Assembly: GCA_964621395.1 (NCBI GenBank) | Contig: CAZULS010000002.1 | Coordinates: 236,252-294,908 of the forward strand | Reading direction: 5' to 3' | Length of the DNA stretch: 58,657 nt | DNA from: an uncultured Candidatus Saccharibacteria bacterium | GTDB taxonomy: Bacteria; Patescibacteriota; Minisyncoccia; Phycocordibacterales; JACNGX01 | Shown here: positions 1-58,657 of the stretch, one piece after another | Numbering within the stretch: the stretch's first letter is position 1 | How the letters are laid out: every line of letters starts with the position of its first letter | Translations under genes and position numbers: made by a program | The notes under the pieces: generated by a model | What the model saw: the letters and a program-made list of their open reading frames with translations, nothing else | Database searches by the model: none | What the model was told of the DNA's origin: nothing

Positions 1-696
1 CGAATTGTCGGTTTCCGCGTCTTCGTTTTCCCAACCGAATTCATTCCAGGTTGGATCTGCGGTGCTGTAGCCAAGGGTGCCGGTGAAGGTGATGTCGGAT
101 GTTCGTCGTACTTGCAGATATTCCGAATCATCCGGCAAGCGAATAATCTGAATACCGGAGCGATTCGCAAACTGATCGGCAGCGTCAGTGGAGGCGGTAT
201 CACCGAGATTTTGCACATGGATGGTGATATCGTCGGCACTGCCACCCGAGACGGTATGATCAATATAAGCAACCGTCACCACGCCATCCTCGGCTGCGTT
301 TCCCGAGTCACGACCATATCCGGACGCCATGCCGTATACACTTGAAAGCGCTGTGCCTCCCACCTTAATCGTGGTGCGGACAACGTGACGATTGTTGTTG
401 CCAATATCGTTGTAGTCGAAGCTCGTATTGGTGATGATGAGATAACGGCCTGAATTTTGGATACGGAACGCTTGATTGCCCGTTTGCCGCGTAATATCCG
501 ACGACGTTTTCACTTCCGTGTCATAGGTTAGCGTGTTTTCGACATCATTAAGGTTGGTGATAAGCGATCCGCTTCCGGCACGCGCAATGTAGGCATCACC
601 CACCGCTGCATGCACGTTGACGAACGGCGTAAGCGCACACAGAAGCACCCCACACACCAAGACACTCTTTATGAGGAAGGGTGAATGTATACTCAT
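1..696 (-). CDS. secreted surface protein, 3' end outside window (partial)
   Basis: An rc ATG at 694-696 opens a stop-free frame that runs to nt 1. The N-terminus MSIHSPFLIKSVLVCGVLLCALTPFVNVHA looks like a signal peptide. It is absent from the ORF track because it is truncated. Confidence 0.5.
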   Translation of the reverse strand, partial: MSIHSPFLIKSVLVCGVLLCALTPFVNVHAAVGDAYIARAGSGSLITNLNDVENTLTYDTEVKTSSDITRQTGNQAFRIQNSGRYLIITNTSFDYNDIGNNNRHVVRTTIKVGGTALSSVYGMASGYGRDSGNAAEDGVVTVAYIDHTVSGGSADDITIHVQNLGDTASTDAADQFANRSGIQIIRLPDDSEYLQVRRTSDITFTGTLGYSTADPTWNEFGWENEDAETDNS

Positions 697-846
697 ATGT
701 GTTTCTCTGATGTGATACCACTCGCTTCGTGCCATGTCACCTTGAATTATACCCCGAACCATTCTCATTGAAAATACACTGAGCGCATGCATGTGGTAGT
801 CATGTCTTAGAGCCTGTTCACGGTTCTTGTGTACAAAAAATATATT

Positions 847-977
847 GTCATTCCGGGCTCCTGCCGAGCTTCACTTTCACTGAACACATTAAAGAATTAT
901 GGACGATAGAAGAAAAAATAAAAAGTATTTTACTATATATGGCATTGGTGGAAGTGGGGCTCTGGTGACCCGGAATC
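847..977 (+). repeat. R145 repeat, copy 1 (GTCATTCCGGG..CCCGGAATC arms around a ~110-nt insert)
   Basis: Alignable over its length to the reverse complement of 29940-30073. Confidence 0.7.
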
Positions 978-1010
978 TTCGTTATTTTGTTTCTTGAAGT
1001 TATTCGGGGA

Positions 1011-1035
1011 GATTCTGAGTCGAGCTCAGAATGAC
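1011..1035 (-). repeat. GTCAT-headed REP-like hairpin (TCTGAG stem class)
   Basis: The rc reads GTCATTCTGAGCTCGACTCAGAATC. Confidence 0.7.
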
Positions 1036-1084
1036 ATGTTTTCGCAGTCCTCACACGCATATCGTAATCATTATTAAATCAAGC

Positions 1085-1114
1085 AATCGCGCCGCACATA
1101 TGTGCGGCGCGATT
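1085..1114 (-). terminator. hairpin terminator candidate after the surface-protein gene
   Basis: Perfect palindrome AATCGCGCCGCACATATGTGCGGCGCGATT just 3' of the stop at 1137. Confidence 0.5.
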
Positions 1115-1136
1115 GAAAGAGAGAACGAAGCCAGTC

Positions 1137-2283
1137 CTAGCCCTTACTCTTTCTCTTGGGAACACGTACTTCCTTGCCCGGAGAGAGGGTGTAGGGTGGT
1201 TTGAGTTTATTCACCTTCACAAAGAGTTTCCATGGGATACGAAACGCCTTTGAAATTGTTTGTATATCGTCCCCTTCTTGCACAGTATAGGATACCCAAC
1301 GTTTAATCCACTGCGCTTTTTTCTTGGCAACATATACCATGAAAAGTAGCCACACGATACCGATGAGGATAATAATCTCCACAATCAATCCTCCAATGGT
1401 CGGCATGGAGAACAGCCAGTACGAAGAACCTTTGAGCGTCGTGAGTGCTTCGCCGCTTTCCGTACCAACACCGGCCGCCTCCCCTTTATCATAACTCACG
1501 GCAAGCGATGTGCGGTACCACCCGCCCCAGAAAGGCTTTTTGAGCTCGAAGTTTTGCTCAAATGTCTCACCGCGAAGAACAGGGAACTGCCCGCCGTGTT
1601 CATGGTAGAGAAATCCAAGGAGATGGCGCGTCTTTACACTGATATCGACATCCACGGAGACATTACCCGAGTTTTCCACTGAGGGCGTGAGGAAGAAACT
1701 GCCGTCGTCGCGCTTTGTAACGACAAAATCGCTGATGGTGATATCGCGTACCAGCTCACCCGGAACAGTGATGGCAACGCGCAACCCAAGACGAGTGGAA
1801 AGATTCACACCGGCTTTCTTTTCTTCATCCTCCTTTCTTTTCCTGAATGACAATACACCCATTATGCTCTCCAACGCTGGCATGTGCGGGAATGGTGATG
1901 GTAAACGGTACCAATTCATTGGTGCCCGGCTCAAGTGTGACCTCGCTCTTCTCAAGCTGAATCCAAGCACCGACAGTGTCTTTCGTATCCGACATCTGCT
2001 CACAGGCAAACGCCCCGCCGGTGGAAGGTGTGGAATCGGTTGCATAGACAAGCGCTGTCTTTGTTTCTTGCTTATTGTTTACCACGCGCACCCCCTCTTC
2101 AATGACTGTGCCCGGTTCCGCCGTATGCACAAAAATAGAATCAGTACGTGGATTATCTTCTTGCGGAAATGCCGGACGTCCGCCCAAACCGCCGTATTCA
2201 ATGGCATAGGTAAAAAACGGGGCAAGGAAAAGAAACGTGGCGAGAATACTACCGACAAGTACGTTGTGTGTCTGACTTACCAT
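1137..2283 (-). pseudogene. frameshifted cell-surface protein (signal peptide, beta-rich ectodomain, TM helix, C-terminal LysM)
   Basis: ORF 1825-2283 (N-terminal part) and ORF 1137-2051 (C-terminal part, with LysM-like YTVQEGDDIQTISKAF..LSPGKEVRVP) overlap in different frames. Joining them needs a +1 shift in the purine tract GAAAAGAAAGGAGGATGAAGAAAAG near 1825-1850. Confidence 0.6.
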
Positions 2284-2285
2284 AA

Positions 2286-2981
2286 TTAGCTTGCAGCAAT
2301 GGAGAGTACCATATCAATACTATAATCGGATGCTGCGGGTTGTTCGGCGGGAATCTCCTGGCTAATGGAAACGCTTCGCACCGTCCAATCACCGATATCA
2401 TCAGATCCTGAAGCACCGGTGACAACGGTGATGGTATCTGTGGTTCCTTCTTCAAATGCGTCTGATGAGCCGAGAGTGACGCTCGTCGTGGTGCATGATG
2501 CGCAATTTCCGGTGGCAAGAGTTGCGCCGGATGCGTCAACGGTCATCTGACCACCAAGACTATCGGTATCACCGCCATCGGTACATCCCGACCCGCTTGC
2601 ATCGTTGAAGTCAAAGTCGGTTCCCGCACTATCCCAGACATCGGTTGTTGCTGAAGCAGCAAGTGTCACCGACCAACCGTTGTCGGCTGCATCAGGATTG
2701 GAAACATAAATTTGCTCCGTTGCGGTACCGAATGAGCCGGTGGATGTTTGACACGAGAAACTAAAGTTGACGGCGTTCATGCTCATGGCAGGTGAGCCGA
2801 CCGATACATAACTGCCGTCTACAATGTCGACAGCAAGTGTTCCCGGGTTAATGGTTTGGGAAAATGTGGATGTGGATGATGCATACACAAGCGCGATGCC
2901 GCTTGAAAGCGCAACAAGTGCGATAGATATCATTACCGCAATTGCGACATTCCATCTTTCCACGATGTATTGAAGTATCAT
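2286..2981 (-). CDS. secreted Ser/Thr/Asp-rich surface protein (possibly WxL-like)
   Basis: 231-aa ORF with an N-terminal signal anchor and GWSVTL / DWTVRSVSI motifs, adjacent to the other surface-protein genes. Confidence 0.45.
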   Translation of the reverse strand: MILQYIVERWNVAIAVMISIALVALSSGIALVYASSTSTFSQTINPGTLAVDIVDGSYVSVGSPAMSMNAVNFSFSCQTSTGSFGTATEQIYVSNPDAADNGWSVTLAASATTDVWDSAGTDFDFNDASGSGCTDGGDTDSLGGQMTVDASGATLATGNCASCTTTSVTLGSSDAFEEGTTDTITVVTGASGSDDIGDWTVRSVSISQEIPAEQPAASDYSIDMVLSIAAS

Positions 2982-3126
2982 ATAACAAAAAAATATGTGC
3001 TATTAATTCCTCTTATTATATCAATTTTGCACCACACAGAACACTCTTTTTCAAGGGATAACACAGCAAACCACACAAAAATATTTTTGGCAAATTATAC
3101 TGTATATGGTACACTTGTACGCGCTA

Positions 3127-3200
3127 CGGGCTGTAGCATAGTGGTAGTGTGCACGATTCGGGTTCGTGCGGCGGCGGTTCGATTCCGCCCAGCCCGACCA
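3127..3200 (+). tRNA. tRNA-Pro (anticodon CGG), CCA encoded
   Basis: Cloverleaf folded by hand: acceptor CGGGCTG/CAGCCCG, anticodon loop TTCGGGT, T-arm GGCGG-TTCGATT-CCGCC. Confidence 0.9.
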
Positions 3201-3214
3201 AAGGGAGGGGTGGA

Positions 3215-3350
3215 ATGCCACACCTCAGATGCTAAATATTCTCCATACATTAAATTACCCCCCAAAGGGTCTAAACTATATGTATTGGGCACTTAGCTTA
3301 TGAGGTGTGGCATGTACGGAATCGAACGGCGGAGTATGTCTGGCGACTTA
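3215..3350 (+). ncRNA. partial tRNA-linked element (TLE-E0): 5' module only
   Basis: Arms ATGCCACACCTCA (3215-3227) and TGAGGTGTGGCAT (3301-3313) are followed by CGGAATCGAAC (3317-3327), which is complementary to the T-loop/stem of tRNA-Pro. The conserved 3' hairpin is missing. Confidence 0.5.
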
Positions 3351-3357
3351 ATTGTTT

Positions 3358-3428
3358 GTCATCCCGCACTTGACCCTAAACCACAAGCGGTCGGATACAA
3401 TACGGGATCTTCCCGAATATCCTCAAAG
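3358..3428 (+). repeat. long GTCAT hairpin variant (GTCATCCCGCACTTGA-insert-CGGGATC plus tail)
   Basis: Near-identical second copy at 26691-26760. Confidence 0.75.
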
Positions 3429-3440
3429 ACAAAAGAAGAA

Positions 3441-3511
3441 CGGGCCATAGTACAGTGGCAGTATGTACCCATGGGGTGGGTATGGCGGCGGTTCGATTCC
3501 GCCTGGCCCGA
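3441..3511 (+). tRNA. tRNA-Pro (anticodon GGG), no encoded CCA
   Basis: Acceptor CGGGCCA/TGGCCCG, anticodon loop ATGGGGT, T-arm GGCGG-TTCGATT-CCGCC. Confidence 0.9.
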
Positions 3512-3695
3512 ACGAACGAAGTGAGTGAGGGTCAGAGGGATGCAACTGCTTGCATCCCGTGCGGAATCGAAGGGCCGGAATATATCCTGCGCTTGCGCAG
3601 GATTTGAGGCGCCGTCCAAGAGTACTTGGCGAAATACAAGCTTCAGCGCAGTATTTCGGTTAGTAACTCTGGGACGATTCGCCTGGCCCGAACGA
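3512..3695 (+). ncRNA. tRNA-linked structured element TLE-E1 plus displaced partial tRNA-Pro 3' copy
   Basis: Hairpin at 3537-3558. GCGGAATCGAA (3561-3571) is the rc of the tRNA T-loop plus 3' T-stem. The conserved terminal hairpin spans 3614-3675 and ends TTAGTAACTCTGGGAC. Positions 3675-3695 repeat the tRNA from C56 to 4 nt past its end. Confidence 0.65.
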
Positions 3696-3696
3696 G

Positions 3697-3748
3697 AAAA
3701 CCCGAGGTTAAACCTTTGGATTTATCCAAAGGTTTAACCTCGGGTTTT
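3697..3748. terminator. 52-bp compound palindrome, probable bidirectional terminator
   Basis: AAAACCCGAGGTTAAACCTTTGGA-TTTATC-CAAAGGTTTAACCTCGGGTTTT, lying between the tRNA operon and convergent genes. Confidence 0.6.
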
Positions 3749-3784
3749 CCCTCGCGCTACAAAAAACCACCGTGTTTCAGGTGG

Positions 3785-4075
3785 TTATATCATGCCAAGC
3801 TCATAGGCAAAGCTTTTTCTTCTTTCCAATTCCTCCTTCGGACTATGTTTTTCCTCACGTGGAGAAAAGAAAGAGGAAAATAGAGCAATTATTTCTGGGA
3901 AAAGAATACCTTCCACATCATCAAGTGGTACATTTACCGCATTAAAAGTAACAAAAGCACTTATGCCTGAATGGAAATCACCGGAAAATGTGCACTGACC
4001 ATTCTCAAGATTAATCAATGTTGTATGTTGCATAGCAAAAAATATTTTTGTTTTGAAATTTTCCACCATTGACAA
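3785..4075 (-). CDS. hypothetical small protein
   Basis: 96-aa ORF 17 nt downstream of ddl on the same strand. No recognisable motif. Confidence 0.3.
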   Translation of the reverse strand: MSMVENFKTKIFFAMQHTTLINLENGQCTFSGDFHSGISAFVTFNAVNVPLDDVEGILFPEIIALFSSFFSPREEKHSPKEELERRKSFAYELGMI

Positions 4076-4092
4076 TACAACATTTTAGAAAA

Positions 4093-5016
4093 TTACACAA
4101 CATCCCCCACGACCATATGCACAATATGCTCCATAACCTCTTTTTTCGTCGCCCCCACGTTCTCCATTGCACTGTGGAGCGGTGAGGTGGCGGTGAAATC
4201 AGGTGTGGTGCGTACATCACGCACGATAATTTTCTTTGGTGTGAGCGTGAGATCCACGCGAATGAATCCTTCAAGCGAGAGCGCATCGGCTGTGGCACGA
4301 GCGGTTCGTTCGGCGTCTTTCCCCTCTTCTTTTGACCATACCTGAGGTATGCCGGCGATTGTAGATACCGGAGGGAATACATATCGTTCTTCTCCGCGAA
4401 ATTCGTCAATGAGGTACACGCTCATATGTTTTCCCTGCACGTCTTCTTCTACAAACACATCGCGCACGCCAGGTTGCATATCTGAAAGTGTATGTTCCAC
4501 CTCTTCAATAGCCATAAGTGGTGAAGCCATGTGGGCATTCTCTTCCACAGGAACACTCACAATGCGGAGCGGTAAAGGATGCGTTCGCACAATCGCCAAT
4601 GCCACCTCTTGAGCACTCGGCGCATCATATGCTCGGAGCGAAACCGCATGCGGTGTGTGTATGTCGTTCTCCTTGAGGAGCGTGGCACGTCTTTCCGGAT
4701 GATGAGCGGCTTGTTCCACAAAAGGAGACGCTCCTATATACGGAATACCATGCTGCTCGGCGAGGGTTACTATGCATACGGACATAGGTGACGCACCGGG
4801 AAAGACGGGCACCACAAGAGAAAGTGTGTCGAGTATACGTGAGGGTTCCACATGTATTCCGCCTTTCCACCACTTCCCTTTCTCATCGACAAAAATATCT
4901 TCCGTATCGTATACAATATCTTCACATGCGCGAATGAGTGCCGCGCCAAGTTCGAGCGAGCGCTCGCGTTCGTGTGCTTCTCCTCCCCGTATGATACCAA
5001 TGCGTTCTGCGTACAT
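4093..5016 (-). CDS. ddl: D-alanine--D-alanine ligase-like ATP-grasp enzyme
   Basis: The N-terminal RIGIIRGGEAHERERSLELG and C-terminal GFIRVDL..TTPDFTATSP resemble Ddl family signatures. Confidence 0.7.
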   Translation of the reverse strand: MYAERIGIIRGGEAHERERSLELGAALIRACEDIVYDTEDIFVDEKGKWWKGGIHVEPSRILDTLSLVVPVFPGASPMSVCIVTLAEQHGIPYIGASPFVEQAAHHPERRATLLKENDIHTPHAVSLRAYDAPSAQEVALAIVRTHPLPLRIVSVPVEENAHMASPLMAIEEVEHTLSDMQPGVRDVFVEEDVQGKHMSVYLIDEFRGEERYVFPPVSTIAGIPQVWSKEEGKDAERTARATADALSLEGFIRVDLTLTPKKIIVRDVRTTPDFTATSPLHSAMENVGATKKEVMEHIVHMVVGDVV

Positions 5017-5066
5017 GGCTTAAGTATAGCAGACAAACAAACGATAAACTATTAACTGTTGAACGA

Positions 5067-5097
5067 CCCTAAAACATGACAAGTCATGCTCGGGCAC
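5067..5097 (-). repeat. S-hairpin repeat (CCGAGCAYGA-loop-TCRTGCTTTAGG family)
   Basis: One of 6 copies; the others are at 10512, 16836, 40631, 52589 and 56682. Confidence 0.7.
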
Positions 5098-5139
5098 GTA
5101 AAAATAAGTTGTCATTCTGACCCCCGAGCCGGAATCTTA

Positions 5140-5191
5140 CAAAACCAAAGACTATCTTTGGTATGTATACCAAAGATAGTCTTTGGTTTTG
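5140..5191. repeat. P52 compound palindrome, copy 1
   Basis: CAAAACCAAAGACTATCTTTGGTAT-GT-ATACCAAAGATAGTCTTTGGTTTTG. Confidence 0.9.
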
Positions 5192-5253
5192 TTCGTCATC
5201 CCCTTTTCGAACAGGAAAATACAACAAAATAAAAAGGGGTGGATATACCCCTT

Positions 5254-5496
5254 TCAAAAACGTGTAAGAAAATTGTAGTAACGCCGGCTCTCAATTTCCT
5301 TTCCCCTGAGTTCTTGTGCTCTCTTCTCCGCGATTTCATAATCACAAAAGAAGGTCTTGATACCTCTTTTAAGGAGAGTAGAGACGTTCTCAAATTTAAT
5401 TCTTCCTGTATACCGTAGATGTTCTACGACACAATAGAGAACGTTAGAATCTTCAGTGACCGCCTGCCCATCAGTAGTTAAAATATTGTGTCTCAT
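5254..5496 (-). CDS. hypothetical small protein
   Basis: 80-aa ORF. The hairpin AAAGGGGTGGATATACCCCTTT overlaps its stop codon. Confidence 0.45.
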   Translation of the reverse strand: MRHNILTTDGQAVTEDSNVLYCVVEHLRYTGRIKFENVSTLLKRGIKTFFCDYEIAEKRAQELRGKEIESRRYYNFLTRF

Positions 5497-5658
5497 GTCT
5501 GCTGTATCTTTTGTTTACCATTACTCTCTATACACAATACTCGAAAAGGTCATTATGTCAATCTCCGAAAGGACGGTCCTGTCTGCAAGATTCTCATTTT
5601 TATGGTGTAATGTTGTCTCGCTTATAATGAGTGAAGACGGACTTCGTTGATTAGACAA

Positions 5659-6870
5659 CTATTTCTTGATTGTATCACGCTTTTTACGATGGCGGGCGAT
5701 TGAGAGGCGATGTGCCTCACTATTGGCAAGGAGGATTGCACTTTCATGCTCGGTGGTAAGCTCTTTATCGCCAAGAATCTCTCGCGGCTTGTGTTTTTCA
5801 TCCTTCACCACAGACACAATCGGGGTACCGACACCCGCTTCTTTGAGCACACGCTCTGCACGATTCTTCTGTGCTTTACCGCCGTCGATCACAATCAGTT
5901 TGGGATACTGCCATTCAGGATGCGCAAGCCTGCGCGAGAGAATCTCGGCAAGCGCACCCACGTCGTCGCCCGGCTTTGCTTCTTTCAGAGAAAATGTGCG
6001 GTATTCACTCGTTGCTTTCTCCCCTCCCTCAACCACACTCATCACCCCCACAGCATCACTGCCTCCCATATGCGCCGTGTCATATCCTTCAATGCGATAG
6101 CTATCCTCCTCTTTTGTATCACGCTTAAGGAGAGCAATATCATGCACGTGCTCCAGATTAAAGAGCATACGCTTGAGCCGTGACGCTTCTTCAAATTCTT
6201 CCTTTTTGGCGGCTCGGAGCATATCGCGCTCCAGCTTTTCAATCAACACTTTTTTCTTCCCTGAAAGAAACATCTCCAAGCGTTTGATATGCTTTCGATA
6301 TTCTCGTGCATTCATCTCACCCGTGCACACACCCGGACACAGTGCAATCTGACAATTAAAACACGGTTTTCCCGAATGTGGTGTGCACGTGTCTCGAAAG
6401 GGAAAAATTTTGCGGATGATTTTAAGCGCTTCACGAATCACACCACCTTTGGGAAACGGTCCGAAAAAAGAGCGCACATCCTGCTGTCCGTCTTCAGCAA
6501 AAAGCTCTCGCCCACGACGAAGCAGTACGCGCGGGAACTCTTCATCGGTAATGACAATATAGTAAAAACTGGTATCGCTCTTTTCTTTGGAATTATATGC
6601 CGGCTGATGCTTCTTAATTAACACTGCCTCACGAATAAGCGCATCAAGGACTGATTCCGTTTCTTCAAACGTCACTTTCTTTGCCGCCTCAGTCATTCTT
6701 TCAATAAGCGGGCCGCGAGAAGTGGCGGTGTCGGCATTGAAATAGCTGCGCACGCGGTCTTTGAGCGACGTGGCTTTTCCCACATATAAAATCTTCCCCC
6801 GCCCATCACGAAAAAGATACACACCGGGCGCATCAGGAAGCGTTATTTTTTTGAGATCTTCGCGGGTCAT
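5659..6870 (-). CDS. uvrC: excinuclease ABC subunit C, short form lacking the C-terminal HhH domain
   Basis: GIY-YIG N-terminus (GVYLFRDGRGKILYVGKA), a UVR motif region, and an RNase H-like endonuclease domain (RIEGYDTAH). Confidence 0.9.
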   Translation of the reverse strand: MTREDLKKITLPDAPGVYLFRDGRGKILYVGKATSLKDRVRSYFNADTATSRGPLIERMTEAAKKVTFEETESVLDALIREAVLIKKHQPAYNSKEKSDTSFYYIVITDEEFPRVLLRRGRELFAEDGQQDVRSFFGPFPKGGVIREALKIIRKIFPFRDTCTPHSGKPCFNCQIALCPGVCTGEMNAREYRKHIKRLEMFLSGKKKVLIEKLERDMLRAAKKEEFEEASRLKRMLFNLEHVHDIALLKRDTKEEDSYRIEGYDTAHMGGSDAVGVMSVVEGGEKATSEYRTFSLKEAKPGDDVGALAEILSRRLAHPEWQYPKLIVIDGGKAQKNRAERVLKEAGVGTPIVSVVKDEKHKPREILGDKELTTEHESAILLANSEAHRLSIARHRKKRDTIKK

Positions 6871-6937
6871 AGATGAGTTGAGAGTAAAGAGAGGAGAGTT
6901 GAGAGAATGTAACTCCTTCAGTATATATTATTTTGGG

Positions 6938-7048
6938 CCGTGAATCTCAAAACTATTTTTGAAAAACCTTATTTTTAGCCATTTTTGAATTTTTTATCGG
7001 ATTTTCACACACACATTTAAGCCATATTTTGAGTTTTGAGATTCACGG
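6938..7048. repeat. 17-bp inverted repeat pair in the divergent uvrC / 7145 promoter region
   Basis: CCGTGAATCTCAAAACT (6938-6954) pairs with AGTTTTGAGATTCACGG (7032-7048). Confidence 0.6.
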
Positions 7049-7057
7049 TTTGGGGTG

Positions 7058-7086
7058 TTGACAAAATATGTGTCATGGTATATATT
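7058..7086 (+). promoter_or_regulatory. sigma70-like promoter candidate
   Basis: TTGACA, a 17-nt spacer, then TATATT, located 59 nt upstream of the ATG at 7145. Confidence 0.45.
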
Positions 7087-7144
7087 TATTTTCAGTTTCG
7101 CAATAGCTTAGAAAAATACCTTTGATCCTTCAAAAGAAAAAACT

Positions 7145-7516
7145 ATGGAAAAGAAAATTGTCATATGCAACTGGGGTTCATGGGGATACATGGATCGTAG
7201 CAATCCCGTAGACGAAGCTTGCTACAATGAACAAACAGAAATCATTCAGAAATACCTTGAGGGAAAAGGATTCTCTGTAACTGTTGTTAAACAAAAATTA
7301 CAGCCCGGTGATTTTGAGCCATACATGGGTGTAATTTTCCTCACGAGAGGAGAGATTGGATTCGCTCAAGAAGTAAAAGCCATGTTCCCTCATATCAACG
7401 TTTTGCTTTTAAGTGCCATGCCGCCGGCACAAGGGTCTGGCGGGGTCAAAATTCTCGATAAGGATATTGACTGGAAATTCTTACCAAAGATAGTCGCATT
7501 GCTTTCGGAAGAATGA
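7145..7516 (+). CDS. hypothetical protein
   Basis: 123-aa ORF with its own promoter-like motif and a downstream terminator. Confidence 0.55.
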   Translation: MEKKIVICNWGSWGYMDRSNPVDEACYNEQTEIIQKYLEGKGFSVTVVKQKLQPGDFEPYMGVIFLTRGEIGFAQEVKAMFPHINVLLLSAMPPAQGSGGVKILDKDIDWKFLPKIVALLSEE

Positions 7517-7532
7517 CATAACAAGGTGCTAA

Positions 7533-7558
7533 AGCTGGGGAAACACCCAGCTTTTTTG
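7533..7558 (+). terminator. rho-independent terminator candidate
   Basis: AGCTGGGGAAACACCCAGCT followed by a T-run. Confidence 0.6.
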
Positions 7559-7619
7559 TTGCGGGTAATAAGCGGCGCTGTGCATTTATGCACAGCGCCG
7601 CTTATTTAAATAATAACTT

Positions 7620-7702
7620 GTCATCCTGAACTTGATTCAGGATCCAGGCAGACACGAATATGTGCACAAAACTCTAGATTCCGGCTCGGGGGCCGGAATG
7701 AC
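7620..7702. repeat. convergent doublet of GTCAT hairpins (REP/BIME-like)
   Basis: GTCATCCTGAACTTGATTCAGGATC (7620-7644) and, on the rc strand, GTCATTCCGGCCCCCGAGCCGGAATC (7677-7702). Confidence 0.75.
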
Positions 7703-7722
7703 AGGAATATAGATTTGGAAGA

Positions 7723-7826
7723 GGTAACGTTGGGACAACGTTGTACCAACGTTATCTGAAAAACAATGCGCGGGCGTCCCCACTCCGCCAAGACTCCGAC
7801 GGGGCAAGTAGCCCGCGCATTGCTTT
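7723..7826. repeat. N35 module (AACGTTGG palindromes) plus CAATGCGCG..CGCGCATTG hairpin; a composite 3' flank shared with uvrB
   Basis: Homologous composite at 12030-12131. Confidence 0.65.
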
Positions 7827-7846
7827 CCATTCTTCATTCATAATTC

Positions 7847-10492
7847 TTACTTCTTAATTCTCTTCTTGAGTTCCTTCTTCAAATATTTTCCCGTGTGTGA
7901 TTTCTCACTCGCAGCTACGTCTTCGGGCGTGCCTTTTGCCACGATGGTACCGCCACCTTCGCCTCCTTCAGGACCCATATCGACGAGAAAGTCGACGGAT
8001 TTAATCACGTCCATATTGTGCTCAATGGTAATCACCGTATTACCGCGCTTCACAAGCTCGTCGAGGATTCCAATCAATTTACGCACGTCTTCATAATGGA
8101 GGCCGACGGTCGGCTCATCGAGAAGATACACCGTCTTCTCCGTATGCGGACGATACAGCTCTGAAGAAATCTTCACGCGCTGCGCTTCCCCACCTGAAAG
8201 CGTCGTTGCCGATTGTCCAAGTTCGAGATATCCCAAGCCCACATCTACCAGCGTCTTCAATCGATCATAAATTGCCGGAATGTCAACGAAAAAGTCGGTT
8301 GCTTCCTCTACCGTCATGGAAAGCACATCGGTAATGCTTTTCTTCTTGTATTTCACCTCCAGTGTCTCTTTATCAAAACGCTTCCCGCCACAGACATCAC
8401 ACGTCACATACACCGTGGGCAAGAAATGCATTTCCACGGCAATGACACCATTTCCCTGGCACGCTTCACAGCGTCCGCCACCGCGCTCATTGGGCACATT
8501 AAATGAGAAGCGCCCGGATTTCCATCCGCGAATACGCGCTTCTTCCGTTGAGGCAAAAAGATCACGGATGTGGGTGAATGCGCCGGTATAGGTTGCCGGA
8601 TTGGAGCGCGGTGTGCGTCCGATGGGCGATTGATCAATCAAAATACTGCGCGAGACATATTCCGCTCCCTCAAATGACGCACAATTGTACACATCATTAC
8701 TGCGATATTTCTTCTCAAAGCGTGCACGAAGATTCTGATACAAAATCTCATGCATGAGCGACGACTTCCCCGATCCGGACACGCCGGTAATTGCCACAAA
8801 GCGCCCGAGCGGAATATCGAGTGAGAGATTTTTAATATTAAAGACCTTCCCACCGCGAATTTTAAGCGCACCTTTATTACTATCCCTGCGCTTCTCGGGC
8901 ACGGGGATGAGTTTTTCACCGCGGAGATATGAAAGGGTCTCTGATTTGGAAGGATTGGTTTTTGCTGAAAGGAGTTTGTCGAGATAGCCGGAAACAACAA
9001 CATCACCCCCGCGCACGCCGGCACCCGGCCCAATATCCACGATATAGTCGGAAGCAAAAATAGTATCTTCATCGTGCTCAACAACGAGAATGGTATTGCC
9101 CAGATCACGGAGATGCTTCAGTGTGTGAATGAGACGGTCATTATCACGCTGATGGAGGCCGATGGTCGGCTCATCAAGCACATACAGCGCACCCACAAGC
9201 TGACTGCCGAGCTGTGAAGCAAGACGAATGCGCTGTGCCTCTCCGCCTGAGAGCGTATTGGCACGGCGATCAAGCGTGAGATAATCCAAGCCTACATCAA
9301 GAAGAAATTGCAGACGATGCTCAATTTCTTTGAGGATGACCTTGGCGATTTCGTGCTCACGTTTGCTCAGCTTGAGCTCAATGAAGAAATCGGCGGCATC
9401 ACGTACCGACATAGCCGTAAGCTCCACGATATTCACCCCTATATCTTTTTTCTTCCCTTTATTTTTATTTGCTGTGCCCGGTTTTGGGTCCCCTAATGTG
9501 ACATGAAGCGCCTCTTGTCGCAGTCTGGCGCCATGGCACACTTCACACAGCTCTGTGCCAAATGCGTATTTCGTCCCCAATCCATTACATGCCGGACACG
9601 CACCATAAGGTGAATTGAATGAAAAGAGGCGTGGCTCAATTTCCGGATACGAAAAGCCATCATGCGGGCAGGCAAAGGTAGCCGAAAGAAGCGTCGTCTT
9701 CTCTCCGATACGGATACGCACCGAACCATCAGATTCCACAAGCGCGCGCTCCACCGCCTCAGCCATGCGTTCGCGTGTCGTTTTAGGGTCGGAATCAAAA
9801 TCAAGGAGATCAATCGTGTCTACCACGACATCAATTTCGTGTTTTTTCGTTTTGGTGAGGGTGATATTGTCGCGCAAACTCTTTTTCTCTCCATCCACGC
9901 GCACATGGGAAAATCCTTTGCCGAGAAGATCATAGAGGAGCTGATAGTGTTCGCCCTTGCGTCCGCGCACCACGGGCGCGCCGAGCTCCACGCCGAGTGA
10001 TTCATATGCCACGCCCATAACCTCTTTCGTATTTTTCTTCGCCTCCTTTTGCGCTGCTTTCACTTCTTTCAAAACAAAATTGATGATTTCATCCGGCGAC
10101 AATCGCTCAATCACCCTGCCACACACAAGACAATGCGGTTTGCCCACACGCGCATACAGCACGCGGAGGTAGTCGTATATTTCTGTGATGGTTGCCACCG
10201 TTGAACGCGGATTATTTGAACGGCTCTTCTGATCAATGGAAATAGCCGGCGAAAGCCCCACAATTTCATCAACATCCGGCTTCTGCATCTGACGAAGAAA
10301 TTGTCGCGCATATGCCGAAAGCGATTCCACATAGCGCCTCTGACCTTCGGCAAAAATCGTATCAAACGCCAAAGACGACTTTCCCGATCCGGAAAGCCCT
10401 GTGAAGACGACCATGGTATTGCGTGGCATTTCCACGGTAATATCCTTGAGATTATGGGTTCGCGCCCCTTTGACGATGATTTTTTCTTCCAT
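7847..10492 (-). CDS. uvrA: excinuclease ABC subunit A
   Basis: 881 aa with two ABC ATPase modules ([26 protein letters not shown] twice) and zinc-finger cysteines. Confidence 0.97.
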
Positions 10493-10511
10493 ACGCTAGG
10501 AGATTGAGGGT

Positions 10512-10544
10512 GCCTAAAACATGATAAATCATGTTCGGCCACAG
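10512..10544 (-). repeat. S-hairpin repeat
   Basis: GCCTAAAACATGATAAATCATGTTCGGCCACAG. Confidence 0.65.
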
Positions 10545-10604
10545 TAGGAGATTAAAAGTTACATATGCCTATAGCATCGCGAGCGATGCTCGGCCACGTA
10601 AGAG

Positions 10605-10652
10605 CCGCCAAAGTTACGCTTTGGCAGAATTGCCAAAGCGTAACTTTGGCGG
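10605..10652. repeat. 48-bp compound palindrome of the CCAAAG..CTTTGG class
   Basis: CCGCCAAAGTTACGCTTTGGCAG-AAT-TGCCAAAGCGTAACTTTGGCGG. A half-copy lies at 39196-39218. Confidence 0.85.
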
Positions 10653-10840
10653 CTCCGCCCATACACACCATACCACCCCGCGCTTTGTGCATGGGGTGTA
10701 TAGAGAACCATTCTTGCAGGTCTCGTGTATACTAGTATAGACGAAATGTTTGAGATGCGCTCTATTGACATAAAATACACATCATGTACTATCGTGGTAG
10801 CATTTCTTTTCAATTTCATTCACCGAAAAACAACCCGACA

Positions 10841-11629
10841 ATGAAAAAACTATTCTCTTTCTTGATTCTGGTTTCGTCTGTCATAATCATCAGTTGCAAT
10901 AAAGTTGAATGGGAGACAACCGTAAGCCCCAAAAATACAACTTACACATACTTCATAACTGAAGATTACAGTGTTGAAATTAAAAAAGATTCCGTAAACA
11001 CTCTTATCTATGTCCGAGACGGAAAACGAGCGGAGCGGATATCTTACTCTCGGGGTCCATTGGGCGAAATTCGTTCACTTCTTCTCTGTACAAGAGAAAA
11101 AGGAGAGCGGTTTGAGGTAAAGTTAAGTGAGAAAAATGATCTTCTTCGTACAAAAAGATTCTTCTCTGTTCTCAAACACGCCCCCGAAGATGTTCGGAAA
11201 ATCATGGACATTTACTATGCGCGTCAGAAATACGGCGCCGGTTTCTGGTATAGAAAAAAGTGGGGTAACGGTGGACGGTATTATCGCTACGAAAAAGAAC
11301 TTCAAGGACACAATGGTAGTGACTTTGTAGCGTACAGTTTTTCCATTGACCCTGACGGTCGGATTAAGATAGACGCTCAACAATATGCCAGCATTCAATA
11401 TATTAGTTTCGCTATTGATGCGGATAATCTGAACTTTCTTCTAGCCGCGGAATATACAGAAAAGAGCGACTTTGCTGGTTTTGGTGAATACCGTTCTTAT
11501 CCCACAAAAGAAACCGATCTACTCATGAAAGAAGAATTCACGGAGGCACTTGAAAAGCTTCCAGAAGAAGCAAATGAGGTTTTAGGCGCATACAAAAAGT
11601 ACCTTGCACTGATGGGGTATGAAGATTGA
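10841..11629 (+). CDS. hypothetical lipoprotein
   Basis: The internal Met start gives MKKLFSFLILVSSVIIISCNK, a lipobox-like signal. TTGACA at 10765 lies upstream. The track ORF begins at 10784. Confidence 0.55.
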   Translation: MKKLFSFLILVSSVIIISCNKVEWETTVSPKNTTYTYFITEDYSVEIKKDSVNTLIYVRDGKRAERISYSRGPLGEIRSLLLCTREKGERFEVKLSEKNDLLRTKRFFSVLKHAPEDVRKIMDIYYARQKYGAGFWYRKKWGNGGRYYRYEKELQGHNGSDFVAYSFSIDPDGRIKIDAQQYASIQYISFAIDADNLNFLLAAEYTEKSDFAGFGEYRSYPTKETDLLMKEEFTEALEKLPEEANEVLGAYKKYLALMGYED

Positions 11630-11676
11630 TTCACAACACCGGCAGCCCCGGTGCTTTTTTGTGGCAAAATGACGGA

Positions 11677-11702
11677 GATTCCCGCTCGGAGGCGGGAATG
11701 AC
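11677..11702 (-). repeat. GTCAT hairpin (CCCGC stem class)
   Basis: The rc reads GTCATTCCCGCCTCCGAGCGGGAATC. Confidence 0.7.
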
Positions 11703-11718
11703 AGTGGAAAGTAATATG

Positions 11719-11861
11719 CTGTCACCAAGCACCAAACTTATGACTGAGATGGCACAGAGAACATTAAGAAGTAAAATCACTGAGGATGACATACCAGATT
11801 TCCAAACACATAGGTTTGGTGCTCAGTCTCGAGCGAGTTGTTTCGGAAAGTGGATTGCGGA
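11719..11861 (+). repeat. M140 module, copy a
   Basis: CTGTCACCAAGCACCAAAC..CATAGGTTTGGTGCTC..GTTTCGGAAAGTGGATTGCGGA. Other copies at 14399, 35023 and 56500. Confidence 0.8.
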
Positions 11862-11913
11862 CAAAACCAAAGACTATCTTTGGTATACATACCAAAGATA
11901 GTCTTTGGTTTTG
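11862..11913. repeat. P52 compound palindrome, copy 2 (centre AC)
   Basis: Same 24-bp arms as copy 1. Confidence 0.9.
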
Positions 11914-12029
11914 CAAGATCCCGCATTCCAGCCCCACATTTATGATTCTGAAAAGTCTATGGTACTCACCAGTAGTATTACTGCTGAGTTGGGCATGTAC
12001 ATTCTCGTGCTCACCAATGTGGGGTTGGA

Positions 12030-12131
12030 CGGGATGACAAGAATATACATTCTGGAGAGACAACGTTGGAGCAACGTTGTTCCAACGTTACCTTGAAAAC
12101 AATGCGCGAGCGTGAGCCCGCGCATTGTTTT
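12030..12131. repeat. composite 3' flank of uvrB (GTCAT remnant, N35 module, CAATGCGCG hairpin terminator)
   Basis: Module-for-module similar to 7690-7826 downstream of uvrA. Confidence 0.65.
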
Positions 12132-12180
12132 CCTTTTTAGTGTTTAATCTTCCAACTTTTAATCTCATTACTTATATCGT

Positions 12181-14244
12181 TTATCGTTCGCTCTTTTTCC
12201 CCTTGCTTCGTGCTTCGTGAACCGTGCTTCGTTCCTTTAATATTTTTATCTCATCCCGCAAAATTGCTGCTGTTTCAAAGTCGAGAATTTTTACGGCTTC
12301 TGCCATTTCTGTTTCTTTGCGCTTGATCAAGCGTTTCGGGTCTTTTGCAAACGCCACCTCATCGGCTTCCACATTCGCACGCACCGCTTTTTCACGATCA
12401 CTTTCAAGTGCTTCGGTGATATCATGAATCTTTTTCCGAATCGTCTGCGGTGTGATGCCGTGCTCTTCATTGTATGCAAGCTGCAGAGAGCGGCGACGTT
12501 TCGTTTCTTCAAGAGCGCTATTCATTGAATTGGTTATGGTGTCGGCATAGAGAATCACCCGTCCATCAACATTACGCGCAGCACGGCCAATCGTTTGTAC
12601 AAGCGCTGTCTCACTGCGCAAAAATCCTTCCTTATCAGCATCCAAAATACCAATGAAGGTTACTTCCGGCAAATCCAAGCCCTCGCGCAAGAGATTTACT
12701 CCCACCAGACAATCAAATCCCCCTCCCTTCTTTCCCTTGCGGAATTCGGTCAGAATTTTAATGCGGTCAATTGTCTTTACATCGCTGTGGAGATATTCCG
12801 CCGAAATACCTTCCTCTTTGAGAAATGTGGAAAGGTCCTCGGCCATACGCTTGGTTAAGGTATTTGCAATAACGCGATTGCCTTTACCGATTTCTTTTTT
12901 CGCTTCCTCAATAAAATCTTTAATCTGTCCGGGATATTCCCCTTTTTCCACCACACCGCGCACCGATACATCAGGATCAACCAATCCTGTCGGGCGAATA
13001 ATTTGCTCCACCACCTGCTCGGATACTTCCTCTTCATACGGCCCCGGTGTGGCAGATGTGTAGACCACGCTCCCTACCCGCTCTTTGAATTCTTCAAAGC
13101 GAAGTGGACGATTATCGAGTGCCGAAGGGAGTCTGAAACCATATTCAACAAGATTTTCCTTGCGTGAACGATCGCCGGCATACATACCATTGAGCTGTGG
13201 AATGGTCATGTGTGATTCATCAATGATGGTGAGAAAATCAGGCTCGCCGTTCTTCGTCTTGGGAAAATACGAAAGCAATGTATCGGGCGCTTCACCTTCT
13301 TTTTTACCGGAAAGATGACGCGAGTAATTCTCAATACCATTACAGTATCCCACTTCGCGAATCATTGCCAAATCTTGATTGGTGCGGCGCTTGAGTCGAT
13401 CGGCATCGAGCTCTCGCCCTTCTTTTTTGAGCTCTTTTAAGCGTTTCTCCAACTCCTTCTTAATATTTTCAAGTGCACGTTTGCGTACCTCACTATCTGC
13501 GAGAAAGTGTTTTGCCGGAAAGAGGAAGAATTCCTCCAGGTCTTCAAGAGTAACCCCGCTTGTCGGATCAATCGTGATAATTCTTTCAAGAACATTGCCG
13601 GAAAGCTCAAGCCGATACATCACGCGCTCCGATACCGGCATGATTTCAATCACATTACCAATGACCCGAAATTGCCCGGGCGAAAGATCGGCATTGGTGC
13701 GTTCATAAAAAATGCGCACCAATTCCCCCATGAATTCTTTGCGCACGATATTCATGCCCTTTTTGATACGCAGATGTTCTTTCTCATATTCTTCTGGACT
13801 TCCCAAACCATAAATACACGACACCGATGCCACGATAATTACGTCTTTGCGCGAGAGAAGTGCTTGTGTGGAAGCATGGCGGAGTCGATCGATTTCTTCA
13901 TTCACTTGTGCATCTTTTTCAATATAGGTATCCGATGAAGGCATGTATGCCTCGGGGCGATAAAAATCATAATACGAGACAAAATAGTGCACGGCATTGT
14001 CGGGGAAAAATTCTTTAAACTCTTGCGCGAGCTGGGCGGCGAGCGTTTTATTATGTGCAATAACAAGCGTCGGCTTCCCTATCTTTTCAATCACATTCGC
14101 CACGGTGAATGTTTTCCCTGAGCCGGTCACACCAAGTAAAGTTTGATGACGCAAACCTTTTTTCATACCCTTCACCAGTCCTTCAATTGCCTTGGGCTGA
14201 TCCCCCGCGGGCGTAAAATCTCCTTTGAGCGTGAGCTTATTCAT
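12181..14244 (-). CDS. uvrB: excinuclease ABC subunit B
   Basis: Helicase motifs (GVTGSGKT, DESH) and a C-terminal UVR motif. The start was moved to MNKLTLKG, which matches the usual UvrB N-terminus; the track ORF runs to 14262. Confidence 0.96.
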   Translation of the reverse strand: MNKLTLKGDFTPAGDQPKAIEGLVKGMKKGLRHQTLLGVTGSGKTFTVANVIEKIGKPTLVIAHNKTLAAQLAQEFKEFFPDNAVHYFVSYYDFYRPEAYMPSSDTYIEKDAQVNEEIDRLRHASTQALLSRKDVIIVASVSCIYGLGSPEEYEKEHLRIKKGMNIVRKEFMGELVRIFYERTNADLSPGQFRVIGNVIEIMPVSERVMYRLELSGNVLERIITIDPTSGVTLEDLEEFFLFPAKHFLADSEVRKRALENIKKELEKRLKELKKEGRELDADRLKRRTNQDLAMIREVGYCNGIENYSRHLSGKKEGEAPDTLLSYFPKTKNGEPDFLTIIDESHMTIPQLNGMYAGDRSRKENLVEYGFRLPSALDNRPLRFEEFKERVGSVVYTSATPGPYEEEVSEQVVEQIIRPTGLVDPDVSVRGVVEKGEYPGQIKDFIEEAKKEIGKGNRVIANTLTKRMAEDLSTFLKEEGISAEYLHSDVKTIDRIKILTEFRKGKKGGGFDCLVGVNLLREGLDLPEVTFIGILDADKEGFLRSETALVQTIGRAARNVDGRVILYADTITNSMNSALEETKRRRSLQLAYNEEHGITPQTIRKKIHDITEALESDREKAVRANVEADEVAFAKDPKRLIKRKETEMAEAVKILDFETAAILRDEIKILKERSTVHEARSKGKKSER

Positions 14245-14318
14245 GTGGGTATACTGTAGCATAAAATGAGGAGATTAGGAGATTAAAGGTTAAGAATTAA
14301 CAGCACACTCTTTTTAGT

Positions 14319-14343
14319 GTCATCCCGCACTTGATGCGGGATC
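14319..14343 (+). repeat. GTCAT hairpin (CCCGCA stem class)
   Basis: GTCATCCCGCACTTGATGCGGGATC. Confidence 0.8.
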
Positions 14344-14346
14344 TTG

Positions 14347-14398
14347 CAAAACCAAAGACTATCTTTGGTATACATACCAAAGATAGTCTTTGGTTTTG
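14347..14398. repeat. P52 compound palindrome, copy 3 (centre AC)
   Basis: Same arms as the other P52 copies. Confidence 0.9.
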
Positions 14399-14535
14399 TT
14401 CCACTTTCCGAAACAACTCGCTCGAGACTGAGCACCAAACCTATGTGTTTGGAAATCTGGTATGTCATCCTCAGTGATTTTACTTCTTAACGTCCTCTGT
14501 GCCATCTCAGTCATAAGTTTAGTGCTTGGTGACAG
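14399..14535 (-). repeat. M140 module, copy b
   Basis: Reverse complement of the 11719-11861 family. Confidence 0.8.
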
Positions 14536-14611
14536 GAGTTGGAGTATGGAATGACAAAAAGAGTATAGGGACAAAAAAACGGCGCTCGCTTACGCTCGCG
14601 CCTTCTTTACG

Positions 14612-14965
14612 CTACTTTTCCGTTTTCTCCTTTTTCATCTTATCAAGTCTTGCACTGACTTTCAGATAAAAATCTTTATTGAAGATGCAGTCCAGTGCTC
14701 CTGATTTTTCAAGCTCATTCAATTTCCCGAAAAAAGCGTCAATGTTTCCCTTGGCACACTCAACCAATCGCTTATCTTCGTCGTCGTTTATCGACAATTT
14801 TGCTTTTTTCATTGCTTTTTCCGCATCGCAATCAACGACCGGAAATGCTTCTTTGTCGGAGACTTCGAGTTTCTTCCCCGTTGTTTCCTCAACGATTTTG
14901 TCGACTTCCTCCACTGTCCCAGGGACTTTTTTTCCTGTCAGTTTCTCAAAAATTTTTCCTGCCAT
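14612..14965 (-). CDS. hypothetical Lys/Glu-rich protein
   Basis: 117-aa ORF in a repeat-free stretch. Confidence 0.5.
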   Translation of the reverse strand: MAGKIFEKLTGKKVPGTVEEVDKIVEETTGKKLEVSDKEAFPVVDCDAEKAMKKAKLSINDDEDKRLVECAKGNIDAFFGKLNELEKSGALDCIFNKDFYLKVSARLDKMKKEKTEK

Positions 14966-15041
14966 AATTCCTCCTTATGAATTACAGATTATACAAACTA
15001 CTTTCAGTCTCCCATAAACCGAAGAAAAAATCAAACGAAAA

Positions 15042-16277
15042 TCACCTTGTGTATCTCTGTATAAACTTATCTTTGAATTCGGTGAATGTGCCGTTTAGAA
15101 TCGCTTCTCGTGCGTGCTTCATGAGATTGACCAGGAAATACACATTGTGAATCGATGCGAGCGTGGCGGCAAGCATTTCGCGGCTGCGAAAGAGGTGTGC
15201 GAGATATGCGCGCGGGTAATTCCGGCAAGTATAGCATCCGCACCCTTCTTCAATCGGATTCATGTCTGAAACATACTTGGCATTCCAGAGATTAATACGC
15301 CCATCTTTGGTGTAGACCATGCCGGTGCGTGCGATACGCGTGGGTCCCACGCAATCAAAAAGATCCGCGCCCTCTCCAGCGCCAATAAGCATATCAATCG
15401 GCTCACCAATCCCCAGAAGATGGCGTGGCTTCTCTTCCGGAAGACGCTCATTGACCCAGCCAACGGCAGTGTCCATATCTTCCTTCACAAATGATCCACC
15501 GATACCAAAGCCGTCGAAATCCATCTCCGCAAGGGTCTTGGCTGATTCCTTGCGCAAATTTTCAAAACGCCCACCTTGGACCACACCAAAAAGCGCTTGC
15601 GGTGCTCTTTCTCCGCGGTTGTTCTGAAGCTCACGAAATCTTTTCACGCTCCGCTCCGCCCATCGGTGTGTGCGATCCATTGCCTCTTTTTGATACTCAT
15701 ACCCGGCTGTGGGTGATGTACATTCATCAAAGGCGAATGTCATGTCCGCACCGAGAGCGTGCTGAATCTCCATGGATTTCTCCGGTGTAAAGCGATGTGC
15801 AGAGCCATCTTTATATGAGCGGAAGGTAACACCGTCTTCATCAATCTTTGCTAGTTTCCCCTCTCGTTCACGTTCATGCTCAAGCGGCGCACCCTCGGAT
15901 GTCGCTTCCTCGGCCTTGGCCACTTTCGACACGCTCGTCCCAAATGCAAAGCCCAGAGAGAAGACTTGAAAACCGCCCGAATCAGTCATGGTCGGACCTT
16001 CCCAATGCATCATTTCGCCCAGCCCGCCCATCTTCTCTACCATTGCCTCACCCGGCTCAAGATACAAATGATAGGTATTACCGAGCACCACCTGCGCGCC
16101 TGTGTCTTTCACTTGCTCCGGGGTCATCGCTTTGACTGTGCCTTTGGTGCCCACCGTCACAAAAGCCGGTGTTTCAATGGTGCCGTGCGGCGTGGAAAGC
16201 ACGCCGGCGCGCCCGAGCGCACCGGGAATCTTTTTCTCTATCGCAAACAAAAATCCTTCATGCATGTTGACAATCAT
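15042..16277 (-). CDS. tgt: queuine tRNA-ribosyltransferase
   Basis: TPAFVTVGTKGTVKAMTPEQV, LGNTYHL, and the zinc motif CGCYTCRNY..H. Confidence 0.93.
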   Translation of the reverse strand: MIVNMHEGFLFAIEKKIPGALGRAGVLSTPHGTIETPAFVTVGTKGTVKAMTPEQVKDTGAQVVLGNTYHLYLEPGEAMVEKMGGLGEMMHWEGPTMTDSGGFQVFSLGFAFGTSVSKVAKAEEATSEGAPLEHEREREGKLAKIDEDGVTFRSYKDGSAHRFTPEKSMEIQHALGADMTFAFDECTSPTAGYEYQKEAMDRTHRWAERSVKRFRELQNNRGERAPQALFGVVQGGRFENLRKESAKTLAEMDFDGFGIGGSFVKEDMDTAVGWVNERLPEEKPRHLLGIGEPIDMLIGAGEGADLFDCVGPTRIARTGMVYTKDGRINLWNAKYVSDMNPIEEGCGCYTCRNYPRAYLAHLFRSREMLAATLASIHNVYFLVNLMKHAREAILNGTFTEFKDKFIQRYTR

Positions 16278-16332
16278 AGCACATCGTGTAGTCTTTGGGG
16301 AGATGTATTTGCTTTAAACTTACGCAAACAAA

Positions 16333-16785
16333 ATGTTACATGCTATGGAGAATATCACTCTCTTGGTCCTGCAGAACACTTTGCAGAGAGAAAGTATCAT
16401 AGAGAATATAGAGGAGGGTCTTTTCTCACTTGCAAAAAGAGAAGATGTTAAGATTACAATTCGGGAAGTTAGTCTCTTCTCCAGAGCCCACGCTCAAGCC
16501 GTTGACCCGAGAAATGATGTTGAACTGATTATATGGCATCATCTCTTTGAGTCACCCATTGATGACAAGGTAAAGAACATGCAGGATGTCCTTGAGTACG
16601 GTATTCCTGTACTCTTCATACGAGAAAGGAATGAGCTGTATAAAAACAGGAATGCAAATGACAAGCTATGCAAACGACTGCAAGCATTAGACAATTTCTA
16701 CGTATGCCATATGAAAGAATACTTGGAGAACGTAGAAAACATCTTGAAAGATATTATCGGGAGAAGGCGTGAACTCCTCATGTAA
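16333..16785 (+). CDS. hypothetical protein
   Basis: 150-aa ORF followed by a terminator hairpin. Confidence 0.5.
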   Translation: MLHAMENITLLVLQNTLQRESIIENIEEGLFSLAKREDVKITIREVSLFSRAHAQAVDPRNDVELIIWHHLFESPIDDKVKNMQDVLEYGIPVLFIRERNELYKNRNANDKLCKRLQALDNFYVCHMKEYLENVENILKDIIGRRRELLM

Positions 16786-16812
16786 AAGGCGACCGTTTCG
16801 GTCGCTTTTTTT
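16784..16812 (+). terminator. rho-independent terminator candidate
   Basis: GGCGACCGTTTCGGTCGC followed by a T-run. Confidence 0.6.
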
Positions 16813-16835
16813 GCTTATATTTTATAGTTTACCGA

Positions 16836-16864
16836 GGCCGAGCATGACTTGGCATGCTTTAGGC
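16836..16864 (+). repeat. S-hairpin repeat
   Basis: GGCCGAGCATGACTTGGCATGCTTTAGGC. Confidence 0.65.
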
Positions 16865-16887
16865 TCGTTAGATGGTTTATCGCTTTC

Positions 16888-17307
16888 TCACTCCTTCAAC
16901 CAGCTCTTTGCTTCGTCGATATCGGAAAACCACCGTACACGATCGGATTTGTTTGTCATCCGAGCAAGAACACCAATCAAACTTGCCACGAAAGCATTCG
17001 CTCCTAGAAAGGCGACTTTACCGACGCGCGGATGATTCATGAGCTCGGCGTATTTTTCGCGTGATTCAGGCACCAACACTCGCATTTTTTCACCAATGCC
17101 CGCAAGATCAATCAATGCGTGGCACGTCTCGTGAGACGACTCTTCAATGAGCTTTCGTGCGTCTTCAATCACCAGTTCTGTCGCGCGAACATTATCTATC
17201 GCATCCTCCTCATTACGGAAAAAGCTCACGACAATAATTGAATTCTTGTCGTTCTCCTCCTCTTTATATACCTTGAAGCCGTCACGAAGACGTTCGTCTG
17301 TTTTCAT
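16888..17307 (-). CDS. hypothetical protein (possibly STAS/SpoIIAA-like fold)
   Basis: 139-aa ORF. The fold guess rests only on overall pattern. Confidence 0.4.
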   Translation of the reverse strand: MKTDERLRDGFKVYKEEENDKNSIIVVSFFRNEEDAIDNVRATELVIEDARKLIEESSHETCHALIDLAGIGEKMRVLVPESREKYAELMNHPRVGKVAFLGANAFVASLIGVLARMTNKSDRVRWFSDIDEAKSWLKE

Positions 17308-17309
17308 AT

Positions 17310-17522
17310 GTGTGTATAGGTGATACCATGTTCCTTATGGAACCAATCATTTTCTTTCTCATCGTTTTTTTGCCGATTCTTGCCGTGGTGCTTTTTACCC
17401 AAAACGATAATAAACACTCTCAACAAGAACCGGGCGCGCCCAATCGGAAGCATGCACGTATCATATTCGGAGTCGGCATACTTGTGCTCATTGCAATCGT
17501 TGGTTTGTATTTCTTATCCTAA
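17310..17522 (+). CDS. small two-TM membrane protein
   Basis: 70 aa with two hydrophobic helices. Confidence 0.4.
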   Translation: MCIGDTMFLMEPIIFFLIVFLPILAVVLFTQNDNKHSQQEPGAPNRKHARIIFGVGILVLIAIVGLYFLS

Positions 17523-18397
17523 GCATGTGTGTCATGCGCGGTACATGCATCAGGACATACCATTCGCATTTCATTATACACCTGAGTGATGCGTTTTGGC
17601 GAGAGACCAAGATCGACAAGCGCCGTTCTGTGTTGCGCCAGATCAGCACACGTTACAATACCTTGTTCCAGAAGTGCTTCTCTGTGGGAACGAGATAATC
17701 CAGGCAGTACGGTAATCGGATAAATATTTGTTTCTTCCACCAATTCACGCAAGCCCTTTCCTTTCGGGTATCCCCATCCGATAAGTGTCATACCAACGCA
17801 TGAGGCGTACGAAATCGCATTGGCGGTAAACTTGGTATTAGTGACGAGCCACGCTTCATGGAAACGATCTGTCTCAATGTGTTTCTGCGCGTGACGTTTC
17901 TCGATATCTTCAAATCGCGCCTGAACATACAGCACCGTCTTCAGATCACTGCGCAATGCATGGTTGTTGTGGAATTTGCACTCCACCAGCGTGTGAGTAC
18001 CTTTTTGGCGAGCTGAGACATCCACTTCATGCGGTGCACACCACCCCCTCACATCCACACCCACCCGCACATCATAGCCTTTGCGTTTGAGTATTTCACC
18101 AAAGAATGTTTCAAACGGATATCCCGAAGGACCCAGTTCGGCAATCGCGCGTCTGAGGGAATATTTAATCGCTATCGGCTTGGTGCCTCGTTTTTTGCGG
18201 AGCATGCCGAATGCCAGGCGGTACATTTCTTTTGTAGACATTCCTTCTTTTAATTCGGATATAACAGAGGAAACAATTCCTTCAATGATGTTTTTTTGTG
18301 CACCGGCACGTGCAAGCGAAGTACGCAATTTTTCAGGATCAAATTGCTCGTATTCTCCATTTGCCTTTAGCACTTTCGGATAGATACCGGATGTCAT
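17519..18397 (-). CDS. ATP-cone domain fused to an Mrr-like (PD-(D/E)xK) restriction-endonuclease fold
   Basis: The N-terminal VLKANGEYEQFDPEKLRTSL is ATP-cone-like. The centre HEVDVSA..HTLVECKF is nuclease-core-like. Confidence 0.6.
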   Translation of the reverse strand: MTSGIYPKVLKANGEYEQFDPEKLRTSLARAGAQKNIIEGIVSSVISELKEGMSTKEMYRLAFGMLRKKRGTKPIAIKYSLRRAIAELGPSGYPFETFFGEILKRKGYDVRVGVDVRGWCAPHEVDVSARQKGTHTLVECKFHNNHALRSDLKTVLYVQARFEDIEKRHAQKHIETDRFHEAWLVTNTKFTANAISYASCVGMTLIGWGYPKGKGLRELVEETNIYPITVLPGLSRSHREALLEQGIVTCADLAQHRTALVDLGLSPKRITQVYNEMRMVCPDACTAHDTHA

Positions 18398-18414
18398 ATG
18401 TCTTGTGTCTTGTA

Positions 18415-19209
18415 TTAGTTTACCTCGATACCAAATATGTCTTGGGTTGTTGTTGCTGTTTCTTCAAAGAAGACGGTCACTTCGTGTGCATCGTCGTGTT
18501 CGGGGAGACCTGATGGATTGTTCTTTTGGAATATCACGGTACCGGAATGATACGGCATGTCTTCAGAAACCGTAAATGCGATGTTGCCTTCAAACGGTAC
18601 AAATGATTCATTCATCCAATCACCTTGAGCGGTCGCAAACCCTTCTCCGATAATCCGCCCGTCCCAATCCGTTATGACCACAGGGAAATCACCCTCAAAG
18701 AACCACGTCCCTTTTGCTTCTCCTTCAACGTGAAGAGGAGACGAAACAACATCGGAAAAAACAGGTTGCATAACGGTAATATCCGGATGCTGCTTTTCTT
18801 CTTTGCTATCATGCTCGTCTTCTTCCATTATATCACTATCACTTAGAGCGCCTTTTTCACCCTCACATACAAGTTCCCAATCGCTCACCTCAAGCATGCC
18901 GCGGCACTCATCACTCATTGTCTCCGGTGCGACCACAGGACATTGGAATGAAGTTTCCTGCACAACATGGTATGTGGCACCGCCTCCGGGGAGCATGCTT
19001 ATCACCTTTACTGTCTTTACAGAAGAAGAATACTCAACTCTATCGAGGTACGCATCATTACAATACATAAGCGCCGTCTCGCTCGGGACGTTCAGACGGG
19101 CGGGAACCTGCCACGATGACACGGCTGCAATAATAATGATGAGCGCAAAGAATATGAGGTAATCGGGCGAGAAAAGTGCTGATTGATTCGCGCGCGTGCG
19201 TTTCTTCAT
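18415..19209 (-). CDS. membrane-anchored Gmad2 Ig-like domain protein
   Basis: GTWFFEGDFPVVITDWDGRIIGEGFATAQGDWMNESFVPFEG. Confidence 0.65.
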   Translation of the reverse strand: MKKRTRANQSALFSPDYLIFFALIIIIAAVSSWQVPARLNVPSETALMYCNDAYLDRVEYSSSVKTVKVISMLPGGGATYHVVQETSFQCPVVAPETMSDECRGMLEVSDWELVCEGEKGALSDSDIMEEDEHDSKEEKQHPDITVMQPVFSDVVSSPLHVEGEAKGTWFFEGDFPVVITDWDGRIIGEGFATAQGDWMNESFVPFEGNIAFTVSEDMPYHSGTVIFQKNNPSGLPEHDDAHEVTVFFEETATTTQDIFGIEVN

Positions 19210-19298
19210 TGCCTTACAGTATACTATGAATCAAGCTTGGTGGAAATACGCTTGGGGGTACACCTAGCCCGTGCGACCGGCACGGTCGGCCTAGGGAA

Positions 19299-19402
19299 GT
19301 ACGAATGCATACGAACATACGAAGAGAGGATTGTTTCCCGGACCGAATATACTCGCAATGCCCTATGTTCGTATGTTCGTACACGTTCGTAGTTCGTAAC
19401 CC
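19299..19402. repeat. word-like ACGAA/TTCGT inverted arms
   Basis: GTACGAATGCATACGAACATACGAAG pairs with CTATGTTCGTATGTTCGTAC. The same words occur at 43780-43967. Confidence 0.6.
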
Positions 19403-19453
19403 ATTAACAATTAACTTTTTTGTTTAAAATATTCCTTAAGATACATGCTGTGC

Positions 19454-19482
19454 TTGACACATACCCCAGGCGGGTATATGCT
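19454..19482 (+). promoter_or_regulatory. promoter with embedded CsoR-type operator
   Basis: TTGACA (19454-19459), then the GC-tract inverted repeat ATACCCCAGGCGGGTAT (19461-19477), then a TATGCT -10-like hexamer. Confidence 0.55.
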
Positions 19483-19744
19483 CTCTTCTATGATCACTGA
19501 AGATATCATTCACCGCTTAAACCGTGTGCAGGGTCAAATCGAAGGTCTGAAAAAGGCGATTTCTTCTTCCGAAAAAGAATGTGCGGACATTCTCTATCAG
19601 ATAAAAGCCACTCGTAGCGCACTGCGCAAGGTAGGCGAACTCTATGCGGAAGCATCCATGTGTGAGTGCGTCGATGAGAATTGCCCATCGGAAGCAAAAA
19701 AGAAGCGCATTACCGATACGCTGCATGCGATTTTGAAGCAGTAA
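19478..19744 (+). CDS. csoR: CsoR/RcnR-family metal-sensing repressor
   Basis: RLNRVQGQIEGLKKAI..IKATRSAL..C.C pattern. The start was moved downstream of the operator; 19490 is also possible. Confidence 0.8.
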   Translation: MLSSMITEDIIHRLNRVQGQIEGLKKAISSSEKECADILYQIKATRSALRKVGELYAEASMCECVDENCPSEAKKKRITDTLHAILKQ

Positions 19745-19868
19745 AGGAACGATAAACTGTAAACGATAAACGAAAAAACACAAGCGGCGTCGTTTGTGTG
19801 TTTAGAGTTTACTCTAGAGTTAATTACGTAATTAATTATGTAGTTAATTACGTAATTCTTTTTGACAT

Positions 19869-20519
19869 TTACTCCGGCAATGTCTGTTTTATGATATCAA
19901 GTACTTGCATGCCATTCGTATCCCAAAATGCAGTGGCGGGAATAGTGATATGCGCAAGCTCTGCATATTTGCCCACACGATATTGAAGAAGTGTTGGATA
20001 CGAAGCTCGAATGGCATCCTCCACACTTTGCCCTTCTTCTTTTACAAACATATCTCCCCATACGAGTGGTTTAATATTTTTGAAAAAGCGCTCCATCATC
20101 TCTTCCATATCATCCTCGCCAATGGAAAGATACACGATAAGAGTGTTGTCTCTCAACCAATTGAGTATGTCTTCGCAGTGGTACACGACGCTGCCTGTCG
20201 TATCGAAAACCAAATTCTTTCCATCGGTATCGAGAGTGCGGAGATTGGTATGTGTTTGTTCCAAATCAAGATATTGTTTTTCTCGCTCTCCATATTCGGG
20301 GGTATCAGGATACCCCAACCATCCGCCGACTTCATCGACATGATTAAAGCCAAGATCCTTGGCGATACGTTTGTCAACATTGTGATGGAAAAAATTGCAA
20401 TCTTGTGCGAGCGACAGCGCCCGCTGACTCTTCCCAACATTCGACATACCCACAAAAGCGAGACGCAACGTCCCTTCGTTTACATGCGCATCAAATTCAT
20501 ATTGTCGCAATTGCTCCAT
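19869..20519 (-). CDS. P-loop NTPase/kinase-like protein
   Basis: Walker A motif FVGMSNVGKS. Confidence 0.45.
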   Translation of the reverse strand: MEQLRQYEFDAHVNEGTLRLAFVGMSNVGKSQRALSLAQDCNFFHHNVDKRIAKDLGFNHVDEVGGWLGYPDTPEYGEREKQYLDLEQTHTNLRTLDTDGKNLVFDTTGSVVYHCEDILNWLRDNTLIVYLSIGEDDMEEMMERFFKNIKPLVWGDMFVKEEGQSVEDAIRASYPTLLQYRVGKYAELAHITIPATAFWDTNGMQVLDIIKQTLPE

Positions 20520-20566
20520 GATAGTGCTTTTAACATTTAACTTTTTAATCTCCTAATCTCCTGCCA

Positions 20567-21316
20567 CTACTTCTTTCGCACCGGTGCCTGAGACACCATT
20601 GCAACCGCTTCATCAATATCATCGGTAATCACATACAAATCCGGATCCTCCGGACTGACGGTGCCGTGTTTTTCCAAAAGCTCTTTGCGAATAAATTCGT
20701 CGAGCGGTTTCCAATACTCACTTCCCATGAGAATGATGGGGAGTCGTTCCGCCTTTTTTGTTTGTACGAGTGTGAGAATCTCAAAAAATTCATCGAGTGT
20801 ACCAAAACCGCCCGGGAAATAGATATACGCCTCGGATGAATAACTCAGAATCACTTTCCGAGAAAAGAAATAATAGAAGGATGCCTCATGCTCAACATAA
20901 TCATTCGTGCGCTGCTCAAACGGCAAACGAATCGTAATACCTACCGACGGCGCATTTCCTTCCACCGCACCGCGGTTCCCCGCCTCCATAATACCCGGAC
21001 CGCCACCCGTGACCACAGCATAGCCAAGCTCATCGGCAATGCGTCGTGCTGTTTCTCGTGCCATTTCGTAGTATTTGTTGTCTTCGGTAAAACGTGTCGA
21101 ACCAAAAATAGTCACCGACGCCGGATACCGATGAATAAGCTCAAACCCTTGGCGAAACTCCCGATCCACGGCACACATACGCACATCAATGTGATCGTCG
21201 TGCGTGTCGTGGCATTCTTTACGAATGGTATCTGCATCAAAACGCTTCCCTCCTCCAATCCGCGGACTGTTCAGCGGATCCCGTTTCTTCTTGGAAAATA
21301 TTTTCATATGGGACAT
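20567..21316 (-). CDS. LOG-family (TIGR00730) nucleotide phosphoribohydrolase
   Basis: VVTGGGPGIMEAGNRGA and PGGFGTLDEFFE motifs. Confidence 0.88.
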   Translation of the reverse strand: MSHMKIFSKKKRDPLNSPRIGGGKRFDADTIRKECHDTHDDHIDVRMCAVDREFRQGFELIHRYPASVTIFGSTRFTEDNKYYEMARETARRIADELGYAVVTGGGPGIMEAGNRGAVEGNAPSVGITIRLPFEQRTNDYVEHEASFYYFFSRKVILSYSSEAYIYFPGGFGTLDEFFEILTLVQTKKAERLPIILMGSEYWKPLDEFIRKELLEKHGTVSPEDPDLYVITDDIDEAVAMVSQAPVRKK

Positions 21317-21409
21317 AGTATAGCAAAAGGAGTTGCGAGTTGCGAGTATCGAGCCATCCCAATGCCTTTATTGCCAAGAAGCATGAAACGAGTATTATTA
21401 TGAGTATAC

Positions 21410-21943
21410 ATGAATACAAAACGCAAGAAAAACATAATTGAAATCTTGATTCTGATTGGAGTCCTCGGATCAATAACTGCTCTTATCTCTCTTGGAAATC
21501 TGAAAGAGGAACACCAGCAGCAATACAACGCGGACAGTCAAAACACTGAGGTGTATGCGGAGAAAGTCATTGACGGAGACACGATTCATATAAACGCGGG
21601 CGAGAGAATACGCTATGCGGGCATAGACGCGCCGGAAACACATCATCCCGAAGTCGGCGAAGAATGCTACGACGAGGAGGCAACGGCATTCAACAAACAG
21701 CTTGTAATGGGAAAACAACTGTATCTTGTGTCTGACAAAACGGACTCAGATCATTACGGCAGACTTCTTCGCTATGTATTCACGGACGACGGTGTATTCG
21801 TAAATTACGCATTAGTGCGGAATGGGTACGCTCAAGTCTTGAACATACCACCGGACGATATGTTTTATGACTACTTTGCAGAAGCTCAAAGGCAAGCAAA
21901 AGCCGAGGGCTTGGGCATATGGACTCATTGTTTTAATAGATAA
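21410..21943 (+). CDS. nuc: thermonuclease (SNase-like), membrane anchored
   Basis: VIDGDTIHI..RYAGIDAPE..GRLLRYV. Confidence 0.85.
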   Translation: MNTKRKKNIIEILILIGVLGSITALISLGNLKEEHQQQYNADSQNTEVYAEKVIDGDTIHINAGERIRYAGIDAPETHHPEVGEECYDEEATAFNKQLVMGKQLYLVSDKTDSDHYGRLLRYVFTDDGVFVNYALVRNGYAQVLNIPPDDMFYDYFAEAQRQAKAEGLGIWTHCFNR

Positions 21944-21952
21944 CACATTCTT

Positions 21953-22381
21953 ATGAAAGATTACAAAAATATAATCATTGCGGTGTTGGTTATAGTTTCA
22001 GTGACATTTGGTATACGTCTGTTTACCGGTGATTCGGATACACCAATAGCGACAACACCCGACGCGGTATACAGTGCCGACACGCAATCCGCAGAGTGTA
22101 TCACGGCGGAAGAATCATGGGATCACATAGGTGATTTTATGTGCGTGGAATATTTTGTTGCCAGCCCGTATACGTCCAACAAAGGCAACGTGTTTCTCAA
22201 CGAAAAGAGAGACTACAAAAACGGTTTTACAACCGTCATATTTGCAACATCCGCCAACAACTTCAAAGCACCGGAAAGTACATACGGCTACAAAACAATT
22301 CAAGCAACCGGTTTGATTAAGATGTACCAGGGACATCCCGAGATTATCGCCAATGACCCGTCACAAATTAGAGTAAAATAA
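21953..22381 (+). CDS. hypothetical membrane-anchored protein
   Basis: 142-aa ORF 10 nt after nuc, with an N-terminal TM helix. Confidence 0.5.
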   Translation: MKDYKNIIIAVLVIVSVTFGIRLFTGDSDTPIATTPDAVYSADTQSAECITAEESWDHIGDFMCVEYFVASPYTSNKGNVFLNEKRDYKNGFTTVIFATSANNFKAPESTYGYKTIQATGLIKMYQGHPEIIANDPSQIRVK

Positions 22382-22559
22382 TCGTGCTGCCGGACTAGGA
22401 GTGCTCACTGCTCCCAAGCACCACTTTCGTAAACGAAAGGTGGTGTTCGGTCCGCTCGCGGAACCCACGGTTCCACGGACATCCTCCACGGGGCCGTTCC
22501 GGCGACCCCGACCCCCGACGAGTTCGAGTCCTAGTTCGTCGCTCTCGCTATCGCTCGTG
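22382..22559 (-). ncRNA. variant tRNA-linked element (TLE-E5) with displaced tRNA-Gln 3' copy
   Basis: The 19-nt direct repeat TCGTGCTGCCGGACTAGGA occurs at 22382-22400 and 22555-22573. A hairpin at 22516-22541 presents, in tRNA sense, ACTAGGACTCGAAC, the rc of the T-arm of tRNA-Gln. It shares the ACACCACYTTC/GAAAGTGGTG stem with TLE-E4. Confidence 0.5.
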
Positions 22560-22630
22560 CTGCCGGACTAGGACTCGAACCTAGATTGACGGGACCAAAA
22601 CCCGCTGTCCTACCATTAGACGATCCGGCA
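22560..22630 (-). tRNA. tRNA-Gln (anticodon TTG)
   Basis: Acceptor TGCCGGA/TCCGGCA (U1-A72), anticodon loop TTTTGGT, T-arm CTAGG-TTCGAGT-CCTAG. Confidence 0.9.
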
Positions 22631-22685
22631 ATGTCGTGTCATGATAACACTTTTTTGTGTTTAGTCAAACGGATGCACAAAATCT

Positions 22686-22748
22686 GTCATTCCGGGCTTG
22701 ACCCGGAATCTAGGACAACGATAGATTCTGAATCAAGTTCAGAATGAC
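22686..22748. repeat. convergent doublet of GTCAT hairpins
   Basis: GTCATTCCGGGCTTGACCCGGAATC and, on the rc strand, GTCATTCTGAACTTGATTCAGAATC. Confidence 0.75.
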
Positions 22749-22775
22749 ATAAAAAACACAAATCTCATTACGTTT

Positions 22776-23804
22776 TTACTCCCCTACACAATCCATAAGT
22801 GCAAGTTCGAGTGGGAGTTCGGGGATGAAGGTGCGGGAGATTTCGTATTCGGCTTGGATGAATGTGCGGAGGGTATCGGCGGTGATGCGTGCACCTCCAT
22901 CTTTGGCGAGCATTTCGAGTTTGGTGAGTTCGTCTTCTGACACATCCTCGGCAAGGATCGCTTTTATTTTCGGATTAAAGCGAAGAAGCAACAATGTGCG
23001 GAGGTTGCGCAAGAGGAGTTTCGCAAAGACATCCATTGCCACACCGCTTTCTTTTGCCGTGCGGATTGCTTCGAGGCCTTTGGCACCATCGCCATACGCC
23101 ACTGCTTCAATAAGCGCGTGAATGGTTTCGGCCTGCGGAGCACCGGTCACCTCCTCCACCTCTTTTCGGGTGAGTTTTTTGTCTGAGGAAGCGCCGATCA
23201 CCTTTTGCAACATGCCAAGCGTGTCGCGGAATGAGCCGTCGCCTAAAAGCGCGATGAGGCCGGCAGACGAAGCGTCGAGTGTGTAGCCTTCTTTTTTGGC
23301 AACATCTCGCACGATATCAGAGAGTGTTTCAATGCCGGGCTTTTTGAAGGTAAAGACTTGGCAACGTGAGACGACTGTGTCGAGAAGCTTGTGCGGTTCT
23401 GTCGTCGCCAGGATAAAGATGACATGCGCGGGCGGTTCTTCCAGTGTCTTCAGAAGCGCATTAAAAGAATCCTTGGTGAGCATGTGCACCTCGTCGATAA
23501 TATACACCTTATACGACGAAGAAAACGGCAACGTGCGCACCGCCTCACGAAGCTCGCGAATATCATCAATACCGCGATTCGATGCCGCATCGATTTCATA
23601 GATATCTTCCGGTACACATCCCAGGTCTTTGGCAAAGATGCGGGCAACGGTTGTTTTTCCCGTGCCGCGTCCACCGGCGAAGAGATAAGCGTGGGCGGGA
23701 TTTTTTGCGAGAATTGCCGCCTTGAGCGCCGCAACAATACTCTCTTGTCCGCGGACCTCGCTCCATGTGGCGGGGCGATAGGTACGATACAGTGCTTGTG
23801 ACAT
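22776..23804 (-). CDS. dnaX: DNA polymerase III gamma/tau subunit (short)
   Basis: GGRGTGKTT, IIDEVHMLT, LKTLEEPP, SRCQ. The start was set at MSQALYRTYRP; the track ORF runs to 23837. Confidence 0.93.
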   Translation of the reverse strand: MSQALYRTYRPATWSEVRGQESIVAALKAAILAKNPAHAYLFAGGRGTGKTTVARIFAKDLGCVPEDIYEIDAASNRGIDDIRELREAVRTLPFSSSYKVYIIDEVHMLTKDSFNALLKTLEEPPAHVIFILATTEPHKLLDTVVSRCQVFTFKKPGIETLSDIVRDVAKKEGYTLDASSAGLIALLGDGSFRDTLGMLQKVIGASSDKKLTRKEVEEVTGAPQAETIHALIEAVAYGDGAKGLEAIRTAKESGVAMDVFAKLLLRNLRTLLLLRFNPKIKAILAEDVSEDELTKLEMLAKDGGARITADTLRTFIQAEYEISRTFIPELPLELALMDCVGE

Positions 23805-23861
23805 ATGGAAGATTATACCATACAGGAGTTTGGGCACAAAAAAAGAGGCTGATTAGGCCTC

Positions 23862-24191
23862 TCATTTCATTTTCTGTAACGCCGACTGTACCGCCTCAAC
23901 ACCATACACTTCTGTGACTCTGCTCAGTGCTTCGCGAACAGGATTACCTTCAAACATAAATTCCAGCGAAACACCGGCTATTTCCGTGGCATCAAGCAAT
24001 ACTTCTAATTTTGGATACTTTTTCCCTAATTCGACCAGGGAGACATAATTTCGACTCACTCCGAGTTTATCTGCAAACTCTTCTTGAGAAAGGCAGGTCT
24101 TGTCCCTGGCAGCCTTGAAATTCATGCCCACGATTCGCATCATGGTCTCGTGGTCCACAAGTAGCTTTTTATCCTCTTTCATAATGAACAT
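23862..24191 (-). CDS. XRE-family helix-turn-helix regulator
   Basis: LSQEEFADKLGVSRNYVSLVELGKKYP. Confidence 0.75.
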   Translation of the reverse strand: MFIMKEDKKLLVDHETMMRIVGMNFKAARDKTCLSQEEFADKLGVSRNYVSLVELGKKYPKLEVLLDATEIAGVSLEFMFEGNPVREALSRVTEVYGVEAVQSALQKMK

Positions 24192-24295
24192 GTTAGTGTG
24201 TTATCGAAGTTCTTTATTCTTGTTATCATAAGTAAGATTGTTTGTAAAGCAAATCAAATCAAAAATTCCGCTTGCGCGGAATTTTTGATGTTTTG

Positions 24296-25016
24296 AAGGA
24301 CCATGTCTGTAAGCCGAATTCTGTACGCGCTACGCGCGCGATAATGATTTATCTGGGATGTGTGTTGCCACACACCTCAATGCGGCACTCCGAGCACCAC
24401 TTTTGGTAAAAAATCTTTTTCACCAAAAGTGGTGCTCAGCACGGCCTTGCACACAGGTAAGGATTTAGCCGTTTCACTAAAACATTCGCTTGCGAATGTT
24501 CGTGCGAACATCATGCGCTTCTGCATGATGTTTTAGCACCCGCGTTACCACGGTACTAACCCTGCTCTCCTGAAAAAGAAAAACCGGGTTTCGATTCCTT
24601 TCGGAATACGACGTCTCTGCTCGCACCTCTATAGCCCCTTCAAGCTACCGACGGGCGTTACCCGCTACCCTTTTCCGACACCACTTTCATGTACTTGCTC
24701 TTTAAGAGCCTGTTCATAATCTCATGTCGTGCGTAATGCATCATATACCGAGCGAAAATCGTGAAAAATGACGAAGGAGTACTCTCGTACTTCAAGGCAT
24801 TTTGAGCGATTTGCAGCCGGTATATGATGTGTTAAGCCGACAAGGATATATTGTTCTTCATTCAATGCCGTTGAGATTATGAACAGGCTCTAAGGACGAA
24901 TAACCAACATGCTCGGTATCGCCCCTTCTCTCTGCAACTCCACAAAAGTGGTGTCGGATGTGTTCGGACTTTCCTCTAATGTTTCAAGAAACATCAGCCA
25001 TTACCCAACATGGCGT
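24296..25016 (-). ncRNA. rnpB: RNase P RNA, about 720 nt, expanded by repeat insertions
   Basis: The minus strand carries GAGGAAAGTCCGAACAC (CR-I like, ~24962-24978) and ACAGAATTCGGCTTAC (CR-V like, ~24309-24324), plus GGGTAACGCCCGT. P1-like CCATGT/ACATGG ends are present. A terminator hairpin lies at 24261-24286. Confidence 0.85.
24705..24891 (+). mobile_element. R185 TIR element inserted inside rnpB
   Basis: 20-bp terminal inverted repeats AGAGCCTGTTCATAATCTCA / TGAGATTATGAACAGGCTCT. A near-identical copy lies at 38879-39060. Confidence 0.8.
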
Positions 25017-25075
25017 ACAAAGCATTATATCACAATGTAACAATATGTCAAAAGAAAAAAGCGGGTACTCCCGCT

Positions 25076-25378
25076 TTATTTGAACACGGCCTTTGGAAAA
25101 ACAATATTTGTCGCTTTTACCACCACGTCTTCAGTCCATGCCATACCCTCTAAGGTCCACCCTGCAATATAAGTTATCCCCAGGAGAACATAAAATAGCG
25201 GAATTGCAATGATGTTTGGCAGGAACTTTTTAAAGATAAGGCGTGGAAAACTCATTTCTCTCACTCTTCCTCCCTCAAAGAAGAAGGCGACCTGGGCAAT
25301 AAACCCTTTCTTTTTCAAAGTTATTTTCATATCGTCCTGATTTAGGTTCGAAAAAATACTGCTTTCTTGAGTATACAT
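25076..25378 (-). CDS. hypothetical membrane protein
   Basis: 100-aa ORF with a TM helix. The terminator hairpin GCGGGTACTCCCGC lies just 3'. Confidence 0.45.
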   Translation of the reverse strand: MYTQESSIFSNLNQDDMKITLKKKGFIAQVAFFFEGGRVREMSFPRLIFKKFLPNIIAIPLFYVLLGITYIAGWTLEGMAWTEDVVVKATNIVFPKAVFK

Positions 25379-25399
25379 ATGGACAGGAAAAAGTCAAAA

Positions 25400-26668
25400 C
25401 TAAAGCCGTCTCAGAAACTCCCCTGCTATTCTGTATACATCTTGATACGTGTCTGCATTCATGAGCTTCATGCGGAGTTCTTTTGCTCCAGGGAATCCAC
25501 GGACGTATGCGGAATAGTGCTTTTTCATGATGGCGAAGTTTTTGTTTGGGTGCATTTTTTCATAGAGTTTCGTGTGCTCGGTGAGTGTTTCAAGAATTTC
25601 TTCTACACTGCATGTATGCTCACCCCGCACCACGAGGGGTGCGGGGTTCTCTTCGTGCATGCCGCGCTGCTCACGCGGTGTATGAAGGAATATCCAAGGA
25701 TTACCAAACACCGCGCGACCAATCATGATGCCGTCGGCGCCGGTCTCTTGTGCTTTGTGTATACCGTCGGAAATGTTCGTAACATCACCATTACCGATAA
25801 TGAGCGTATGAGGTGCGTATTCATTTCGCAGCTCCACTGTACGTGCAACTCGCTCCCAACGTGCCGGTACTTTCGACATATCCTTGCGCGTGCGGGCATG
25901 GATAGTCAACGCGGGAAGATTGAGTGAAAGAAGCTCGGGAATCCACTCTTCCAGTATATCTTTCGAGAAACCAATGCGCGTCTTCACCGACACCGGCGTA
26001 TCTTTTCCCGCCGCTTTTACTCCTTCGCGCACCGCTTCCACAATCTCCTTTGCGCGCTTGGGATCACGAATAAGATCGGCGCCGGCGCGCTGCTTGATAA
26101 TCGCCTCTTGAGGGCATCCCATATTGATATCGATGCCATTGAAATTAAGCTTCGCCACTTCGCGCGCACCGATACACATCGTCTCCGGATTACCCCCAAA
26201 AATCTGCGCGATAATCGGTCGTTGCTTTTTGGTATAGGCGAGGTCGGAAATGAGATGAGGTCGCCCTTCATCGCTCGCTAATCCGTCGCAAGCGACGAAT
26301 TCAGTCCACATGATGTCCGGTCCCCCGTGTTTTGTGCTCATCAACGAATCAAACCCTCTAAAAACAGGAAAAGGTAAGAAGGAATTTTTCATGAGCTCCG
26401 CTTGGCAGTCCTCGCATCGAATATTCGGCTGCGCCTCGTTACTCAAACACGCCGCACAGGAGTGCGCCGTATTTTCCGTAACATCGGCTCGCACGAATCT
26501 TCGCCACGAGAACAAGCCATTTTCAGAGGGTTCAATTCTACTTTTCCTCGCAATAATTTCACGGAAGGCATTGTCGGTGGCATCTGCCATCGGCGCAAGC
26601 GCAAAAAACGGCTTCTTTCCTCGAACCGTATCCCACACATTCTTTTCTTGTCGGTGAAAGGTGAACAT
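25400..26668 (-). CDS. dus: tRNA-dihydrouridine synthase carrying a ~70-aa repeat-derived insertion
   Basis: LAPMADATDNAFR, IDINMGCP and a TIM-barrel Dus pattern. The start was set at MFTFHRQEK (26668). The track ORF extension to 26893 runs through repeats. Confidence 0.88.
   Translation of the reverse strand: MFTFHRQEKNVWDTVRGKKPFFALAPMADATDNAFREIIARKSRIEPSENGLFSWRRFVRADVTENTAHSCAACLSNEAQPNIRCEDCQAELMKNSFLPFPVFRGFDSLMSTKHGGPDIMWTEFVACDGLASDEGRPHLISDLAYTKKQRPIIAQIFGGNPETMCIGAREVAKLNFNGIDINMGCPQEAIIKQRAGADLIRDPKRAKEIVEAVREGVKAAGKDTPVSVKTRIGFSKDILEEWIPELLSLNLPALTIHARTRKDMSKVPARWERVARTVELRNEYAPHTLIIGNGDVTNISDGIHKAQETGADGIMIGRAVFGNPWIFLHTPREQRGMHEENPAPLVVRGEHTCSVEEILETLTEHTKLYEKMHPNKNFAIMKKHYSAYVRGFPGAKELRMKLMNADTYQDVYRIAGEFLRRL
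26346..26538 (+). mobile_element. R200 TIR element, copy C, inside the dus reading frame
   Basis: DNA alignable to 32527-32721 and 41329-41524 (CTTGGCA..CTCGCA..ATATTCGGCTG..CATCGGCTCGCACGAAT..CACGAGAA.AAGCCATTT). Its own arms are GAATCAAACCCTCTAAAAA / TTTTCAGAGGGTTCAATTC. Confidence 0.75.
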
Positions 26669-26690
26669 TGTTAGACAAAAGATAACAGGT

Positions 26691-26760
26691 GTCATCCCGC
26701 ACTTGATCCTAAACCACAAGTGGTCGGATGCAATGCGGGATCTTCCCGAATAACCTTCAA
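26691..26760 (+). repeat. long GTCAT hairpin variant, copy 2
   Basis: Matches 3358-3428. Confidence 0.75.
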
Positions 26761-26775
26761 AAATAATATATCGAA

Positions 26776-26801
26776 GATTCCGGCTCGGGGGCCGGAATGA
26801 C
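26776..26801 (-). repeat. GTCAT hairpin (CCGGC stem class)
   Basis: The rc reads GTCATTCCGGCCCCCGAGCCGGAATC. Confidence 0.75.
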
Positions 26802-26810
26802 AGGAGAAAA

Positions 26811-27668
26811 TCATTCCGCCTCCCCTTTCTCTCGGAAAAATACCTTATTCCCGAAACGCATATCAAGATACTCCCAATCGGTGTTTTCTTCAAGCGATTC
26901 CAAGACCGCTATAATATCGGTACCCACTTTATCCGGATTCACGTCAAGCGGATACATGAGATAGGTATCGTCCTCAAAGAAAAGGTAGCCGTCTTCTCCG
27001 CGAAATTCATGACGCACACCAATCAAACCACCCTCTTCCACACGTTCAACCACGGCAACAGTATTTTCAAACACCTCATCCGGAGCGATATATGTGCCGA
27101 CAGCCTCTTTTTCCACTTCGCCACCATACCACTGAAAAAACGCCGAACCGGAAAAGAGCGGTGCCTCGTCAAAGATAAATCCTTCCGTGTCCACAAAGTA
27201 ACATGTCGGTGTATATTCCTCTCCGATGAGCGCTTTGTCACGTTCACGATCGATGTATGAATCTTCACACCACAGAGACACAGGAACGCGTTCGGTAATA
27301 TCGATGATAATTGCCGTCATATTCTCTCGCTTCACAGAAAGTGTATCCACTCGAAGAAATGTTTCCATGATGCGAGTAATAATATCGTTCTTGGGGTACC
27401 AGAGCGTATTGGCACGATTCCACATGAGAAAATTATTTCCCTCCAGTTCTTGTTGTGCCAAGTCAATGACACTTTCCTCATCAATCGTCTTCACACCCTC
27501 CACCTTCACAGAACGTATGGATACCGCTTCGTGATGCGAGCCCCATGCGAGAAGTCCGACAATGCAGCACATGCCCAATACACCAATGCCGAAAAAGACG
27601 CCGAGCTTCTTGTGTTCTTTACGGCGTTTTTCTTTTCTCTTTCGATGGATGAGTGTATGGCGACGCAT
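26811..27668 (-). CDS. ftsQ: cell division protein FtsQ/DivIB-like (POTRA)
   Basis: Basic N-terminus, a TM helix, then IRSVKVEGVKTIDEESV, which is POTRA-like. Confidence 0.65.
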   Translation of the reverse strand: MRRHTLIHRKRKEKRRKEHKKLGVFFGIGVLGMCCIVGLLAWGSHHEAVSIRSVKVEGVKTIDEESVIDLAQQELEGNNFLMWNRANTLWYPKNDIITRIMETFLRVDTLSVKRENMTAIIIDITERVPVSLWCEDSYIDRERDKALIGEEYTPTCYFVDTEGFIFDEAPLFSGSAFFQWYGGEVEKEAVGTYIAPDEVFENTVAVVERVEEGGLIGVRHEFRGEDGYLFFEDDTYLMYPLDVNPDKVGTDIIAVLESLEENTDWEYLDMRFGNKVFFREKGEAE

Positions 27669-27670
27669 GG

Positions 27671-27862
27671 AAATTACGAATTACGAATCTGTACGAATAT
27701 ACGAATACTCAATAATGCCTCGCAGGATTTCTCACTATACATAAACCACATATCTCCTTCAATGCATCGTCTAAAAACATAGAATGCAAAAACAAAAATC
27801 GTAAGCCTGGAGCGGTCAAATAACCCTTTCGCGTATTCGCGTTTATTCGTAATTCGTAATTT
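27671..27862. repeat. word-like TTACGAA/TTCGTAA inverted arms spanning the ftsQ-serS spacer
   Basis: AAATTACGAATTACGAAT.. (27671-) pairs with ..ATTCGTAATTCGTAATTT (-27862). The right arm encodes the last residues (ITNYE) of SerS. Confidence 0.6.
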
Positions 27863-29111
27863 TATCCTTCCCCATATACGGGCGAAGTACTTCGGGAACC
27901 ACAATAGAGCCGTCTTCTTGCTGATTGTTTTCGATAATCGCCACAAGTAAGCGCGGCGTCGCAATAGCGGTATTATTGAGCGAGTGTACAAAACGAAGTG
28001 TGCCTTCCTCATCACGATACCGAATATTTAAACGACGTGTTTGGAAATCGTGAAAATACGAAGATGAATGTGTTTCGCGATATGTCTCTTCCGAAGGAAC
28101 CCACACCTCAATATCATATTTCTTCACCTGTCCGAGCCCGAGATCACCACCGCAGTTCACTACCACGTGATACGGCAAACCGAGTTTCTGGATACACTCC
28201 TCGGCATTCTGCGTAAGTTCTTCATGCATGCGCACAGATTCTTCATGCGACGCTTCACACAAGACCACCTGTTCCCATTTAAAAAATTCGTGCACGCGGA
28301 TAAGTCCTTTTGTATCTTTTCCATGACTTCCCGCCTCCCTCCTGAAACACGGAGAAAAAGAAAGATATTTTTTCGGCAATTCCTCACGCGATAGTGTTTC
28401 ATCCATGTGATAGCCCATGGTGGCTACCTCACCGGTGCCGGAAAGAAATTCACCGTCTTGTGTTTTATACAAATCCTCTTCGCTTTGCGGCAAATATCCC
28501 GTACCCAAAAAAGATTCGCGGCGCACAAGAGACGGCACAAACATCTGTGTAAATCCTTTCGCGCCAAAATACTCCTGCGCGTATTGCCAGAGCGCCATGG
28601 AAAGTTTCGCACCATCACCCTTCAAGAAATACCCGCGAAAGCCCGACACCTTTGCCCCACGCTCTAAATCAATCATATCGTGAGCGAGCATGAGATCAAT
28701 ATGATTCTTTGGCGTGAATGTGAAGGACGGCTTTTCCCCCCATGTGCGTATTTCGACATTGTCGGCATCGTCGTTCCCCTCGGGCACCGACATATCAGGA
28801 ACATTGGGCACTTGAAGCATGAGTGTGTGCCATGTCTTCATCGTCTCTTTGAGCTCTTCTTCCTTGGTCTGAATTGTTTCTTTGAGCTCTTGCATCTCAG
28901 CTATTTTTACCGCTCGCTCTTCGCTTTCTAATGTGGCAATCTCTTTTGACACCACATTTTGCCACGCTTTCATTTCTTCCGTTTCAGCGACGAGTGCTTT
29001 ACGCGCATCGTCGGCGACAAGAAGTGCCTCAATATCAACATCCACGTGCTTTTTCTTCGCACCGGCAATAACGATATCTTTATTCTCACGGATGAATTTG
29101 ATGTCGAGCAT
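27843..29111 (-). CDS. serS: seryl-tRNA synthetase
   Basis: Class II motifs (FRREAGS, GLIRVHEF, GGDLGL..). The start was set at MLDIKFIREN (29111); the track ORF runs to 29261. Confidence 0.95.
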   Translation of the reverse strand: MLDIKFIRENKDIVIAGAKKKHVDVDIEALLVADDARKALVAETEEMKAWQNVVSKEIATLESEERAVKIAEMQELKETIQTKEEELKETMKTWHTLMLQVPNVPDMSVPEGNDDADNVEIRTWGEKPSFTFTPKNHIDLMLAHDMIDLERGAKVSGFRGYFLKGDGAKLSMALWQYAQEYFGAKGFTQMFVPSLVRRESFLGTGYLPQSEEDLYKTQDGEFLSGTGEVATMGYHMDETLSREELPKKYLSFSPCFRREAGSHGKDTKGLIRVHEFFKWEQVVLCEASHEESVRMHEELTQNAEECIQKLGLPYHVVVNCGGDLGLGQVKKYDIEVWVPSEETYRETHSSSYFHDFQTRRLNIRYRDEEGTLRFVHSLNNTAIATPRLLVAIIENNQQEDGSIVVPEVLRPYMGKDKITNYE

Positions 29112-29289
29112 GGTAAAAACGATGAACGATAAACTATAAAAAATAAGGAAGTAAAGGGCGGTTTTTGCGCGAGCGCAAAAACCGCCCCGCCTCAAGTGTG
29201 TACTGCCAGTATAGCAAAATACGACACACGATGCACGAAGCACGGAGAAAACGCCAGGCAATATAACCTATGCCGCAAACTACGAGGTA

Positions 29290-29319
29290 TTGACACAGGT
29301 ATGGACATATGCTTATATA
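29290..29319 (+). promoter_or_regulatory. sigma70-like promoter candidate
   Basis: TTGACA, a 17-nt spacer, then TTATAT. Confidence 0.4.
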
Positions 29320-29368
29320 GGTCTAGTAGTTAAAAGGCACGTTCTTCTCAACTAAAATCTTACAAAAG

Positions 29369-29848
29369 ATGGAACATTTTGACGTTATTTTCGGAATACT
29401 TTTATTTCTGGGTTTTTACCTCGGATACCGTACAGAGGGGCAGCAAGGCCTGCAAGATCTTTCCTATGGAACAGCTCTTTTTAGCGCGGCAACTCTTTGT
29501 CTAATAGCGGGCACACCCTTCACGTTTCTCACTCTCCAAGGAGATTTCGGAGACCTGGTTGCCTCTATATCGTTCATATTACTTTGCCTAGCAGTAGTTT
29601 ATGGACTCATATATTTCATTCAGGAGCTTGGTCTTGCCGAAGGAGTTTTTACCTTCCTGTTTATGCTCGCCTTTCTTATTCCATTCTTTGTCGTGTCATT
29701 GTTGTTTCTGTCCGTGTTCGGCTTCTTCCTGTATCATCCATTGATGCTTGTGGGGGTAGTAATCATTATTCCTCCATTTATTGTTTTCTCTTTTACGGAT
29801 TGCTGGGTGAAAACAATACCCGAATACAAAGAGGGTTACATCACATGA
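29369..29848 (+). CDS. hypothetical polytopic membrane protein
   Basis: 159 aa with 4-5 hydrophobic helices. Confidence 0.55.
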   Translation: MEHFDVIFGILLFLGFYLGYRTEGQQGLQDLSYGTALFSAATLCLIAGTPFTFLTLQGDFGDLVASISFILLCLAVVYGLIYFIQELGLAEGVFTFLFMLAFLIPFFVVSLLFLSVFGFFLYHPLMLVGVVIIIPPFIVFSFTDCWVKTIPEYKEGYIT

Positions 29849-29939
29849 GCGAAGGCTGTGTTGCACAGCCAAAGCGGTCCGTTGAGGCCGCTTTTTTTAG
29901 TGCTCAAAAACTATTCGCTATTAGAAACGATACAGAGAA

Positions 29940-30073
29940 GATTCCCGTTCACCAGAGCCCCACTTTCACCAATAATGTTTATGGCAAAATACTTTTTTTA
30001 TTCTTTACTTCTATCGCCTAAGGCTTCTTAATGTATCCAGTGAAAGTCGAGCTCGGCAGGAGCCGGGAATGAC
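29940..30073 (-). repeat. R145 repeat, copy 2
   Basis: The reverse complement aligns to 847-977. Confidence 0.7.
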
Positions 30074-30138
30074 AAGTAGATGTTCTGCCATAATTCTTAA
30101 CTCTTAATTCGTAATTCTATCCCTGCTATACTATACCC

Positions 30139-31017
30139 ATGTCTTCCCCCGACATCATTGCAATCAATCCTGCTGAAATATTTCCTCTCACTTCTGAAAT
30201 GCCGGATGCGCCGAGTGAGCTTTTCGCTTGTGGCACACTTCCCTCTCCTGAAACCAAGCTTCTCACTGTCGTTGGTTCTCGTTCATGTACCACTTATGGT
30301 CGTGATGCATGCGAAGAACTTATTGCCGGACTCACCGGTTACGGCATCGAGATCGTCTCCGGCCTTGCGCTTGGTATTGATGCTATCGCCCATCGCACAG
30401 CCATGCGCGCAGGGCTTCCAACAATCGCCGTGCCCGGCTCCGGGCTTTCACCCGAAGTGCTCTATCCCGCTTCGCACAGAGGACTCGCTGAAGAGATTGT
30501 TGCAAAGGGCGGAGCGCTCATCTCAGAGCTTCCTTCCGATACCCGTGCTGCACAATGGACATTCCCCAAACGCAATCGCATCATGGCGGGTATGGCACAT
30601 GCTACACTCATTATTGAAGCCGGAGAGCGGAGTGGCACGCTCATCACCGCGCGCTTGACACTTGATTACAATCGCGAGCTCCTTGTGGTGCCTCACAGCA
30701 TTTTCTCCGAAGGAGCTCAGGGCTCAAATCGACTTCTTCGCCAAGGCGCTGCCCCGGCAATTGATTCCTCCGATATCCTGCGCGCACTCGGTTTTGACCC
30801 CGAATCGAGGAGCGGGAAAAAAGACGCCTCCGCAATACCCACCGACCTCCCCGCTCCGCAACTAAAACTCCTCTCTCTTCTTACTGAGCCGCTCTCGCGC
30901 GACGAGCTTATCAGAACATCAGAGCTTCCCACAACAGACGCCAACATCGCACTCTCAGCTCTCGAGATTAAAGGATTTATTAAAGAGTCTGTTGGATTGG
31001 TACGGAGAGTGAAGTGA
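30139..31017 (+). CDS. dprA: DNA processing protein DprA/Smf
   Basis: VVGSRSCTTYG, SGLALGIDAIAHR, and a Rossmann-like DprA core. Confidence 0.88.
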   Translation: MSSPDIIAINPAEIFPLTSEMPDAPSELFACGTLPSPETKLLTVVGSRSCTTYGRDACEELIAGLTGYGIEIVSGLALGIDAIAHRTAMRAGLPTIAVPGSGLSPEVLYPASHRGLAEEIVAKGGALISELPSDTRAAQWTFPKRNRIMAGMAHATLIIEAGERSGTLITARLTLDYNRELLVVPHSIFSEGAQGSNRLLRQGAAPAIDSSDILRALGFDPESRSGKKDASAIPTDLPAPQLKLLSLLTEPLSRDELIRTSELPTTDANIALSALEIKGFIKESVGLVRRVK

Positions 31018-31034
31018 CGGATATATTTTTATCC

Positions 31035-31109
31035 GTCATCCCGCACTTGATGCGGGATCTCGAGAGAGTTGTTTCAAAAAGTAAGATCCCGCATCGAGTG
31101 CGGGATGAC
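31035..31109. repeat. convergent doublet of GTCAT hairpins (both CCCGCA class)
   Basis: GTCATCCCGCACTTGATGCGGGATC and, on the rc strand, GTCATCCCGCACTCGATGCGGGATC. Confidence 0.75.
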
Positions 31110-31150
31110 AATGGATAAGAGAAATACGAAAAACGAAACATGAAATACGT

Positions 31151-31187
31151 AAAAGCGGCGGCGGGATTTCAGCCCGCCGCCGCTTTT
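31151..31187 (-). terminator. hairpin terminator after hicA
   Basis: AAAAGCGGCGGCGGG-ATTTCA-CCCGCCGCCGCTTTT. Confidence 0.6.
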
Positions 31188-31201
31188 GCATGTTTATGTC
31201 T

Positions 31202-31405
31202 TTACACCTCAATTCCCGTATCATCCCAAATACGCTTCACAATCTTCGGATGAAGAATCTTCCCGGCATGAAACGGAACCGTCACTCGTATTCCATCATC
31301 GTTTTTATATATCTTGTGACTCCCACTTTGTCGCGCGAGAGAAAAACCGTTCTTCTCCAAGAGAGTAATCATCTCACGTGCTGTCATGCGAGGAAGTTTG
31401 GGCAT
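31202..31405 (-). CDS. hicA: HicA-family mRNA interferase toxin
   Basis: 67 aa. MTAREMITLLEKNGFSLARQSGSHKIY is typical of HicA. Confidence 0.85.
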   Translation of the reverse strand: MPKLPRMTAREMITLLEKNGFSLARQSGSHKIYKNDDGIRVTVPFHAGKILHPKIVKRIWDDTGIEV

Positions 31406-31407
31406 AT

Positions 31408-31638
31408 TTATACAGCAACTTCCACGAGAGACACACTCACATCTCCTTGCGCTTTCACTTCTTCTTTCGCCTCACGACGATCCTCAACATGAAGCGCAAT
31501 CACATCACGAATATTCTCCATCACCTCCTCATAAGTGTCCCCCTGAGCATAGCAACCCGAAAGAGCCGGACATGTTGCAATGTATCCGTCTGCATCGTGC
31601 TCCACCACAACCGACATATTGTAGAGCGTCTTTTTCAT
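31408..31638 (-). CDS. hicB: HicB-family antitoxin
   Basis: VVVEHDADGYIATCPALSGCYAQGDTYEEVMENI. The start was set at MKKTLYN. The gene ends 3 nt before hicA. Confidence 0.8.
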   Translation of the reverse strand: MKKTLYNMSVVVEHDADGYIATCPALSGCYAQGDTYEEVMENIRDVIALHVEDRREAKEEVKAQGDVSVSLVEVAV

Positions 31639-31706
31639 GCCTGTATGATACCACTGGATTAAAATACGCACAAGACACACAAAAACCCCGCTTTGCTGTG
31701 CGGGGT

Positions 31707-32333
31707 TTATTCGTATCGATCAAGGCTTTTAACGATTCTTGAAACCGTTTCTCCTGTCTTTGTCTTTTGATACGGACCAAGAAATGTCCACGCAACAACC
31801 TTTCTGTTATCCCCCTTCTCAATGAGAGTCAATAGCTTTGAGAGCCAATCTTCGTCGGAAGGAATCATCTGACCGTATGGAATCTCATCGAATGAATACC
31901 AGGTTGGTTTTTTCATCTCCTCACTGCCCTGTATTTCTTCTCTATTTAAAACCCAATCCCGAGCAACAAAAAAGTCAACACGACATGTCTTTTTTGTTCC
32001 ATCTTCTCGAGTATTTTCTGCAAAGACAATGGCTCTTTTTTCAAGATCATTAGGAGAGACGATAACGCTTCCGCCTGTTTCCTCTTTTACCTCACGAGCC
32101 GTTGCAATCTCAAGAGACTCTCCGTCATGAGGAGCTCCTCCGGGACCATTCCACGTTTCTTCTCCCATACGTCTATGCCCTTCGTCTTTACCCTTCCACA
32201 TGAGGAGGACTTGGTATTTTTGCAAAGAAGAATTGTGTGCAACAAGAAGACACACAACCGCCTGCCCAAGGACCTTATCTTTTGGAATATTTTTATCCAT
32301 ATCGTTGGTGATTTTAATTTTCGATTTCCTCAT
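31707..32333 (-). CDS. NUDIX hydrolase
   Basis: Nudix box GGAPHDGESLEIATAREVKEETGG. The start may instead be the internal Met at 32300. Confidence 0.75.
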   Translation of the reverse strand: MRKSKIKITNDMDKNIPKDKVLGQAVVCLLVAHNSSLQKYQVLLMWKGKDEGHRRMGEETWNGPGGAPHDGESLEIATAREVKEETGGSVIVSPNDLEKRAIVFAENTREDGTKKTCRVDFFVARDWVLNREEIQGSEEMKKPTWYSFDEIPYGQMIPSDEDWLSKLLTLIEKGDNRKVVAWTFLGPYQKTKTGETVSRIVKSLDRYE

Positions 32334-32526
32334 TCAAGACTACCAATTTCTCACTAAAATGCAATGGTGTGGGAGGCGGGACCGCAGGTCCCGCCTTCTT
32401 TTGAGGCGCGCGAAGCGCGCCTATTCTTTATTCTTAACTCTTAATTCATAATTCTATTCACTATCCCCATTTGCACAAAATACAAACATGGTGTACTAAT
32501 AGTGCCTATACGGAACCGAAAAGCCT

Positions 32527-32721
32527 AGAACCCATCTCACATTAAACCGCTAAAAATAACACTTTGCACTTCGTGTAGATGCTTGGCAATTCTCGCACTC
32601 TCTGTTCTGGCTGCGTCTCGTCGCTCAACCAGAGCGCACGAGAGTGCGGCACGGTTTCCGCGACTGCAACTCGCTCAGCGAGAGAGTGCGAGAATAAGCA
32701 ATTTAATGTGAGATGGGTTCT
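32527..32721 (+). mobile_element. R200 TIR element, copy A, 49 nt upstream of topA
   Basis: Arms AGAACCCATCTCACATTAAA / TTTAATGTGAGATGGGTTCT. An internal long imperfect palindrome has a central CGCAC-GAGA-GTGCG hairpin. Confidence 0.8.
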
Positions 32722-32770
32722 CATTATCGCACGCCAGAATCACATTCGTATTATTTGTAATTCGCATTCT

Positions 32771-34942
32771 ATGAAATTAGTCATTGTTGAATCACCGGCG
32801 AAAGCCAAAACAATTGAGAAATATCTCGGTAAGGATTACACCGTGCGTGCCAGTGTTGGCCATGTGCGCGACCTTCCCAAGAGCAACAAAAAAGCCATTG
32901 ATATTCCGGCTGGTTTTGTGCCGCATTATGAAAATCTTCCCGGGAAAGAAAAGGTGATCAAGGAAATCAAGACACTTGCAAAGAAAGCCAACGATGTCAT
33001 TCTTGCAACCGACCCCGACCGTGAAGGTGAGGCTATTGCTCATCATGTGGCAGCAGTGCTTGAACTAAAAAAACCAAAACGTATTGCTTTCAATGAAATC
33101 ACCAAAGATGCAGTACAAGAAGCCATTGAACATCCTCGCGCTATTGATAAGACACTTGTTTCCGCTCAGGAAGCACGTCGTGTGCTCGACCGACTCTTCG
33201 GCTATGATCTCTCCGGCCTCATCTGGAAGAAAGTGCGCTACGGACTCTCCGCCGGTCGTGTGCAATCTCCGGCACTTCGTATTTTGATGGAACGCGAACG
33301 TGAGATCCGTGCATTCATTCCGGAAACCTACTACACACTCACACTCGACACCACTCACTCCAAGAGTAAGAGTGATATCGTCTTCACCTGTCCGGAAGAG
33401 CCAGAGAGCGCGGCGCGCGCGGAAGAGATTGTGGAGAAGGGAAAAGCATCGTCTTGGGCTATTGGCGAGGTAAAAGAATCGAGTCAAAAGCGCGCGCCGC
33501 GTCCGCCGTTTACCACATCAACCCTGCAACAAACAGCAAGTACTCGTCTTGGCTTCCCTCCTTCAAAGACAATGAGCGTCGCTCAAAAGCTCTACGAAGC
33601 CGGCTACATCACCTATATGCGCACCGACAGCACCACCCTTTCCAAAGAAGCAATGGGAGGCATTGCATCTCACGTATCGAAAACATATGGCAAAGAAAAA
33701 CTCGCTCCACGCACCTATGCAAAGAAAGCAAAGAATGCTCAGGAAGCACATGAGGCAATCCGCCCGAGTAATTTTGGATTAAAAACCGCCGGTTCTTCCC
33801 CCGATCAAAAGAAGCTTTACGAGCTCATCTTTGCACGTGCCGTCGCCTCACAGATGATTGATGCAACTATGCAGAAAACCCGTGTCTCTGCCAAAGCAAG
33901 CGATGAGAGCGTGCCTGATTTTATTGCCAATGGTTCACGCGTGGTTTCTCCCGGATGGCTTCTTGCCGAGCCGGCGGCGCGCGGTGAAGATACTGAGCTT
34001 CCGAAATGCGAAGAGGGAGACGCGCTCAAGATGAATGCTCTTGAATCAGAAGAAAAGCAAACCCAGCCACCCGGACGCTACACCGAGGCCGGTCTTGTGA
34101 AAGAGCTTGAGAAGCGCGGTATCGGCCGTCCGTCGACATACGCTGCCATTATCAAGACACTCGTCGATCGTGGGTATGTGGAGCGCGAAAAGCGCACACT
34201 TTTCCCCACCGATACCGGCGACGTGGTGAGCTCTTTCCTCGAGGAACACTTCACCCATTATATTAGCGACGACTTCACCGCACATATGGAAGACGAGCTC
34301 GACGATATTGCCGGAGGAAGCCGTACCTATAAAGGAACGCTCGAGGAATTCTACGGGCCGTTTACCGATGCCGTGGAAGCTAAGGGCGATATCCCGAAGC
34401 TTACCACTTTGGGTGACGCTGATCCGAAATATACATGTCCGGAATGTGGAAGCGGTATGGTGATTAAGCTCGGCAAAACCGGCATCTTTCTTTCATGTGA
34501 AAAATTCCCTGGGTGTACCGGTGCACGCACGAAAGACGGCGACGCGATGGAAGGCCCCAAACCGATTGGCAAGAAGTGCCCGAAGTGTGAAGGAGAACTC
34601 ATAGAACGCACCGGGCGTTTCGGCACCTTTATTGCCTGCAGCAATTATCCGAAATGTAAGTATGTGGAATCTGATCCGGAAGAAGAAGCACGCAAGGATA
34701 CCGGCGTGAAGTGTCCGAAATGTGACAAGGGAAATATTATCGAGCGTCGCGGTCGCTTCGGTCCTTTCTTTGGATGTTCCAATTATCCTGACTGTAAGTA
34801 TGCGATGAAGGCACGCCCAACGGGCGCAAAATGCCCGATGTGCGGCGAACTCATGATGGAAGGCACCAAGACTATTCCCGAGCGCTGTTCGGATAAATCA
34901 TGTCCGAATCATAATCCGCATAAGCTAAAGCCAGGAGATTAG
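32771..34942 (+). CDS. topA: DNA topoisomerase I with C-terminal zinc ribbons
   Basis: Toprim start MKLVIVESPAKAKTIEKYLG and four CxxC..CxxC fingers. The track ORF start at 32579 lies inside repeat R200-A. Confidence 0.96.
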   Translation: MKLVIVESPAKAKTIEKYLGKDYTVRASVGHVRDLPKSNKKAIDIPAGFVPHYENLPGKEKVIKEIKTLAKKANDVILATDPDREGEAIAHHVAAVLELKKPKRIAFNEITKDAVQEAIEHPRAIDKTLVSAQEARRVLDRLFGYDLSGLIWKKVRYGLSAGRVQSPALRILMEREREIRAFIPETYYTLTLDTTHSKSKSDIVFTCPEEPESAARAEEIVEKGKASSWAIGEVKESSQKRAPRPPFTTSTLQQTASTRLGFPPSKTMSVAQKLYEAGYITYMRTDSTTLSKEAMGGIASHVSKTYGKEKLAPRTYAKKAKNAQEAHEAIRPSNFGLKTAGSSPDQKKLYELIFARAVASQMIDATMQKTRVSAKASDESVPDFIANGSRVVSPGWLLAEPAARGEDTELPKCEEGDALKMNALESEEKQTQPPGRYTEAGLVKELEKRGIGRPSTYAAIIKTLVDRGYVEREKRTLFPTDTGDVVSSFLEEHFTHYISDDFTAHMEDELDDIAGGSRTYKGTLEEFYGPFTDAVEAKGDIPKLTTLGDADPKYTCPECGSGMVIKLGKTGIFLSCEKFPGCTGARTKDGDAMEGPKPIGKKCPKCEGELIERTGRFGTFIACSNYPKCKYVESDPEEEARKDTGVKCPKCDKGNIIERRGRFGPFFGCSNYPDCKYAMKARPTGAKCPMCGELMMEGTKTIPERCSDKSCPNHNPHKLKPGD

Positions 34943-35022
34943 TAAATTAGTATGTTAGGAGGTTAGTAAAAAAACGACAAACTATAAACGATGAACGATA
35001 AAACCGCGGGATATTCCTTTCC

Positions 35023-35128
35023 ACTGTCACCAAGCACCAAACTTACGACTGAGATAGCGTGGAGAACGTTAAGAAACAACATCGCTGAGGATGACATGCC
35101 AGATTTCCAAACACATAGGTTTGGTGCT
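35023..35128 (+). repeat. M140 module, copy c (lacks its P52 partner)
   Basis: CTGTCACCAAGCACCAAACTTACG..CATAGGTTTGGTGCTCGG. Confidence 0.75.
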
Positions 35129-35203
35129 CGGTCTTGCTAGAATTGGCAAAAAAGAAATAGCGGTCAAAAGCGGCGCAGTCCTAAAGGACTGCGCCGCCTT
35201 TGC

Positions 35204-35232
35204 TTGACAATATATTATATATGTGTATATTG
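35204..35232 (+). promoter_or_regulatory. sigma70-like promoter candidate
   Basis: TTGACA, a 16-17-nt spacer, then TATATT. Confidence 0.4.
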
Positions 35233-35275
35233 GTATTAGTACGTTGTCTACTTCGTAAACTAAATACACAGAGCC

Positions 35276-35722
35276 ATGTTAGAAGAAAAATCTGCAAGAA
35301 AAATCACCTTCTCAAATCTATTGGATGAAGAATTCGAATATTTGAGAAGTACGCCTGTAATAATCCATTCTAATCTCTCTAAAGACAATCTGGAAGAAAT
35401 GCTCAGAGGGATTTTAAAAAACATTGATTATTTGCACTGGCTTTTAAAAACCATTAGATCAATGGGCGCAAAACCAAGCATTGAACTTATCGGTTGCGAT
35501 TCGATGGGTGAGAAACGCCAATTCGACATCTTGGCAACATTTCAACGAAAAGGTTATGCTCGTATAAGCTTCGAAGGCGGCTTTTCCAGGGAAAACATGG
35601 ATCGACTAAATATCTGGAGGTTCGTGAAAGGAAAGGAAGAGCATGTAAAACATTTCAGCCAATTCTATGTTGGGGAACTTGAAATGCATGCTAAATGGTA
35701 TCTCGGAATACCAAAAGGGTAA
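35276..35722 (+). CDS. hypothetical protein
   Basis: 148-aa ORF with its own promoter-like and terminator motifs, flanked by halves of the M140/P52 composite. Confidence 0.55.
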   Translation: MLEEKSARKITFSNLLDEEFEYLRSTPVIIHSNLSKDNLEEMLRGILKNIDYLHWLLKTIRSMGAKPSIELIGCDSMGEKRQFDILATFQRKGYARISFEGGFSRENMDRLNIWRFVKGKEEHVKHFSQFYVGELEMHAKWYLGIPKG

Positions 35723-35734
35723 ACCCTGATTTAC

Positions 35735-35760
35735 AAACCGGCAGGAATGCCGGTTTTTTT
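35735..35760 (+). terminator. rho-independent terminator candidate
   Basis: AAACCGGCAGGAATGCCGGTTTTTTT. Confidence 0.65.
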
Positions 35761-35772
35761 GTGTTTGATATG

Positions 35773-35909
35773 GGTAACGTTGGGACAACGTTGTTCCAAC
35801 GTTGGGTGTTTCAAAAAGTGGATTACGGACAAAACCAAAGACTATCTTTGGTATGTATACCAAAGATAGTCTTTGGTTTTGAAAGATCCTGAATCAAGTT
35901 CAGGATGAC
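35773..35909. repeat. N35 module + P52 copy 4 (35830-35881) + GTCAT hairpin (35885-35909, rc)
   Basis: GGTAACGTTGGGACAACGTTGTTCCAACGTTGGG, then ..GTGGATTACGGA plus P52, then the rc of GTCATCCTGAACTTGATTCAGGATC. Confidence 0.8.
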
Positions 35910-36055
35910 AGATTATTATTTTTCGCAGGCGCGGCGAAGCCGCGCCTGACTAACAACTACCAACTAAAAACTAAAAACTTGTCTGTATAAGTCGAACACG
36001 TTAAATCCTCTCGATACTCGCAACTCGAAACTTCTTTTGGTATACTACCCTTACT

Positions 36056-37558
36056 ATGGTCGCTCAGAAACCCATCGACAATCCGAAGCCTACCCATCCG
36101 AGTTTGAAGGATGTTATTGCACTTATGGGTGAATCGCCTAAGGCGGATATTGAGTTGGTTACCAAAGCCTATGAGACGGCAAAGAGGGCGCACGAAGGAG
36201 TGAAGCGTTTTTCCGGAGAGCCGTATTTCAATCATGTGTATGAGACGGGAAAGACGCTTGCCTCCATGCACATGGACGCCACGACCATTGCCGCCGGCTT
36301 CTTGCACGACACAATAGAAGACGGACACTTCACCGACGCGGAAATGAAGAAGGAATTTGGCGATGAAATTGCCTTTCTTGTCGAAGGTGTCACCAAGCTT
36401 GGAAAGCTCAAGTACCGCGGTATGGAACGACACACCGAAAGTCTCCGCAAACTTTTCGTCGCAACGGCAAAAGACATCCGTGTCATCATGATTCGTTTGG
36501 CTGATCGACTCCATAACGTGAAGACACTGCACGGGCATCCGAAGCCGGAAAAACGAAAGCGTATCGCTCTTGAAACACTCGAAATCTATGCTCCGCTTGC
36601 CGATCGCTTGGGTATCGGTTTTCTCAAAGGTGAACTTGAAGACTATTCATTCAAATATGCGTATCCGGAAGAATACGAAAAAGTGCACGAACTCTTGAAA
36701 CAAAAAAGTAAAACCGATCAAACATATCTGGAGAAGGTGCGTCGCTCTTTGGTAAAGAAACTTGCTGAAGAAGGTATCGAGGTGGAAAAAATGGACTACC
36801 GCATCAAGCGCATGTATAGCTTATACCGCAAGCTTAAGCGCAAGAATATGGAAATCGATAAGGTGTATGACATCGTGGCGCTGCGTGTGATTGTACCAAC
36901 AGTTGCCGATTGTTATCGTGTGCTCGGTGTGATCCATCATACCTGGCGTCCGCTTCCCGGGCGTATTCGCGACTATATCGCACTTCCCAAGCTCAATGGA
37001 TACCAGAGTATTCATACGACCATCTTTACCGGCGACGGCGGTATTGCCGAAATTCAAATGCGTACACCGGAAATGCACAGAGAGGCGGAGTATGGTATCG
37101 CATCGCATGTTATGTATAAAGAACGTGGCGCTTCATTACCGAAATCAGCCGATAAACATACTCAGTGGATTGACGAACTTCTTGAGGCGCAGAAAGAAGC
37201 GGCTAAATCGGGACAATTCCTGGAACACTTGAAAGACGACTTATTTAACGACCGCGTGTTTGTCTTCACTCCAGACGGCGACGTGATCGACTTGCCGACG
37301 GATTCTTCACCGATTGATTTTGCTTTTGCCGTACATACCGATCTTGGTATGAAAATGTCCGGAGCGAAGATCAATAGTAAGATGTCGGGGCTTCACACGC
37401 CGCTCAAAAACGGCGATATCGTAGAAATCATTACCAATAAAAACGGTAAACCATCGGCAAAGTGGCTCAGGCACGCAAAGACATCGCTCGCTCAGCGCCG
37501 CATTCGCTCCTATCTCCAAAAACACGGCAATCCGATTACGAATTTGTTTAAGATGTAG
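36056..37558 (+). CDS. relA: bifunctional (p)ppGpp synthetase/hydrolase, short (HD + synthetase + TGS)
   Basis: The HD motif HDTIEDG, the RelA/SpoT synthetase core (YRIKRMYSLYRKL, NGYQSIHT) and a TGS-like C-terminus. Confidence 0.9.
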   Translation: MVAQKPIDNPKPTHPSLKDVIALMGESPKADIELVTKAYETAKRAHEGVKRFSGEPYFNHVYETGKTLASMHMDATTIAAGFLHDTIEDGHFTDAEMKKEFGDEIAFLVEGVTKLGKLKYRGMERHTESLRKLFVATAKDIRVIMIRLADRLHNVKTLHGHPKPEKRKRIALETLEIYAPLADRLGIGFLKGELEDYSFKYAYPEEYEKVHELLKQKSKTDQTYLEKVRRSLVKKLAEEGIEVEKMDYRIKRMYSLYRKLKRKNMEIDKVYDIVALRVIVPTVADCYRVLGVIHHTWRPLPGRIRDYIALPKLNGYQSIHTTIFTGDGGIAEIQMRTPEMHREAEYGIASHVMYKERGASLPKSADKHTQWIDELLEAQKEAAKSGQFLEHLKDDLFNDRVFVFTPDGDVIDLPTDSSPIDFAFAVHTDLGMKMSGAKINSKMSGLHTPLKNGDIVEIITNKNGKPSAKWLRHAKTSLAQRRIRSYLQKHGNPITNLFKM

Positions 37559-37597
37559 AAAAAGAGAATAAAGAATAACGAGTTACGAATTAAGAAG

Positions 37598-37680
37598 AAT
37601 CAAATGCGGAGCTCGCGCTCCGCATTTGATTTACACAAACACGAAAACAAGCAACGGAGCGTGGCTCCGTTGCTTGTTTT
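37598..37680. terminator. two convergent terminator hairpins (relA, parB)
   Basis: AATCAAATGCGGAGC..GCTCCGCATTTGATT and AAAACAAGCAACGGAGC..GCTCCGTTGCTTGTTTT. Confidence 0.6.
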
Positions 37681-37718
37681 ATTTTTTATTCGTAATTCAT
37701 AATTCTTAATTCTCGATT

Positions 37719-38867
37719 CTAGACGGAGAAATTATGAATCGAATACAAATCTTCTTCGTCATTCTTTTCCTGCTCTTCTTTGGGTGCGTATTCCTCTTCA
37801 GGCGACATCTCATGTGACTGCATCGTTTCTTCTTTCGTACGGTCATCGACAGGCACTTCTTCCGTTTCTTCCGATACGGTCGCAACAACATTCCCGGTAA
37901 GCGCTTCGGGAGCTTCAGGAATCGTCTCTTCCATTTCCTCTTTCACTTCCGGCGCCTCTTCGGTGGATTGCACATCGCTCCCCACTGCGCCGGCAGTGGC
38001 CATGCGCGCAAGTGGTACATGACCATTGCGGTTACCGTCACTTTCCTTTTTAAGGGCAGTGAGGATGAAGCGAATGTCGTCGTTGGAGAAGAAATCGATG
38101 GTGATTTTGCCGCCCACATCTTTGCGGTCAATACGCACACGAGTCCCGAGTGCTTCTGTAAGCTTCTCTTCCATTTCTACCATTTCCGGATCAAGTGTGT
38201 GTTTACGCACACGGTCGTAGGCAATGCGACGCGCAACACCTTCCGCCTCACGCACCGACATCTTCTTAAAAGTAATTTCTTTAAAAAGCGTCACCTGCTC
38301 CTCAGGGCGGTCATCAAGCATGAGAAGCGGGCGTGTATGTCCTTCGCTGATTTTTCCTTCTGAAAGAGCGCCGAGAATCTCTTCCGGAAGTGCAAGCAAA
38401 CGCATGGTATTGGAAACATACACGCGACTCTTCCCCACTTTCTTCGCAATATCGTTGTGCTTAAAACCGAATTCATCAGCCAACTTCTTAAACGCCACCG
38501 CACGATCCACCGGATTCAAATCTTCACGCTGGAGATTTTCAATAATCGCCAATTCAAGCTTCATGCGACTGTCATCTTCCATCGCGCGAATCACTGCCGG
38601 CACCTGGATGAGACCTGCGATTTTTGACGCACGGAGACGGCGCTCTCCGGCAATAAGCTCATAATCCACACCAATACCACCGTCTTCTTTTTCGAATTCA
38701 CGACGCGTCACCACAAGCGGCTGAAGAACGCCATACATGCGAATGGAATCGGCGAGTTCGCGAAGCGCCCCCTCGTCAAACTCCTTCCGCGGCTGATATG
38801 GATTTGGCTTAATCTTATCAACCTCAATATGAAAAATAGCGTTTTCAAAATATGATGCGTTGGACAT
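37719..38867 (-). CDS. parB: ParB/Spo0J partition protein with acidic C-terminal extension
   Basis: IKPNPYQPRKEF, LIAGERRLRASK, and an HTH region. The start was set at MSNASYFEN (38867). The track ORF extension to 38918 lies in repeat R185. Confidence 0.88.
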   Translation of the reverse strand: MSNASYFENAIFHIEVDKIKPNPYQPRKEFDEGALRELADSIRMYGVLQPLVVTRREFEKEDGGIGVDYELIAGERRLRASKIAGLIQVPAVIRAMEDDSRMKLELAIIENLQREDLNPVDRAVAFKKLADEFGFKHNDIAKKVGKSRVYVSNTMRLLALPEEILGALSEGKISEGHTRPLLMLDDRPEEQVTLFKEITFKKMSVREAEGVARRIAYDRVRKHTLDPEMVEMEEKLTEALGTRVRIDRKDVGGKITIDFFSNDDIRFILTALKKESDGNRNGHVPLARMATAGAVGSDVQSTEEAPEVKEEMEETIPEAPEALTGNVVATVSEETEEVPVDDRTKEETMQSHEMSPEEEYAPKEEQEKNDEEDLYSIHNFSV

Positions 38868-38878
38868 GGTAGGCGGGA

Positions 38879-39060
38879 AGAGCCTGTTCATAATCTCATG
38901 CCGTGCGTAATGCATCATATACCGAGCGAAAGTCGTGAAAAGTGTCGATGGAGTACTATCGTACTTCGAGACGCTTTGAGCGATTTGCAGCCGGTATATG
39001 ATGCATTAAGCCGGCAAGTATTTATTCTTCTTTTTTACGTTGAGATTATGAACAGGCTCT
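38879..39060 (+). mobile_element. R185 TIR element, copy 2, 12 nt upstream of the parB start
   Basis: Same 20-bp TIRs and interior (CATCATATACCG..CGGTATATGATG) as 24705-24891. Confidence 0.8.
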
Positions 39061-39238
39061 TAGATAGTGAAAGGCAGTGTGTAATGGAGGAATTATAGCA
39101 TAGATTTTTCGGAGACGTATATAACGAAGTTTTTAGTCATTAGTTGTTAGTTTTTAGCACGCGTGCTCACGCACGCTTAACACAAAACGAACAGTCCGCC
39201 AAAGTTAAGCTTTGGCGGACTACTTTACCTATATACCT

Positions 39239-39306
39239 GTCATCCCGCACTCCGTGCCGAGCACTTTTTTCGCTTTGGCGAAAATGGTGCTTGGTGATGC
39301 GGGATC
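39239..39306 (+). repeat. R68: GTCAT hairpin with ~45-nt insert
   Basis: GTCATCCCGCAC..GAGCACTTTTTTCGCTTTGGCGAAAATGGTGCTTGGTGATGCGGGATC. Other copies at 52404 (rc) and 56377. Confidence 0.75.
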
Positions 39307-39390
39307 TCGAGAGAGTTGTTTCGGAAAGTTGGCTACGGACAGTGGGGGGGAATTGATTTCAGCACTTATTTACAGTATCATGTCCCCTAT

Positions 39391-39472
39391 GCCGGGGTGG
39401 CGAAATTGGTAGACGCGCACGACTCAAAATCGTGTTCCTTACGGAGTGGGAGTTCGATTCTCCCTCCCGGCA
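39391..39472 (+). tRNA. tRNA-Leu (anticodon CAA)
   Basis: Acceptor GCCGGGG/TCCCGGC, anticodon loop CTCAAAA, long variable arm, T-arm GGGAG-TTCGATT-CTCCC. There is no TLE downstream. Confidence 0.9.
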
Positions 39473-39486
39473 CATAAACACATCTT

Positions 39487-39948
39487 ATGCAGATACGAAA
39501 AGCAACACGGAATGACCTTGAAGGCATTGTACGCCTCTCAGAGGAGATGCTTGATTTCCACTGCTCTCTTGATCCCTATTACGGTATTTATCGAGCCCAC
39601 GAAGACAGTAGTGAATTTTACAAAGGAGAGCTGCAAAAGAAAGATAGATTATATCTTGTAGCTGAAAATGGAAATGGGGGCATTGTTGGTTTTGCATCCG
39701 CCTCAATCACATCTATACCTGATACTAACGCTCCATCTATTGGAATATTGATTACCAATTTTGTATCAAAACCATACCGCGGAAAGGGTATTGGTACTGC
39801 ATTCCATGAAAAGCGCATGGCGTGGTTCAAAGAACAGAATGTAAAGCACGTAGAAATGAATGTTGATGCGCGAAACGTAAAAGCTCTGGAGATTTGGAAG
39901 AAAATAGGTTTTAAGGAATATCAGATCAAGTTGAAAAAAGATTTATGA
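39487..39948 (+). CDS. GNAT-family N-acetyltransferase
   Basis: VSKPYRGKGIGTAF is an acetyl-CoA-binding motif. Confidence 0.85.
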   Translation: MQIRKATRNDLEGIVRLSEEMLDFHCSLDPYYGIYRAHEDSSEFYKGELQKKDRLYLVAENGNGGIVGFASASITSIPDTNAPSIGILITNFVSKPYRGKGIGTAFHEKRMAWFKEQNVKHVEMNVDARNVKALEIWKKIGFKEYQIKLKKDL

Positions 39949-40490
39949 TTAACAGACAACAGCTAGACGAAATCATTATGAGAAACACCGACGCGTGGTG
40001 GAAGCCCAACTTGTTTGTGAAGAAAACACTTTCTCTTCTCCCGAAAGAAATTGAGGTCTTGAAATATCCACCATCTTCAGAAAAAAATTATAATTGTTTC
40101 ATTTACGCATTTAGTCTTTCGCAAAACACTGCTTTTATTGAGAAAACGAATGGTTTTATCTATGACACTCTCGTGCTCAAACTTATTGCAGATGGACACC
40201 TCCTCATCACTGAAGAGCCGGAAGATGGTGACTATATCGTATATCAAGATAAGGAAAGCAATCCCCAATATCTTACCCATATAGGAGTTATTGAGGGAGA
40301 AAAAATCGTATCGAAGTGGGCATGGGGTCCTCTTATACGGCATTCTGTTTGGAGTGTCCCTCAATCGTACGGGAATCACATTTTCTATCTTAAGAAAGTG
40401 ACTTCAGATTATTTTCTAGAGCTTTTTAAGAAATACCAGAAATATAACGTAAAACAAGAGGAACCCAATAAGAAAAACACGGGCGCGTAG
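39945..40490 (+). CDS. hypothetical protein (possible Cys/His papain-like fold)
   Basis: 181-aa ORF overlapping the GNAT stop by 4 nt. The NCFIYAF and THIGVI motifs are only suggestive. Confidence 0.45.
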   Translation: MINRQQLDEIIMRNTDAWWKPNLFVKKTLSLLPKEIEVLKYPPSSEKNYNCFIYAFSLSQNTAFIEKTNGFIYDTLVLKLIADGHLLITEEPEDGDYIVYQDKESNPQYLTHIGVIEGEKIVSKWAWGPLIRHSVWSVPQSYGNHIFYLKKVTSDYFLELFKKYQKYNVKQEEPNKKNTGA

Positions 40491-40529
40491 CGCCCGTGTT
40501 TTTCTTTTTTCTTATTTCAAAAAATTATT

Positions 40530-40613
40530 GTCATCCCGCACTTGATGCGGGATCCAGAGCAAGACAAACTCATGAGACAAATCTCTAGATTCCGGCTCAG
40601 AGGCCGGAATGAC
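40530..40613. repeat. convergent doublet of GTCAT hairpins
   Basis: GTCATCCCGCACTTGATGCGGGATC and, on the rc strand, GTCATTCCGGCCTCTGAGCCGGAATC. Confidence 0.8.
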
Positions 40614-40630
40614 AACTTATTTTTTACTGT

Positions 40631-40659
40631 GCCCGAGCACGACTCGTCGTACTTTAGGG
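40631..40659 (+). repeat. S-hairpin repeat
   Basis: GCCCGAGCACGACTCGTCGTACTTTAGGG. Confidence 0.65.
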
Positions 40660-40695
40660 TCGTTTATCGTTTTCTTTTTTATCGTTTATCGTTTT

Positions 40696-41301
40696 TTATA
40701 TCTTCCCCACCAAATCCAACCCCGGCTCAAGCGTGTCGTCTCCCGGGTTCCAGCTTGCCGGACATACCTTACCTTCGTGTTCGGCGACAAACTTTGCCGC
40801 GCGTACTTTTCGCAAGAGTTCTTTTGCACTGCGACCGATGGAATTGTCGTTTATCTCCGTTCCCACGATCTTCCCTTCCGGATTCACAATGAATGTACCG
40901 CGGAGCGTGACACCTTCGTCGGGCAAGTACACACCGAGTGCACGAGCAAGCTTCCCTGCCGGATCAGCAAGCATCGGATAGGTCACTTTCTTAATTGCCT
41001 CTGAAGCATCATGCCATGCCTTATGCGTGTATACCGTATCGGTGCTCACCGACATCACCTCCACCCCTTCTTTTTGAAATTCTCCATACAATCCCGCGAG
41101 TTCTTCGAGCTCTGTAGGGCACACAAAGGTGAAGTCTGCCGGATAAAAAACAAACACCGCCCACTTCCCCTTCATGTCGTTTGTGCTTATCGTCGTAATC
41201 TTTCCTTCATGATATGCCTCAAGCGTTACATCGGGCACATGGCGACCAACCATTGGCATATCTTCTTCAAACAAAAAATCGTCCATATATGTGTTTTCCA
41301 T
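40696..41301 (-). CDS. 2-Cys peroxiredoxin
   Basis: FYPADFTFVCPTELEEL. The start may be an internal Met (MPMVGRHVP). Confidence 0.92.
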   Translation of the reverse strand: MENTYMDDFLFEEDMPMVGRHVPDVTLEAYHEGKITTISTNDMKGKWAVFVFYPADFTFVCPTELEELAGLYGEFQKEGVEVMSVSTDTVYTHKAWHDASEAIKKVTYPMLADPAGKLARALGVYLPDEGVTLRGTFIVNPEGKIVGTEINDNSIGRSAKELLRKVRAAKFVAEHEGKVCPASWNPGDDTLEPGLDLVGKI

Positions 41302-41328
41302 AGTAGTGTATAATATTGACTAATATAT

Positions 41329-41524
41329 AGAACCCATCTCATATTAAACCGCCTAAGATAATACTTTTTACACTTCGTGTAAGAGCTTGGCAATTCTCGC
41401 ACCACATATTCGGCTGTGCCTTGTCTCTCAACCACACCGCACGAAAGTGCGGCACGGTCTCCGAGACATCGGCTCGCACGAATATGCGGCACGAGAATAA
41501 GCCATTTAATATGAGACGGGTTCT
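41329..41524 (+). mobile_element. R200 TIR element, copy B, between the divergent prx and miaA genes
   Basis: Arms AGAACCCATCTCATATTAAA / TTTAATATGAGACGGGTTCT, with a central CCGCAC-GAAA-GTGCGG hairpin. Confidence 0.8.
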
Positions 41525-41564
41525 AGGTCTCGTACGTTTTGAGACATCGCAAGTATACCACACT

Positions 41565-42482
41565 ATGTCGTCTTCTCCTCGTCAGAAAAAACAAAAGGTG
41601 ATTGTCATCGTCGGACAAACCGCTTCGGGAAAAAGCGCTCTTGGTGTGGAGATTGCGCGTGCAGTGGAGGGAGAGATTATCTCCGCCGACTCGCGGCAAG
41701 TGTATCGCGGATGTGATATCGGTACCGGGAAAATCACACGCCGTGATATGAAGGGTGTTCCTCATCATCTTATTGATGTGACAAGTCCGCGCAAGGCATT
41801 CACCGCCGCGCAGTTTAGAGAAAAAGGGCGCAACGTAATCACCGATATTGGAAAGCGTGGAAAGGTGCCAATCATTGCCGGTGGTACGGGATTTTATATT
41901 GATACACTTCTTTTCGATGATGAGCTTCCCGCCGTGGCACCCGACTCAACACTTCATGCGTTTTTAGAGAAAAAAACAGCTGCCGAACTTTTTGCCCGTC
42001 TTTCCGATAGCGACCCCGAACGTGCCGCCTCTATCGACAGAAACAACAAACGTCGCCTTATCCGTGCACTTGAAATAGCTGAAACACTCGGCCACGTACC
42101 CAAACGAGCGACACGTCGAACTTCTCCGTATAATATCCTTTGGATCGGTATTCGTTTGCCGGACGGACTCTTGCGTGAGCGGATTCACGATCGTAATGCC
42201 GACATGATTGGCAAAGGGCTCGTGGCCGAAGTAAAACGACTCAAGGAATCACGCATATCCGACAAGCGCATGTATGAGCTTGGTTTTGAGTATCGCTTTG
42301 CTCTTGATTACCTCAAGGGAGAAATCGATCGCGAGACTATGCTTGAGCGCATGAATACCAAAACATGGCACTATGCGAAGCGCCAGAAGACGTGGTTCCA
42401 GCGCAATGCCGATATTAGTTGGTTTGCTCCCACAGATACCGTCCATATCATGGCGACGGTGTGGTCGTTTCTCGCGGATTAA
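41565..42482 (+). CDS. miaA: tRNA dimethylallyltransferase
   Basis: IVGQTASGKSALG and SADSRQVYRGCDIGTGK. The start was set at MSSSPRQKK. The track ORF start at 41421 is inside R200-B. Confidence 0.92.
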   Translation: MSSSPRQKKQKVIVIVGQTASGKSALGVEIARAVEGEIISADSRQVYRGCDIGTGKITRRDMKGVPHHLIDVTSPRKAFTAAQFREKGRNVITDIGKRGKVPIIAGGTGFYIDTLLFDDELPAVAPDSTLHAFLEKKTAAELFARLSDSDPERAASIDRNNKRRLIRALEIAETLGHVPKRATRRTSPYNILWIGIRLPDGLLRERIHDRNADMIGKGLVAEVKRLKESRISDKRMYELGFEYRFALDYLKGEIDRETMLERMNTKTWHYAKRQKTWFQRNADISWFAPTDTVHIMATVWSFLAD

Positions 42483-42625
42483 AAGCGCCCTTAAAGGCGC
42501 TTTTAATCCGCGAGAGTTTCGAGTTGCCAGTTTCGAGTATCGAGCCAAAAGCGCCGTAAGGCGCTTTTCTCAGCCGCCGCGTTGCGGCGCCTCTCTCGTA
42601 ACTCGTAGCTCGATACTCGAAACTC
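42481..42625. repeat. terminator hairpins enclosed by word-like CGAGTATCGAG inverted arms
   Basis: The hairpin AAAAGCGCCCTTAAAGGCGCTTTT, plus arms AGTTTCGAGTATCGAGC / GCTCGATACTCGAAACT enclosing AAAGCGCCGTAAGGCGCTTT. Confidence 0.6.
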
Positions 42626-43196
42626 ATTTGCTTCTCATCCGTCGCTCCACCACACGCCAATCAATCGCGTTCACAAAGGCGTCGATATATTCCGCGCGCT
42701 TGAGTCCGTAATCTTTGAGATAAGAGTGTTCAAATACATCCATCACGAGAAGCGGTGTCGCACCAGCACAGTGTCCGGCGTCATGTTCATTCACCCACGT
42801 ATTCAAAAGTCCGCCAGTCTCAGGATCCTCAGAAAGAATGACCCAACCAATACCACGCGCGCTCCCTGCTGTACGAAAATCTTTCTCCCATATTTCCAAA
42901 CTTCCATACTCTTCGGCAAGGCGCTGCCCGATAATACTTTCCGGATCAAGTTCTTCAGCGTCTTTTGTAATATTCCCAAAGTAGAGCTCGTGGAGCTTCA
43001 TGCCATTATACTCCCATCCGAAGCGTCGACGTATTTCCGCTCCTTCCGGTGTGCTCATATCTATCTTCGCCATCTTTTCCAAAAGCACATTCGTATTCTT
43101 CACATACCCTTCATACAACGTGAAGTGATCCGAAAGCATGTCTTCGGAAAATCCCGGCGTGCCGATAATGTGTTCGAATTTTTTGGCGGTGTACAT
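42624..43196 (-). CDS. sodA: Fe/Mn superoxide dismutase
   Basis: HFTLYEGYV, NEHDAGH and DVFEHSY motifs. The start was set at MYTAKKF. Confidence 0.85.
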   Translation of the reverse strand: MYTAKKFEHIIGTPGFSEDMLSDHFTLYEGYVKNTNVLLEKMAKIDMSTPEGAEIRRRFGWEYNGMKLHELYFGNITKDAEELDPESIIGQRLAEEYGSLEIWEKDFRTAGSARGIGWVILSEDPETGGLLNTWVNEHDAGHCAGATPLLVMDVFEHSYLKDYGLKRAEYIDAFVNAIDWRVVERRMRSK

Positions 43197-43306
43197 AAGC
43201 GTGAACGATAAGTGATATGAGTATAGTGTACCACACAAAGTATATTAACGTCCCAAAAGCTATGAGCTATAAGCTAAAAGCTAATCTATGCTATAATAGT
43301 GCGCAT

Positions 43307-43780
43307 ATGTTTACCCTTGACCCCACAACCTCCCTTATTCTCCTTGGCATTGTCGCTCTTTTTGCCCTCATTGCATTCTTTTGGGCATTGCGCCTTGAGA
43401 TTCGTATCAATAAACTCCTCGGCGACACAGAGGCATGTTCGCTTGAAAAGACAATGCTTGAGCTTCATGAAAAAGCAGATCGACTTGCGACAACGCAGGG
43501 GGAAATCAAGAGCTATCTTTCCGAAGCCGAGAAGCGCATCCAAGGAAGTGTGCGCGGTATAGCGACGGTCCGATTCAATCCCTTTCAAGGGCAAGGTGCC
43601 GGCAGTAATCAATCATTTGCAACAGCACTCTTGAATGAACACGGTGATGGTGTCGTCTTCTCCAGTATTTACTCTCGCGACCGTGTGAGTATCTTTGCTA
43701 AGCCAGTTGTCCAAAAAGGTTCCGAATACGAGCTTTCTGCCGAAGAAAAGCAAGCGATCGAAGGGGCAATGAAGCAATAG
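43307..43780 (+). CDS. DUF4446-like membrane-anchored protein
   Basis: A TM helix, a coiled region, then VRFNPFQGQGAGSNQSFATALLNEHGDGVVFSSIYSRD. Confidence 0.6.
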   Translation: MFTLDPTTSLILLGIVALFALIAFFWALRLEIRINKLLGDTEACSLEKTMLELHEKADRLATTQGEIKSYLSEAEKRIQGSVRGIATVRFNPFQGQGAGSNQSFATALLNEHGDGVVFSSIYSRDRVSIFAKPVVQKGSEYELSAEEKQAIEGAMKQ

Positions 43781-43967
43781 GTTACGAACTACGAACGTAT
43801 ACGAACATACGAATACAGCTTCTGTCACCCTATCCATTTTAGTGTCATTCTGAACTCGATTCAGAATCTTCGTCAGTATTCTGGATTCCTGGTCAAGCCA
43901 GGAATGACGGGAGAGTAGCTTACACTAGGATATTTTCGTATGTTCGTATACGTTCGTACTTCGTACC
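43780..43967. repeat. word-like ACGAA inverted arms (36 nt) enclosing a GTCAT hairpin doublet
   Basis: GGTTACGAACTACGAACGTATACGAACATACGAATA pairs with ATTTTCGTATGTTCGTATACGTTCGTACTTCGTACCC. Hairpins lie at 43844-43868 and 43884-43908. Confidence 0.75.
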
Positions 43968-44014
43968 CATACCAATAGACAAAAGCCCTCTCTTGCTGTA
44001 GGGTATACAATACT

Positions 44015-45520
44015 ATGTCAGACACCGCACCACAGGAAAAGACACAGCGCGACCCCATTATTGTCATCATGGGGCATATTGACCATGGAAAATCAACACT
44101 TCTCGACTATATCCGAAAGACCAATGTGGTAGCCACGGAATCAGGTGGTATCACCCAGCACATCTCCGCATATGAAGCGATGCACACGGATGAAAGTGGC
44201 GTGGAAAAACGCATCGTCTTTTTAGACACTCCGGGCCACGCTGCATTCTCCTCTATGCGTGGTCGTGGAGCAAAAGTGGCGGATATCGCTATCTTGGTTG
44301 TCTCCGCTGAAGACGGTGTGAAAGAACAAACCATGGAGGCACACAAAGCCATCGAAGAAGCGGGTATTCCGTATATCGTCGCTATCAATAAGATTGACCG
44401 CCCCGAGGCAGATGTGGAAAAGACTAAAGGATCTCTCGCTGAGCATGGTATCTATGTGGAAGGATATGGCGGTAATATTTCATTTGTTCCCATTTCAGCA
44501 AAAGAAGGCACCGGTGTTTCCGAGCTTCTCGACATGATGCTTCTCACCGCTGAGCTTGAAGAACTCTCTGGAGACCCTTCCGCGCATGCAAAGGGCGTGA
44601 TTATTGAATCTAATATCGATCCGCGCAAAGGAATTTCAGGGACTATCGTCGTCACCGACGGCACACTCAAGAAAGGACAATTCGTGGTTGCCGGACCATC
44701 CCTCTCCCCTGTGCGTATTATTGAAAACTTCGCTGGTAAAGCAATTGAGACGGCGGCACCTTCGACTCCCGTGCGTGTTACCGGCTTTTCTGCCGTCCCA
44801 CCCACAGGAAGTACTATTGAGGTTTTCGACAAAAAGAAAGATGCTGAAGCGGTAGCAAAGCGCAATTCAGAAACGCTCGCAGGATGTATCACCAACGGCA
44901 ATACCGATGCAGAAGTGGTCATTCCTCTTGTGATTAAGGCAGACACGCTCGGCACCCTTGAAGCTGTGCAAAAAGAATTGGAGAAAGTAACTCACAATAA
45001 CGTCTGCTTGCATATTATCCACGCGGAAGTGGGTGATATTGGCGAAAACGACGTCACCATTGCATCGGGTTCGAGCGATTCCATTATTGTTGGTTTTCGT
45101 GTGAAGGCAGATCGCCAGGCACTTGCCGCGGCAGAGCCTCTCGGTATACAGGTGGAGACATTCGCTATTATCTATAACATCACCGATTATCTGAGCGAGA
45201 TTGTGAAGAAACGCGCACCAAAGAAGGAGGTGGAGGAGCGCGTGGGTGCGGTGAAGATTCTGAAAACATTCAGCCGTGTGAAGGATAAGCAGGTTATTGG
45301 CGGCCGTGTGAAAGCCGGCTACATCATGCCGAAGCATGAAGTACTCATTGAACGCCGTGAGACAGTTATCGGTCGCGGACTCGTGACCGAGCTCCAGGAG
45401 CAGCGCACAAAGGTGGGTCGTTCTAATGAAGGATCGGAGTGCGGTATGCTCGTAGAAGCAAAAACAGAAATCGCCGAGGGCGATTTGATTATTCCGATTG
45501 AGATGAAGATTGTTCAATAA
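44015..45520 (+). CDS. infB: translation initiation factor IF-2, short form without N-terminal region
   Basis: GHIDHGKSTLLD, DTPGH and NKID G-domain motifs. Confidence 0.95.
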   Translation: MSDTAPQEKTQRDPIIVIMGHIDHGKSTLLDYIRKTNVVATESGGITQHISAYEAMHTDESGVEKRIVFLDTPGHAAFSSMRGRGAKVADIAILVVSAEDGVKEQTMEAHKAIEEAGIPYIVAINKIDRPEADVEKTKGSLAEHGIYVEGYGGNISFVPISAKEGTGVSELLDMMLLTAELEELSGDPSAHAKGVIIESNIDPRKGISGTIVVTDGTLKKGQFVVAGPSLSPVRIIENFAGKAIETAAPSTPVRVTGFSAVPPTGSTIEVFDKKKDAEAVAKRNSETLAGCITNGNTDAEVVIPLVIKADTLGTLEAVQKELEKVTHNNVCLHIIHAEVGDIGENDVTIASGSSDSIIVGFRVKADRQALAAAEPLGIQVETFAIIYNITDYLSEIVKKRAPKKEVEERVGAVKILKTFSRVKDKQVIGGRVKAGYIMPKHEVLIERRETVIGRGLVTELQEQRTKVGRSNEGSECGMLVEAKTEIAEGDLIIPIEMKIVQ

Positions 45521-45849
45521 TGTATATGGATACCCAGAAAGAAAAAATTCGAAGCTATATCATCCGTCTCGCGGCGGAGTTTATTCTTGTTGAGGCAAGC
45601 AAGGCATCGCTCATTACCGTGACCAATTGTCAGCTCTCTGACAATATGCGTAATGCCACCATTCTCCTTTCCGTCCTTCCTGAAAGTGAAGAGGCGCATG
45701 CACTTGAATTTGTGAAGCGAAAACGATCACATTTTCGCGATTATGTAAAAAAACATTCACGTCTGAAATATATCCCATTTTTCGACTTCGATATTGATTA
45801 CGGTGAGCGCAATCGACAAGCGATTGAAGAAATCGCTCAAAACCGGTAA
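45520..45849 (+). CDS. rbfA: ribosome-binding factor A
   Basis: Lies directly after infB and has an RbfA-like pattern (ITVTNCQLSDNMRNATILLSVL..IPFFDFDID). Confidence 0.75.
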   Translation: MYMDTQKEKIRSYIIRLAAEFILVEASKASLITVTNCQLSDNMRNATILLSVLPESEEAHALEFVKRKRSHFRDYVKKHSRLKYIPFFDFDIDYGERNRQAIEEIAQNR

Positions 45850-45911
45850 AATGGGAAAATAAAAAATCAAAAAGTTAATTAAAAGCCGCGTTGCGGCTTT
45901 CCGTAATATAC

Positions 45912-45986
<75 letters not shown>

Positions 45987-46072
45987 GTAGAAAATCCCCG
46001 CAAGGGGATTTTCTACTGGAGGCCACGGAGAGCAAGGCAATTGCTTGCCTTGCGTCGGGAATCGAACCCGCC
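45987..46072 (+). ncRNA. partial tRNA-linked element (TLE-E6): inverted copy of the tRNA-Cys 3' half split by a hairpin
   Basis: Hairpin at 45987-46016. TGGAGGCCACGG (46017-46028) is the rc of the tRNA 3' end. A second hairpin lies at 46032-46053. CGGGAATCGAACCCGCC (46056-46072) is the rc of the T-arm. Confidence 0.5.
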
Positions 46073-46086
46073 AGAGACTTCTGTGA

Positions 46087-46746
46087 TTAGACAATGTCAT
46101 ACTCCTCCGGCGTAAATATCAACTCATCCCAATCCGTAATCGCCTGATATTGAGACATCAGCATGTCAAACACCTCTAGTAGAACAGTGTCCCATTCCAT
46201 ATATTTCCGTTTCTTACTAATCACATCTTGTACCGAAGCATTGAGATGTGAGAACCGCCTCATGGTTACCCTAGGCATATCAACTTCGTGAATATTTGGA
46301 GCAAGGACATCCATTGATCTGGCATATTTTGCATCAAAAGTTTCATTTGCTTCATATTCGTCAAGATACGGATGTAGGCTTGGGTGCAGTACCTTTAATG
46401 CGGCCTCATACTCATCAACGCTATCTTGTTCTGTTTTATGATATGCAAATATCTCACCCACGACAGTCTCTCCAATATCGTGCACCGAGAGCATAATCAT
46501 TGCTCTACCCAAATCTACTTTATCCGAGTGTTCTATATGGGGGTAAAAATAAGAAGCAAGAATTGGTAAATGACCAACGTGTTCAATTAACGGCTCACGT
46601 AATACCTCATTACTATAGTCTTGTTTGTCCACTAATCCTTTTAGAGCAATCTGTGAATACCTATCGGCGGTTACAAGTGCACGCTTGGTAAACGAATAAG
46701 TATTCTGTAGCTTTAAAAAATCTTGAACTAATTCTTTTACTGTCAT
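46087..46746 (-). CDS. HD-domain phosphohydrolase
   Basis: H..HD motif (MLSVHDIGETVVGE). Confidence 0.6.
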   Translation of the reverse strand: MTVKELVQDFLKLQNTYSFTKRALVTADRYSQIALKGLVDKQDYSNEVLREPLIEHVGHLPILASYFYPHIEHSDKVDLGRAMIMLSVHDIGETVVGEIFAYHKTEQDSVDEYEAALKVLHPSLHPYLDEYEANETFDAKYARSMDVLAPNIHEVDMPRVTMRRFSHLNASVQDVISKKRKYMEWDTVLLEVFDMLMSQYQAITDWDELIFTPEEYDIV

Positions 46747-46779
46747 ATAGTTTACAGGTTAAGTGTAAATATGCCTAAA

Positions 46780-46951
46780 GGGATTCGGTCACAAGTCACT
46801 AAGCATAATACTTCGCCAAGGCTCGTATTCTGCTAAGTGCTTCCGACATGGCTGCGGCTTTCGAATCCCACGGCGCGACACATGGTCGCGCATCGCTTAT
46901 AGATTGGAGAGGTCAATTCGTGTTCACATCGACCACAGGAGTCTCTACATG
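46780..46951 (-). ncRNA. tRNA-linked structured element TLE-E3 (after tRNA-Leu-TAA)
   Basis: In tRNA sense: the hairpin GCGCG-ACCATGTGT-CGCGC, GTGGGATTCGAA (rc of the T-arm), and a conserved terminal hairpin (46788-46847) ending TTAGTGACTTGTGAC, followed by CGAATCCC (46780-46787). Confidence 0.6.
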
Positions 46952-47036
46952 TGCCCGGGGTGGGATTCGAACCCACGCGATCGCAATGATCAGGGGATTT
47001 TAAGTCCCCCGTGTCTACCAACTCCACCACCCGGGC
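46952..47036 (-). tRNA. tRNA-Leu (anticodon TAA)
   Basis: Acceptor GCCCGGG/CCCGGGC, anticodon loop CTTAAAA, long variable arm, T-arm GTGGG-TTCGAAT-CCCAC. Confidence 0.9.
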
Positions 47037-47039
47037 AGT

Positions 47040-47255
47040 AAAGCACGATGTTTGTGCTAGTGCGGACGGAGAGACTCGTCCCACGATTACTAATTATAAT
47101 GCTTCGCTAAAGCTCGCATTCTAATAAGTATCGCTGGACGCGGCTCGCAATTGTCGCAACAAGTTGCTCCAATATAGCTGCGCCGTTCGAGTCTCTCGGA
47201 CAAGACACATGGTCTTGTCCAGATATACACGTCCGTCATGACTTCAGTCTCTCTC
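47040..47255 (-). ncRNA. tRNA-linked structured element TLE-E2 (after tRNA-Leu-TAG) with 39-nt displaced tRNA 3' copy
   Basis: The core is 47079-47255. The 39-nt direct repeat at 47040-47078 equals 47256-47294 (tRNA C56 to 21 nt past the 3' end). It contains CGGACGTG (the 5' acceptor strand), the hairpin GGACAAG-ACCATGTGT-CTTGTCC, GAGAGACTCGAAC, and a terminal hairpin at 47078-47139. Confidence 0.7.
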
Positions 47256-47276
47256 AAAGCACGATGTTTGTGCTAG

Positions 47277-47358
47277 TGCGGACGGAGAGACTCGAACTCT
47301 CATGGGTTGCCCCGCCAGCTCCTAAGGCTGGTGCGTCTACCAATTTCGCCACGTCCGC
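47277..47358 (-). tRNA. tRNA-Leu (anticodon TAG)
   Basis: Acceptor GCGGACG/CGTCCGC, anticodon loop CTTAGGA, long variable arm, T-arm GAGAG-TTCGAGT-CTCTC. Confidence 0.9.
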
Positions 47359-47414
47359 TTTTTCTTTCCTGAAAAGAGCCGCTCTATCGTATGCTGATAA
47401 AACGGCTTTCTCGT

Positions 47415-47721
47415 GTCCATCCACCAGTCTCGTCCCACAGTCACTAAGTAAAATGCTCCGGGCACTCGCATTTTACAAAGTGCTACTGGACGCCGAACAC
47501 CACTTTCACTTACAACAAAAGATGGTCACTGCTCGTTAGGAGAAATTCCTAACATTTAATTCACCAATCAAAGTAATCAGTGAAAGTGGTGTTTGGTTCG
47601 ATTCCTGACATGCCACACCTCACATGCAATTTTTCTCAAGCACTATATATTTACAATACCATCGCAGTAAGTCTCTACAAAAGTATTCCGTGTGAGGTGT
47701 GGCATTGTGTCTGGACTAAAG
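47415..47721 (-). ncRNA. tRNA-linked structured element TLE-E4 (after tRNA-Lys) with a nested inverted-repeat hairpin
   Basis: A nested hairpin with ATGCCACACCTCA/TGAGGTGTGGCAT arms lies at 47610-47705. CAGGAATCGAACC is the rc of 47595-47607. Also present are an ACACCACTTTCAC/GTGAAAGTGGTGT stem, a terminal hairpin at 47432-47491, and the tRNA 3' copy CTGGTGGATGGAC (rc of 47415-47427). Confidence 0.65.
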
Positions 47722-47794
47722 TCCATCCACCAGGAATCGAACCTGGAACCTGCCGGTTAAGAGCCGGATGCTCTACCAATTGAGCTATGGATGG
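47722..47794 (-). tRNA. tRNA-Lys (anticodon CTT)
   Basis: Acceptor CCATCCA/TGGATGG (C1-G72), anticodon loop CTCTTAA, T-arm CCAGG-TTCGATT-CCTGG. Confidence 0.85.
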
Positions 47795-47830
47795 GTTCAA
47801 ACATCATATAATAAAAAACGTGTTCTCGCA

Positions 47831-47958
47831 ACAACAAAACCGTCCGACACCACTTACACAGAGTAAGTATGCGCTGATTAAAAACTCAAAACGACCACTG
47901 TTATGTTAGTGGTCGTTTTGAATATGCGAGTGTAAGTGGTGTCGGACGATTTTGTTGT
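47831..47958. repeat. 29-bp inverted repeat arms around an inner hairpin
   Basis: ACAACAAAACCGTCCGACACCACTTACAC pairs with GTGTAAGTGGTGTCGGACGATTTTGTTGT. The inner hairpin is CAAAACGACCAC..GTGGTCGTTTTG. Confidence 0.75.
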
Positions 47959-47972
47959 TCTTCTAAGAACGT

Positions 47973-48218
47973 CTATACTCCAATTGTATTCTTGATCAAA
48001 TTAATGATACCGGCGACGGCAACCATGATGAACATGCCAACCAAACCCCAGGTGATGTGTTTCTTTCCATTTTCTCGTTCCGCGTCGTTACCGGAATAAA
48101 ATATATACCGTACGACGCCAAAAAGGAAAAGTACAAAACCGAGAGCAAATATCACGCCAATGACCGGATTGATAATATGCTCTACGATATTACCGATGAG
48201 GTTGTGGATTGCTTCCAT
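47973..48218 (-). CDS. TrbC/VirB2-like T4SS pilin-family small membrane protein (paralog 5)
   Basis: 81 aa with two TM helices flanking a charged loop (SGNDAERENGKK). Confidence 0.55.
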   Translation of the reverse strand: MEAIHNLIGNIVEHIINPVIGVIFALGFVLFLFGVVRYIFYSGNDAERENGKKHITWGLVGMFIMVAVAGIINLIKNTIGV

Positions 48219-48239
48219 GAGAAACGTACCAAATCACTA

Positions 48240-48629
48240 TTAATTTGACGGCCATCTATCGGCATCAGATGAGCCGGGAAGTCGTACCTCTGGAATCGGA
48301 GCAGTTCCTCCTCTATTGATGTCAAATGTTTCTGCAATTACACCAACAAGACCCCATACGGCAACCATAACAAAGAGTGTAATGATTCCGTAGATCATGA
48401 TAGTGCGTCCTTTTTCTTTGTCTTCATCTGCTTTTACAAGATACATTGCTAAACCGAAGAAGAAAATAACAACCGCCAAGGTAATCACAATCGGAATGAG
48501 CAAGTCAAGAATCCTCTTTACGACACCGAGGATGCTTATTGCCGAAGTTGCGGCAAGCACAACGCTCGGGAGAAGTGTCACTGCAAGCCCTACAATTGTG
48601 CCCTTAAATATAGACTGTTTCATAAACAT
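48240..48629 (-). CDS. TrbC/VirB2-like pilin-family protein (paralog 4)
   Basis: 129 aa with a signal-like N-terminus and two TM helices around KADEDKEKGR. Confidence 0.55.
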   Translation of the reverse strand: MFMKQSIFKGTIVGLAVTLLPSVVLAATSAISILGVVKRILDLLIPIVITLAVVIFFFGLAMYLVKADEDKEKGRTIMIYGIITLFVMVAVWGLVGVIAETFDINRGGTAPIPEVRLPGSSDADRWPSN

Positions 48630-48734
48630 ACGTGAATAAAAAATAAATAAATATTGATCCCAAAAGGATTATTCTCTAATAATACCGCAACGCGTCTCTA
48701 CTGACAATATGCGTGTGGACAGCATGGTGGCCCG

Positions 48735-49106
48735 TTATATATCAGAATAAATGCTTTCAATGATACCGCTATCGACGGTTGCATTTCCTTCCGTGCCAAA
48801 AATCGTTTGATGAGCCACTGCCATAAGCCCCCAGATAGCAACAATGACGAAAAGGGAAATAATGCCGTACGCCATAATTTTCCCTCCCTCAGCATATTTC
48901 TTAGTATCTCCTGCCGAAAACAATGTTTGTACCAGTCCGATAAGAAATGCTGCCAGAGCTGCGGTGATGAGTATCGGAACTACAATATCGGTCACACGTA
49001 TAATATTGTTCATGAGATCGCCAAACGTTCGAGGAGCAGCAAAGGCGATTATCGGCACACCGAATACGGAAGCGAATATAAGAGATGTGTGATACAGAAA
49101 TTTCAT
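48735..49106 (-). CDS. TrbC/VirB2-like pilin-family protein (paralog 3)
   Basis: 123 aa with the same architecture (SAGDTKKYAEGGK loop). Confidence 0.55.
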   Translation of the reverse strand: MKFLYHTSLIFASVFGVPIIAFAAPRTFGDLMNNIIRVTDIVVPILITAALAAFLIGLVQTLFSAGDTKKYAEGGKIMAYGIISLFVIVAIWGLMAVAHQTIFGTEGNATVDSGIIESIYSDI

Positions 49107-49126
49107 ATGCTAATCTAATGCTAGAA

Positions 49127-49441
49127 CTAAATACCTGCTCCTACCTGCTCAACTGTTGCCCGAAGAAGCTCAGCGATTGCAAGCGCGCCGAGGAGAATGG
49201 CTCCGCCGATGATTGTCCAGGTAAATGCCGTCCGTGCATCTTTAATTTTATCAGGATTCCCCTGGGCACTAATAAAGAGAAAGCCGGTATAAATAATTGC
49301 CAAAACAAGCACGGGAAATCCCACGGCAATGACAACGCGCAGAATCGCAACAATAAGCTCGGGGAGTGTGTCGATGCCACCAAGCGGGTTTGTTAATTTT
49401 TCTGTCACCGCATGTGCAACGGGTATAATGTGATGAAGCAT
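49127..49441 (-). CDS. TrbC/VirB2-like pilin-family protein (paralog 2)
   Basis: 104 aa with the same architecture (SAQGNPDKIKDAR loop). Confidence 0.6.
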   Translation of the reverse strand: MLHHIIPVAHAVTEKLTNPLGGIDTLPELIVAILRVVIAVGFPVLVLAIIYTGFLFISAQGNPDKIKDARTAFTWTIIGGAILLGALAIAELLRATVEQVGAGI

Positions 49442-49462
49442 ATAAAATATATGAAAAAATAA

Positions 49463-49846
49463 TTAACGACTTAAGAACCAAAAGTCGGCGCCCACACCAA
49501 GCCCGCTCATAATTGCGAACACAACCAACCAGGCCGCCAAGACAAGTACCAAGCCCAATGCGGCATATCCGAAGACCGTATGTGCTTTTTGGATACGACT
49601 TGGGTTTCCTCCTGCAGTGATATATAGGATACCTCCCCAAGCAAACAGCGCGGCAGCAACAAACGCAACAGTGTATGAGAAGAATCTGAGAATATTTCGT
49701 ACGAGAACAATGAGCTGATCAACATCACAATCAGGGCCATCACAGGGAATAAGGCCCCCTGCTGCATGAATCACAAAAGGAGAGACGAACATCAATACGC
49801 CGAGAAAATAAATACCAACTGTGTAGAAAGGATGTGTATTCATCAT
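49463..49846 (-). CDS. TrbC/VirB2-like pilin-family protein (paralog 1)
   Basis: 127 aa with the same architecture (TAGGNPSRIQKAH loop). Its start overlaps the stop of the upstream gene. Confidence 0.6.
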   Translation of the reverse strand: MMNTHPFYTVGIYFLGVLMFVSPFVIHAAGGLIPCDGPDCDVDQLIVLVRNILRFFSYTVAFVAAALFAWGGILYITAGGNPSRIQKAHTVFGYAALGLVLVLAAWLVVFAIMSGLGVGADFWFLSR

Positions 49847-49848
49847 AA

Positions 49849-51129
49849 TTAATATCCCGTTCCTGTTCCGGTTTGTCTGATAAGCGTTTGGAGGTCGCGT
49901 GTCAGTGTTCTCGATGCTTCGCTCACACGAGCGCGACCGGATGTAATCGATTCAACGACATCCTTGAGGATAGTATACGATGTTTCCGGCTGTGGGTCGA
50001 GCCAGCCGCGTGCGAAGAGTGCTGATTCATAATACACCTCCTTAAACGCATCTTCTTGAGAACCACCCAATAGAGACGTGCGCGCGGGGGCAACATTTAA
50101 GCTCTGCGCAAGCGAAGAGACCGCTTCTTCGCTTACAAAACCGGTTTGAACGTATTGCGCCCCGGGAAGATTATCGGTGTAGCGCGCGATGGCAACACCA
50201 ACAAGAGAACCATATGTGGTACGTGTTGGTATGCTTTGGAGCTGCGGAACGGTTGTCATGTCAATATCCAGGTGGGGATTTTGCATGACTATACCCGGCA
50301 ATTCGCTCGCATACCCAAAGTATATCGGTAGGTCACCGGCAACAAACATGTCCCTCGCTTCATCAAGTGATCTGTTCCATGTGTAGGTATCTTTGCCCGG
50401 ACGAGCAAATTCCGTGTAGAAACGCAACACTGATTCATCGGCACCATCAACAAACGACACTTCCAATCCATCGTCACTTATGTGAGTAATGTCACTTCCT
50501 GTTTGCAGAAGAAGGAGACTGAGAATATCTTTGGCGTGCGCAATATTCACAAATTCACCCAGTGCCACAGCCGGGGAAATAATCTCACCGGCATCAGTAT
50601 ATGACACCAACGTTTTCACATCGTCCACCAGCGCCGTCCAGTATTGCGGGGGTGTGGCAATATTCGCACTCGTAAATGCATCACGGTTCCAATACATCAC
50701 GAGCGGATCAACATACATCGGAAGCCCGAGTGCGCTGTCGCCATAGCGGAAGAGCTCTCCTTCTCGAATAAAAATATCTCTGAAGTCTCGCTCGGAAATC
50801 ATGTCGCTCGAGAGCGGATATACCTTATCGGAAAAACGCACAATCAACTCATGTGGCAAGAAAAATACATCGGGACCCTTTCCTCCGGCGAATGCTTCAA
50901 TGAGTTCGCTGACGTATGTAGACTCTGCTTTTTGTTCGTACGAAATGTTTATTTGATTTGTCTTTATCATATCAATCAGCGGACGAACATACTCGCTTTT
51001 TACTGTCCCCCATATCTCCACATCTCCTTTTGCTGATGTTGTGCTTTGTGGTGACATAACCAAGAACAACACACCTACGATGATGAAAAAGCCGAAGAGA
51101 ATACTGATGAAGAGTTTGAAATTTGTCAT
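49849..51129 (-). CDS. extracellular solute-binding protein-like (SBP family 1)
   Basis: An N-terminal TM/signal segment and an SBP-like pattern (GKGPDVFFLPHE). Confidence 0.55.
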   Translation of the reverse strand: MTNFKLFISILFGFFIIVGVLFLVMSPQSTTSAKGDVEIWGTVKSEYVRPLIDMIKTNQINISYEQKAESTYVSELIEAFAGGKGPDVFFLPHELIVRFSDKVYPLSSDMISERDFRDIFIREGELFRYGDSALGLPMYVDPLVMYWNRDAFTSANIATPPQYWTALVDDVKTLVSYTDAGEIISPAVALGEFVNIAHAKDILSLLLLQTGSDITHISDDGLEVSFVDGADESVLRFYTEFARPGKDTYTWNRSLDEARDMFVAGDLPIYFGYASELPGIVMQNPHLDIDMTTVPQLQSIPTRTTYGSLVGVAIARYTDNLPGAQYVQTGFVSEEAVSSLAQSLNVAPARTSLLGGSQEDAFKEVYYESALFARGWLDPQPETSYTILKDVVESITSGRARVSEASRTLTRDLQTLIRQTGTGTGY

Positions 51130-51202
51130 ATTCTTACGAATCTACAAATCGATACAAATCTACAAATGGTACGAATAATACAAATGCGTTTCTTTGAGGC
51201 AA

Positions 51203-51733
51203 CTACGCTGTCTTTTCAAAAATAAATCCATAATGATGCGTTCCTGCGTCGAATGATTCTTTCTCTGAAAAGCCTCCGCGAGAACACACCTCCTGCACGG
51301 CAGAGGGAGCCACAATTCTGTCCGGCTGCGGGCCGAGACCATTGAATGAATCTCTCCACTCAACAACAAGCACTCTCCCGCCGGGCTTGAGCACACGTCG
51401 CACCTCTTCGAAAAGAGCGCGCATGTCCTCAACCTGGAAAAGTACGTTGGAGAGAATGACCGCATCGACAACGCCATCGGGGATACTCGTACCTCCCTTC
51501 TCTTCAATATCACCCCAAAGCACCTTTATATTCGACACACCGGCATCGCGTGCTGTATTGGTAATACGAGAAAGGAGTGCGTCCTGTACCTCCACGGCGT
51601 ACACACTACCGTCTCTTCCCACCGCTTTTCCTGCGGCAATAGCGTAGGCGCCCGTACCGGCACCAAAATCAGCTACCTTCTCCCCTTCCTTTAAGTGGAG
51701 CCGTGCAACATTTTCTTCAGGATTGGCAAACAT
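51203..51733 (-). CDS. class I SAM-dependent methyltransferase
   Basis: Motif I VADFGAGTGAYA, followed by LKPGGRVLVVEW. Confidence 0.85.
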   Translation of the reverse strand: MFANPEENVARLHLKEGEKVADFGAGTGAYAIAAGKAVGRDGSVYAVEVQDALLSRITNTARDAGVSNIKVLWGDIEEKGGTSIPDGVVDAVILSNVLFQVEDMRALFEEVRRVLKPGGRVLVVEWRDSFNGLGPQPDRIVAPSAVQEVCSRGGFSEKESFDAGTHHYGFIFEKTA

Positions 51734-51828
51734 ATGTGATTACTATTATACATGATTTTGTTTGTATGGGGGAGATATTGCGTTTGTGGATAGAAAAGCG
51801 GCGCGCCCTTCGGGCGCGCCGCTTTTCT

Positions 51829-52347
51829 TTACCTATCACTTCTATCTTTGGGATATATAATTATAATTTGCCGAATAATCATTTCATCCCAAGATTTAAT
51901 ATACGAACCAGTAAAATCAAACCACACTTTCATGAAATCACCTCTTTTGATTTTACGTATGCCACCGATTTCAGGGTCTTGTAGAAAAATATATTCACTG
52001 TCCAATCCACATACTACTGAGTAGTGACCGTCGGCAACAGTAGAGTCAGAATAATCTGTTCGTCCACGTGTAAACCAATTCACAATAACCGGAATATCTT
52101 TCTTGAGCAATTCTTCAATATCACCGAATGATGCTTTGTCTTTGATAGTTGTCTCAAACCCGAGTGTTTGTGCAGCGTTAACAATATCTCTATCGGAAAC
52201 ACCAAGCTCCTCATCGACACCACACATATCTGCCAATTCCTTCTCTGTTTTTTTGATCCCAAAATATTCAGCGACAATCTTCAAAGAAGCAGGTCCACAC
52301 ATACCGGCATAAAGTGTTTCTTGGAACGGTTGTACATTGAGCATCAT
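51829..52347 (-). CDS. peptidase C39-like cysteine protease domain protein
   Basis: The catalytic-type motifs GMCGPASLKIVAEYFG and DGHYSVV. The start was set at MMLNVQPF. The track extension to 52419 lies in repeats. Confidence 0.65.
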   Translation of the reverse strand: MMLNVQPFQETLYAGMCGPASLKIVAEYFGIKKTEKELADMCGVDEELGVSDRDIVNAAQTLGFETTIKDKASFGDIEELLKKDIPVIVNWFTRGRTDYSDSTVADGHYSVVCGLDSEYIFLQDPEIGGIRKIKRGDFMKVWFDFTGSYIKSWDEMIIRQIIIIYPKDRSDR

Positions 52348-52353
52348 ATTTTT

Positions 52354-52379
52354 GTCATTCCGGCCTCTGAGCCGGAATC
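52354..52379 (+). repeat. GTCAT hairpin (CCGGC class)
   Basis: GTCATTCCGGCCTCTGAGCCGGAATC. Confidence 0.8.
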
Positions 52380-52403
52380 TAGATTTATTATATTTGTCCT
52401 CTG

Positions 52404-52471
52404 GATCCCGCATCACCAAGCACCATTTTCACTAAAGTGAAAAAAGTGCTCGGCAAAGAGTGCGGGATGAC
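52404..52471 (-). repeat. R68 repeat copy
   Basis: The rc matches 39239-39306 and 56377-56444. Confidence 0.75.
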
Positions 52472-52588
52472 AGCGTAAGAGGACTATAATTTCTCAGGCG
52501 CGGCGTCCCACTTCGCTCAAGCTCCGACGGGACACATAAGCCGTGCCTGTATACATATTTCATTTTTCGTATTTCTAATTTCTACTGT

Positions 52589-52617
52589 GGCCGAGCACAA
52601 TTTGTCGTGCTTTAGGC
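52589..52617 (+). repeat. S-hairpin repeat
   Basis: GGCCGAGCACAATTTGTCGTGCTTTAGGC, directly 3' of the gyrA stop. Confidence 0.65.
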
Positions 52618-52625
52618 ATCTTTTT

Positions 52626-55160
52626 CTACTCCCCCGTATTCTCCTCCACATCACTCTTTAAAAGCACTACCGACGCGATTGAATCACCCGCGCGGAGCTT
52701 CATGATGCGCACGCCTTGTGTTTGGCGTCCGAGCGACGGAATGTCAGACACAGCCGTGCGAATCACCTGTCCCTTTTTGGAAATCGCCACGATTTCCTCG
52801 GCATCCTCACGCACAATACGCGCCCCAATGAGATTTCCCGTCTTCTTCGTCACCTGCGCTGTCTTAATACCCGAACCACCGCGCTTCTGCGCCTTGTATT
52901 CGGTGAGCTTCGTCTTCTTTCCATATCCTTCGGAGCCCACCACGAGCAGCTCCTCGCTCTTTTCATCGTTGACCACGCCACTGCCGACAATCACTTCACC
53001 CTTACCAATCGTCATTGCTTTCACACCCGCCGCTGATCGTCCCATCACCCGCACATCACTCGAAGCAAAGCGAATCGACTTGCCACCATCGGTTACCACC
53101 ACCACGTCGTCCTCGTCGTGCACCGGAAGCACTGAGAGAAGCTCGTCTCCCTTCGCTAAGTTGATCGCAATCAAGCCACTGCGACGCACATCTTTAAAAC
53201 TCTCAGCCGCCACGCGCTTCGCCACACCCTGTTTGGTAATCATCATGAGCGACAAACCGTCCACCTCTTTCATCTCTTTTGGCATAGGAAGCACTGAGGT
53301 AATCTCCTCGCCATCCTCAAGCTGAAGGAAGTTGACAATGGCCTTTCCTTTCGTGGCTCGGCGCCCTTCAGGGATATCATACATCTTCACGCTGTAGACC
53401 TTACCGCGATCAGTGAAGAAGAGCAGATCGCTATGCGTGCTTGCCGAAAGGAATGAGAAAACAAAATCTTCTTCCTTGGTATTCATATCCACAACACCCA
53501 CACCCCCACGCTTCTGCGCCTTGTATTCAGAGGGATCCGTGCGCTTTACATAGCCACCACGCGTAAGCACCAACATCGCCATCTTCTCCTCCACCAAATC
53601 TTCCGGCGCCATAATCTTTGCCCCCGATTTCACCACGACAGTCTTGCGTTCGTCGCCAAATGCTTCACGCACCTCTTCAAGCTCGTCTTTCACCACACCC
53701 ATAAGCTTCTTCGCGCTCTTCAAAAGCCCCTGGAGATACTCAATGAGCTTCTTTTTCTCCTTGAGCTCATCTTCAATGGCCTTACGCTCAAGACCGGCAA
53801 GCTTCTGTAAACGCATTTCCAAAATCGCCGTTGCCTGCACGTCAGAGAACTTAAACTTCTTCATCAAGTTGGCATGCGCCGTCCCGGTATCTTTCGATGC
53901 CTTGATCACTTTAATCACCTCATCGATATGATCGAGTGCCTTTTTCAAGCCCTCCAAAATATGCGCGCGCTCCTGGGCTTTGCGCAAATCAAATTGCGTG
54001 CGGCGTGTTACCACTTCCTTGCGATGCTTCACAAATTCAGAAAGAAGGGACGTGAGCGAGAGTGTTTGTGGTACACCATCAACAAGCGCCACCATATTGT
54101 AATTAAAGGAAGATTCGAGCTCCGTGTATTTATAAATCTGATTGAGCACTTTCTGCGGCTGCGTACCTGTTTTAATATCCACCACCACACGAATGTCTTT
54201 CGCTGATTCATCACGCAGGCCCTTAATACCCTCCACCTTCTTATCACGCGCCAAATCTGCAATTTTCATGATGAGGTCTGCCTTATTCACTCTGTATGGC
54301 ACGGAAGAAATCACAATCTGGAATTGCCCTGCTTTTCCTTCCACAATCTCGGCGTGTCCGCGACACACCACACCACCGCGACCGGAAGCATACGCATGCT
54401 TAATGTCGGATGCTCCGAAGACATATCCGCCCGTGGGAAAATCAGGCCCCTTCACAAATTGCAGCAAGTCTTCTGTGGTTGCCTCGGGATTATCGATGAG
54501 GTGGGTTGTGGCATCAATGAGCTCGGTGAGATTGTGCGGCGGGATGTTGGTCGCCATACCCACGGCGATGCCAAGGGTGCCGTTGGCAAGAAGCGCCGGA
54601 AATGCCGCAGGAAGGACTGTCGGCTCTTTGTGGGCACCGTCGTAATTGGGCACGAAATCCACCGTCTCTTTCTTGATATCACGAAGAAGTATTTCGGCTG
54701 TCTTTGCCATCTTTGCCTCAGTATAACGATATGCGGCGGCCGGATCACCATCAATAGAACCAAAGTTACCCTGGCCAATCACAAGTGGATAACGATATGA
54801 GAAATCCTGCGCCATTTTCACCATTGATTCATACACGGCAACGTCACCATGTGGGTGATATTTACCGAGTACGTCTCCCACGATAAGAGCCGACTTACGA
54901 AACTTCGCACCGGGTGTGAGCCCGAGACCTTCCATGGCATAGAGAATACGGCGATGTACCGGCTTCAAACCATCACGCACATCAGGAAGTGCGCGCGAAA
55001 CAATCACGCTCATGGCGTAATCAAGATATGAAGAACGCATTGCCGAAGAGATATCGGTTGCCACCACACGGCCGCCTTGCTCGGGAGCAGGAGATGCGGT
55101 GTCTTTAGTGTTGTCCTTCGGAGCATCCTCCGAAGCGGATTGTTTCTTCTTTGATGGCAT
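52626..55160 (-). CDS. gyrA: DNA gyrase subunit A
   Basis: [12 protein letters not shown], the YHPHGD motif, and a C-terminal beta-pinwheel repeat region. Confidence 0.97.
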
Positions 55161-55213
55161 ACGTTAGGAGAATAGGAGATTAAAAGTTAAATGTTAAGAA
55201 CGAAAATCGAGGA

Positions 55214-55263
55214 GCGCCCAAGGTTAAACCTTGGTATGAATACCAAGGTTTAACCTTGGGCGC
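55214..55263. repeat. 50-bp compound palindrome (CCAAGG..CCTTGG class)
   Basis: GCGCCCAAGGTTAAACCTTGGTAT-GA-ATACCAAGGTTTAACCTTGGGCGC. Confidence 0.85.
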
Positions 55264-55274
55264 TCCCATACATT

Positions 55275-55299
55275 GTCATTCCCAACTCGATTGGGAATC
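55275..55299 (+). repeat. GTCAT hairpin (CCCAA class)
   Basis: GTCATTCCCAACTCGATTGGGAATC. Confidence 0.8.
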
Positions 55300-55437
55300 T
55301 TCACAAATAACCCCCACATTATACCAAAAATCCCCCATTTCTGCGCTATTGACTTATACAACTATATATTATATCATGCATTCAGATTTGCCCCTTTCTT
55401 TCAAACGAACCGTTCAAAACACTTTCAGGAGAACATT

Positions 55438-55908
55438 ATGCCAATGAAACGAATTCTTCAGATGTCTCAAAAAGAACTGCGAGACACATTCGCACGTGCC
55501 GGACTCATTCAAATAAGAATGGCCGCCCTAAAGGAGCTCGACCCACTCGACGATAAATCACTTATGGTGATGAAGTCTTTCATCCTTGATGAGAGTGAGT
55601 CACCGGGACTGAGGCTAGAAACTATCTTTAAGATAGTAGAAAAGATTACGGATGTGGAACTCGTCAGAAACATCCTTTTGGGGTTCTATGAAATAATCGA
55701 TCCGCTCATTTCTCAGAAAGTACGTGAGATGCTTGAATTAACGTATGGACCAGATTCTTTTCCTGAAGAAGACGATCCTGATGGCGTTGAATCAAGCCTC
55801 TACGAAAATCTTATGTACCAAAGAGAGTATAAGCGTCCCGATACACGAGCAGACTTATCCTTGGGTCAGAAAATTGTAACCACGTATTTTGAACCTAAAG
55901 ATGCATAA
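55438..55908 (+). CDS. hypothetical helical-repeat protein
   Basis: The start at MPMKRILQ is preceded by CAGGAGAAC. The track ORF start at 55273 lies in a repeat. Confidence 0.5.
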   Translation: MPMKRILQMSQKELRDTFARAGLIQIRMAALKELDPLDDKSLMVMKSFILDESESPGLRLETIFKIVEKITDVELVRNILLGFYEIIDPLISQKVREMLELTYGPDSFPEEDDPDGVESSLYENLMYQREYKRPDTRADLSLGQKIVTTYFEPKDA

Positions 55909-55933
55909 CATCGCATCTGACGTTTTATTTATG

Positions 55934-55960
55934 AAGCCGTTGGTAACACAACGGCTTTTT
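55934..55960 (+). terminator. rho-independent terminator candidate
   Basis: AAGCCGTTGGTAACACAACGGCTTTTT. Confidence 0.6.
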
Positions 55961-56051
55961 ATATCCACACCGACGTGGACATTTCATGCCCACGCTGTTT
56001 TTACTGACTAACAACTACCAACCTCACGTCGCTAAAGCTCTGCGAGGCATG

Positions 56052-56318
56052 CTAAAAACTAAAAACTTTACTTGTGATATCCCCCCATCCAATCCCGACA
56101 TAATACAGTACATCATTGGCAGCGTCTTTCCCTGCTTCATAGAATTCCATGTGCACACCTGACTCTTCTTTCTGCTCCTCTACCTTTTCTTCCGCTAAAA
56201 GCGAGGAGACAGTAAAACTCCCGCCGATAATGACAACGGTGAGCACAAGCGCTGTCCCCAGCGCAATACGCTTTCGCGAAGATTCGGGTAAATTTTGAAT
56301 GTTCTCTAGAAAGGACAT
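56052..56318 (-). CDS. hypothetical membrane-anchored protein
   Basis: The start was set at MSFLENIQ. One TM helix is present. Confidence 0.45.
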   Translation of the reverse strand: MSFLENIQNLPESSRKRIALGTALVLTVVIIGGSFTVSSLLAEEKVEEQKEESGVHMEFYEAGKDAANDVLYYVGIGWGDITSKVFSF

Positions 56319-56376
56319 GGGAAACGAATTACAAATAGATACAAATATACATATTACAAATATCGCTCTATTGGCT

Positions 56377-56444
56377 GTCATCCTGTACTCTTTGTCGAGC
56401 ACTTTTTTCACTTTAGTGAAAATGGTGCTTGGTGATGCGGGATC
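56377..56444 (+). repeat. R68 repeat copy
   Basis: GTCATCCTGTAC..GAGCACTTTTTTCACTTTAGTGAAAATGGTGCTTGGTGATGCGGGATC. Confidence 0.75.
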
Positions 56445-56447
56445 TTA

Positions 56448-56499
56448 CAAAACCAAAGACTATCTTTGGTATGCATACCAAAGATAGTCTTTGGTTTTG
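56448..56499. repeat. P52 compound palindrome, copy 5 (centre GC)
   Basis: Same arms as the other P52 copies. Confidence 0.9.
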
Positions 56500-56642
56500 T
56501 TCGCAATCCACTTTTCGGAACGATTCTTTCGAGACCGAGCACCAAACCTATGTGTTTAGAAATCAGATATGTCATCCTCAGTGATGTTACTTCTTAACCT
56601 CCTCCGCGCCATCTTAGTCATACGTTTGGTGCTTGGTGACAG
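56500..56642 (-). repeat. M140 module, copy d
   Basis: The rc aligns to 11719-11861. Confidence 0.8.
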
Positions 56643-56681
56643 CGTAGCTGTCTTTATCGTTCATCGTTTATAGTTTACCGC

Positions 56682-56710
56682 GCCCGAGCACGACTTGTCG
56701 TGCTTTAGGC
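56682..56710 (+). repeat. S-hairpin repeat overlapping the stop codon of the 56705 gene
   Basis: GCCCGAGCACGACTTGTCGTGCTTTAGGC. Confidence 0.7.
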
Positions 56711-57337
56711 CTTACTCGCCTTGAGCACAATCACCTCCCCTTCCATAGCGCTCACATCTTTTTTCTTGAGTGTTGCTTTCTCCACCGCCTTCACCCCTTC
56801 AGCACCGGCTTCTTTGAGAAAGGTCTTCAGCATTGCCGCATCGGTATCGACGGGAATAATTACACTGGCGCCGAGCTTGGTAGCAAGCTTGTGTGCAGCA
56901 TTCGGCGCAAGAAGATCACCGTCACCCACAGGTGTAATCAAAATATCCACATCCTCACCAATTCCCTCATATACTTCCGGTGAAAGCTCGTTGGAGGAAA
57001 GTGCGCCCAAGACAACCACATTCATCTGCTCAAGTGAGATGCGATATACGGTGTTGATGTATGAATCTTTGCTGAGCTTTGTTTCAGACGGCATCCCCTT
57101 CACATACACACCGCTCACTTCATACTCCCCCGGACCGGAAATCACAAACGGCTCTTTATCGCCGTAGCGCACACTGTCCACGCCGTTGTAATCGGGATGC
57201 GGCACCGACGAAAGCGCCACATCAGCGCCAAAACGAGCACCGGAAAGCTTGGAATCTTTGCTGATGGGATTCACCGCGATAACCGTATCGCCAAGCTGAA
57301 TACGAATAAACTGTTTGTCGTAATATGTGATAATCAT
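56705..57337 (-). CDS. MBL-fold (UPF0173-like) hydrolase
   Basis: The N-terminal MIITYYDKQFIRIQLGDTVIAVNP pattern. The metal-binding motif looks degenerate. Confidence 0.5.
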   Translation of the reverse strand: MIITYYDKQFIRIQLGDTVIAVNPISKDSKLSGARFGADVALSSVPHPDYNGVDSVRYGDKEPFVISGPGEYEVSGVYVKGMPSETKLSKDSYINTVYRISLEQMNVVVLGALSSNELSPEVYEGIGEDVDILITPVGDGDLLAPNAAHKLATKLGASVIIPVDTDAAMLKTFLKEAGAEGVKAVEKATLKKKDVSAMEGEVIVLKASKA

Positions 57338-57341
57338 GATG

Positions 57342-57529
57342 AGAACCTGGCTCAGTAAAAATGGCTTGCTCTCGTGTTCGTCATTCGTGCGAGACGCTGG
57401 CGCGGAGTGCGAAGCGTATTACAATACGGTGAGCGCGAGTGGCAAGTCGCAGCCGAATGGCGGACGCGAGAGTTGCCAAATGAAACCATAGATTATGTAT
57501 ATAAATGTTTTTTACTGATGCCAGGTTCT
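57342..57529 (-). mobile_element. R200 TIR element, copy D, 4 nt upstream of the 57337 start
   Basis: The rc has arms AGAACCTGGCATCAGTAAAAA / TTTTTACTGAGCCAGGTTCT and a shared interior (TTGGCAACTCTCGC..ATTCGGCTG..CTCGCACGAAT..CACGAGAGCAAGCCATTT). Confidence 0.7.
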
Positions 57530-57536
57530 AGTATAT

Positions 57537-57580
57537 CACACCGCGGATTTTGTGCATGCATGCACAAAATCCGCGGTGTG
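57537..57580. repeat. 44-bp perfect palindrome
   Basis: CACACCGCGGATTTTGTGCATG/CATGCACAAAATCCGCGGTGTG. Confidence 0.85.
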
Positions 57581-57654
57581 ATTAGGAGATTAGTAAATTA
57601 GGAGACTAGGAGATTAAAGAATAAGAATCTGAACCGTTTTTCAAAACATAACGC

Positions 57655-57667
57655 ATGAGGTGTGGCA
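57655..57667 (+). repeat. solitary TGAGGTGTGGCAT arm
   Basis: Identical to the right arm of the hairpins at 3301-3313 and 47693-47705. No partner arm is nearby. Confidence 0.5.
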
Positions 57668-57716
57668 TTGCCAGTACGTCAGTAAATCAGGAGGTTAGTA
57701 TAAAAAAATAAGCAGC

Positions 57717-57742
57717 AAAAAAGCCGGTCGTACTGACCGGCT
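57717..57742 (-). terminator. rho-independent terminator candidate
   Basis: AAAAAAGCCGGTCGTACTGACCGGCT, 3' of the stop at 57765. Confidence 0.6.
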
Positions 57743-57764
57743 CAACTTCATGAGAAAAGGAATA

Positions 57765-58556
57765 CTATTCACTCCCTGCAGCAGCAATAACATCAAGTGT
57801 CACTTTGCTATTACCGAGAAAGACATCCCTCCGTTCTGCTTCGTCCTTTGGCCAATGCCTGACCACATCTTCAATCATGTTCAGGCAGTCAATAAGAGGT
57901 GCGCAAACCGACTGGAGCCCGGCACTATAGATATCAGGGTCATCGTCCTCTGCGAGGAACGAAACTGTAAGCTCACCACCCTCAATCTTACGGGCAAAGG
58001 TAAACATGAGACGACCTGCCATAACAAACGTGCGAAGCTCGGTCTTTCCAAAGACTCCGCTCATTCCCCGTCCTCTTTCCTGCTGAATGATTTCATACAG
58101 ACCACAACGGTAGACTTCCCGAGCAAATTTATCAAAGAATTGCTGAAGTACATGCCCTTGGGCATTGAGATATGCATCACACGATGCCTCCATATAATTC
58201 CCGACAATGTCCTTGAGGAGAAATCCTATTGCTTGCGTTCTGAGTACACGATCAACGGTGTCACTCTCCCCGACAGCAAGCAGGCTCGGTACAGGCCTTT
58301 CTGTTTCCATTTCGTATGACTCCCTGAATACAGCAACCCATTCCTCGTCACTGTTCTTAAGGACATCAAATGCGTCGCCTGTAATCTGGGGAAGATAAGG
58401 GCTGACGTTATAGAAATCATATTTTTCGTCGTGATTAATCTTTAGGCGACGGAGATATTCGAGAAAAAATTGAAGGAATGGTTCATCTCCTTTTGTCCTG
58501 AATTCTCTTGTCGCAAGTGCGTTTTCGATTTTCTCGATGAGTTCTGCTTTTTTCAT
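57765..58556 (-). CDS. hypothetical protein
   Basis: 263-aa ORF in a repeat-free stretch. No motif recognised. Confidence 0.55.
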   Translation of the reverse strand: MKKAELIEKIENALATREFRTKGDEPFLQFFLEYLRRLKINHDEKYDFYNVSPYLPQITGDAFDVLKNSDEEWVAVFRESYEMETERPVPSLLAVGESDTVDRVLRTQAIGFLLKDIVGNYMEASCDAYLNAQGHVLQQFFDKFAREVYRCGLYEIIQQERGRGMSGVFGKTELRTFVMAGRLMFTFARKIEGGELTVSFLAEDDDPDIYSAGLQSVCAPLIDCLNMIEDVVRHWPKDEAERRDVFLGNSKVTLDVIAAAGSE

Positions 58557-58657
58557 TTTAATCCCATGATTTAAGGTTATGTAAAGAAATGCTGTAAATC
58601 AACTCCTCCCTACCTTTAAATACGAATTGATATAATCATTCGTATGAAAAACAAAAA

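Follow-up and report, generated by a model that had tools for sequence, protein, structure and literature searches.

The two proline tRNA genes of one operon in the window (the whole stretch of 58,657 nucleotides analysed here) are each followed by hairpin-rich modules that carry pieces of the tRNA itself, which raises the question of what these modules are and how they came to lie there. Transfer RNA genes are classic landing sites of mobile DNA, and the known users are kilobase-sized and equipped with an integrase; a gene-less element of 160-300 nt at most tRNA genes of a streamlined CPR genome would represent a new selfish-DNA lifestyle in an essential gene. In this work we describe an ORF-less, modular and strongly hairpinned family that lives only 3' of tRNA genes in a clade of Parcubacteria, and we give roughly even odds (a probability of about 0.5) to the reading that it is non-autonomous, site-specific selfish DNA. 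The modules behind most tRNA genes have the look of a selfish element, not described before, that can enter a tRNA gene while leaving it intact.

Units of this family measure 160-300 nt and, read in the sense of the tRNA, share one order of parts: S, which starts at G57 of the tRNA and runs a few bases beyond its 3' end; P, an optional terminator-like palindrome; an anti-acceptor segment; a hairpin, hpB; anti-T, complementary to the T loop and the T-stem 3' strand as far back as G53; and the hairpins hpC and hpD, the latter ending in GGGAC, after which G57 follows again. At the tRNA-Pro locus the parts are arranged as follows.

3087..3115, plus strand: promoter-like site before the tRNA-Pro operon, TTGGCA-17-TACACT, TG-extended (a consensus match only)
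3127..3200, plus strand: tRNA-Pro(CGG), CCA encoded
3201..3342, plus strand: truncated unit after tRNA-Pro(CGG)
3207-3213, plus strand: anti-acceptor-like GGGGTGG in the truncated unit
3215-3227 and 3301-3313, plus strand: arms ATGCCACACCTCA and TGAGGTGTGGCAT of the long hairpin of the truncated unit
3317-3327, plus strand: anti-T of the truncated unit, CGGAATCGAAC
3328-3342, plus strand: first 15 nt of hpC in the truncated unit, then the break
3357..3420, plus strand: separate REP-like repeat after the truncated unit, a hairpin TGTCATCCCGCAC ... GCGGGATC with a nested insert
3441-3511, plus strand: tRNA-Pro(GGG), with the T loop G53-T60 at 3491-3498 and the junction C56|G57 at 3494|3495
3495..3515, plus strand: S1 (GATTCCGCCTGGCCCGAACGA), tRNA-Pro(GGG) positions 57-76 and a 4-nt trailer, the copy in the working tRNA
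3516..3536, plus strand: spacer with the antisense of the acceptor 3' strand, GGGTCAG, at 3529-3535
3537..3558, plus strand: hpB, GGGATGCAACTGCTTGCATCCC, a hairpin flanked by the two antisense segments; its CTGC loop is conserved and its stem covaries
3561..3571, plus strand: anti-T, GCGGAATCGAA, the exact reverse complement of TTCGATTCCGC (tRNA positions 54-64, T loop and T-stem 3' strand)
3572..3613, plus strand: hpC, the second conserved core hairpin of the tRNA-Pro(GGG) unit
3613..3675, plus strand: hpD, the terminal hairpin CGTCC...GGGAC, subtype A; the element ends at C3675
3676..3695, plus strand: S2, the displaced second copy of tRNA-Pro(GGG) positions 57-76 and trailer, one C missing
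3701..3744, strand ".": bidirectional intrinsic-terminator palindrome of the Pro operon, 20-bp stem

Within the tRNA-Pro(GGG) unit, GGGTCAG pairs with CTGGCCC via one G-U/G-T pair, the last 16 nt of hpD read TTAGTAACTCTGGGAC (3660-3675), and the second copy, (C)GATTC-GCCTGGCCCGAACGA at 3675/3676-3695, equals 3494/3495-3515 minus one C. Every feature and coordinate that the original prediction had given for the two tRNA-Pro loci was recovered: the hairpin at 3537-3558, the antisense segment, the terminal hairpin and the second copy running from the T loop with one deleted C agree to the base, and the terminator palindrome does lie only downstream of the displaced copy. The predicted insert size is revised, as the figure of about 163 nt counts 3512-3674; the insertion spans 3516-3695 and measures 180 nt, 160 nt of them without tRNA origin. 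At tRNA-Pro(CGG) only the 5' module is present, cut off as described by a GTCAT-type repeat: the unit breaks after 3342, TGTCATCCCGCAC lies at 3357, and the remainder of hpC, hpD and the second tRNA copy are deleted. The REP-like repeat (TGTCATCCCGCAC) occupies the same place in the relative L002 too. Five further units were delineated in the window.

47414..47720, minus strand: type-1 unit after tRNA-Lys(CTT); long hairpin with arms ATGCCACACCTCA at 47693-47705 and TGAGGTGTGGCAT at 47610-47622, anti-T 47595-47607, hpD 47432-47492, S2 47415-47427
47040..47275, minus strand: type-1 unit after tRNA-Leu(TAG); anti-T 47185-47197, hpD 47078-47140, S2 of 38 nt, 20 nt of trailer included, at 47040-47077
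46780..46950, minus strand: degenerate type-1 unit after tRNA-Leu(TAA); anti-T 46860-46871, variant end CTTAGTGACTTGTGAC at 46788-46803, S2 reduced to CGAATCCC at 46780-46787
45987..46071, plus strand: 3'-truncated unit after tRNA-Cys, without core and without S2; palindrome P 45987-46016, anti-acceptor including anti-CCA 46017-46028, hpB 46029-46055, anti-T 46056-46071
22382..22558, minus strand: type-2 unit after tRNA-Gln(TTG); contiguous antisense segment 22522-22535, a different core (GTGGAGGATGTCCG...) at 22455-22489, end GGGAGCAGTGAGCAC at 22401-22415
22382-22400, minus strand: S2 of the type-2 unit, starting from T60

A covariance model built from 14 units matched the window exclusively at tRNA 3' flanks, with scores of 157 bits for Pro-GGG, 124 for Leu-TAG, 60 for Lys, 46 for Leu-TAA, 27 for Cys and 14.5 for Pro-CGG, which bears out the proposal of a single family that is full at tRNA-Pro(GGG) and truncated at tRNA-Pro(CGG). 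The upstream tRNAs are complete, scoring 57-70 bits each on their own. Across 184 kb every match of the model lay at a tRNA flank and none in a non-tRNA intergenic region; this confinement, together with the lack of any ORF inside the units and of any Rfam family, argues for a selfish element specific to tRNA genes.

The antisense part of a unit proved to be more extensive than originally described, as it additionally spans the acceptor 3' strand, the encoded CCA and the trailer. Antisense arms are perfect over 11-28 nt, with anti-CCA and 2-8 nt of trailer included, and are therefore copied from the gene region. Downstream of seven of the eight window tRNAs an antisense segment forms a perfect inverted match of 11-16 nt; when the 400 downstream bases were shuffled, a perfect inverted match of 11 nt or more to the final 24 nt of a tRNA arose in 0.1% of shuffles, or about 0.001 per tRNA. 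Over all sequence examined, which included a comparison sample of 25 further stretches from Parcubacteria genomes and metagenomes, 39 non-redundant tRNAs were available: a downstream inverted match of at least 10 nt was found at 24 and a direct repeat at 21, while upstream either was seen at two, both belonging to the element of a neighbouring tRNA.

The junction between element and displaced tRNA end is constant. Of 25 distinct type-1 ends in the 25 further stretches, 24 read GGGAC|GA and continue into the T loop and T stem of the local tRNA, and the tRNAs concerned serve 14 amino acids, so the junction does not wander as more copies are examined, and the process acting on the T loop appears as site-specific as had been suggested. 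Such fixity in so many tRNA families is what a selfish element with a defined target would leave. Nearly all type-1 junctions follow GTTC (positions 53-56), the universal T-loop sequence; in a tRNA-Met unit the junction follows GTGC. At least two further core families share the same architecture, type 3 joining at 56|57 and type 2 at 59|60, the latter with no constant tetranucleotide, and both this and the tRNA-Met unit count against the selfish reading. The S1/S2 direct repeat is 13-38 nt long and starts at position 57, and hpB is placed exactly at the 65/66 boundary in many different tRNAs. In contrast to the fixed right end, the left boundary can lie anywhere from +0 to +20 nt beyond the tRNA. 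Where a tRNA is monocistronic, a terminator-like palindrome stands between it and the rest of its unit.

Comparison with relatives provides further evidence of gain and loss. In the syntenic relative L002, tRNA-Pro(GGG) runs through ...CCCGAACGA directly into the same terminator without an element, which is the empty site expected from the proposed insertion into a pre-existing tRNA-terminator unit. This clean site favours the selfish reading, but precise loss through recombination between the direct copies would look identical, and the site is thus compatible with either direction of the event. At the orthologous tRNA-Pro(CGG) site, L002 and L020 carry full units in tandem, identifying the window copy as a deletion derivative. 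Tandem arrays comprise two identical units and a variant in L002, two units in L020, and alternating type-1 and type-2 units in L004. Sense and antisense copies alternate strictly in all arrays (S-a-S-a...), with an antisense-to-sense gap of at least 38 nt that even at its minimum contains the end of hpD; no array was found in which an antisense copy abuts a sense copy directly, with no core between. Numerous copies have suffered truncation or internal deletion, or are interrupted by MITEs and in one case by an IS; 3'-truncated copies are as frequent as 5'-truncated ones, and truncated and internally deleted copies retain the last 16 nt. Both the arrays and this pattern of decay speak for a selfish element.

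Cores have, furthermore, been exchanged between loci and genomes. Subtype A of hpD is identical at 63 of 63 positions beside tRNA-Gly(GCC), tRNA-Gly(TCC) and tRNA-Pro(CGG) in three genomes, and hpD of the window tRNA-Pro(GGG) unit matches subtype-A copies beside tRNA-Gly and tRNA-Pro(CGG) in three other genomes at 61 of 63. By comparison, identity of the neighbouring Ddl-like protein, which is syntenic in the window, L002 and L007, amounts to only 62% when the window is set against L020, and coding DNA of the window and L002 agrees at 65-78% of positions, a disparity that supports a selfish element. Orthologous sites vary in presence, number and core type; at the tRNA-Pro(GGG) site the window, L020 and L007 hold three different cores, again as a selfish element would. 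Despite the different cores, the 5' spacer of this site (3516-3536 in the window) recurs near-identically in L020, and where the tRNA differs between the window and L007 the arms have changed with it, one change being G-U-compatible. That the 5' part is kept across lineages with 62%-identical Ddl-like proteins, with arms tracking the tRNA, weighs against the selfish reading, as functional selection could also explain it.

Folding and covariation reveal a strongly paired structure. In the alignment 96.4% of cells are paired and 30 of 37 pairs have changed on both sides (nine of nine in helix 1, hpB), a level reached by 0 of 500 shuffles, while slid controls gave 29-46% paired; fold z-scores range from -5.8 to -8.6. 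All 37 pairs are Watson-Crick in 10 of the 17 best units and wobble pairs are hardly seen, as is more fitting for a DNA hairpin than for an RNA; with the covariation and fold energies this favours the selfish reading. As a guide to the functional strand, G:T was counted against A:C, giving 10:2 for the curated and 17:13 for the larger alignment. The pairing partner of anti-T, which had been left as a question for folding, depends on context: when the element and S2 are folded alone, S2 provides both partners, its acceptor strand for the anti-acceptor and its T region for anti-T, and when the upstream tRNA is included, the lowest-energy state pairs the antisense arms with the tRNA itself, destroying it.

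These observations can be accommodated by a model of integration through folded single strands. A unit would integrate between C56 and G57 of the T-loop DNA of its cognate tRNA gene, supplying its own 3' end and often its own terminator; as the unit brings its own 3' end, the tRNA gene would stay intact and the old 3' end would be displaced downstream as S2. By pairing, the sense and antisense arms may turn one strand into a double-stranded replica of the target in which the cut site lies in a stem, and the terminal hairpin would likewise place the second cut site, GGGAC|G, within a stem, so that a presumed protein supplied in trans could cut and join the folded single strands. Tandem arrays might arise through repeated integration or unequal crossing-over, precise unit loss through recombination between S copies, and cores are swapped between units. 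Anatomy, the fixed junction, presence or absence at the sites of relatives, arrays, decay, covariation and core exchange are observed, whereas mobility itself, a single-stranded DNA intermediate and the enzyme class are inferred. One candidate enzyme is an HUH single-strand transposase of the IS91 or IS200/IS605 type, which would fit a cut after GTTC (53-56), an antisense arm ending in GAAC at the foot of hpC, and an hpD of the form C-GTCC...GGAC|G; another is a tyrosine recombinase that works on folded strands in the manner known from integron attC or CTX-phage attP. The selfish reading meets two difficulties here, as it offers no model for how both arms are re-made in 14 amino-acid families, and no transposase, integrase or reverse transcriptase occurs among about 50 window ORFs, nor any protein family shared by the loci.

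Searches for a partner gene or known family covered several sources. Pfam assigned only housekeeping functions to the roughly 50 window ORFs, and no Y2 HUH transposase was found among these ORFs of the 58-kb window or in the element-bearing loci. An all-against-all BLAST of 256 ORFs from all loci revealed no protein family travelling with the elements, the only clusters being spurious ORFs through the elements and the syntenic Ddl-like protein; tblastn with approximate IS608 TnpA and RAYT-like queries gave no match. Rfam 15, searched with type-1 and type-2 units at the gathering threshold and also at E up to 10, returned tRNA and nothing else credible, with no ribozyme, tmRNA, group I/II intron or omega RNA matched. 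Type-1 and type-2 cores had no match in 2.9 million viral contigs, and we found no description of such elements in the full-text literature.

Several more specific candidates were considered and rejected. A small ORF after the L007 unit is confirmed as GIY-YIG, but is present only there and was discarded as the nuclease. The conserved cores of hammerhead, HDV or other self-cleaving ribozymes are absent at GGGAC|GA; a TnpB/IscB omega-RNA guided by S2 would have the intact tRNA gene itself as its target; and a TIGR array is at odds with units of 160-300 nt, antisense segments that both pair with the same strand, and the lack of box C/D motifs. An H/ACA-like guide pocket would require unpaired target bases, of which there are none, and the host is a bacterium, which together with the complete upstream tRNA (57-70 bits) also tells against an archaeal BHB-type tRNA intron, a group I/II intron and a split or permuted tRNA. 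Insertion of the core into a pre-existing antisense-sense hairpin was set aside, as no empty hairpin was found.

Known mobile systems share parts of this anatomy. IS91-family elements insert 3' of 5'-GTTC (also CTTG and GTCC) without target duplication and through a single-stranded circle, their ter end is a subterminal palindrome adjoining the cut, and gene-less fragments of 229 nt can be mobilised in trans, with capture of flanking DNA (PMC13181058, PMC3189936). The elements described here resemble this family (IS91, IS801, IS1294) and its miniature one-ended derivatives in that the proposed cut would follow GTTC, here the universal T-loop sequence, and in having GAAC, GTCC and GGAC at hairpin feet. 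Unlike the family, they carry sense and antisense copies of the target, end in GGAC in place of GTTC or CTCG, include tRNA-Met and type-2 copies that break the tetranucleotide rule, and are accompanied by no HUH transposase in the window or loci; nor are there copies at non-tRNA GTTC sites, and as GTTC occurs everywhere the tetranucleotide alone cannot be the target. IS200/IS605 elements such as IS608, with their hairpin-only derivatives, are strand-specific single-strand elements with subterminal hairpins, lying always 3' of the target motif without duplication, and their cleavage and target sites are read by pairing with a short guide at the foot of an internal hairpin. That guide is 4 nt and the same in all copies, whereas the arms here are 11-28 nt and tRNA-specific, and no Y1 transposase was seen with the approximate query sequences used.

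P4-type integrases use the tRNA T loop as attachment site, and integrase-less att-flanked derivatives are known as CIMEs. Such elements carry an identity block that begins in the T loop and ends shortly after the tRNA 3' end, restore the gene while displacing the old 3' end, and accrete in tandem at one tRNA. The S1/S2 direct repeat flanks the present elements in the same manner, but T-loop integrative elements are kilobases long, encode an integrase or derive from elements that do, and use one tRNA each, whereas the units here are of 160-300 nt, without an ORF, with no integrase gene in window or units, and with an antisense target copy and a covarying hairpin core that the former are not known to have. 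In integron attC and CTX-phage attP sites an imperfect inverted repeat folds into a duplex recombination site with crossover in the stem near its base; integron cassette boundaries split the site, cassettes form arrays, and structure is conserved above sequence. No integron integrase or attI accompanies the present elements, whose arms copy the host gene and whose cassettes have no ORF. As in REP, BIME and REPIN repeats, small extragenic hairpins after genes alternate in orientation with two kinds of linker (PMC11208160); however, the REPs of one genome share one RAYT-recognised sequence, while here the alternating part is a locus-specific tRNA 3' end, the conserved parts are the "linkers", and non-tRNA intergenic regions are devoid of copies.

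Four other explanations have to be weighed against a selfish element. The modules could be functional structured RNAs from the tRNA transcript that serve the processing or quality control of tRNA, or accompany the cognate tRNA as decoy or companion RNAs, which we regard as unlikely. The arms would then represent the tRNA 5' acceptor strand and T-stem 5' strand, and close with S2 into a tRNA-like minihelix comprising an acceptor stem, one arm (hpB), an extended T stem and a "loop" containing hpC and hpD; RNase P and RNase Z could excise the unit, and arrays and losses would follow from unequal crossing-over between repeats. The element and S2 folded alone close exactly as this minihelix, at least a partial unit stands at seven of eight window tRNAs, and the strong covariation, the conserved 5' spacer in the window and L020, the arms that follow the tRNA between the window and L007, and the G:T excess of the curated alignment (10 against 2, although 17:13 on the larger) are all in keeping with a functional RNA. 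The Pro, Lys and Leu units lie inside window tRNA operons, between promoter and terminator, and must therefore be transcribed, which also tells against selfish DNA. Yet at monocistronic tRNAs the terminator-like palindrome cuts the unit off, which fits poorly with an RNA that needs co-transcription, a tRNA mimic has no need of antisense trailer and CCA, and the lowest-energy fold with the tRNA included destroys the tRNA. The many broken copies, the differences in presence, number and core type at orthologous sites, the near absence of wobble pairs and the lack of an Rfam family are also hard to reconcile with a functional RNA.

A by-product of replication or repair is less probable still: a fold-back template switch at the palindromic terminator would produce the antisense arm and a second switch at the palindromic T-loop TCGA would produce S2, leaving an inverted triplication in which REP-like hairpins then nest at both turn-round points, as in BIME arrays. 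The strict S-a-S-a alternation in every array, the start of the antisense copy exactly at the foot of palindrome P with trailer included, and the abundance of nested small palindromic repeats in these genomes are what such switching would yield, and the elements are targeted by an IS110-family IS as REPs are. It leaves unexplained, however, why no core-less antisense-to-sense join occurs (the minimum gap of 38 nt retains the hpD end), why hpB sits exactly at 65/66 in many tRNAs and each core type has its own fixed junction, and why identical cores stand beside different tRNAs in different genomes. Target-primed reverse transcription of a non-autonomous retroelement, like R2 in rDNA, is very improbable; the bottom strand would be nicked opposite 56|57, and S2 of a read-through transcript would anneal and prime cDNA synthesis into hpD, giving a variable 5' junction. 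Such a process would account for the fixed 3' junction beside a left boundary of +0 to +20 nt, the sequence-conserved, structured 3' module hpD and co-transcription with the host RNA gene in operons, but no reverse transcriptase was found in the window or loci, truncation affects the 3' side of copies as often as the 5' side, a priming tail, A-rich or other, is absent, and the antisense arms match the local tRNA and not a source tRNA. Least credible of all are attL/attR scars, left where phages or islands with a T-loop target entered tRNA genes through a classical integrase and were then excised faultily. The direct repeat, which begins in the T loop and ends shortly after the tRNA as in T-loop-class sites, and the stacking at one tRNA would be explained, but the 160-300-nt units without integrase or other ORF, the conserved covarying interior across 14 tRNA families, the antisense arms, for which attachment sites give no reason, and the absence of matches in the viral contigs would not.

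Within the selfish-element reading, each unit leaves its tRNA gene intact while containing that tRNA in matched forward and reverse copies, and if the arms act as guides this would be a naturally re-targetable insertion system. We consider it possible, though doubtful, that the family is a new class of nucleic-acid-guided mobile DNA, in which 20-nt antisense arms select the cognate tRNA gene by pairing, the sense arm serves as the replacement 3' end, and both arms are re-templated from the target during integration, making one core re-programmable to any tRNA. If true, this would amount to natural, protein-light, scar-free programmable insertion into essential genes.

Whatever their origin, the modules inflate the tRNA flanks of Parcubacteria and create tRNA-like pseudo-3' ends and long palindromes, which can break assemblies and mislead tRNA and terminator annotation. 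They also act as a landing-pad repeat: the unit at L005 is interrupted by an IS110-family IS that encodes a DEDD recombinase and guides matching left target and core and left donor and core, in sense. The element cores lack the guide pattern of an IS110 bridge or seek RNA module, and the L005 IS, including its ends, has no sequence in common with them, so that the cores were rejected as IS110 bridge RNAs. REPs are favoured targets of IS110-family elements (PMC11208160), and the presence of such an IS within one unit is a further observation in line with a selfish element.

The tRNA-linked unit, an ORF-less hairpin module located 3' of a tRNA gene and carrying sense and antisense copies of that tRNA's 3' end, is a real, non-random and structured element that is found solely at the 3' flanks of tRNA genes and changes dynamically in evolution. 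The tRNA-Pro operon of the window has the following features:

3087-3115, promoter-like site ahead of the tRNA-Pro operon
3127-3200, plus strand, tRNA-Pro(CGG) (ARAGORN, Rfam)
3215-3227 and 3301-3313, plus strand, arms of the long hairpin of the Pro(CGG) unit
3317-3327, plus strand, CGGAATCGAAC behind tRNA-Pro(CGG)
3441-3511, plus strand, tRNA-Pro(GGG) (ARAGORN, Rfam)
3537-3558, plus strand, hairpin GGGATGCAACTGCTTGCATCCC of the Pro(GGG) unit
3561-3571, plus strand, GCGGAATCGAA, exact reverse complement of tRNA-Pro(GGG) positions 54-64
3613-3675, plus strand, terminal hairpin of the Pro(GGG) unit, 3' end TTAGTAACTCTGGGAC
3676-3695, plus strand, second tRNA copy GATTC-GCCTGGCCCGAACGA
3701-3744, bidirectional terminator palindrome (20 bp) of the Pro operon

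Bounded by the promoter-like site and the terminator, this stretch lies wholly within one tRNA operon. All sequence strings quoted in the original prediction were recovered at the Pro loci where it had placed them, and both programs called the two tRNA genes on the plus strand. The second tRNA copy repeats 3495-3515 (tRNA-Pro(GGG) G57 to 4 nt beyond the 3' end) with one C fewer, and the terminator is placed only past this displaced copy, as had been described. The Pro(CGG) copy is likewise limited to the 5' module, comprising the long hairpin, CGGAATCGAAC and the first 15 nt of the next hairpin, where it stops; another kind of repeat, TGTCATCCCGCAC..., follows at 3357.

For each tRNA, the longest perfect inverted and direct matches of its 3' end were sought in the downstream DNA. 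A perfect reverse complement of the tRNA's own T loop/T stem, 11-16 nt long and 21-117 nt downstream, accompanies 7 of the 8 window tRNAs, the sole exception being Leu-CAA, and five of these seven also possess a direct repeat of the 3' end; with shuffled downstream sequence, inverted matches of at least 11 nt arose in 0.1% of trials. Among 39 non-redundant tRNAs from the window and the comparison sequences (stretches from Parcubacteria genomes and metagenomes, with designations such as L001), 24 have a downstream inverted match of 10 nt or more and 21 a downstream direct repeat; upstream matches were found for two, both representing the preceding tRNA's element.

In many copies, read along the tRNA-sense strand, the unit is composed of S1 (the first, working copy of the tRNA 3' end), an optional palindrome P, an anti-acceptor segment, hairpin hpB, an anti-T segment, hairpins hpC and hpD, and S2 (the displaced second copy). 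S1 spans G57 to 0-20 nt beyond the tRNA end and S2 restarts at G57, while P, a perfect bidirectional terminator-like palindrome, is seen at monocistronic tRNAs and missing within operons. Anti-T extends back to G53 and therefore terminates in GAAC; hpD follows the plan CGTCC...TTAGTAAC..GGGAC. The antisense segment includes the encoded CCA (TGGAGGCCACGG behind tRNA-Cys, 46017-46028) and takes in 2-8 nt of trailer at the L001 Gly and Arg tRNAs, which shows that it was copied from the gene region and not from tRNA 5' strands. A single perfect palindrome of 25 bp, CCGTGGCCTCCAGTAGAAAATCCCC GCAA GGGGATTTTCTACTGGAGGCCACGG, extends at tRNA-Cys (45959-46028) from the tRNA 3' end through a terminator-like hairpin into the anti-acceptor; if transcribed, it would be in competition with the acceptor stem.

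The conserved hairpin part, or core, falls into at least three families. In 24 of 25 distinct type-1 ends, GGGAC leads straight into GA and then the T loop/T stem of the tRNA at that locus, the only deviation being the window's decayed Leu-TAA copy, and the host tRNAs represent 14 amino acids (Pro, Gly, Arg, Thr, Val, Lys, Leu, Ser, Met, Asp, Cys, Glu, Phe and Gln). The constant T-loop boundary claimed initially thus holds as more copies are examined, and free variation was not seen. Type-2 cores (GGGGGTCGGGG...CCCCGTGGAGGATGTCCG...AGCAGTGAG) differ from type 1, have a contiguous antisense arm and join T-loop sequence between tRNA positions 59|60; they occur at the window's tRNA-Gln (22382-22558) and at Arg and Asp tRNAs in other sequences. 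Type 3 (...GATGTGAGCTGCGCC|), behind Met and Gly tRNAs, has its junction at 56|57. A single array at the L004 tRNA-Arg(GCG) contains type-1 and type-2 units in alternation.

RNAalifold predicted hpB, hpC and hpD from 14 curated units, with 20 of 37 pairs maintained by two-sided changes. In a larger set of 23 distinct units, aligned to a covariance model (a fitting that favours the structure), paired cells amounted to 96.4% compared with 75% in shuffles and 29-46% with slid partners, double changes affected 30 of the 37 pairs, and none of 500 shuffles attained any of the pairing measures. Single-unit folds gave z = -5.8, -8.5 and -8.6 against shuffles, and a type-2 unit only -1.6. Wobble pairs are scarce (37/37 Watson-Crick in 10 of the 17 best units), with G:T to A:C ratios of 10:2 in the curated and 17:13 in the larger alignment. 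Folded alone, the element pairs its anti-acceptor and anti-T with S2 in a tRNA-like closure; in the lowest-energy structure with the tRNA included, the 3' half of the tRNA itself is bound by the antisense arms, and its 5' acceptor strand pairs with S2. Each of the two anti-T partners originally considered, the downstream copy and the upstream tRNA, was thus obtained in one of these folds.

Comparison with relatives provides evidence of gain, loss and exchange. In L002, which is syntenic with the window (uvrC DNA identity 78.5%, Ddl-like gene 65%, terminator shared), the terminator lies immediately next to tRNA-Pro(GGG) and the element is absent, representing the empty site predicted from insertion into an existing tRNA-terminator unit. 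Behind the L002 tRNA-Pro(CGG) three units follow, two of them full and identical to each other and one a variant; all three run from G57 to GGGAC. The L020 locus, picked via its neighbouring Ddl-like protein (62% identical) and independently of the element, has flanks unlike the window's, two units at tRNA-Pro(CGG) and one at tRNA-Pro(GGG), whose 5' spacer, ACGAACGTAGTGAGTGAGGGTCAGA, is nearly identical to the window spacer. At the Pro(GGG) site of the window, L020 and L007, the arms are related and the hpB/hpC/hpD sets are three different ones. hpD subtype A is identical at 63/63 positions among Gly-GCC (L001), Gly-TCC (L011) and Pro-CGG (L020), and at 61/63 in the window's Pro-GGG; the whole 120-nt core of this window copy has 96.7% identity to L001, the only other similar DNA being an 82-nt match between type-2 cores. 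Different cores at orthologous Pro(GGG) sites and near-identical hpD across loci indicate that cores move among loci and genomes while arms remain with the tRNA. The last 16 nt are retained in internally deleted units (L001 Gly unit 2, L014 Cys unit 2).

An exact pattern of the terminal hairpin was found in only two records among 185,579 species (one genome each), a Candidatus Yonathbacteria MAG and a Parcubacteria-group MAG, and in 17 stretches from JGI metagenomes, and was absent from 2.9 million viral contigs, so that the family in this form is chromosomal and restricted to one small clade within the CPR. Every covariance-model match in 184 kb lies at a tRNA flank. The window ORFs are bacterial housekeeping genes (UvrABC, GyrA, TopA, short IF-2, SerRS, Tgt, MiaA, DprA, ParB), with no transposase, integrase or reverse transcriptase among ~50. 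No ORF occurs inside the units, no recurrent protein family among the ORFs of element-bearing loci, and no Rfam family matched the units above or below threshold. A full-text literature search found no description of such elements, which are, to our knowledge, undescribed.

The fixed junction, carried tRNA 3' end, empty site and identical cores across genomes, together with arrays, decay and termini conserved in deletion derivatives, suggest that the units are most likely a non-autonomous, site-specific selfish element, which supports and extends the original interpretation, its underlying observation being confirmed. The strongest rival is an RNA-level role, with which the tRNA-like closure, the location of some units within operons, arms that follow tRNA substitutions and the long retention of the Pro(GGG) 5' part would agree; however, a terminator separates tRNA from unit at monocistronic genes, truncation and interruption are frequent, orthologous sites show turnover and wobble pairs are nearly absent. 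Neither the fixed junction per core type nor the identical cores across genomes are accounted for by replication error (BIME-like inverted triplication at palindromes), although this would explain the strict S-a-S-a alternation. The fit is poorer for target-primed reverse transcription and for scars of att sites.

The selfish element would integrate at 56|57, substituting its own copy of the tRNA 3' end (and terminator) for the old one, a logic shared with T-loop-class integrative elements but here reduced to ~180 nt. Sense and antisense arms could fold a single strand into a duplex replica of target positions 57-76, in which GTTC|G would face GAAC, as GGAC|G would face GTCC in hpD, so that both cut sites would lie within stems, beside a complementary tetranucleotide at the hairpin foot. 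Similar geometry is found in HUH single-strand elements (IS91, IS608) and at integron attC and CTX attP, where folded single strands recombine. IS608 recognises its target through base pairing with an internal guide. IS91-family elements insert 3' of GTTC/CTTG/GTCC without duplication, and feature a ter palindrome, a single-stranded circle and 229-nt fragments mobilised in trans (PMC13181058, PMC3189936). The enzyme may be of the HUH type or a folded-strand recombinase. However, type 2 and the Met copy break any tetranucleotide rule, and in the sequences examined GTTC sites outside tRNA genes are free of copies, so that target choice must rest on the long complementarity or homology. That the tailored arms constitute a truly new guide-based mechanism seems rather unlikely. 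The element departs from each compared family in at least one defining property, and is filed under the broad kind of non-autonomous site-specific mobile elements at tRNA genes.

Several other repeats occur in the window and the comparison sequences. A type-1 unit of L005 (Ga0268280_1025190) is split by an IS110-family insertion sequence (41-1399), located precisely where anti-T (...CAGGATTCGA) meets GAACGGCGGAGC... and flanked by GA on either side; the tRNA-linked element thus serves an RNA-guided IS as its landing pad. The insertion sequence has subterminal inverted repeats of 11 bp and an ORF (124-1164) matching Pfam DEDD_Tnp_IS110 and Transposase_20, and its right end (235 nt) contains two segments in sense orientation, GGATTCGA for the left target with the core and ATAGCCGA for the left donor with the core, as would be predicted for a bridge/seek RNA of IS1111 type. 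The other repeats are located as follows:

3357, 14318, 26690, 39238 and 40529, plus strand, REP-like hairpin TGTCATCCCGCAC...(T)GCGGGATC
31110 and 52472, minus strand, the same REP-like hairpin (seven copies in the window)
40590-40640, 52380-52400 and 26800-26830 of the window, second small repeated hairpin ATTCCGGC...GCCGGAAT, often adjoining the REP-like repeat
L001 2162-2391 and 4001-4100, also L006, L009, L011, L014 and L019, MITE-like element
L004 ~725-845, L005 1564-1670 and L019 ~9265-9380, conserved ~110-nt module

The loop of the REP-like hairpin either measures 5 nt or contains nested hairpin modules, one of them (39238 and 52472) of GAGCAC...GTGCTT type and resembling GAGCACCACTTT-type hairpins in some tRNA-linked units; the locus at 31110 comprises a pair of inverted copies, and the repeat is also found upstream of tRNA-Pro(GGG) in L002. 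The MITE-like element (~100-130 nt, terminal inverted repeats CCCAGC(C/T)CTA(C/T)TTTCAT) recurs at the turn-round between tRNA 3' copy and antisense copy, or nested in hpC/hpD. The ~110-nt module, GGTGAGAAAGCGAA.AC..GGAGCTTT.GCAAGACCTTTTG.GATG.ATT.GAGGAC.TGTCCGAACAAT.C.TCCAAAAGGTGTACTGCTCCTGTAAGGAG, has no match in Rfam and is nested in type-2 and type-3 cores or free-standing. A lone TGAGGTGTGGCAT, which in the Pro-CGG and Lys units forms an arm of the long hairpin, is intergenic at 57656-57668, with partner arm and nearby tRNA both absent.

Directly 3' of S2 in the L007 tRNA-Pro(GGG) unit lies a stand-alone GIY-YIG nuclease ORF (2390-2674, minus strand, 95 aa, Pfam E = 1e-16), with a 19-bp inverted repeat, ATTCGACTTCGTTCGGCT, bordering its start; the other loci examined contain no homologue. 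Just upstream of the window's Lys-Leu-Leu tRNA operon is a row of four consecutive small ORFs (48240-49846, minus strand), at least three of which (123-129 aa) match PF18895, a pilin family of type IV secretion, the fourth being 104 aa. Finally, the window's dihydrouridine synthase gene (25400-26893, minus strand, 497 aa) has a Pfam Dus match in which residues 99-484 cover 296 profile positions, which implies a sizeable insertion in the protein.

Follow-up and report, generated by a model that had tools for sequence, protein, structure and literature searches.

Judged by its sequence, the 154-nt insert that follows the tRNA-Gln gene in the window (by which we mean the whole stretch of 58,657 nt analysed here) is a member of a distinct and recurrent family of Patescibacteria elements, which we call type G. 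These are small, structured, non-coding elements placed at the 3′ ends of tRNA genes, and the family is undescribed: Rfam returned no match beyond tRNA, either in a gathering search of the whole window or in an E-value search of 22300-22700 (where the other hits were microRNA noise, at E 0.04 or worse), and a full-text search of the published literature found no description of such tRNA-end-linked elements. We consider it quite possible, if somewhat short of probable, that the 154 nt are a non-autonomous mobile insertion of type G, a family that would have the T-loop and 3′ end of tRNA genes as its target.

The insert is bounded by two exact copies of the 19-mer TCGTGCTGCCGGACTAGGA, called here DR1 (proximal to the tRNA) and DR2 (distal; Table 1). 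There is no third copy, even with three mismatches, and the chance expectation for such a match is none (100 shuffles, up to 3 mismatches allowed). In tRNA sense the repeat consists of T60, CCTAG (the 3′ strand of the T-stem), TCCGGCA (the 3′ acceptor strand), the discriminator G and the trailer CACGA. Exact matching, ARAGORN and Rfam (RF00005, 22560-22630, 59.8 bits) place the duplication and the tRNA-Gln gene where an earlier note on this DNA had put them; the trailer, which that note gave as 3 nt, is of 5 nt, or of 4 nt with the tRNA end as set by ARAGORN. At the far side, DR2 begins right after the TAA stop codon (22379-22381) of a convergent ORF. The junction had also been described as lying 3-4 nt further 3′ than in the other elements of the window, but this shift is only apparent: a degenerate T-loop-like heptamer precedes the second repeat (TGAGCAC in the window; TGAACAT, TTCGAT or TGAGAT in relatives), and the type-G join is therefore still within the T-loop. 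The entire 249-nt span has the same sequence in two independent assemblies of one population, and the contigs holding the locus in these two assemblies contain no empty site, joint or circle.

Table 1. Features of the tRNA-Gln locus and of the type-G element behind it, in order from the tRNA gene outwards
Feature	Coordinates	Strand	Basis	Remarks
tRNA-Gln (anticodon UUG)	22559..22630	minus	ARAGORN	intact, without encoded CCA
DR1, proximal 19-nt repeat	22555..22573	minus		T60, 3′ T-stem and acceptor strands, discriminator, 5-nt trailer
Spacer GCGATAGCGAGAG, 13 nt	22542..22554	minus		between DR1 and antiT hairpin; without terminator hairpin
antiT hairpin, stem CGACGA/TCGTCG, loop ACTAGGACTCGAAC at 22522-22535	22516..22541	minus	inverted-repeat match	
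Type-G core, 66 nt	22450..22515	minus	R1 84.8 bits, E 8.5e-22, sense strand only; covariation	
P3, optional ‘CACCAC’ hairpin AACACCACCUUUCG-UUUA-CGAAAGUGGUGCUU	22416..22447	minus	inverted-repeat match	
3′ tail GGGAGCAG with T-loop-like heptamer UGAGCAC	22401..22415	minus	multiple alignment	directly before DR2
DR2, distal 19-nt repeat	22382..22400	minus		adjoins stop codon of ORF 21953-22381

Next to the tRNA, the element carries an inverted copy of the tRNA 3′ end (antiT), whose 14-nt part in the hairpin loop complements GTTCGAGTCCTAGT (T-loop and 3′ T-stem strand of tRNA-Gln) without a mismatch; with its flanks the inverted match reaches 17 nt at 94%. The hairpin with its complementary loop is present as the earlier note had it, whilst its presentation of antiT in a loop is no trait of the family and is peculiar to the window copy. 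In its relatives antiT comes after a terminator hairpin, and the absence of a terminator between tRNA and antiT in the window copy, when most relatives have one, is a deviation specific to this copy. The stretch between the antiT hairpin and P3 is G+C-rich in tRNA sense, and its core runs in the order GGGG, P1 (~22489-22510), GUGGAGGAUGU, P2 (22457-22477, with the invariant GGAACC-GUG-GGUUCC) and GAGCGGAC. The P3 stem that follows is made of ACACCACCTTTCG and CGAAAGTGGTG, giving in tRNA sense the hairpin ACACCACC...GGUGCUU, after which the tail reads GGGAGCAGUGAGCAC. A coding reading of the core was discarded: GGAGGA ahead of ATG/GTG at the foot of P2 opens a frame that is not conserved and meets a stop after 6 codons in two of the relatives (L034 and L037).

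The neighbouring DnaX protein assigns the window to the Patescibacteria (Parcubacteria), close to Candidatus Yonathbacteria. Scanning metagenome contigs for an exact pattern from the P2 region gave nine type-G loci, and a synteny fetch through DnaX homologs added L004 and L008. The element stands behind tRNA-Gln(UUG) in L034 and L039, tRNA-Gln(CUG) in L036, tRNA-Tyr in L037, tRNA-Ser in L038 and L040, and tRNA-Asp in L041 and L042 (two tandem units); in L035 no tRNA is recognisable. The earlier note had let its reading stand or fall with the occurrence of the repeat and the antiT together at other tRNA loci of related genomes, and the two are found together with the core in L008, L034 and L039 as well as behind tRNA-Gln(CUG), tRNA-Tyr, tRNA-Ser and tRNA-Asp. 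Comparison of related tRNA-Gln loci, which it had also proposed, finds the element in L004, L008, L034 and L039 and misses it in L007, whose DnaX is 88% identical to that of the window and whose tRNA-Gln has no element. L008 (DnaX 75% identical) shows the layout: tRNA-Gln is followed by a terminator hairpin, 20-22 nt that repeat the tRNA 3′ end exactly in inverted form, the same core and a 15-nt direct repeat, and then by a degenerate second unit.

In the general order of a type-G element, the tRNA 3′ end is usually followed by a terminator hairpin that is bidirectional, and then by antiT and a linker rich in purines. Next come P1, GUGGAGGA (GUGGAGGARGU), P2 (GGAACC-GUG-GGUUCC) and GAGC, then either the CACCAC hairpin with GGGAGCAG or AGCGACG, and lastly the heptamer with the tRNA 3′ end repeated behind it. 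All copies point the same way with respect to their tRNA, and a direct repeat of the tRNA 3′ end on the same strand bounds the element in the window, L008, L034, L036, L037, L040 and L041. In the relatives antiT is 10-22 nt long and forms with the tRNA 3′ end a palindrome of up to 22 nt, whereas in a subtype (G2; L036, L038 and L040) it is reduced to the complement of the T-loop, and the helix that closes the element is not universal. Tandem units occur in L034, L040 and L041, and a pattern scan of viral contigs found no type-G core. Miniature inverted-repeat transposable elements, which derive from DDE transposons and have family-wide terminal inverted repeats and target-site duplications of constant length, were considered and rejected: the type-G repeats are 13-38 nt of tRNA sequence, and the inverted segments are specific to the tRNA and not conserved across the family.

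The core is under structural constraint. In its alignment, 97.6% of the cells in P1 and P2 are paired, and cells changed on both sides number 21 against 6.6 in shuffles, none of the 500 shuffles being as high; pairing collapses when the partners are slid by 1-3 columns. Compensatory changes affect 7 of the 17 pairs, a support that comes from 10 distinct core sequences of few clades. There are 16 G:U cells to 2 A:C cells (a hand count from the pair table), and R1, the model of the type-G core, has no hits on the antisense strand; this G:U excess and the sense-only hits point to the tRNA-sense strand as the one that folds, be it as RNA or as single-stranded DNA. Minimum-energy folds of four copies predict a four-way junction in which P1, P2 and P3 are enclosed by the pairing of antiT with the distal repeat, and whose outer 12 bp copy the acceptor and T stems of the neighbouring tRNA.

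Type G is not the only element of this kind in the window, where only one of the eight tRNAs has no element behind it: six have a main scaffold, complete or partial, and tRNA-Gln has type G. The main-family copies are at tRNA-Lys, Leu-UAG, Leu-UAA and Pro-GGG, and the partial ones at Pro-CGG and Cys. Like type G, the main family has a fixed position and orientation behind the tRNA, a direct repeat starting in the T-loop, an inverted copy of the T-arm, a structured module with sense-strand bias, and tandem arrays; the difference is in the module itself, CGUCCAG...AAUGCGAG...GUGGGACGA in the main family against P1-GUGGAGGA-P2 in type G, the two being unrelated in sequence. The earlier note was right that the AATRC hairpin core is lacking between the repeats (the main-family core, AATRCGAG, is absent from the 154 nt) and that a second scaffold follows here the logic of the main family, with a tRNA 3′ end, an inverted T-arm copy, a structured module and a direct copy of the 3′ end. 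Its suggestion of an older derivative fares less well, as the core is structurally constrained and 94% identical to the copy in a sister genome. Nor did the covariance-model search and the hunt for intermediates that it proposed connect the two scaffolds. A covariance model (R2) of the main-family 3′ module, CGUCCAG-hairpin(AAUGCGAG)-GUGGGACGA, scores 75-91 bits on the window copies at tRNA-Lys, Leu-UAG, Leu-UAA and Pro-GGG, in the same range on the tRNA-Thr copies of L041, and 25-30 bits on the antisense strand, but it misses the Gln element (with the filters switched off, its scores in 22300-22700 do not exceed 9.7 bits). Conversely, R1 has no hits in the window besides the Gln element, and neither R1 nor R2 found a hybrid or intermediate copy in 134-246 kb of related loci each. 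Both scaffolds occur together in this genome and in L041, where a third type of module stands behind tRNA-Met. Two unrelated scaffolds with one architecture point to a constraint set by the mechanism, not to common descent.

A stretch that seemed to tie the two families together is the ACACCAC stem of P3, which the earlier note took to be homologous to a stem of the Lys element. The stem is there, and related ACACCAC-type stems are found in the Lys element at 47498-47591. It is no marker of shared ancestry for the Gln and Lys elements, however, because it also occurs in RNase P RNA and elsewhere: the hairpin GAGCACCACUUU...AAAGUGGUGCUC is present in the RNase P RNA gene 2 kb away (24391-24440, aligned to P16/P17), a second CACCAC-type hairpin of the same RNA encloses ~260 nt, and the P3 hairpin is found again in the element copies of L004, L037 and L041. 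The RNase P RNA of L004 has the CACCAC hairpin too, and that of L034 has, in a different helix, a variant of the hairpin with a large insert. On these comparisons, the CACCAC hairpin is an independently recurring module.

Evidence for movement comes from the way in which cores and tRNAs are combined. The core of the window copy (at Gln) is 94% identical to that of L004 (Gln) and 81% to that of one of the L041 units, L041b (Asp), and 71% identical to that of L034 (Gln), which in turn shares 91% with L037 (Tyr); likewise, L036 (Gln-CUG) and L040 (Ser) share 92%. Across the five tRNA identities at which type-G cores are known (Gln with two anticodons, UUG and CUG; Tyr; Ser; Asp), core lineages do not track the identity of the tRNA, whilst the repeat and antiT of each copy fit its own tRNA. 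Since core lineages depart from tRNA identity and the repeats fit the local tRNA, the scaffold would seem to move and its ends to be matched anew, and it is from this distribution that we infer mobility of type G between tRNAs. At 75% identity, the two tRNA-Asp units of L041 are too different to be the outcome of a recent tandem duplication. Between the proximal repeat and antiT, L008 and L039 have the spacer in opposite orientations, so that the inverted arms recombine or are re-synthesised.

If the 154 nt are such a mobile insertion, the insert would enter at the T-loop and leave the tRNA gene with a complete 3′ end, and with a second copy of that end then lying on the far side, the two copies would form the direct repeat. 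The core with its two hairpins, flanked at its 5′ side by antiT and at its 3′ side by the direct copy, would fold on the tRNA-sense strand, whether as RNA or as DNA in single-stranded form. Once single-stranded, antiT could pair with the distal copy and so close a four-way junction in imitation of the acceptor and T-stem helix of the tRNA, or with the proximal copy into a long palindrome, and this pairing would tie each copy to its own tRNA. Insertion at the T-loop may proceed by recombination or by copying, presumably with an enzyme acting in trans and with some mode of re-matching the ends. Shuffled cores with matching ends call for a process that re-matches both tRNA-derived segments at each new tRNA, and no standard mechanism does this alone; insertion by a recombinase would need a separate re-matching of the direct and the inverted copy for every tRNA. 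Snap-back copying at the native terminator would give a palindrome and was rejected, as proximal and distal terminators differ; conservation of the proximal terminator follows neither the scaffold nor the distal terminator, which fits no simple model. It is tempting to think of programmable elements, guided or templated by nucleic acid, in which antiT would pick the tRNA gene or prime on it and be rewritten from the target with every move, although we hold this unlikely.

Several other explanations deserve weighing, one of which is suggested by L004 (DnaX 96% identical to that of the window). There, the orthologous 133 nt (93% identical) and 16-nt repeats flank the gene of a 493-aa large serine recombinase (Resolvase+Recombinase+Zn_ribbon), itself bracketed by inverted repeats of ~95 bp. 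The Gln element could accordingly be read as a recombinase-less remnant or miniature of a large-serine-recombinase element for the 3′ end of tRNA-Gln, with the repeats as attL and attR, antiT as an inverted half-site, and the recombinase gene lost from the window copy by deletion. The recombinase family adjoins the tRNA-Gln 3′ end in at least 15 loci (distant members adjoin tRNA-Asn and tRNA-Ser), often at contig ends, and its cassettes have the tRNA 3′ end on one side and a degenerate inverted copy of it on the other, which is the place of the terminator hairpin in the small elements; the Dehalococcoides ssrA islands with their CcrB-type recombinase supply a precedent (PMC3146451). We nevertheless find this reading rather improbable. 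R1 finds the core in one of ~20 recombinase loci, L004, and a recombinase is present in one of ~10 type-G loci (L035 has a 33%-identical one ~4 kb off), whilst type G is also at Tyr, Asp and Ser. Most cassettes have neither a second repeat nor a matching antiT; they occur in both orientations, with inverted repeats perfect over ~130 bp in L018, and a 2-bp crossover (GC) at the discriminator would account for their junctions, the type-G junction being in the T-loop. The strand-biased G:U covariation, moreover, would be unexpected for double-stranded recombinase sites. The far flank of the cassettes, conserved across genomes and carrying a degenerate inverted tRNA end, is missing in L004, whose cassette is cut short on one side, as expected for a nested, truncated guest, and in L017 a small element between tRNA and cassette indicates independent events. 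The L004 cassette is thus most likely, on its sequence, such a guest at a shared hot spot and not the mobiliser, and the recombinase was demoted from that role. The window itself has no recombinase gene between the repeats of the Gln element, no homolog of the L004 recombinase anywhere (tblastn), and no Pfam match to a recombinase, transposase or reverse transcriptase among 20 of its ORFs (19 of the 24 that are 230 aa or longer, and the 142-aa neighbour). These have housekeeping functions (uvrABC, tgt, serS, topA, relA, parB, miaA, infB, gyrA and dprA among them) or no family, three being without a match.

The remaining explanations take the element as an RNA that stays in place, as a product of reverse copying, or as an accident. 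A resident functional non-coding RNA instead of selfish DNA, tRNA-like, made by read-through from the tRNA or in one transcript with it, and matured by the tRNA end-processing enzymes through a closing helix modelled on the acceptor and T-stem helix, or else regulating tRNA maturation by the binding of antiT to the T-arm, would account for the covariation, the G:U bias on the tRNA-sense strand, the constant orientation, the predicted four-way junction closed by a mimic of the acceptor and T stems, the 94% identity between the window and L004 copies, and the presence of elements at seven of the eight window tRNAs when both scaffolds are counted. Related cores are also present in metatranscriptome assemblies (many P1-region variants in wastewater contigs, which are unstranded and could be DNA), but the window copy was not found in any RNA run. 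A terminator usually separates the tRNA from antiT, and antiT pairs with the discriminator and the trailer or CCA as well, which leaves no free NCCA end; L007 does without the element, the arrays are tandem and decaying, and the core lineages are shuffled among tRNAs. We therefore regard such an RNA as unlikely. Shuffled cores with re-matched ends would suit a retroelement-like or templated copy, with antiT as the primer-binding site for the tRNA 3′ end and the repeats as terminal repeats or variable target duplications: copying of the primer tRNA would renew the site, and antiT would always fit the local tRNA. It agrees with this that antiT is complementary to 14-22 nt at the very end of the tRNA, reaching to the T-loop and sometimes including the CCA (in the window Cys element, in L041 Thr and in L008), that in several copies it is divided in two, with one part for the acceptor and one for the T-arm, that the repeat length varies from 13 to 38 nt, and that the spacer is flipped between L008 and L039. 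Yet no reverse transcriptase was found among the 20 scanned ORFs of the window or next to any copy, a palindrome at the DNA level accounts for the same features, and no antiT complements a CCA that the tRNA gene does not encode, so that antiT need not derive from a mature tRNA. LTR retroelements (retroviruses, Ty1/Ty3, Tf1) do use a primer tRNA through a primer-binding site, but we know of no tRNA-primed retroelement in bacteria, and we think this origin decidedly improbable. As for a duplication that arose behind the tRNA by chance or slippage, outside any family, the small size of the element is all that would recommend it: no match of the 19-mer is expected by chance, the core recurs at E ~1e-21 in unrelated contigs and at five kinds of tRNA, and its hairpins covary. 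We take that reading as refuted, with a practically negligible residue of doubt.

Turning back to the preferred reading, that of a mobile insertion targeting the T-loop and 3′ end, known systems share some of its traits. In the ssrA islands of Dehalococcoides, DsiB, a serine recombinase of the CcrB family, goes with insertion at the T-loop, a ~20-bp repeat of the 3′ end and tandem arrays (PMC3146451). Just upstream of the repeat these islands have, as type G does, a conserved motif derived from the element (PMC3146451). They differ in being kilobases long, with a recombinase and cargo of their own, and in having neither an inverted copy of the target nor a structured non-coding core. By analogy, they may be called the closest recorded case of a serine recombinase that inserts at the T-loop and leaves 20-bp repeats. 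Elements with tyrosine integrases, and their integrase-less derivatives mobilisable in cis, have an identity block that extends from the T-loop to just past the tRNA 3′ end; they leave the tRNA gene complete and accrete in tandem, and the T-loop sublocation of the tRNA-targeting tyrosine integrases was reportedly described by Williams in 2002. Type G differs from both in its 154 nt, its folded and conserved core, its inverted copy of the target and the use of one scaffold at many tRNAs, with ends re-matched each time. The complement of a tRNA 3′ end adjoining a terminal repeat is reminiscent of the LTR primer-binding site, and an inverted copy of the site by which a single strand can fold into a duplex substrate is reminiscent of the CTX phage and of integron attC, but no reverse transcriptase or tyrosine recombinase is linked to the type-G family. 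To our knowledge, none of the three (LTR retroelements, CTX, attC) targets the T-loops of bacterial tRNAs with a non-coding element of ~150 nt.

What is at stake is how small-genome bacteria come to have, behind most of the tRNA genes of the window, a structured passenger with a direct and an inverted copy of the end of that very tRNA, and how passengers of at least two unrelated scaffolds come to have one architecture. If the inverted copy is a guide or a primer site, it would represent a new and compact way of directing inserted DNA to sites that are conserved and safe. Any tRNA could then be colonised by a single small non-coding scaffold that needs no separate sequence-specific protein for each site, and in type G and the main family the same principle would have been put to use by two scaffolds independently. 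If, on the other hand, the RNA is functional, it would add a new class of tRNA-linked RNAs to what little is known of RNA biology in this phylum. At a more practical level, repeated tRNA 3′ ends and the palindromes that they form can confuse both the annotation of tRNAs and the delimitation of genomic islands.

Assemblies of wastewater metatranscriptomes (runs X23-X26), compared with positions 3511-3562 of the related contig L041, contain in each run 6-8 distinct contigs carrying the linker and first hairpin (P1) of type G, the family of small structured elements behind tRNA genes. These contigs match type G in this region yet diverge from it at the second hairpin (P2), so there is a larger superfamily. 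A third and longer module type, found behind tRNA-Met, has the same architecture as the other elements, with a terminator, a hairpin-split inverted copy of the tRNA end (antiT) and a direct repeat of 21 nt. All type-G copies carry an invariant GGAGGA, placed 5-6 nt ahead of an ATG or GTG at the base of P2, in a manner resembling a ribosome-binding site with its start codon. The frame opened there varies between copies (6 codons in the relatives L034 and L037), and since it is not conserved it is probably not coding.

A hairpin of the CACCAC type recurs in RNase P RNA, in type-G elements and in the main-type element behind tRNA-Lys, and in some copies its loop holds a large insert. Its location in RNase P RNA is P16/P17, and in L034 the P12 region. 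The hairpin appears to be a mobile or modular component of genes for structured RNAs. The RNase P RNA gene of the window scores under the Rfam gathering threshold of 100 bits for its family, apparently because of insertions; a CACCAC hairpin (24677...24950) surrounds about 260 nt inside it.

Features located in the window and in related loci
Feature	Location	Strand	Remarks
Palindromic repeat gtcattccgggcttgacccggaat...attctgaatcaagttcagaatgac	window 22680-22750		between dnaX and tRNA-Gln
GGAGGA + ATG/GTG	window 22457-22490	minus	P2 foot
RNase P RNA gene	window 24294-24990	minus	RF00010, 59.6 bits, E 1.4e-17
CR-I motif GAGGAAAGTCCGAAC	window, start 24976	minus	of RNase P RNA gene
Hairpin (GAG)CACCACTTT...AAAGTGGTG(CTC)	window 24391-24440, 22416-22447, 47498-47591		
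Same hairpin, relatives	L004 1541-1580; L034 about 11890-11960		
Third module type	L041 4410-4740	minus	~250 nt, 3' of tRNA-Met
Large serine recombinase cassettes	L004 4227-5876; L010-L033; L043-L045		~1.8 kb each

The large serine recombinase cassettes form an abundant family with inverted repeats of 95-135 bp on both sides. Their insertion point, used in either orientation, is the discriminator or the CCA of tRNA-Gln, and their relatives target tRNA-Asn or tRNA-Ser. Often such a cassette is found at the end of a contig or makes up an entire contig of 1.8-2.5 kb, and the far flank is non-coding and conserved.

Rearranged tRNA ends and spacers are found in several relatives. Two contigs of the same species, L008 (5100-5140) and L039 (about 11085-11120), carry in opposite orientations a 24-nt terminator spacer, which separates the 3' end of tRNA-Gln from the inverted copy of that end. 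L034 (8860-8945) has a 38-nt filler followed by a partial tRNA-Gln duplicate of ~50 nt beginning in the anticodon stem, and on the minus strand of L040, upstream of tRNA-Ser (1910-1999), lies a tRNA-Ser copy broken within the T-loop.

The palindromic repeat upstream of tRNA-Gln is MITE-like. Read depth over it is 4-9x that of its flanks in the two source runs, and the related locus L007 has a related copy at about 2588-2650, upstream of its tRNA-Gln.

Follow-up and report, generated by a model that had tools for sequence, protein, structure and literature searches.

The window, by which we mean the whole stretch of 58,657 nucleotides that was analysed, carries an RNase P RNA gene (rnpB) with a type A core on the minus strand at 24297..25016. 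The gene was assigned from conserved anchors, helices and homology. Its promoter (TTGACA-16-TGnTATAAT, 25024..25051, minus strand) matches the consensus at 12 of 12 positions and is TG-extended, and an intrinsic terminator with a 14-bp stem and a T run lies at 24258..24289 on the same strand. Transcription probably starts at about 25016-25018. A sequence-only reading of this DNA had put the gene at about 720 nt, roughly double the normal size, and the span of 25016-24297 with its promoter and terminator agrees with that figure. The promoter is conserved upstream of rnpB in a close relative (L081), and the terminator sequence does not differ between the window, L081 and L001. No open reading frame (ORF) of at least 60 aa overlaps rnpB on either strand in 24192-25075, which rules out a coding role for the insert in this gene.

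The neighbouring dnaX places the window in the Patescibacteria/CPR, within the Parcubacteria/Paceibacteria group, and relatives were gathered by DnaX identity. The closest are L081 and L082 (a TARA scaffold and a Logan contig, 96%), followed by L001 (NIOZ-UU136) and L100 (a JGI metagenome contig), both at 90%. Further away are L002 and L101 (Candidatus Yonathbacteria, 76-77%), L102 (a JGI metagenome contig, 75%), and L039 and L009 (other Paceibacteria-like MAGs, 54-57%). The gene order Dus-rnpB-(variable ORF)-dnaX was found in most relatives. In L083-L088 (DnaX identity 87-88%), no rnpB was present beside dnaX, and hence these contigs gave no comparison.

The three universal RNase P RNA motifs named by the sequence-only reading are all present on the minus strand, at 24976-24960, 24663-24651 and 24324-24309. 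The first is CR-I, GAGGAAAGTCCGAACAC (= GAGGAAAGUCCGAACAC; 24960..24976), which contains the P4 5' strand (24971-24963) and the start of P5. The second is the conserved motif GGGTAACGCCCGT, and the third is CR-V, ACAGAATTCGGCTTAC (= ACAGAAUUCGGCUUAC; 24309..24324), which contains the P4 3' strand. Eight conserved anchors occur in order, namely CR-I, P7/P8, J11/12, CR-III, P5'/P15, P15', J18/2 and CR-V. Explicit helix checks showed that P4 forms 8 of 8 pairs with 24318-24311 and keeps the conserved bulged U. P1, P2, P3, P4, P5 and P7 are fully paired, as are P8, P9, P12, P14, P15, P18 and P19, and the core-helix set P1-P5, P7-P12, P15 and P18 pairs in full. The P7 5' strand is at 24670-24666, P12 has 7/7 pairs and a bulged U, and P14 is CCGUG/CGCGG (5/5) with a GGUAAC loop. 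No P6 pseudoknot pairing was evident in the window rnpB, since its P16/17 arm forms a rod that is paired along its whole length and leaves no loop free. Identity in the core blocks is 91-100% to L081 and 82-96% to L001. In alignments to L001 rnpB, window 25013-24941 matched positions 4-79 (E = 8e-7) and window 24690-24294 matched positions 71-402 (E = 2e-72).

A scan of the whole window with Rfam gave no RNase P match to RF00010 at its gathering threshold (100 bits). In a permissive scan of 24000-25300, RF00010 (type A) scored 59.6 bits against the cut-off of 100; the alignment was convincing from P7 to the 3' end, and P1-P4 were forced onto unrelated insert sequence. The low score is due to the 260-nt insertion, since the L001 orthologue, which does not have it, reaches 105 bits across the full model (positions 1-367), above the gathering score. 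A covariance-model alignment had been proposed as the check for a complete core. RF00010 alone fails this check on the 5' third, but homology to L001 together with the explicit helix checks recovers all core parts, and the core was assigned and accepted as complete for this reason rather than on Rfam alone. A type-B RNA (RF00011) was rejected, because P14 and P16/17 are present, P10.1 and P15.1 are not, and RF00010 is the best clan member. These results indicate that the catalytic core of the window rnpB is, as judged from its sequence, complete.

The window rnpB of about 720 nt compares with 402 nt in L001, an excess of about 321 nt. The interval from CR-I to P7/P8 is 295 nt in the window versus 35 nt in L001 and L081, and that from J11/12 to CR-III is 134 nt versus 70-73 nt; the remaining anchor intervals equal those of L001 and L081 in length. 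The excess has three sources: an IS5-family MITE, a hairpin extension of about 73 nt, and a 62-nt module. Repeat elements had been proposed as the cause of the double size. This holds for the MITE, which makes up about 58% of the excess (187/~321 nt), but not for the remainder; the 62-nt module (24539-24478) and the non-MITE sequence of about 73 nt in J5/7 had been overlooked. A search of the window and all loci with the non-MITE parts of the inserts gave no further copy, and therefore they are not repeats. The remaining excess (~73 nt and the 62-nt module) is a unique, lineage-specific expansion.

The largest change lies in the hairpin between P5 and P7 (J5/7). The 5' arm of this extended, "P5.1-like" hairpin (24934..24957, minus strand) pairs with the 3' arm (24675..24698, minus strand), and 22 of the 24 positions in this closing stem are paired, enclosing about 240 nt. 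The long enclosing helix noticed from the letters is thus real, and at 24957-24934/24698-24675 it is longer than had been claimed. The 5' part of the older, non-repeat extension (24894..24933, minus strand) holds a small hairpin, and the non-MITE surplus of about 73 nt is unique sequence. A comparison with relatives had also been suggested to decide whether the extra helices are ancestral. A J5/7 hairpin is present in all 9 compared rnpB genes; the sequences differ and each is self-complementary, that is, they covary. In L001 and L081 it is short (CCAAGCACCA-UGA-UGGUGYUYGG). Because every related rnpB has a self-complementary hairpin there, the enclosing helix is ancestral and was not made by the insert, whereas the MITE is absent from L081 and L082. 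The hairpin occupies the site of P5.1 in type-B RNAs. By analogy, it would work as an extra arm at the P5.1 site of an RNA that is not type-B.

The repeat itself is an IS5-family MITE of about 184-187 bp (GAGCC...GGCTC) at 24706..24890, which is 185 bp by these coordinates, or 24703-24893 with its target-site duplications, and was recognized from its terminal inverted repeats (TIRs), target-site duplication and copies. The duplication is TAA on the plus strand (UUA in the RNA), with copy 1 at 24891..24893 and copy 2 at 24703..24705. The mobile repeat had been placed within rnpB, 3' of CR-I/P5, at 24705-24891, and its TIRs proved to be perfect there: they are 19-20 nt long and pair at 19/19 positions. 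Four matches to the TIR occur in the window, belonging to two elements, against 0.01 expected by chance. The second copy, at 38879..39060, is intergenic and lies some 10 nt upstream of where a minus-strand ORF ending at 37719 probably starts. This copy had been described as near-identical; it exists where it was placed, but it is 87% identical to the rnpB copy.

The MITE end sequence was found in 11 metagenome contigs. Complete MITEs of 173-184 bp occur in five of them (L089, L090, L094, L095 and L096), and another five hold a single end. L099 contains at 183-1100 a 918-bp autonomous insertion sequence (IS) that has the same TIRs as the MITE and two overlapping ORFs. These ORFs match DUF4096 (5e-20) and DDE_Tnp_1 (6e-16), and plasmid homologues of the transposase are annotated as IS5 family transposase. 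The MITE itself carries no transposase, as no ORF of at least 60 aa is present in the region. A perfect 3-bp TNA duplication was found in 4/8 elements, including the rnpB copy (TAA/TAA), and a TNA target is a trait of the IS5 family in IS classification. The other copies are intergenic and outside structured RNA genes, and there was no sign that the MITE is targeted to rnpB. Taken together, these data identify the repeat in rnpB as a genuine MITE of an IS5-family insertion sequence.

The empty, MITE-free site reads CGTCCTTAAAGAGC. L081 and L082, with a DnaX identity of 96%, have the short J5/7 hairpin without the MITE, and the insertion is therefore younger than that split. Other genomes with the same rnpB insertion were not found, and exact matching of the window DnaX (342 aa) and HTH protein gave no further assembly of the strain. 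The insertion into rnpB is thus evidently recent.

When the MITE and one TAA were removed from the window sequence, the remaining 101 nt were predicted to fold into a hairpin of -49.3 kcal/mol with the target UUA unpaired. The MITE RNA alone was predicted to fold as a rod (-74 kcal/mol), and the complete J5/7 insert to fold autonomously (-125 kcal/mol). In the predicted fold of the full-length RNA, the core hairpins still formed alongside the insert.

The 62-nt module (24478..24539, minus strand) lies 3' of P14 and consists of two hairpins, Hb (24532-24507) and Hc (24500-24481). The window has one copy, L100 has one and L101 has two, and no copy was found in L081, L001, L002 or L102. Comparison of the four copies showed that 6/25 pairs stay paired despite changes on both sides. 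These compensatory changes indicate that the expansions were kept as folded RNA.

A further hairpin at 24392..24437 (minus strand) had been described as an inserted member of a dispersed family. The hairpin exists, with 22/22 pairs, but it is the native P16/17 arm, a 22-bp perfect hairpin that aligns to P16/P17 of RF00010 at high posterior probability. L001, L081 and L082 carry it at 100% identity, which rules out an insert, and the stem is conserved in L100 and L101. Membership of a dispersed family was also rejected: CACCACTTTTGG and the paired CACTTTTG...CAAAAGTG were confined to rnpB genes across the 1.24 Mb of related DNA covered.

The P16/17 stem resembles the J5/7 stem. In the window clade, and independently in L009, the two stems are nearly alike within one gene. 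Self scores for J5/7 versus P16/17 were 15-25, compared to 10.7 ± 3.5 between lineages, and the observed score was reached by at most 3 of 1000 shuffles. In L009, both hairpins contain the same palindromic repeat of about 100 nt. In addition, L101 has the 16-mer CCACTTTTGGTCGAAT in its P16/17 arm, and L002 and L102 have it in the expansion that follows P12. The likeness of the twin hairpins could arise via intragenic copying, a shared ligand or alternative pairing.

Large size is not confined to the window. The shortest of the compared genes, in L039 (~359 nt, 123 bits) and L001 (402 nt, 105 bits), pass Rfam gathering. Those of L102 (461 nt), L081 (486 nt), L002 (517 nt), L101 (531 nt), L009 (~600 nt), the window (~720 nt) and L100 (724 nt, without the MITE) do not, so that the RF00010 gathering score misses 7/9 genes, the window included. 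This helps to explain why rnpB has been reported missing in many CPR genomes, and it matters for the use of rnpB as a completeness marker. Length varies at five sites: the J5/7 hairpin, the post-P12 hairpin, the post-P14 site, the P16/17 tip, and the P19 position, which lies between P2-3' and P4-3'. A three-hairpin expansion at P19 is common to L081 and L100, and the window and L001 are without it; the 62-nt module is common to the window and L100 and not found in L081 or L001. The expansions are thus patchily distributed. As the 724-nt rnpB of L100 has no MITE, large peripheral expansions are normal in the lineage. These results suggest that peripheral expansion of rnpB is the rule in this lineage.

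We propose that the ribozyme of this lineage would combine a rigid conserved core with several peripheral sites that accept extra helices. A hairpin between P5 and P7 would already have been present in the lineage and would have lengthened to about 100 nt in the ancestor of the window. An IS5-family MITE may then have transposed, at the DNA level, into the unpaired TTA of this extension and duplicated its target. Transcription of the entire gene of about 720 nt would start at the gene's own promoter and stop at its own terminator. In the RNA, the 260-nt insert would form a self-folded rod with a 24-bp closing helix that points away from the core. With the rod directed outward, P1-P5, P7-P15, P18 and the P4 pseudoknot could still form, and the enzyme would presumably work. 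We infer that the insert is transcribed, that the mature RNA keeps it, and that the ribozyme is still active. Overall, the window rnpB is probably functional, as its sequence features suggest. That it functions with the insert retained in the mature RNA, as the structural model would have it, has about an even chance. The sequence-only reading had offered two options, a tolerated expansion or removal after transcription, and these are still the fitting alternatives.

The strongest alternative also takes the gene to be functional and holds that RNase III removes or cuts the insert after transcription and that the ends are not rejoined, which would leave an RNase P RNA in two pieces. The targets would be the 19-bp stem of the MITE terminal repeats or the 24-bp closing helix, and the pieces would stay joined by P1, P2, P4, P5 and the remaining stem, as in 23S rRNA. 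A 19/19 stem above a 22/24 closing helix at a hairpin tip has the geometry of rRNA intervening sequences (IVSs), and the insert, like these, is self-complementary, placed at a peripheral hairpin tip and sporadic among close relatives. Reconstitution of M1 RNA from fragments is possible, and RNase P RNAs are also active when circularly permuted. CPR rRNA genes have many short insertions without ORF or intron features that are thought to be cleaved by RNase III (PMC11270868). However, indiscriminate cutting would also sever the tRNA-binding P15-17, which includes the native 22-bp duplex. The conserved native P16/17 duplex shows that long duplexes are not in themselves harmful here, and this slightly favours retention over cutting. 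The RNase III signature E[RKQ]LE[FWYL][LIVM]GD was not found in the window, L081, L002, L101 or L102, each of which covers a small fraction of its genome. We consider cleavage into two pieces possible but rather doubtful. If the insert is retained, a 260-nt rod beside P5/P15 could get in the way of a bound substrate or protein.

A further alternative is that the gene is a recent pseudogene disabled by the MITE. Processing of tRNA 5' ends would then depend on a second rnpB or a protein-only RNase P in a part of the genome beyond the window. The insertion is young (absent from L081 and L082), which makes the lack of decay uninformative; for the same reason, the intact core does not prove purifying selection after the insertion. 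The Rfam score is just 59.6 bits, and the view is limited to 58 kb of the genome, so a second RNase P gene may lie elsewhere. However, the promoter, the terminator and all conserved regions are intact, and the insertion lies in an unpaired linker at a peripheral hairpin tip, as expected of survivors of selection. In relatives, an equally long rnpB is the sole copy detected and sits in the syntenic position. CPR genomes are small and normally have one rnpB. The gene has been treated as a required single gene (PMC8172020). These points make a pseudogene unlikely.

An assembly artefact or a minority population variant is very improbable. The window is probably metagenome-derived and the relatives are all MAGs, repeats often cause misjoins, and a second assembly with the same insertion was not found. 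However, the 3-bp TAA duplication is perfect and rnpB continues exactly on both flanks. Removal of the element and one TAA restores a continuous hairpin, which a misjoin would not do, and the 87% identity to the other window copy excludes read confusion between the copies. A self-splicing intron or other self-removing RNA element is hardly credible: CPR structural RNA genes often carry group I or group II introns (PMC11270868; PMC8172020), but the permissive Rfam scan of 24000-25300 gave no covariance-model match to these or to any intron or ribozyme family besides RNase P, the region has no ORF of at least 60 aa, and the TIRs, the target duplication and the transposase-bearing relative mark a DNA transposon.

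Sister genes that share this core but lack the MITE make the locus a ready-made natural experiment, and a 720-nt variant with a datable insertion reveals ribozyme sites that tolerate hundreds of extra nucleotides. More tentatively, RNase P in Paceibacteria may grow by acquiring and copying self-folding modules, transposon derivatives among them, which an essential RNA then keeps as structurally selected "expansion segments". We regard this broader idea as speculative. It would fit three observations: the modules are spread patchily and in conflict with the tree, one stem sequence turns up at different rnpB sites in different species, and the twin J5/7-P16/17 hairpins are alike within a gene and different between lineages. 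The cause might be intragenic copying, gene conversion, or a shared binding partner replacing the lost P6 pseudoknot. If true, the MITE in the window would be the first step of domestication caught in the act. If modules are copied within and between rnpB genes, they would parallel, in bacteria, the expansion segments of rRNA and give mobile DNA a way into catalytic RNA.

The location of the element can be compared with several known systems. Vioque is said to have described, in 1997, STRR repeats in the rnpB of heterocyst-forming cyanobacteria. As in that case, a genome-wide repeat sits in a peripheral helix of rnpB and the gene is not destroyed. The STRR repeats are short tandem heptamers in P12, whereas the window has a 184-bp transposon derivative with TIRs and a target-site duplication in the J5/7 hairpin. 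The element shares with IS5-family MITEs the ends starting with GAG, the 3-bp TNA duplication, the lack of an ORF at a size of about 180 bp, and an autonomous relative, here of 918 bp with a two-ORF transposase. The element itself is ordinary, and what is unusual is its location in an essential ribozyme gene. In the literature searched, there was no report of an IS or MITE insertion in a bacterial rnpB, which does not prove that none exists, and nothing relevant on a fragmented RNase P RNA.

Like type-B RNAs with P5.1 (RF00011), the window RNA has a helix emerging between P5 and P7. Unlike them, the rest is type A, with P13/P14-like hairpins, P16/17 and P18, and there is no P10.1 or P15.1; therefore, the type-B L5.1-L15.1 contact cannot exist in the window RNA. 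As in rRNA IVSs (PMC11270868), the extra sequence is self-complementary, lies at a peripheral hairpin tip, and is sporadic and of a kind frequent in reduced genomes, including CPR. In contrast to the IVSs of 23S and 16S rRNA, the host here is an RNase P RNA and the insert is demonstrably a MITE; cleavage is hypothetical in this case.

The closest precedent is the survey of Lui, Nielsen and Arkin (2021), in which 10/35 CPR RNase P RNAs needed lowered Rfam thresholds and large helix extensions were observed (PMC8172020). The window RNA is like those RNAs in being type-A-derived and below the cut-off, with helix extensions or missing helices. It differs in that a transposable element lies inside rnpB and modules vary in copy number, and in that close relatives were compared here, which showed gain and loss at five defined sites. 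The gene family and its tendency to expand were already known. What is new is that one expansion stems from a transposon, that the hot spots are defined, and that close relatives have gained and lost modules.

A two-hairpin module of 62 nt lies 3' of P14 in the RNase P RNA gene (rnpB) of the window (24478-24539, minus strand), and it was also present in rnpB of the related loci L100 and L101. The module has the layout GUGCUAAA-hairpin-CGCAC-GAACAUUCGC..GCGAAUGUU-UUA, and compensatory base changes were found at 6 of its 25 pairs. Closely related rnpB genes carried 0, 1 or 2 copies. At the P19 position, homologous three-hairpin expansions of about 85 nt with GCAA loops were detected in L081 (9127-9234) and in L100 (J18/2 to CR-V interval). 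This expansion is common to L081 (96% DnaX identity to the window) and L100 (90%) and is absent from the window and L001, a distribution at odds with the order of DnaX similarity. An identical 16-mer, CCACTTTTGGTCGAAT, together with its partner, closes expansions at rnpB sites that differ by species, namely the P16/17 arm in L101 and a post-P12 hairpin in L002 (7835-7925) and L102.

We also observed that, inside one and the same rnpB gene, the stem of the J5/7 hairpin (between P5 and P7) is almost identical in sequence to that of the P16/17 arm. These twin hairpins were located at 24934-24957/24675-24698 versus 24392-24437 in the window and at 8008-8157 versus 8311-8453 in L009, and they also occurred in L001 and L100. 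The likeness was found in two independent lineages, between which the stem sequences differ. The rnpB gene of L009 contains two copies of a palindromic repeat of about 100 nt built of 9-nt units (AAGTTCATC/AAGTTTATC), one in the J5/7 hairpin (8028-8131) and the other in the P16/17 arm (8326-8428); across 71 nt the two are 91.5% identical. Repeat-derived expansion of rnpB appears to have arisen independently here.

The IS5-family miniature transposon (MITE) within the window's rnpB contains a weak promoter-like site on the rnpB strand (24740-24767, minus; TTTTCA-16-TATGAT, 9 of 12 matches). Transcription of a 3' fragment could conceivably begin there. Shuffling the region is expected to yield 1.4 sites of this kind, so the match probably arose by chance. 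The second MITE copy (38879-39060) is flanked by GAA and TTA, which do not form a perfect duplication, and its end lies roughly 10 nt upstream of the ATG that probably starts a 399-aa minus-strand ORF (listed as 37719-38918). In two metagenome contigs, L099 (183-1121) and L095 (687-718), an IS/MITE copy stands head to tail with the end of another, and the TTA target is the sole spacer. This arrangement suggests nested or tandem insertion into one site. The 19-nt end of the rnpB MITE was also observed as single ends in contigs L091, L092 and L098 (GC 45-67%). These contigs look proteobacterial (L092 carries KdpD/KdpE and L098 carries MltF/RadC, for example), so very different hosts may harbour this IS lineage.

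The slot between rnpB and dnaX was variable. It holds a 109-aa HTH_3 protein in the window (23862-24191) and an unrelated 203-aa ORF without a Pfam match in L081 (9331-9942), and it is empty in L001 (5915-5981). In L100 (1538-5838), dnaX was called as 262 aa only, and the genes after it encode an EcoRI-type methylase and a GmrSD/HNH protein. They may represent a defence island that inserted at the dnaX 3' end.

At the gathering score, the Rfam model RF00010 missed seven of the nine rnpB genes of the clade (the window, L081, L100, L101, L102, L002 and L009) and found only the two unexpanded ones, L001 (105 bits) and L039 (123 bits).

Follow-up and report, generated by a model that had tools for sequence, protein, structure and literature searches.

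A mobile hairpin repeat of about 195 bases inserted in frame within the dus gene of a marine Patescibacteria bacterium

Patescibacteria/CPR genomes are small and streamlined. Among small mobile repeats described elsewhere, Correia elements (Neisseria) and RUP (Streptococcus pneumoniae) are MITEs with TA target duplication, and ERIC has a length of about 127 nt. Rickettsia palindromic elements (RPEs; Ogata et al. 2000, 2002, as given in PMC10969869) are palindromic repeats found both between genes and in frame inside them, and nearly half of the copies from 3 of the 10 families lie inside ORFs (PMC10969869). ERIC copies that lie within genes and are fused to ORFs have been reported (PMC10969869); QMITE1 and QMITE2 of Coxiella burnetii are MITEs whose overlap with ORFs, in some cases in frame, changes the ends of proteins (PMC5896051); and in-frame MITE-like fusions are on record for ERIC, BOX, QMITE and Anabaena MITEs (PMC10969869, PMC5896051).

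Here we confirm that a mobile hairpin repeat of ~195 bases is inserted in frame within dus of a marine Patescibacteria bacterium, in a 58.7-kb stretch of DNA whose whole length we analysed (hereafter the window). The first-pass annotation had likened the insert to RPEs, an analogy that is apt in the sense of 'works like', and had taken such elements to be undescribed for this kind of genome. Full-text searches, whose coverage is incomplete, found no paper linking MITEs or palindromic elements with Patescibacteria or the candidate phyla radiation, and to this extent the claim holds, but in-frame MITE fusions are also reported outside Rickettsia and the novelty is narrower than supposed. Judged by its sequence, the repeat would represent a new family of a known kind of element, in a phylum for which no such report was found and outside any named family tested.

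The insertion in dus and the Dus protein

The host gene is enclosed by a minus-strand open reading frame (25400..26893) that runs uninterrupted, and its product matches Pfam PF01207 (Dus) with an E value of 1.6e-53. In a search of 5.8 billion proteins, its closest homologues were annotated as tRNA-dihydrouridine synthases of Parcubacteria, 'Candidatus Yonathbacteria' or Patescibacteria; contigs related to the window derive from TARA ocean metagenomes. The other genes of the window are housekeeping genes (uvrABC, tgt, dnaX, serS, dprA, topA, relA/spoT and parB, together with a peroxiredoxin gene, miaA, sodA, infB, rbfA and gyrA). Between the window and L001, both of which carry insert-bearing alleles, dus has a dN/dS of 0.09–0.14 at a dS of 0.47–0.52; on these ratios the gene is under purifying selection, and it is therefore no pseudogene. 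The window Dus also retains every residue that is invariant across 69 Dus sequences. The features of the locus are as follows.

25400..26668, minus strand: dus, tRNA-dihydrouridine synthase, 422 aa, with the ATG at 26668 as the likely start; host of the insertion
26342..26536, minus strand: net insertion relative to empty alleles, 195 nt or 65 codons, stop-free, encoding IEPSENGLF...RGFDSL
26346..26538, minus strand: element proper within dus, 193 nt, GAATTGAACCC...GGGTTTGATTC on the dus sense strand (strand assigned from the stabler hairpin; delimited by sequence, blastn, nhmmer and folds)
26346..26364, no strand assigned: terminal inverted arm, GAATCAAACCCTCTAAAAA on the plus strand, pairing with 26520–26538 in folds
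26520..26538, no strand assigned: terminal inverted arm, TTTTCAGAGGGTTCAATTC on the plus strand, pairing with 26346–26364 in folds
26315..26338, minus strand: hyper-divergent 24 nt directly 3' of the insert, encoding MSTKH here versus MGKRG in all relatives

The net insertion was defined by codon alignments of the empty alleles L002, L054 and L055 and the filled allele L001. Alignment with 16 orthologues places 65 extra residues (aa 45–109) between ..NAFREIIARKSR and MSTKHGGPDIMWTEF.., close to the roughly 70 that had been claimed between the NAFREIIARK and GGPDIMWTEF segments. In P0002–P0007, which are 81–90% identical to the window protein, and in all remoter orthologues, ..IIARKSR is directly joined to MGKRGGGPDIMWTEF; among the 16 aligned orthologues, only P0001 (404 aa, a metagenome allele) shares the insert, in agreement with the lineage specificity that had been expected. 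The element is flanked by TA (26539–26540) and, in minus-strand reading, by GT (26344–26345), and the length added to dus is 193 + 2 = 195 nt, which keeps the frame: the insert amounts to exactly 65 codons, holds no stop and is in frame in two alleles. The ORF listing and the codon alignments thus bear out an uninterrupted dus and an insert free of stops and frameshifts, and the inverted arms and the span 26346–26538 had been recognized exactly.

An AlphaFold2 model of Dus, built from a 69-sequence alignment, has a mean pLDDT of 82.8, with values above 90 in the barrel, a confident C-terminal helical domain and values below 50 (27–37) for residues 49–109. In the model, the insert lies between helix 33–42 (..NAFREIIARK) and strand 119–126 (IMWTEF), that is, in the alpha1–beta2 loop of the TIM barrel, consistent with the surface-loop location that had been proposed for checking. 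The model aligns with solved Dus structures at target-normalised TM scores of 0.75–0.82 (Foldseek), and the solved homologue 1vhn has 3 residues at the point where the window Dus has 76. In beta/alpha barrels, the loops leading from a helix to the next strand face away from the catalytic side, a topology that would put the insert loop on the face opposite the FMN/tRNA site. Orthologues also differ in the length of this loop: in P0028 it has some 20 additional residues, and L002 and P0006 lack 7 codons exactly where the insertion lies, a deletion that is a candidate excision footprint. Within the insert lies the segment HSCAAC...RCEDCQ, a CxxC-x13-CxxC arrangement. On the model, the extra 65 residues would most likely be produced as a disordered surface loop that Dus tolerates.

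The repeat family and its mobility

An nhmmer profile found four full copies in the window and no others, namely the dus copy (26346–26538) and three intergenic ones.

32526..32722, minus strand: intergenic copy between a NUDIX gene (31707–32333, minus strand) and topA (plus strand, true start at about 32770)
41328..41525, minus strand: intergenic copy (c41), flanked by TA at either end and located 27 nt ahead of the peroxiredoxin gene (40696–41301, minus strand) and upstream of miaA (plus strand)
57341..57530, plus strand: intergenic copy (c57) between the minus-strand genes 56705–57337 and 57765–58556, antisense to both

That the insert is related to the intergenic copies, as had been noticed by eye, is borne out by blastn (79% identity over 123 nt with 41385–41507, E 2e-25; E 3e-5 with 32581–32648), by the nhmmer profile and by a two-block core pattern that matches the window four times against 0 expected (100 shuffles). 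Copies measure 190–201 nt and end in (T/G)A-GAAC...GTTC-TA, and every full copy has terminal arms of 20–22 bp, (T/G)AGAAC..GTTCTA. Four copies in the 58.7-kb window fall within a repeat density of about 5–7 copies per 100 kb, and copies of one genome are 20–30% different from one another. The ORFs within copies are read-throughs of 54–74 aa without a family match. One frame contains 0–1 stops in nearly all copies. Read in the dus frame, a subfamily with ..CTSTGAAAAYGGC (TGAAAA) termini, comprising the dus copy, L056 and L057b, has none in 3 of 3 cases, and in the copies outside it the 3' arm holds an in-frame TGA or TAA. With a subfamily that is stop-free in the dus frame, an open in-frame insertion needed the right orientation and length but no special luck. 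The peptides encoded by the elements are 33–42% identical, no more than DNA identity predicts, and internal indels shift the frame.

Searches for further relatives gave little outside the metagenomes. Blastn against a phage collection and a pattern scan of IMG/VR yielded no match; the 49 single hits of a 19-base core pattern in GTDB representative genomes came from unrelated phyla and were all due to chance (nhmmer), which leaves no species representative with a demonstrated copy; and a 24-base two-block pattern found one locus in JGI metagenomes, L053, which holds a 5'-truncated copy and a solo terminus. Searching protein databases with the dus-frame peptide returned short spurious ORFs and one fusion only, and the other open frame of the element returned no match; P0126, P0127 and P0129 proved to be low-complexity matches and were disregarded. 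With Rfam 15, only tRNAs exceeded the gathering threshold in the window, and nothing better than E 3 was obtained at the elements. The repeats also have a practical side, as they give rise to spurious ORFs and wrong start codons in annotation, and the long ORFs 32579..34942 and 41421..42482 run from a repeat into topA and miaA.

Evidence for mobility comes from L002, a relative whose 318-kb TARA scaffold shares synteny with the window. Across 21 kb, including dus and topA, L002 has no copy, and its site upstream of topA is empty, yet the same scaffold carries copies at different sites, two in L057 and one in L059 (in the dnaK–dnaJ interval), which amounts to 3 copies in 62 kb of this relative. 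More copies occur in the unrelated small metagenome contigs L053, L056 and L058. The L057 copy at 10249–10446 interrupts a DUF1801 gene, whose ORF enters the element in the dus frame and stops inside the 3' arm. When the element and one TA are removed in silico, the upstream frame joins ..KHIEIDSVHHIDEKRIITLLKLVKSKQGV (stop), and coverage of Pfam DUF1801 extends from positions 1–63 of 85 (44 bits) to 1–82 of 85 (56 bits), which at this site directly indicates that the element entered a TA and duplicated it. Presence and absence of copies between close relatives, together with the disruption of a gene, are typical of selfish DNA and argue against a functional RNA.

TA occurs at both ends of 4 of the 9 full copies and at one end or more in 8 of them. 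The dus copy has GT, not TA, as its right flank, and the empty topA allele reads ATGG; neither site gives a clean TA duplication. On one reconstructed site and these flank statistics, duplication of a TA target upon insertion is supported but not proven. Pfam detected no transposase domain in the 40 window ORFs, and precomputed Pfam domains of called genes in the fetched loci revealed neither a transposase nor a full-length autonomous element with matching termini. By these sequence traits, the repeat behaves like a non-autonomous MITE that duplicates its TA target.

Hairpin pairing and near-identity between lineages

The fold of every copy is a single long, imperfect hairpin that bears a small side branch towards its 3' end, and the minimum free energies have z-scores of −8 to −13.6 against shuffles on the better strand. 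The consensus fold of six copies (~67% identity per column; RNAalifold) comprises 70 pairs, in which 92.9% of the cells are standard pairs and 31 of the 70 pairs have changed on both sides. None of 500 shuffles attained these values for pairing or both-sided change, and sliding the 3' partner by 1–3 columns left 34–45% paired and 6–11 pairs changed on both sides. Of the 9 full copies, 7 fold clearly better on the same strand, with a margin of 13 to 30 kcal/mol, and none folds worse on it; this strand has 4–11 G-U pairs, versus 0–5 on the opposite strand. In dus, the element folds at −89.6 kcal/mol on the minus strand (dus sense) versus −60.0 on the plus strand. The description of the element as antisense to dus is thus not upheld: the strand of the stabler hairpin is the dus sense strand, and the choice of orientation is arbitrary. 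An orientation bias relative to transcription was likewise considered and dropped (sense in dus, L057a, L057b and L053 versus antisense in c57 and L059). Pairing of the whole hairpin is preserved through compensatory change with a strand bias, which hints at an RNA or single-stranded DNA stage or function.

The insert is also unusually similar between the two filled alleles. Window and L001 differ at 2 of its 195 positions, both non-synonymous: one falls in the side branch, where pairing is weak, and the second produces one A-C mismatch within the terminal stem. The remainder of the gene would predict 14.8 synonymous differences in the insert, and none was observed (P = 1.6e-8). Along dus, the differences between window and L001 are distributed as follows.

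dus nt 1–75: 12%
dus nt 76–330: 3/255
dus nt 331–354: 13/24 (the hyper-divergent segment 26315..26338)
dus beyond nt 354: 8–10% (about 8–12% outside the insert tract)

The near-identical tract (dus nt 70–330, 261 nt) comprises the insert and extends beyond it by about 57–60 nt on the left and 3 nt on the right, with only 3 differences. L001 in turn matches the insert-free L002 at ~98.5% identity on either side of a divergent patch of roughly 550 nt, which spans the ftsQ-like/dus junction, the initial 132 nt of dus and the insert. Both filled alleles have the junctions AGTAGA|ATT and TCGTTG|ATG, which occur in no empty allele, and from these odd shared junctions it follows that the insertion happened once; the same non-canonical junctions led us to reject independent 'homing' into one dus site. 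An absence of synonymous changes is not expected of a merely tolerated loop under vertical descent, for which reason recombination or an extra constraint has to be invoked. On the sequence pattern, short-patch homologous recombination most likely moved the insert allele between diverged lineages recently, and the main alternative for the near-identity of the insert is an extra constraint on its nucleotide sequence from the hairpin.

Competing explanations and comparison with known elements

We consider it probable that the 193-nt core of the insert in dus is a copy of a non-autonomous foldback MITE family that was inserted once, in frame, at a TA, was tolerated and was spread by recombination. 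The family would comprise elements of 190–200 nt, palindromic over their whole length, with GAAC...GTTC ends and usually flanked by TA, in a marine, Parcubacteria-like lineage of Patescibacteria. MITE-like cut-and-paste or copy-in transposition into TA, with duplication of the TA, is the best-supported mechanism, and would presumably have depended on a transposase supplied in trans, expected to be IS630/Tc1-like. A single insertion of the stop-free subfamily (193 + 2 = 195 nt, in sense orientation and in frame) would then have added 65 residues to the alpha1-to-beta2 loop as a disordered surface loop, with Dus probably remaining functional. The filled allele, of single origin on its shared junctions, now resides in at least two lineages with otherwise strongly diverged dus genes, having most likely spread via short-patch homologous recombination between co-occurring populations. 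Covariation along the whole hairpin and its strand bias are not needed by a transposase that binds terminal inverted repeats in double-stranded DNA, and the MITE model leaves them unaccounted for. The 261-nt near-identical tract, the imported patch in L001 and the strand-specific compensation in the hairpin fit a further reading, which we regard as unlikely, in which the insert-bearing allele or the element is actively spreading between diverged Patescibacteria lineages as a structured, strand-specific (RNA or single-stranded DNA) mobile element, with drive-like or selected spread into the gene of a conserved enzyme rather than the behaviour of a passively tolerated MITE. Decidedly unlikely, in our view, is that the element is chiefly a functional, strand-specific structured RNA or single-stranded DNA module (for instance an mRNA stabiliser, RNase III target or sRNA precursor) whose hairpin is under host or element selection, with the dus copy both translated and kept as an RNA structure, hence its near-identity between lineages. 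The very strong covariation (31/70 pairs), the consistent strand asymmetry in stability and G-U content, the 0 synonymous insert changes versus 14.8 expected, the position of the two insert differences in the weak side branch and at one A-C mismatch, and the sense-strand location of c41 and L057b some 25 nt ahead of start codons would all suit such a module; however, orientation is mixed, with c57 and L059 antisense to tandem genes, Rfam gives no match at any threshold, a family whose copies in one genome diverge by 20–30% tolerates change, presence and absence among close relatives with one disrupted gene is typical of selfish DNA, and near-identity that reaches 57 nt into the left flank is a better fit to recombination.

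The remaining explanations concern the fate of the insert in the protein. Intron-like removal or translational bypass, with the hairpin joining both junctions so that the insert stays untranslated, would draw on the pairing of the two ends on the mRNA strand, in a hairpin of about −90 kcal/mol, and on an insert that evolves unlike coding sequence (0 synonymous and 2 non-synonymous changes), but we judge it very improbable: the insert is exactly 65 stop-free codons, in frame in two alleles, and belongs to a subfamily that is intrinsically stop-free in the dus frame; elsewhere, a copy of 196 nt just cuts short the gene in which it lies; and there is no group I/II intron or other Rfam match, the take-off and landing codons do not match, and the 5' junction has no stop. 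Scarcely plausible is a selected Dus accessory domain (a CxxC...CxxC zinc ribbon) in place of selfish DNA, as the motif HSCAAC...RCEDCQ and a weak ZZ-finger hit (Pfam, E 0.14, far below threshold) might suggest. The segment is missing from orthologues of 81–90% identity, its DNA is homologous to intergenic repeats, other copies do not keep the first CxxC in the same frame (HFRAVW, HSRALW and similar) and its pLDDT is 27–37; orthologue absence, the sub-threshold Pfam hit, low pLDDT and the lack of the first CxxC in other copies led us to reject the domain. An intein was likewise rejected (65 aa without a Pfam domain, with junction residues I and M rather than C/S/T), as was an integron attC-like element (termini unlike RYYYAAC/GTTRRRY core sites, and no cassette array). 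Repeats can be collapsed or misjoined in metagenome assemblies, but identical in-frame junctions in an independent assembly from a different sample (L001) speak against an artefact at the junction, and the low dN/dS (0.09–0.14) and the retention of all residues invariant in 69 Dus sequences against a decaying pseudogene, so that we assign both a practically negligible chance.

The window reveals a dense and recently mobile family whose insertions can disrupt genes (DUF1801) and can reshape a conserved enzyme of tRNA modification, apparently without inactivating it. Two features go beyond the routine, namely the strand-specific compensation along the whole hairpin and the mosaic, nearly invariant dus insert allele, and strand-specific hairpin conservation together with the mosaic allele offer concrete handles on recombination and element dynamics in uncultured populations.

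The repeat has the generic traits of MITEs, being shorter than ~600 bp and without a transposase gene, bounded by terminal inverted repeats and dispersed in copies with presence/absence variation. Identity with REP/BIME or with IS200/IS605-derived elements (PATE) was rejected, as the termini pair together, TA is duplicated at one site and the window holds no Y1 transposase. With QMITE1 and QMITE2 it shares membership of MITE families in which copies overlap ORFs, there in an obligate host-associated bacterium with a reduced genome, but those elements have variable direct repeats of 2–3 or 7–11 nt, versus TA here, and their mid-ORF in-frame cases lie in hypothetical proteins, versus a conserved enzyme barrel here. 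An imperfect palindrome across the whole element recalls ERIC, from which the repeat differs in sequence, size and host; mobility of ERIC is poorly documented, whereas presence and absence between close relatives is clear here. Like Correia elements and RUP, the repeat is small, non-autonomous, TA-flanked, multicopy and strain-variable, with terminal inverted repeats and the capacity to form RNA hairpins when co-transcribed; unlike them, the entire element, and not its termini alone, forms one hairpin under strand-biased compensatory change, and no cognate IS630-type transposase was found in this case. RPEs are similar in being palindromes of 100–200 nt that lie between genes and in frame in housekeeping genes, with one reading frame of the element staying open and the peptide placed at a site compatible with the fold; the dus copy is such an in-frame insertion at a structurally tolerated position, a functional analogy only. 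The host sets the two apart, being Patescibacteria rather than Rickettsiales, and kinship in sequence is not to be expected. The present family further differs from RPEs in having one in-frame (dus) and one disruptive (DUF1801) case among about 10 copies, in showing no peptide conservation beyond DNA identity and in its TA flanks, which suggest a defined mechanism of transposition.

Sequence at the insertion site and elsewhere in dus

Features of dus, the tRNA-dihydrouridine synthase gene
26315-26338, minus strand: hyper-divergent 24 nt directly after the insert
about 25600-25690, minus strand: second lineage-specific stretch of Dus (aa 327-350; ..LHTPREQRGMHEENPAPLVVRGEH..)

The 24 nucleotides that adjoin the 65-codon insert differ at 13 positions from L001, a relative with an insert-bearing allele. 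This hyper-divergence is restricted to the window, which encodes MSTKH where all relatives have MGKRG, and looks like a local complex event adjoining the element (that is, the ~195-nt foldback hairpin). Exactly at the insertion site, two insert-free alleles (that of the relative L002, at 10120-10135, and that of the orthologue P0006) have a deletion of seven codons and read ARKGRPD in place of ARKSRMGKRGGGPD; this deletion may reflect a loop whose length varies naturally or, alternatively, the footprint of imprecise element loss. The second stretch, which has 18 residues more than its counterparts in L001 and L002, falls in a region that is variable across all relatives and of lower pLDDT (58-73), and it shows no similarity to the repeats.

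Element copies in and next to genes

Open reading frames and element copies
Window 32579-34942, plus strand: mechanical topA ORF
Window 41421-42482, plus strand: mechanical miaA ORF
L057 10249-10446 and 10539-10735: element copies 90 nt apart in a relative's genome
L059 10053-10273: element copy separating dnaK from dnaJ and antisense to the two genes
L053 1258-1310 and 3920-4114: element remnants in the same orientation on a JGI metagenome contig

Both mechanical ORFs are long; they begin within an element copy and run in frame into the gene. The true starts are at approximately 32770 (topA, MKLVIVESPAKAK) and 41565 (miaA, MSSSPRQKK). Gene callers may therefore report false N-terminal extensions, or such extensions could be real. 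The first L057 copy interrupts a DUF1801 gene, the final 29 residues of which are swapped for 61 element-encoded residues; the second ends ~25 nt before the start of a HIT-family gene, mirroring the window copy that precedes the peroxiredoxin gene by 27 nt. In L059, the copy adjoins a GC-rich terminator-like hairpin, and its terminal TA shares bases with the stop codon of dnaK (TAG). The L053 remnants, a solo terminus (26 nt of arm) and a 5′-truncated copy that together flank an 860-aa surface-protein gene, are decayed or rearranged element copies.

A second family of hairpin repeats

GC-rich hairpin repeats
Window: 26690-26806, 3357-3427, 7676-7706, 52353-52396, 967-1013
Further window sites: 5110-5138, 11673-11710, 40529-40614, 14317-14335
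Other loci: L056 (a metagenome contig) 780-950; L002 9832-9943

One set of these repeats lies immediately 5′ of dus, an intergenic block that is entirely absent from L001. Built from the modules GTCATCCCGCA..TGCGGGAT and GATTCCGGCTCGGGGGCCGGAATGAC, this family of short GC-rich hairpins is unrelated to the ~195-nt element, is dispersed over intergenic regions and is REP-like.
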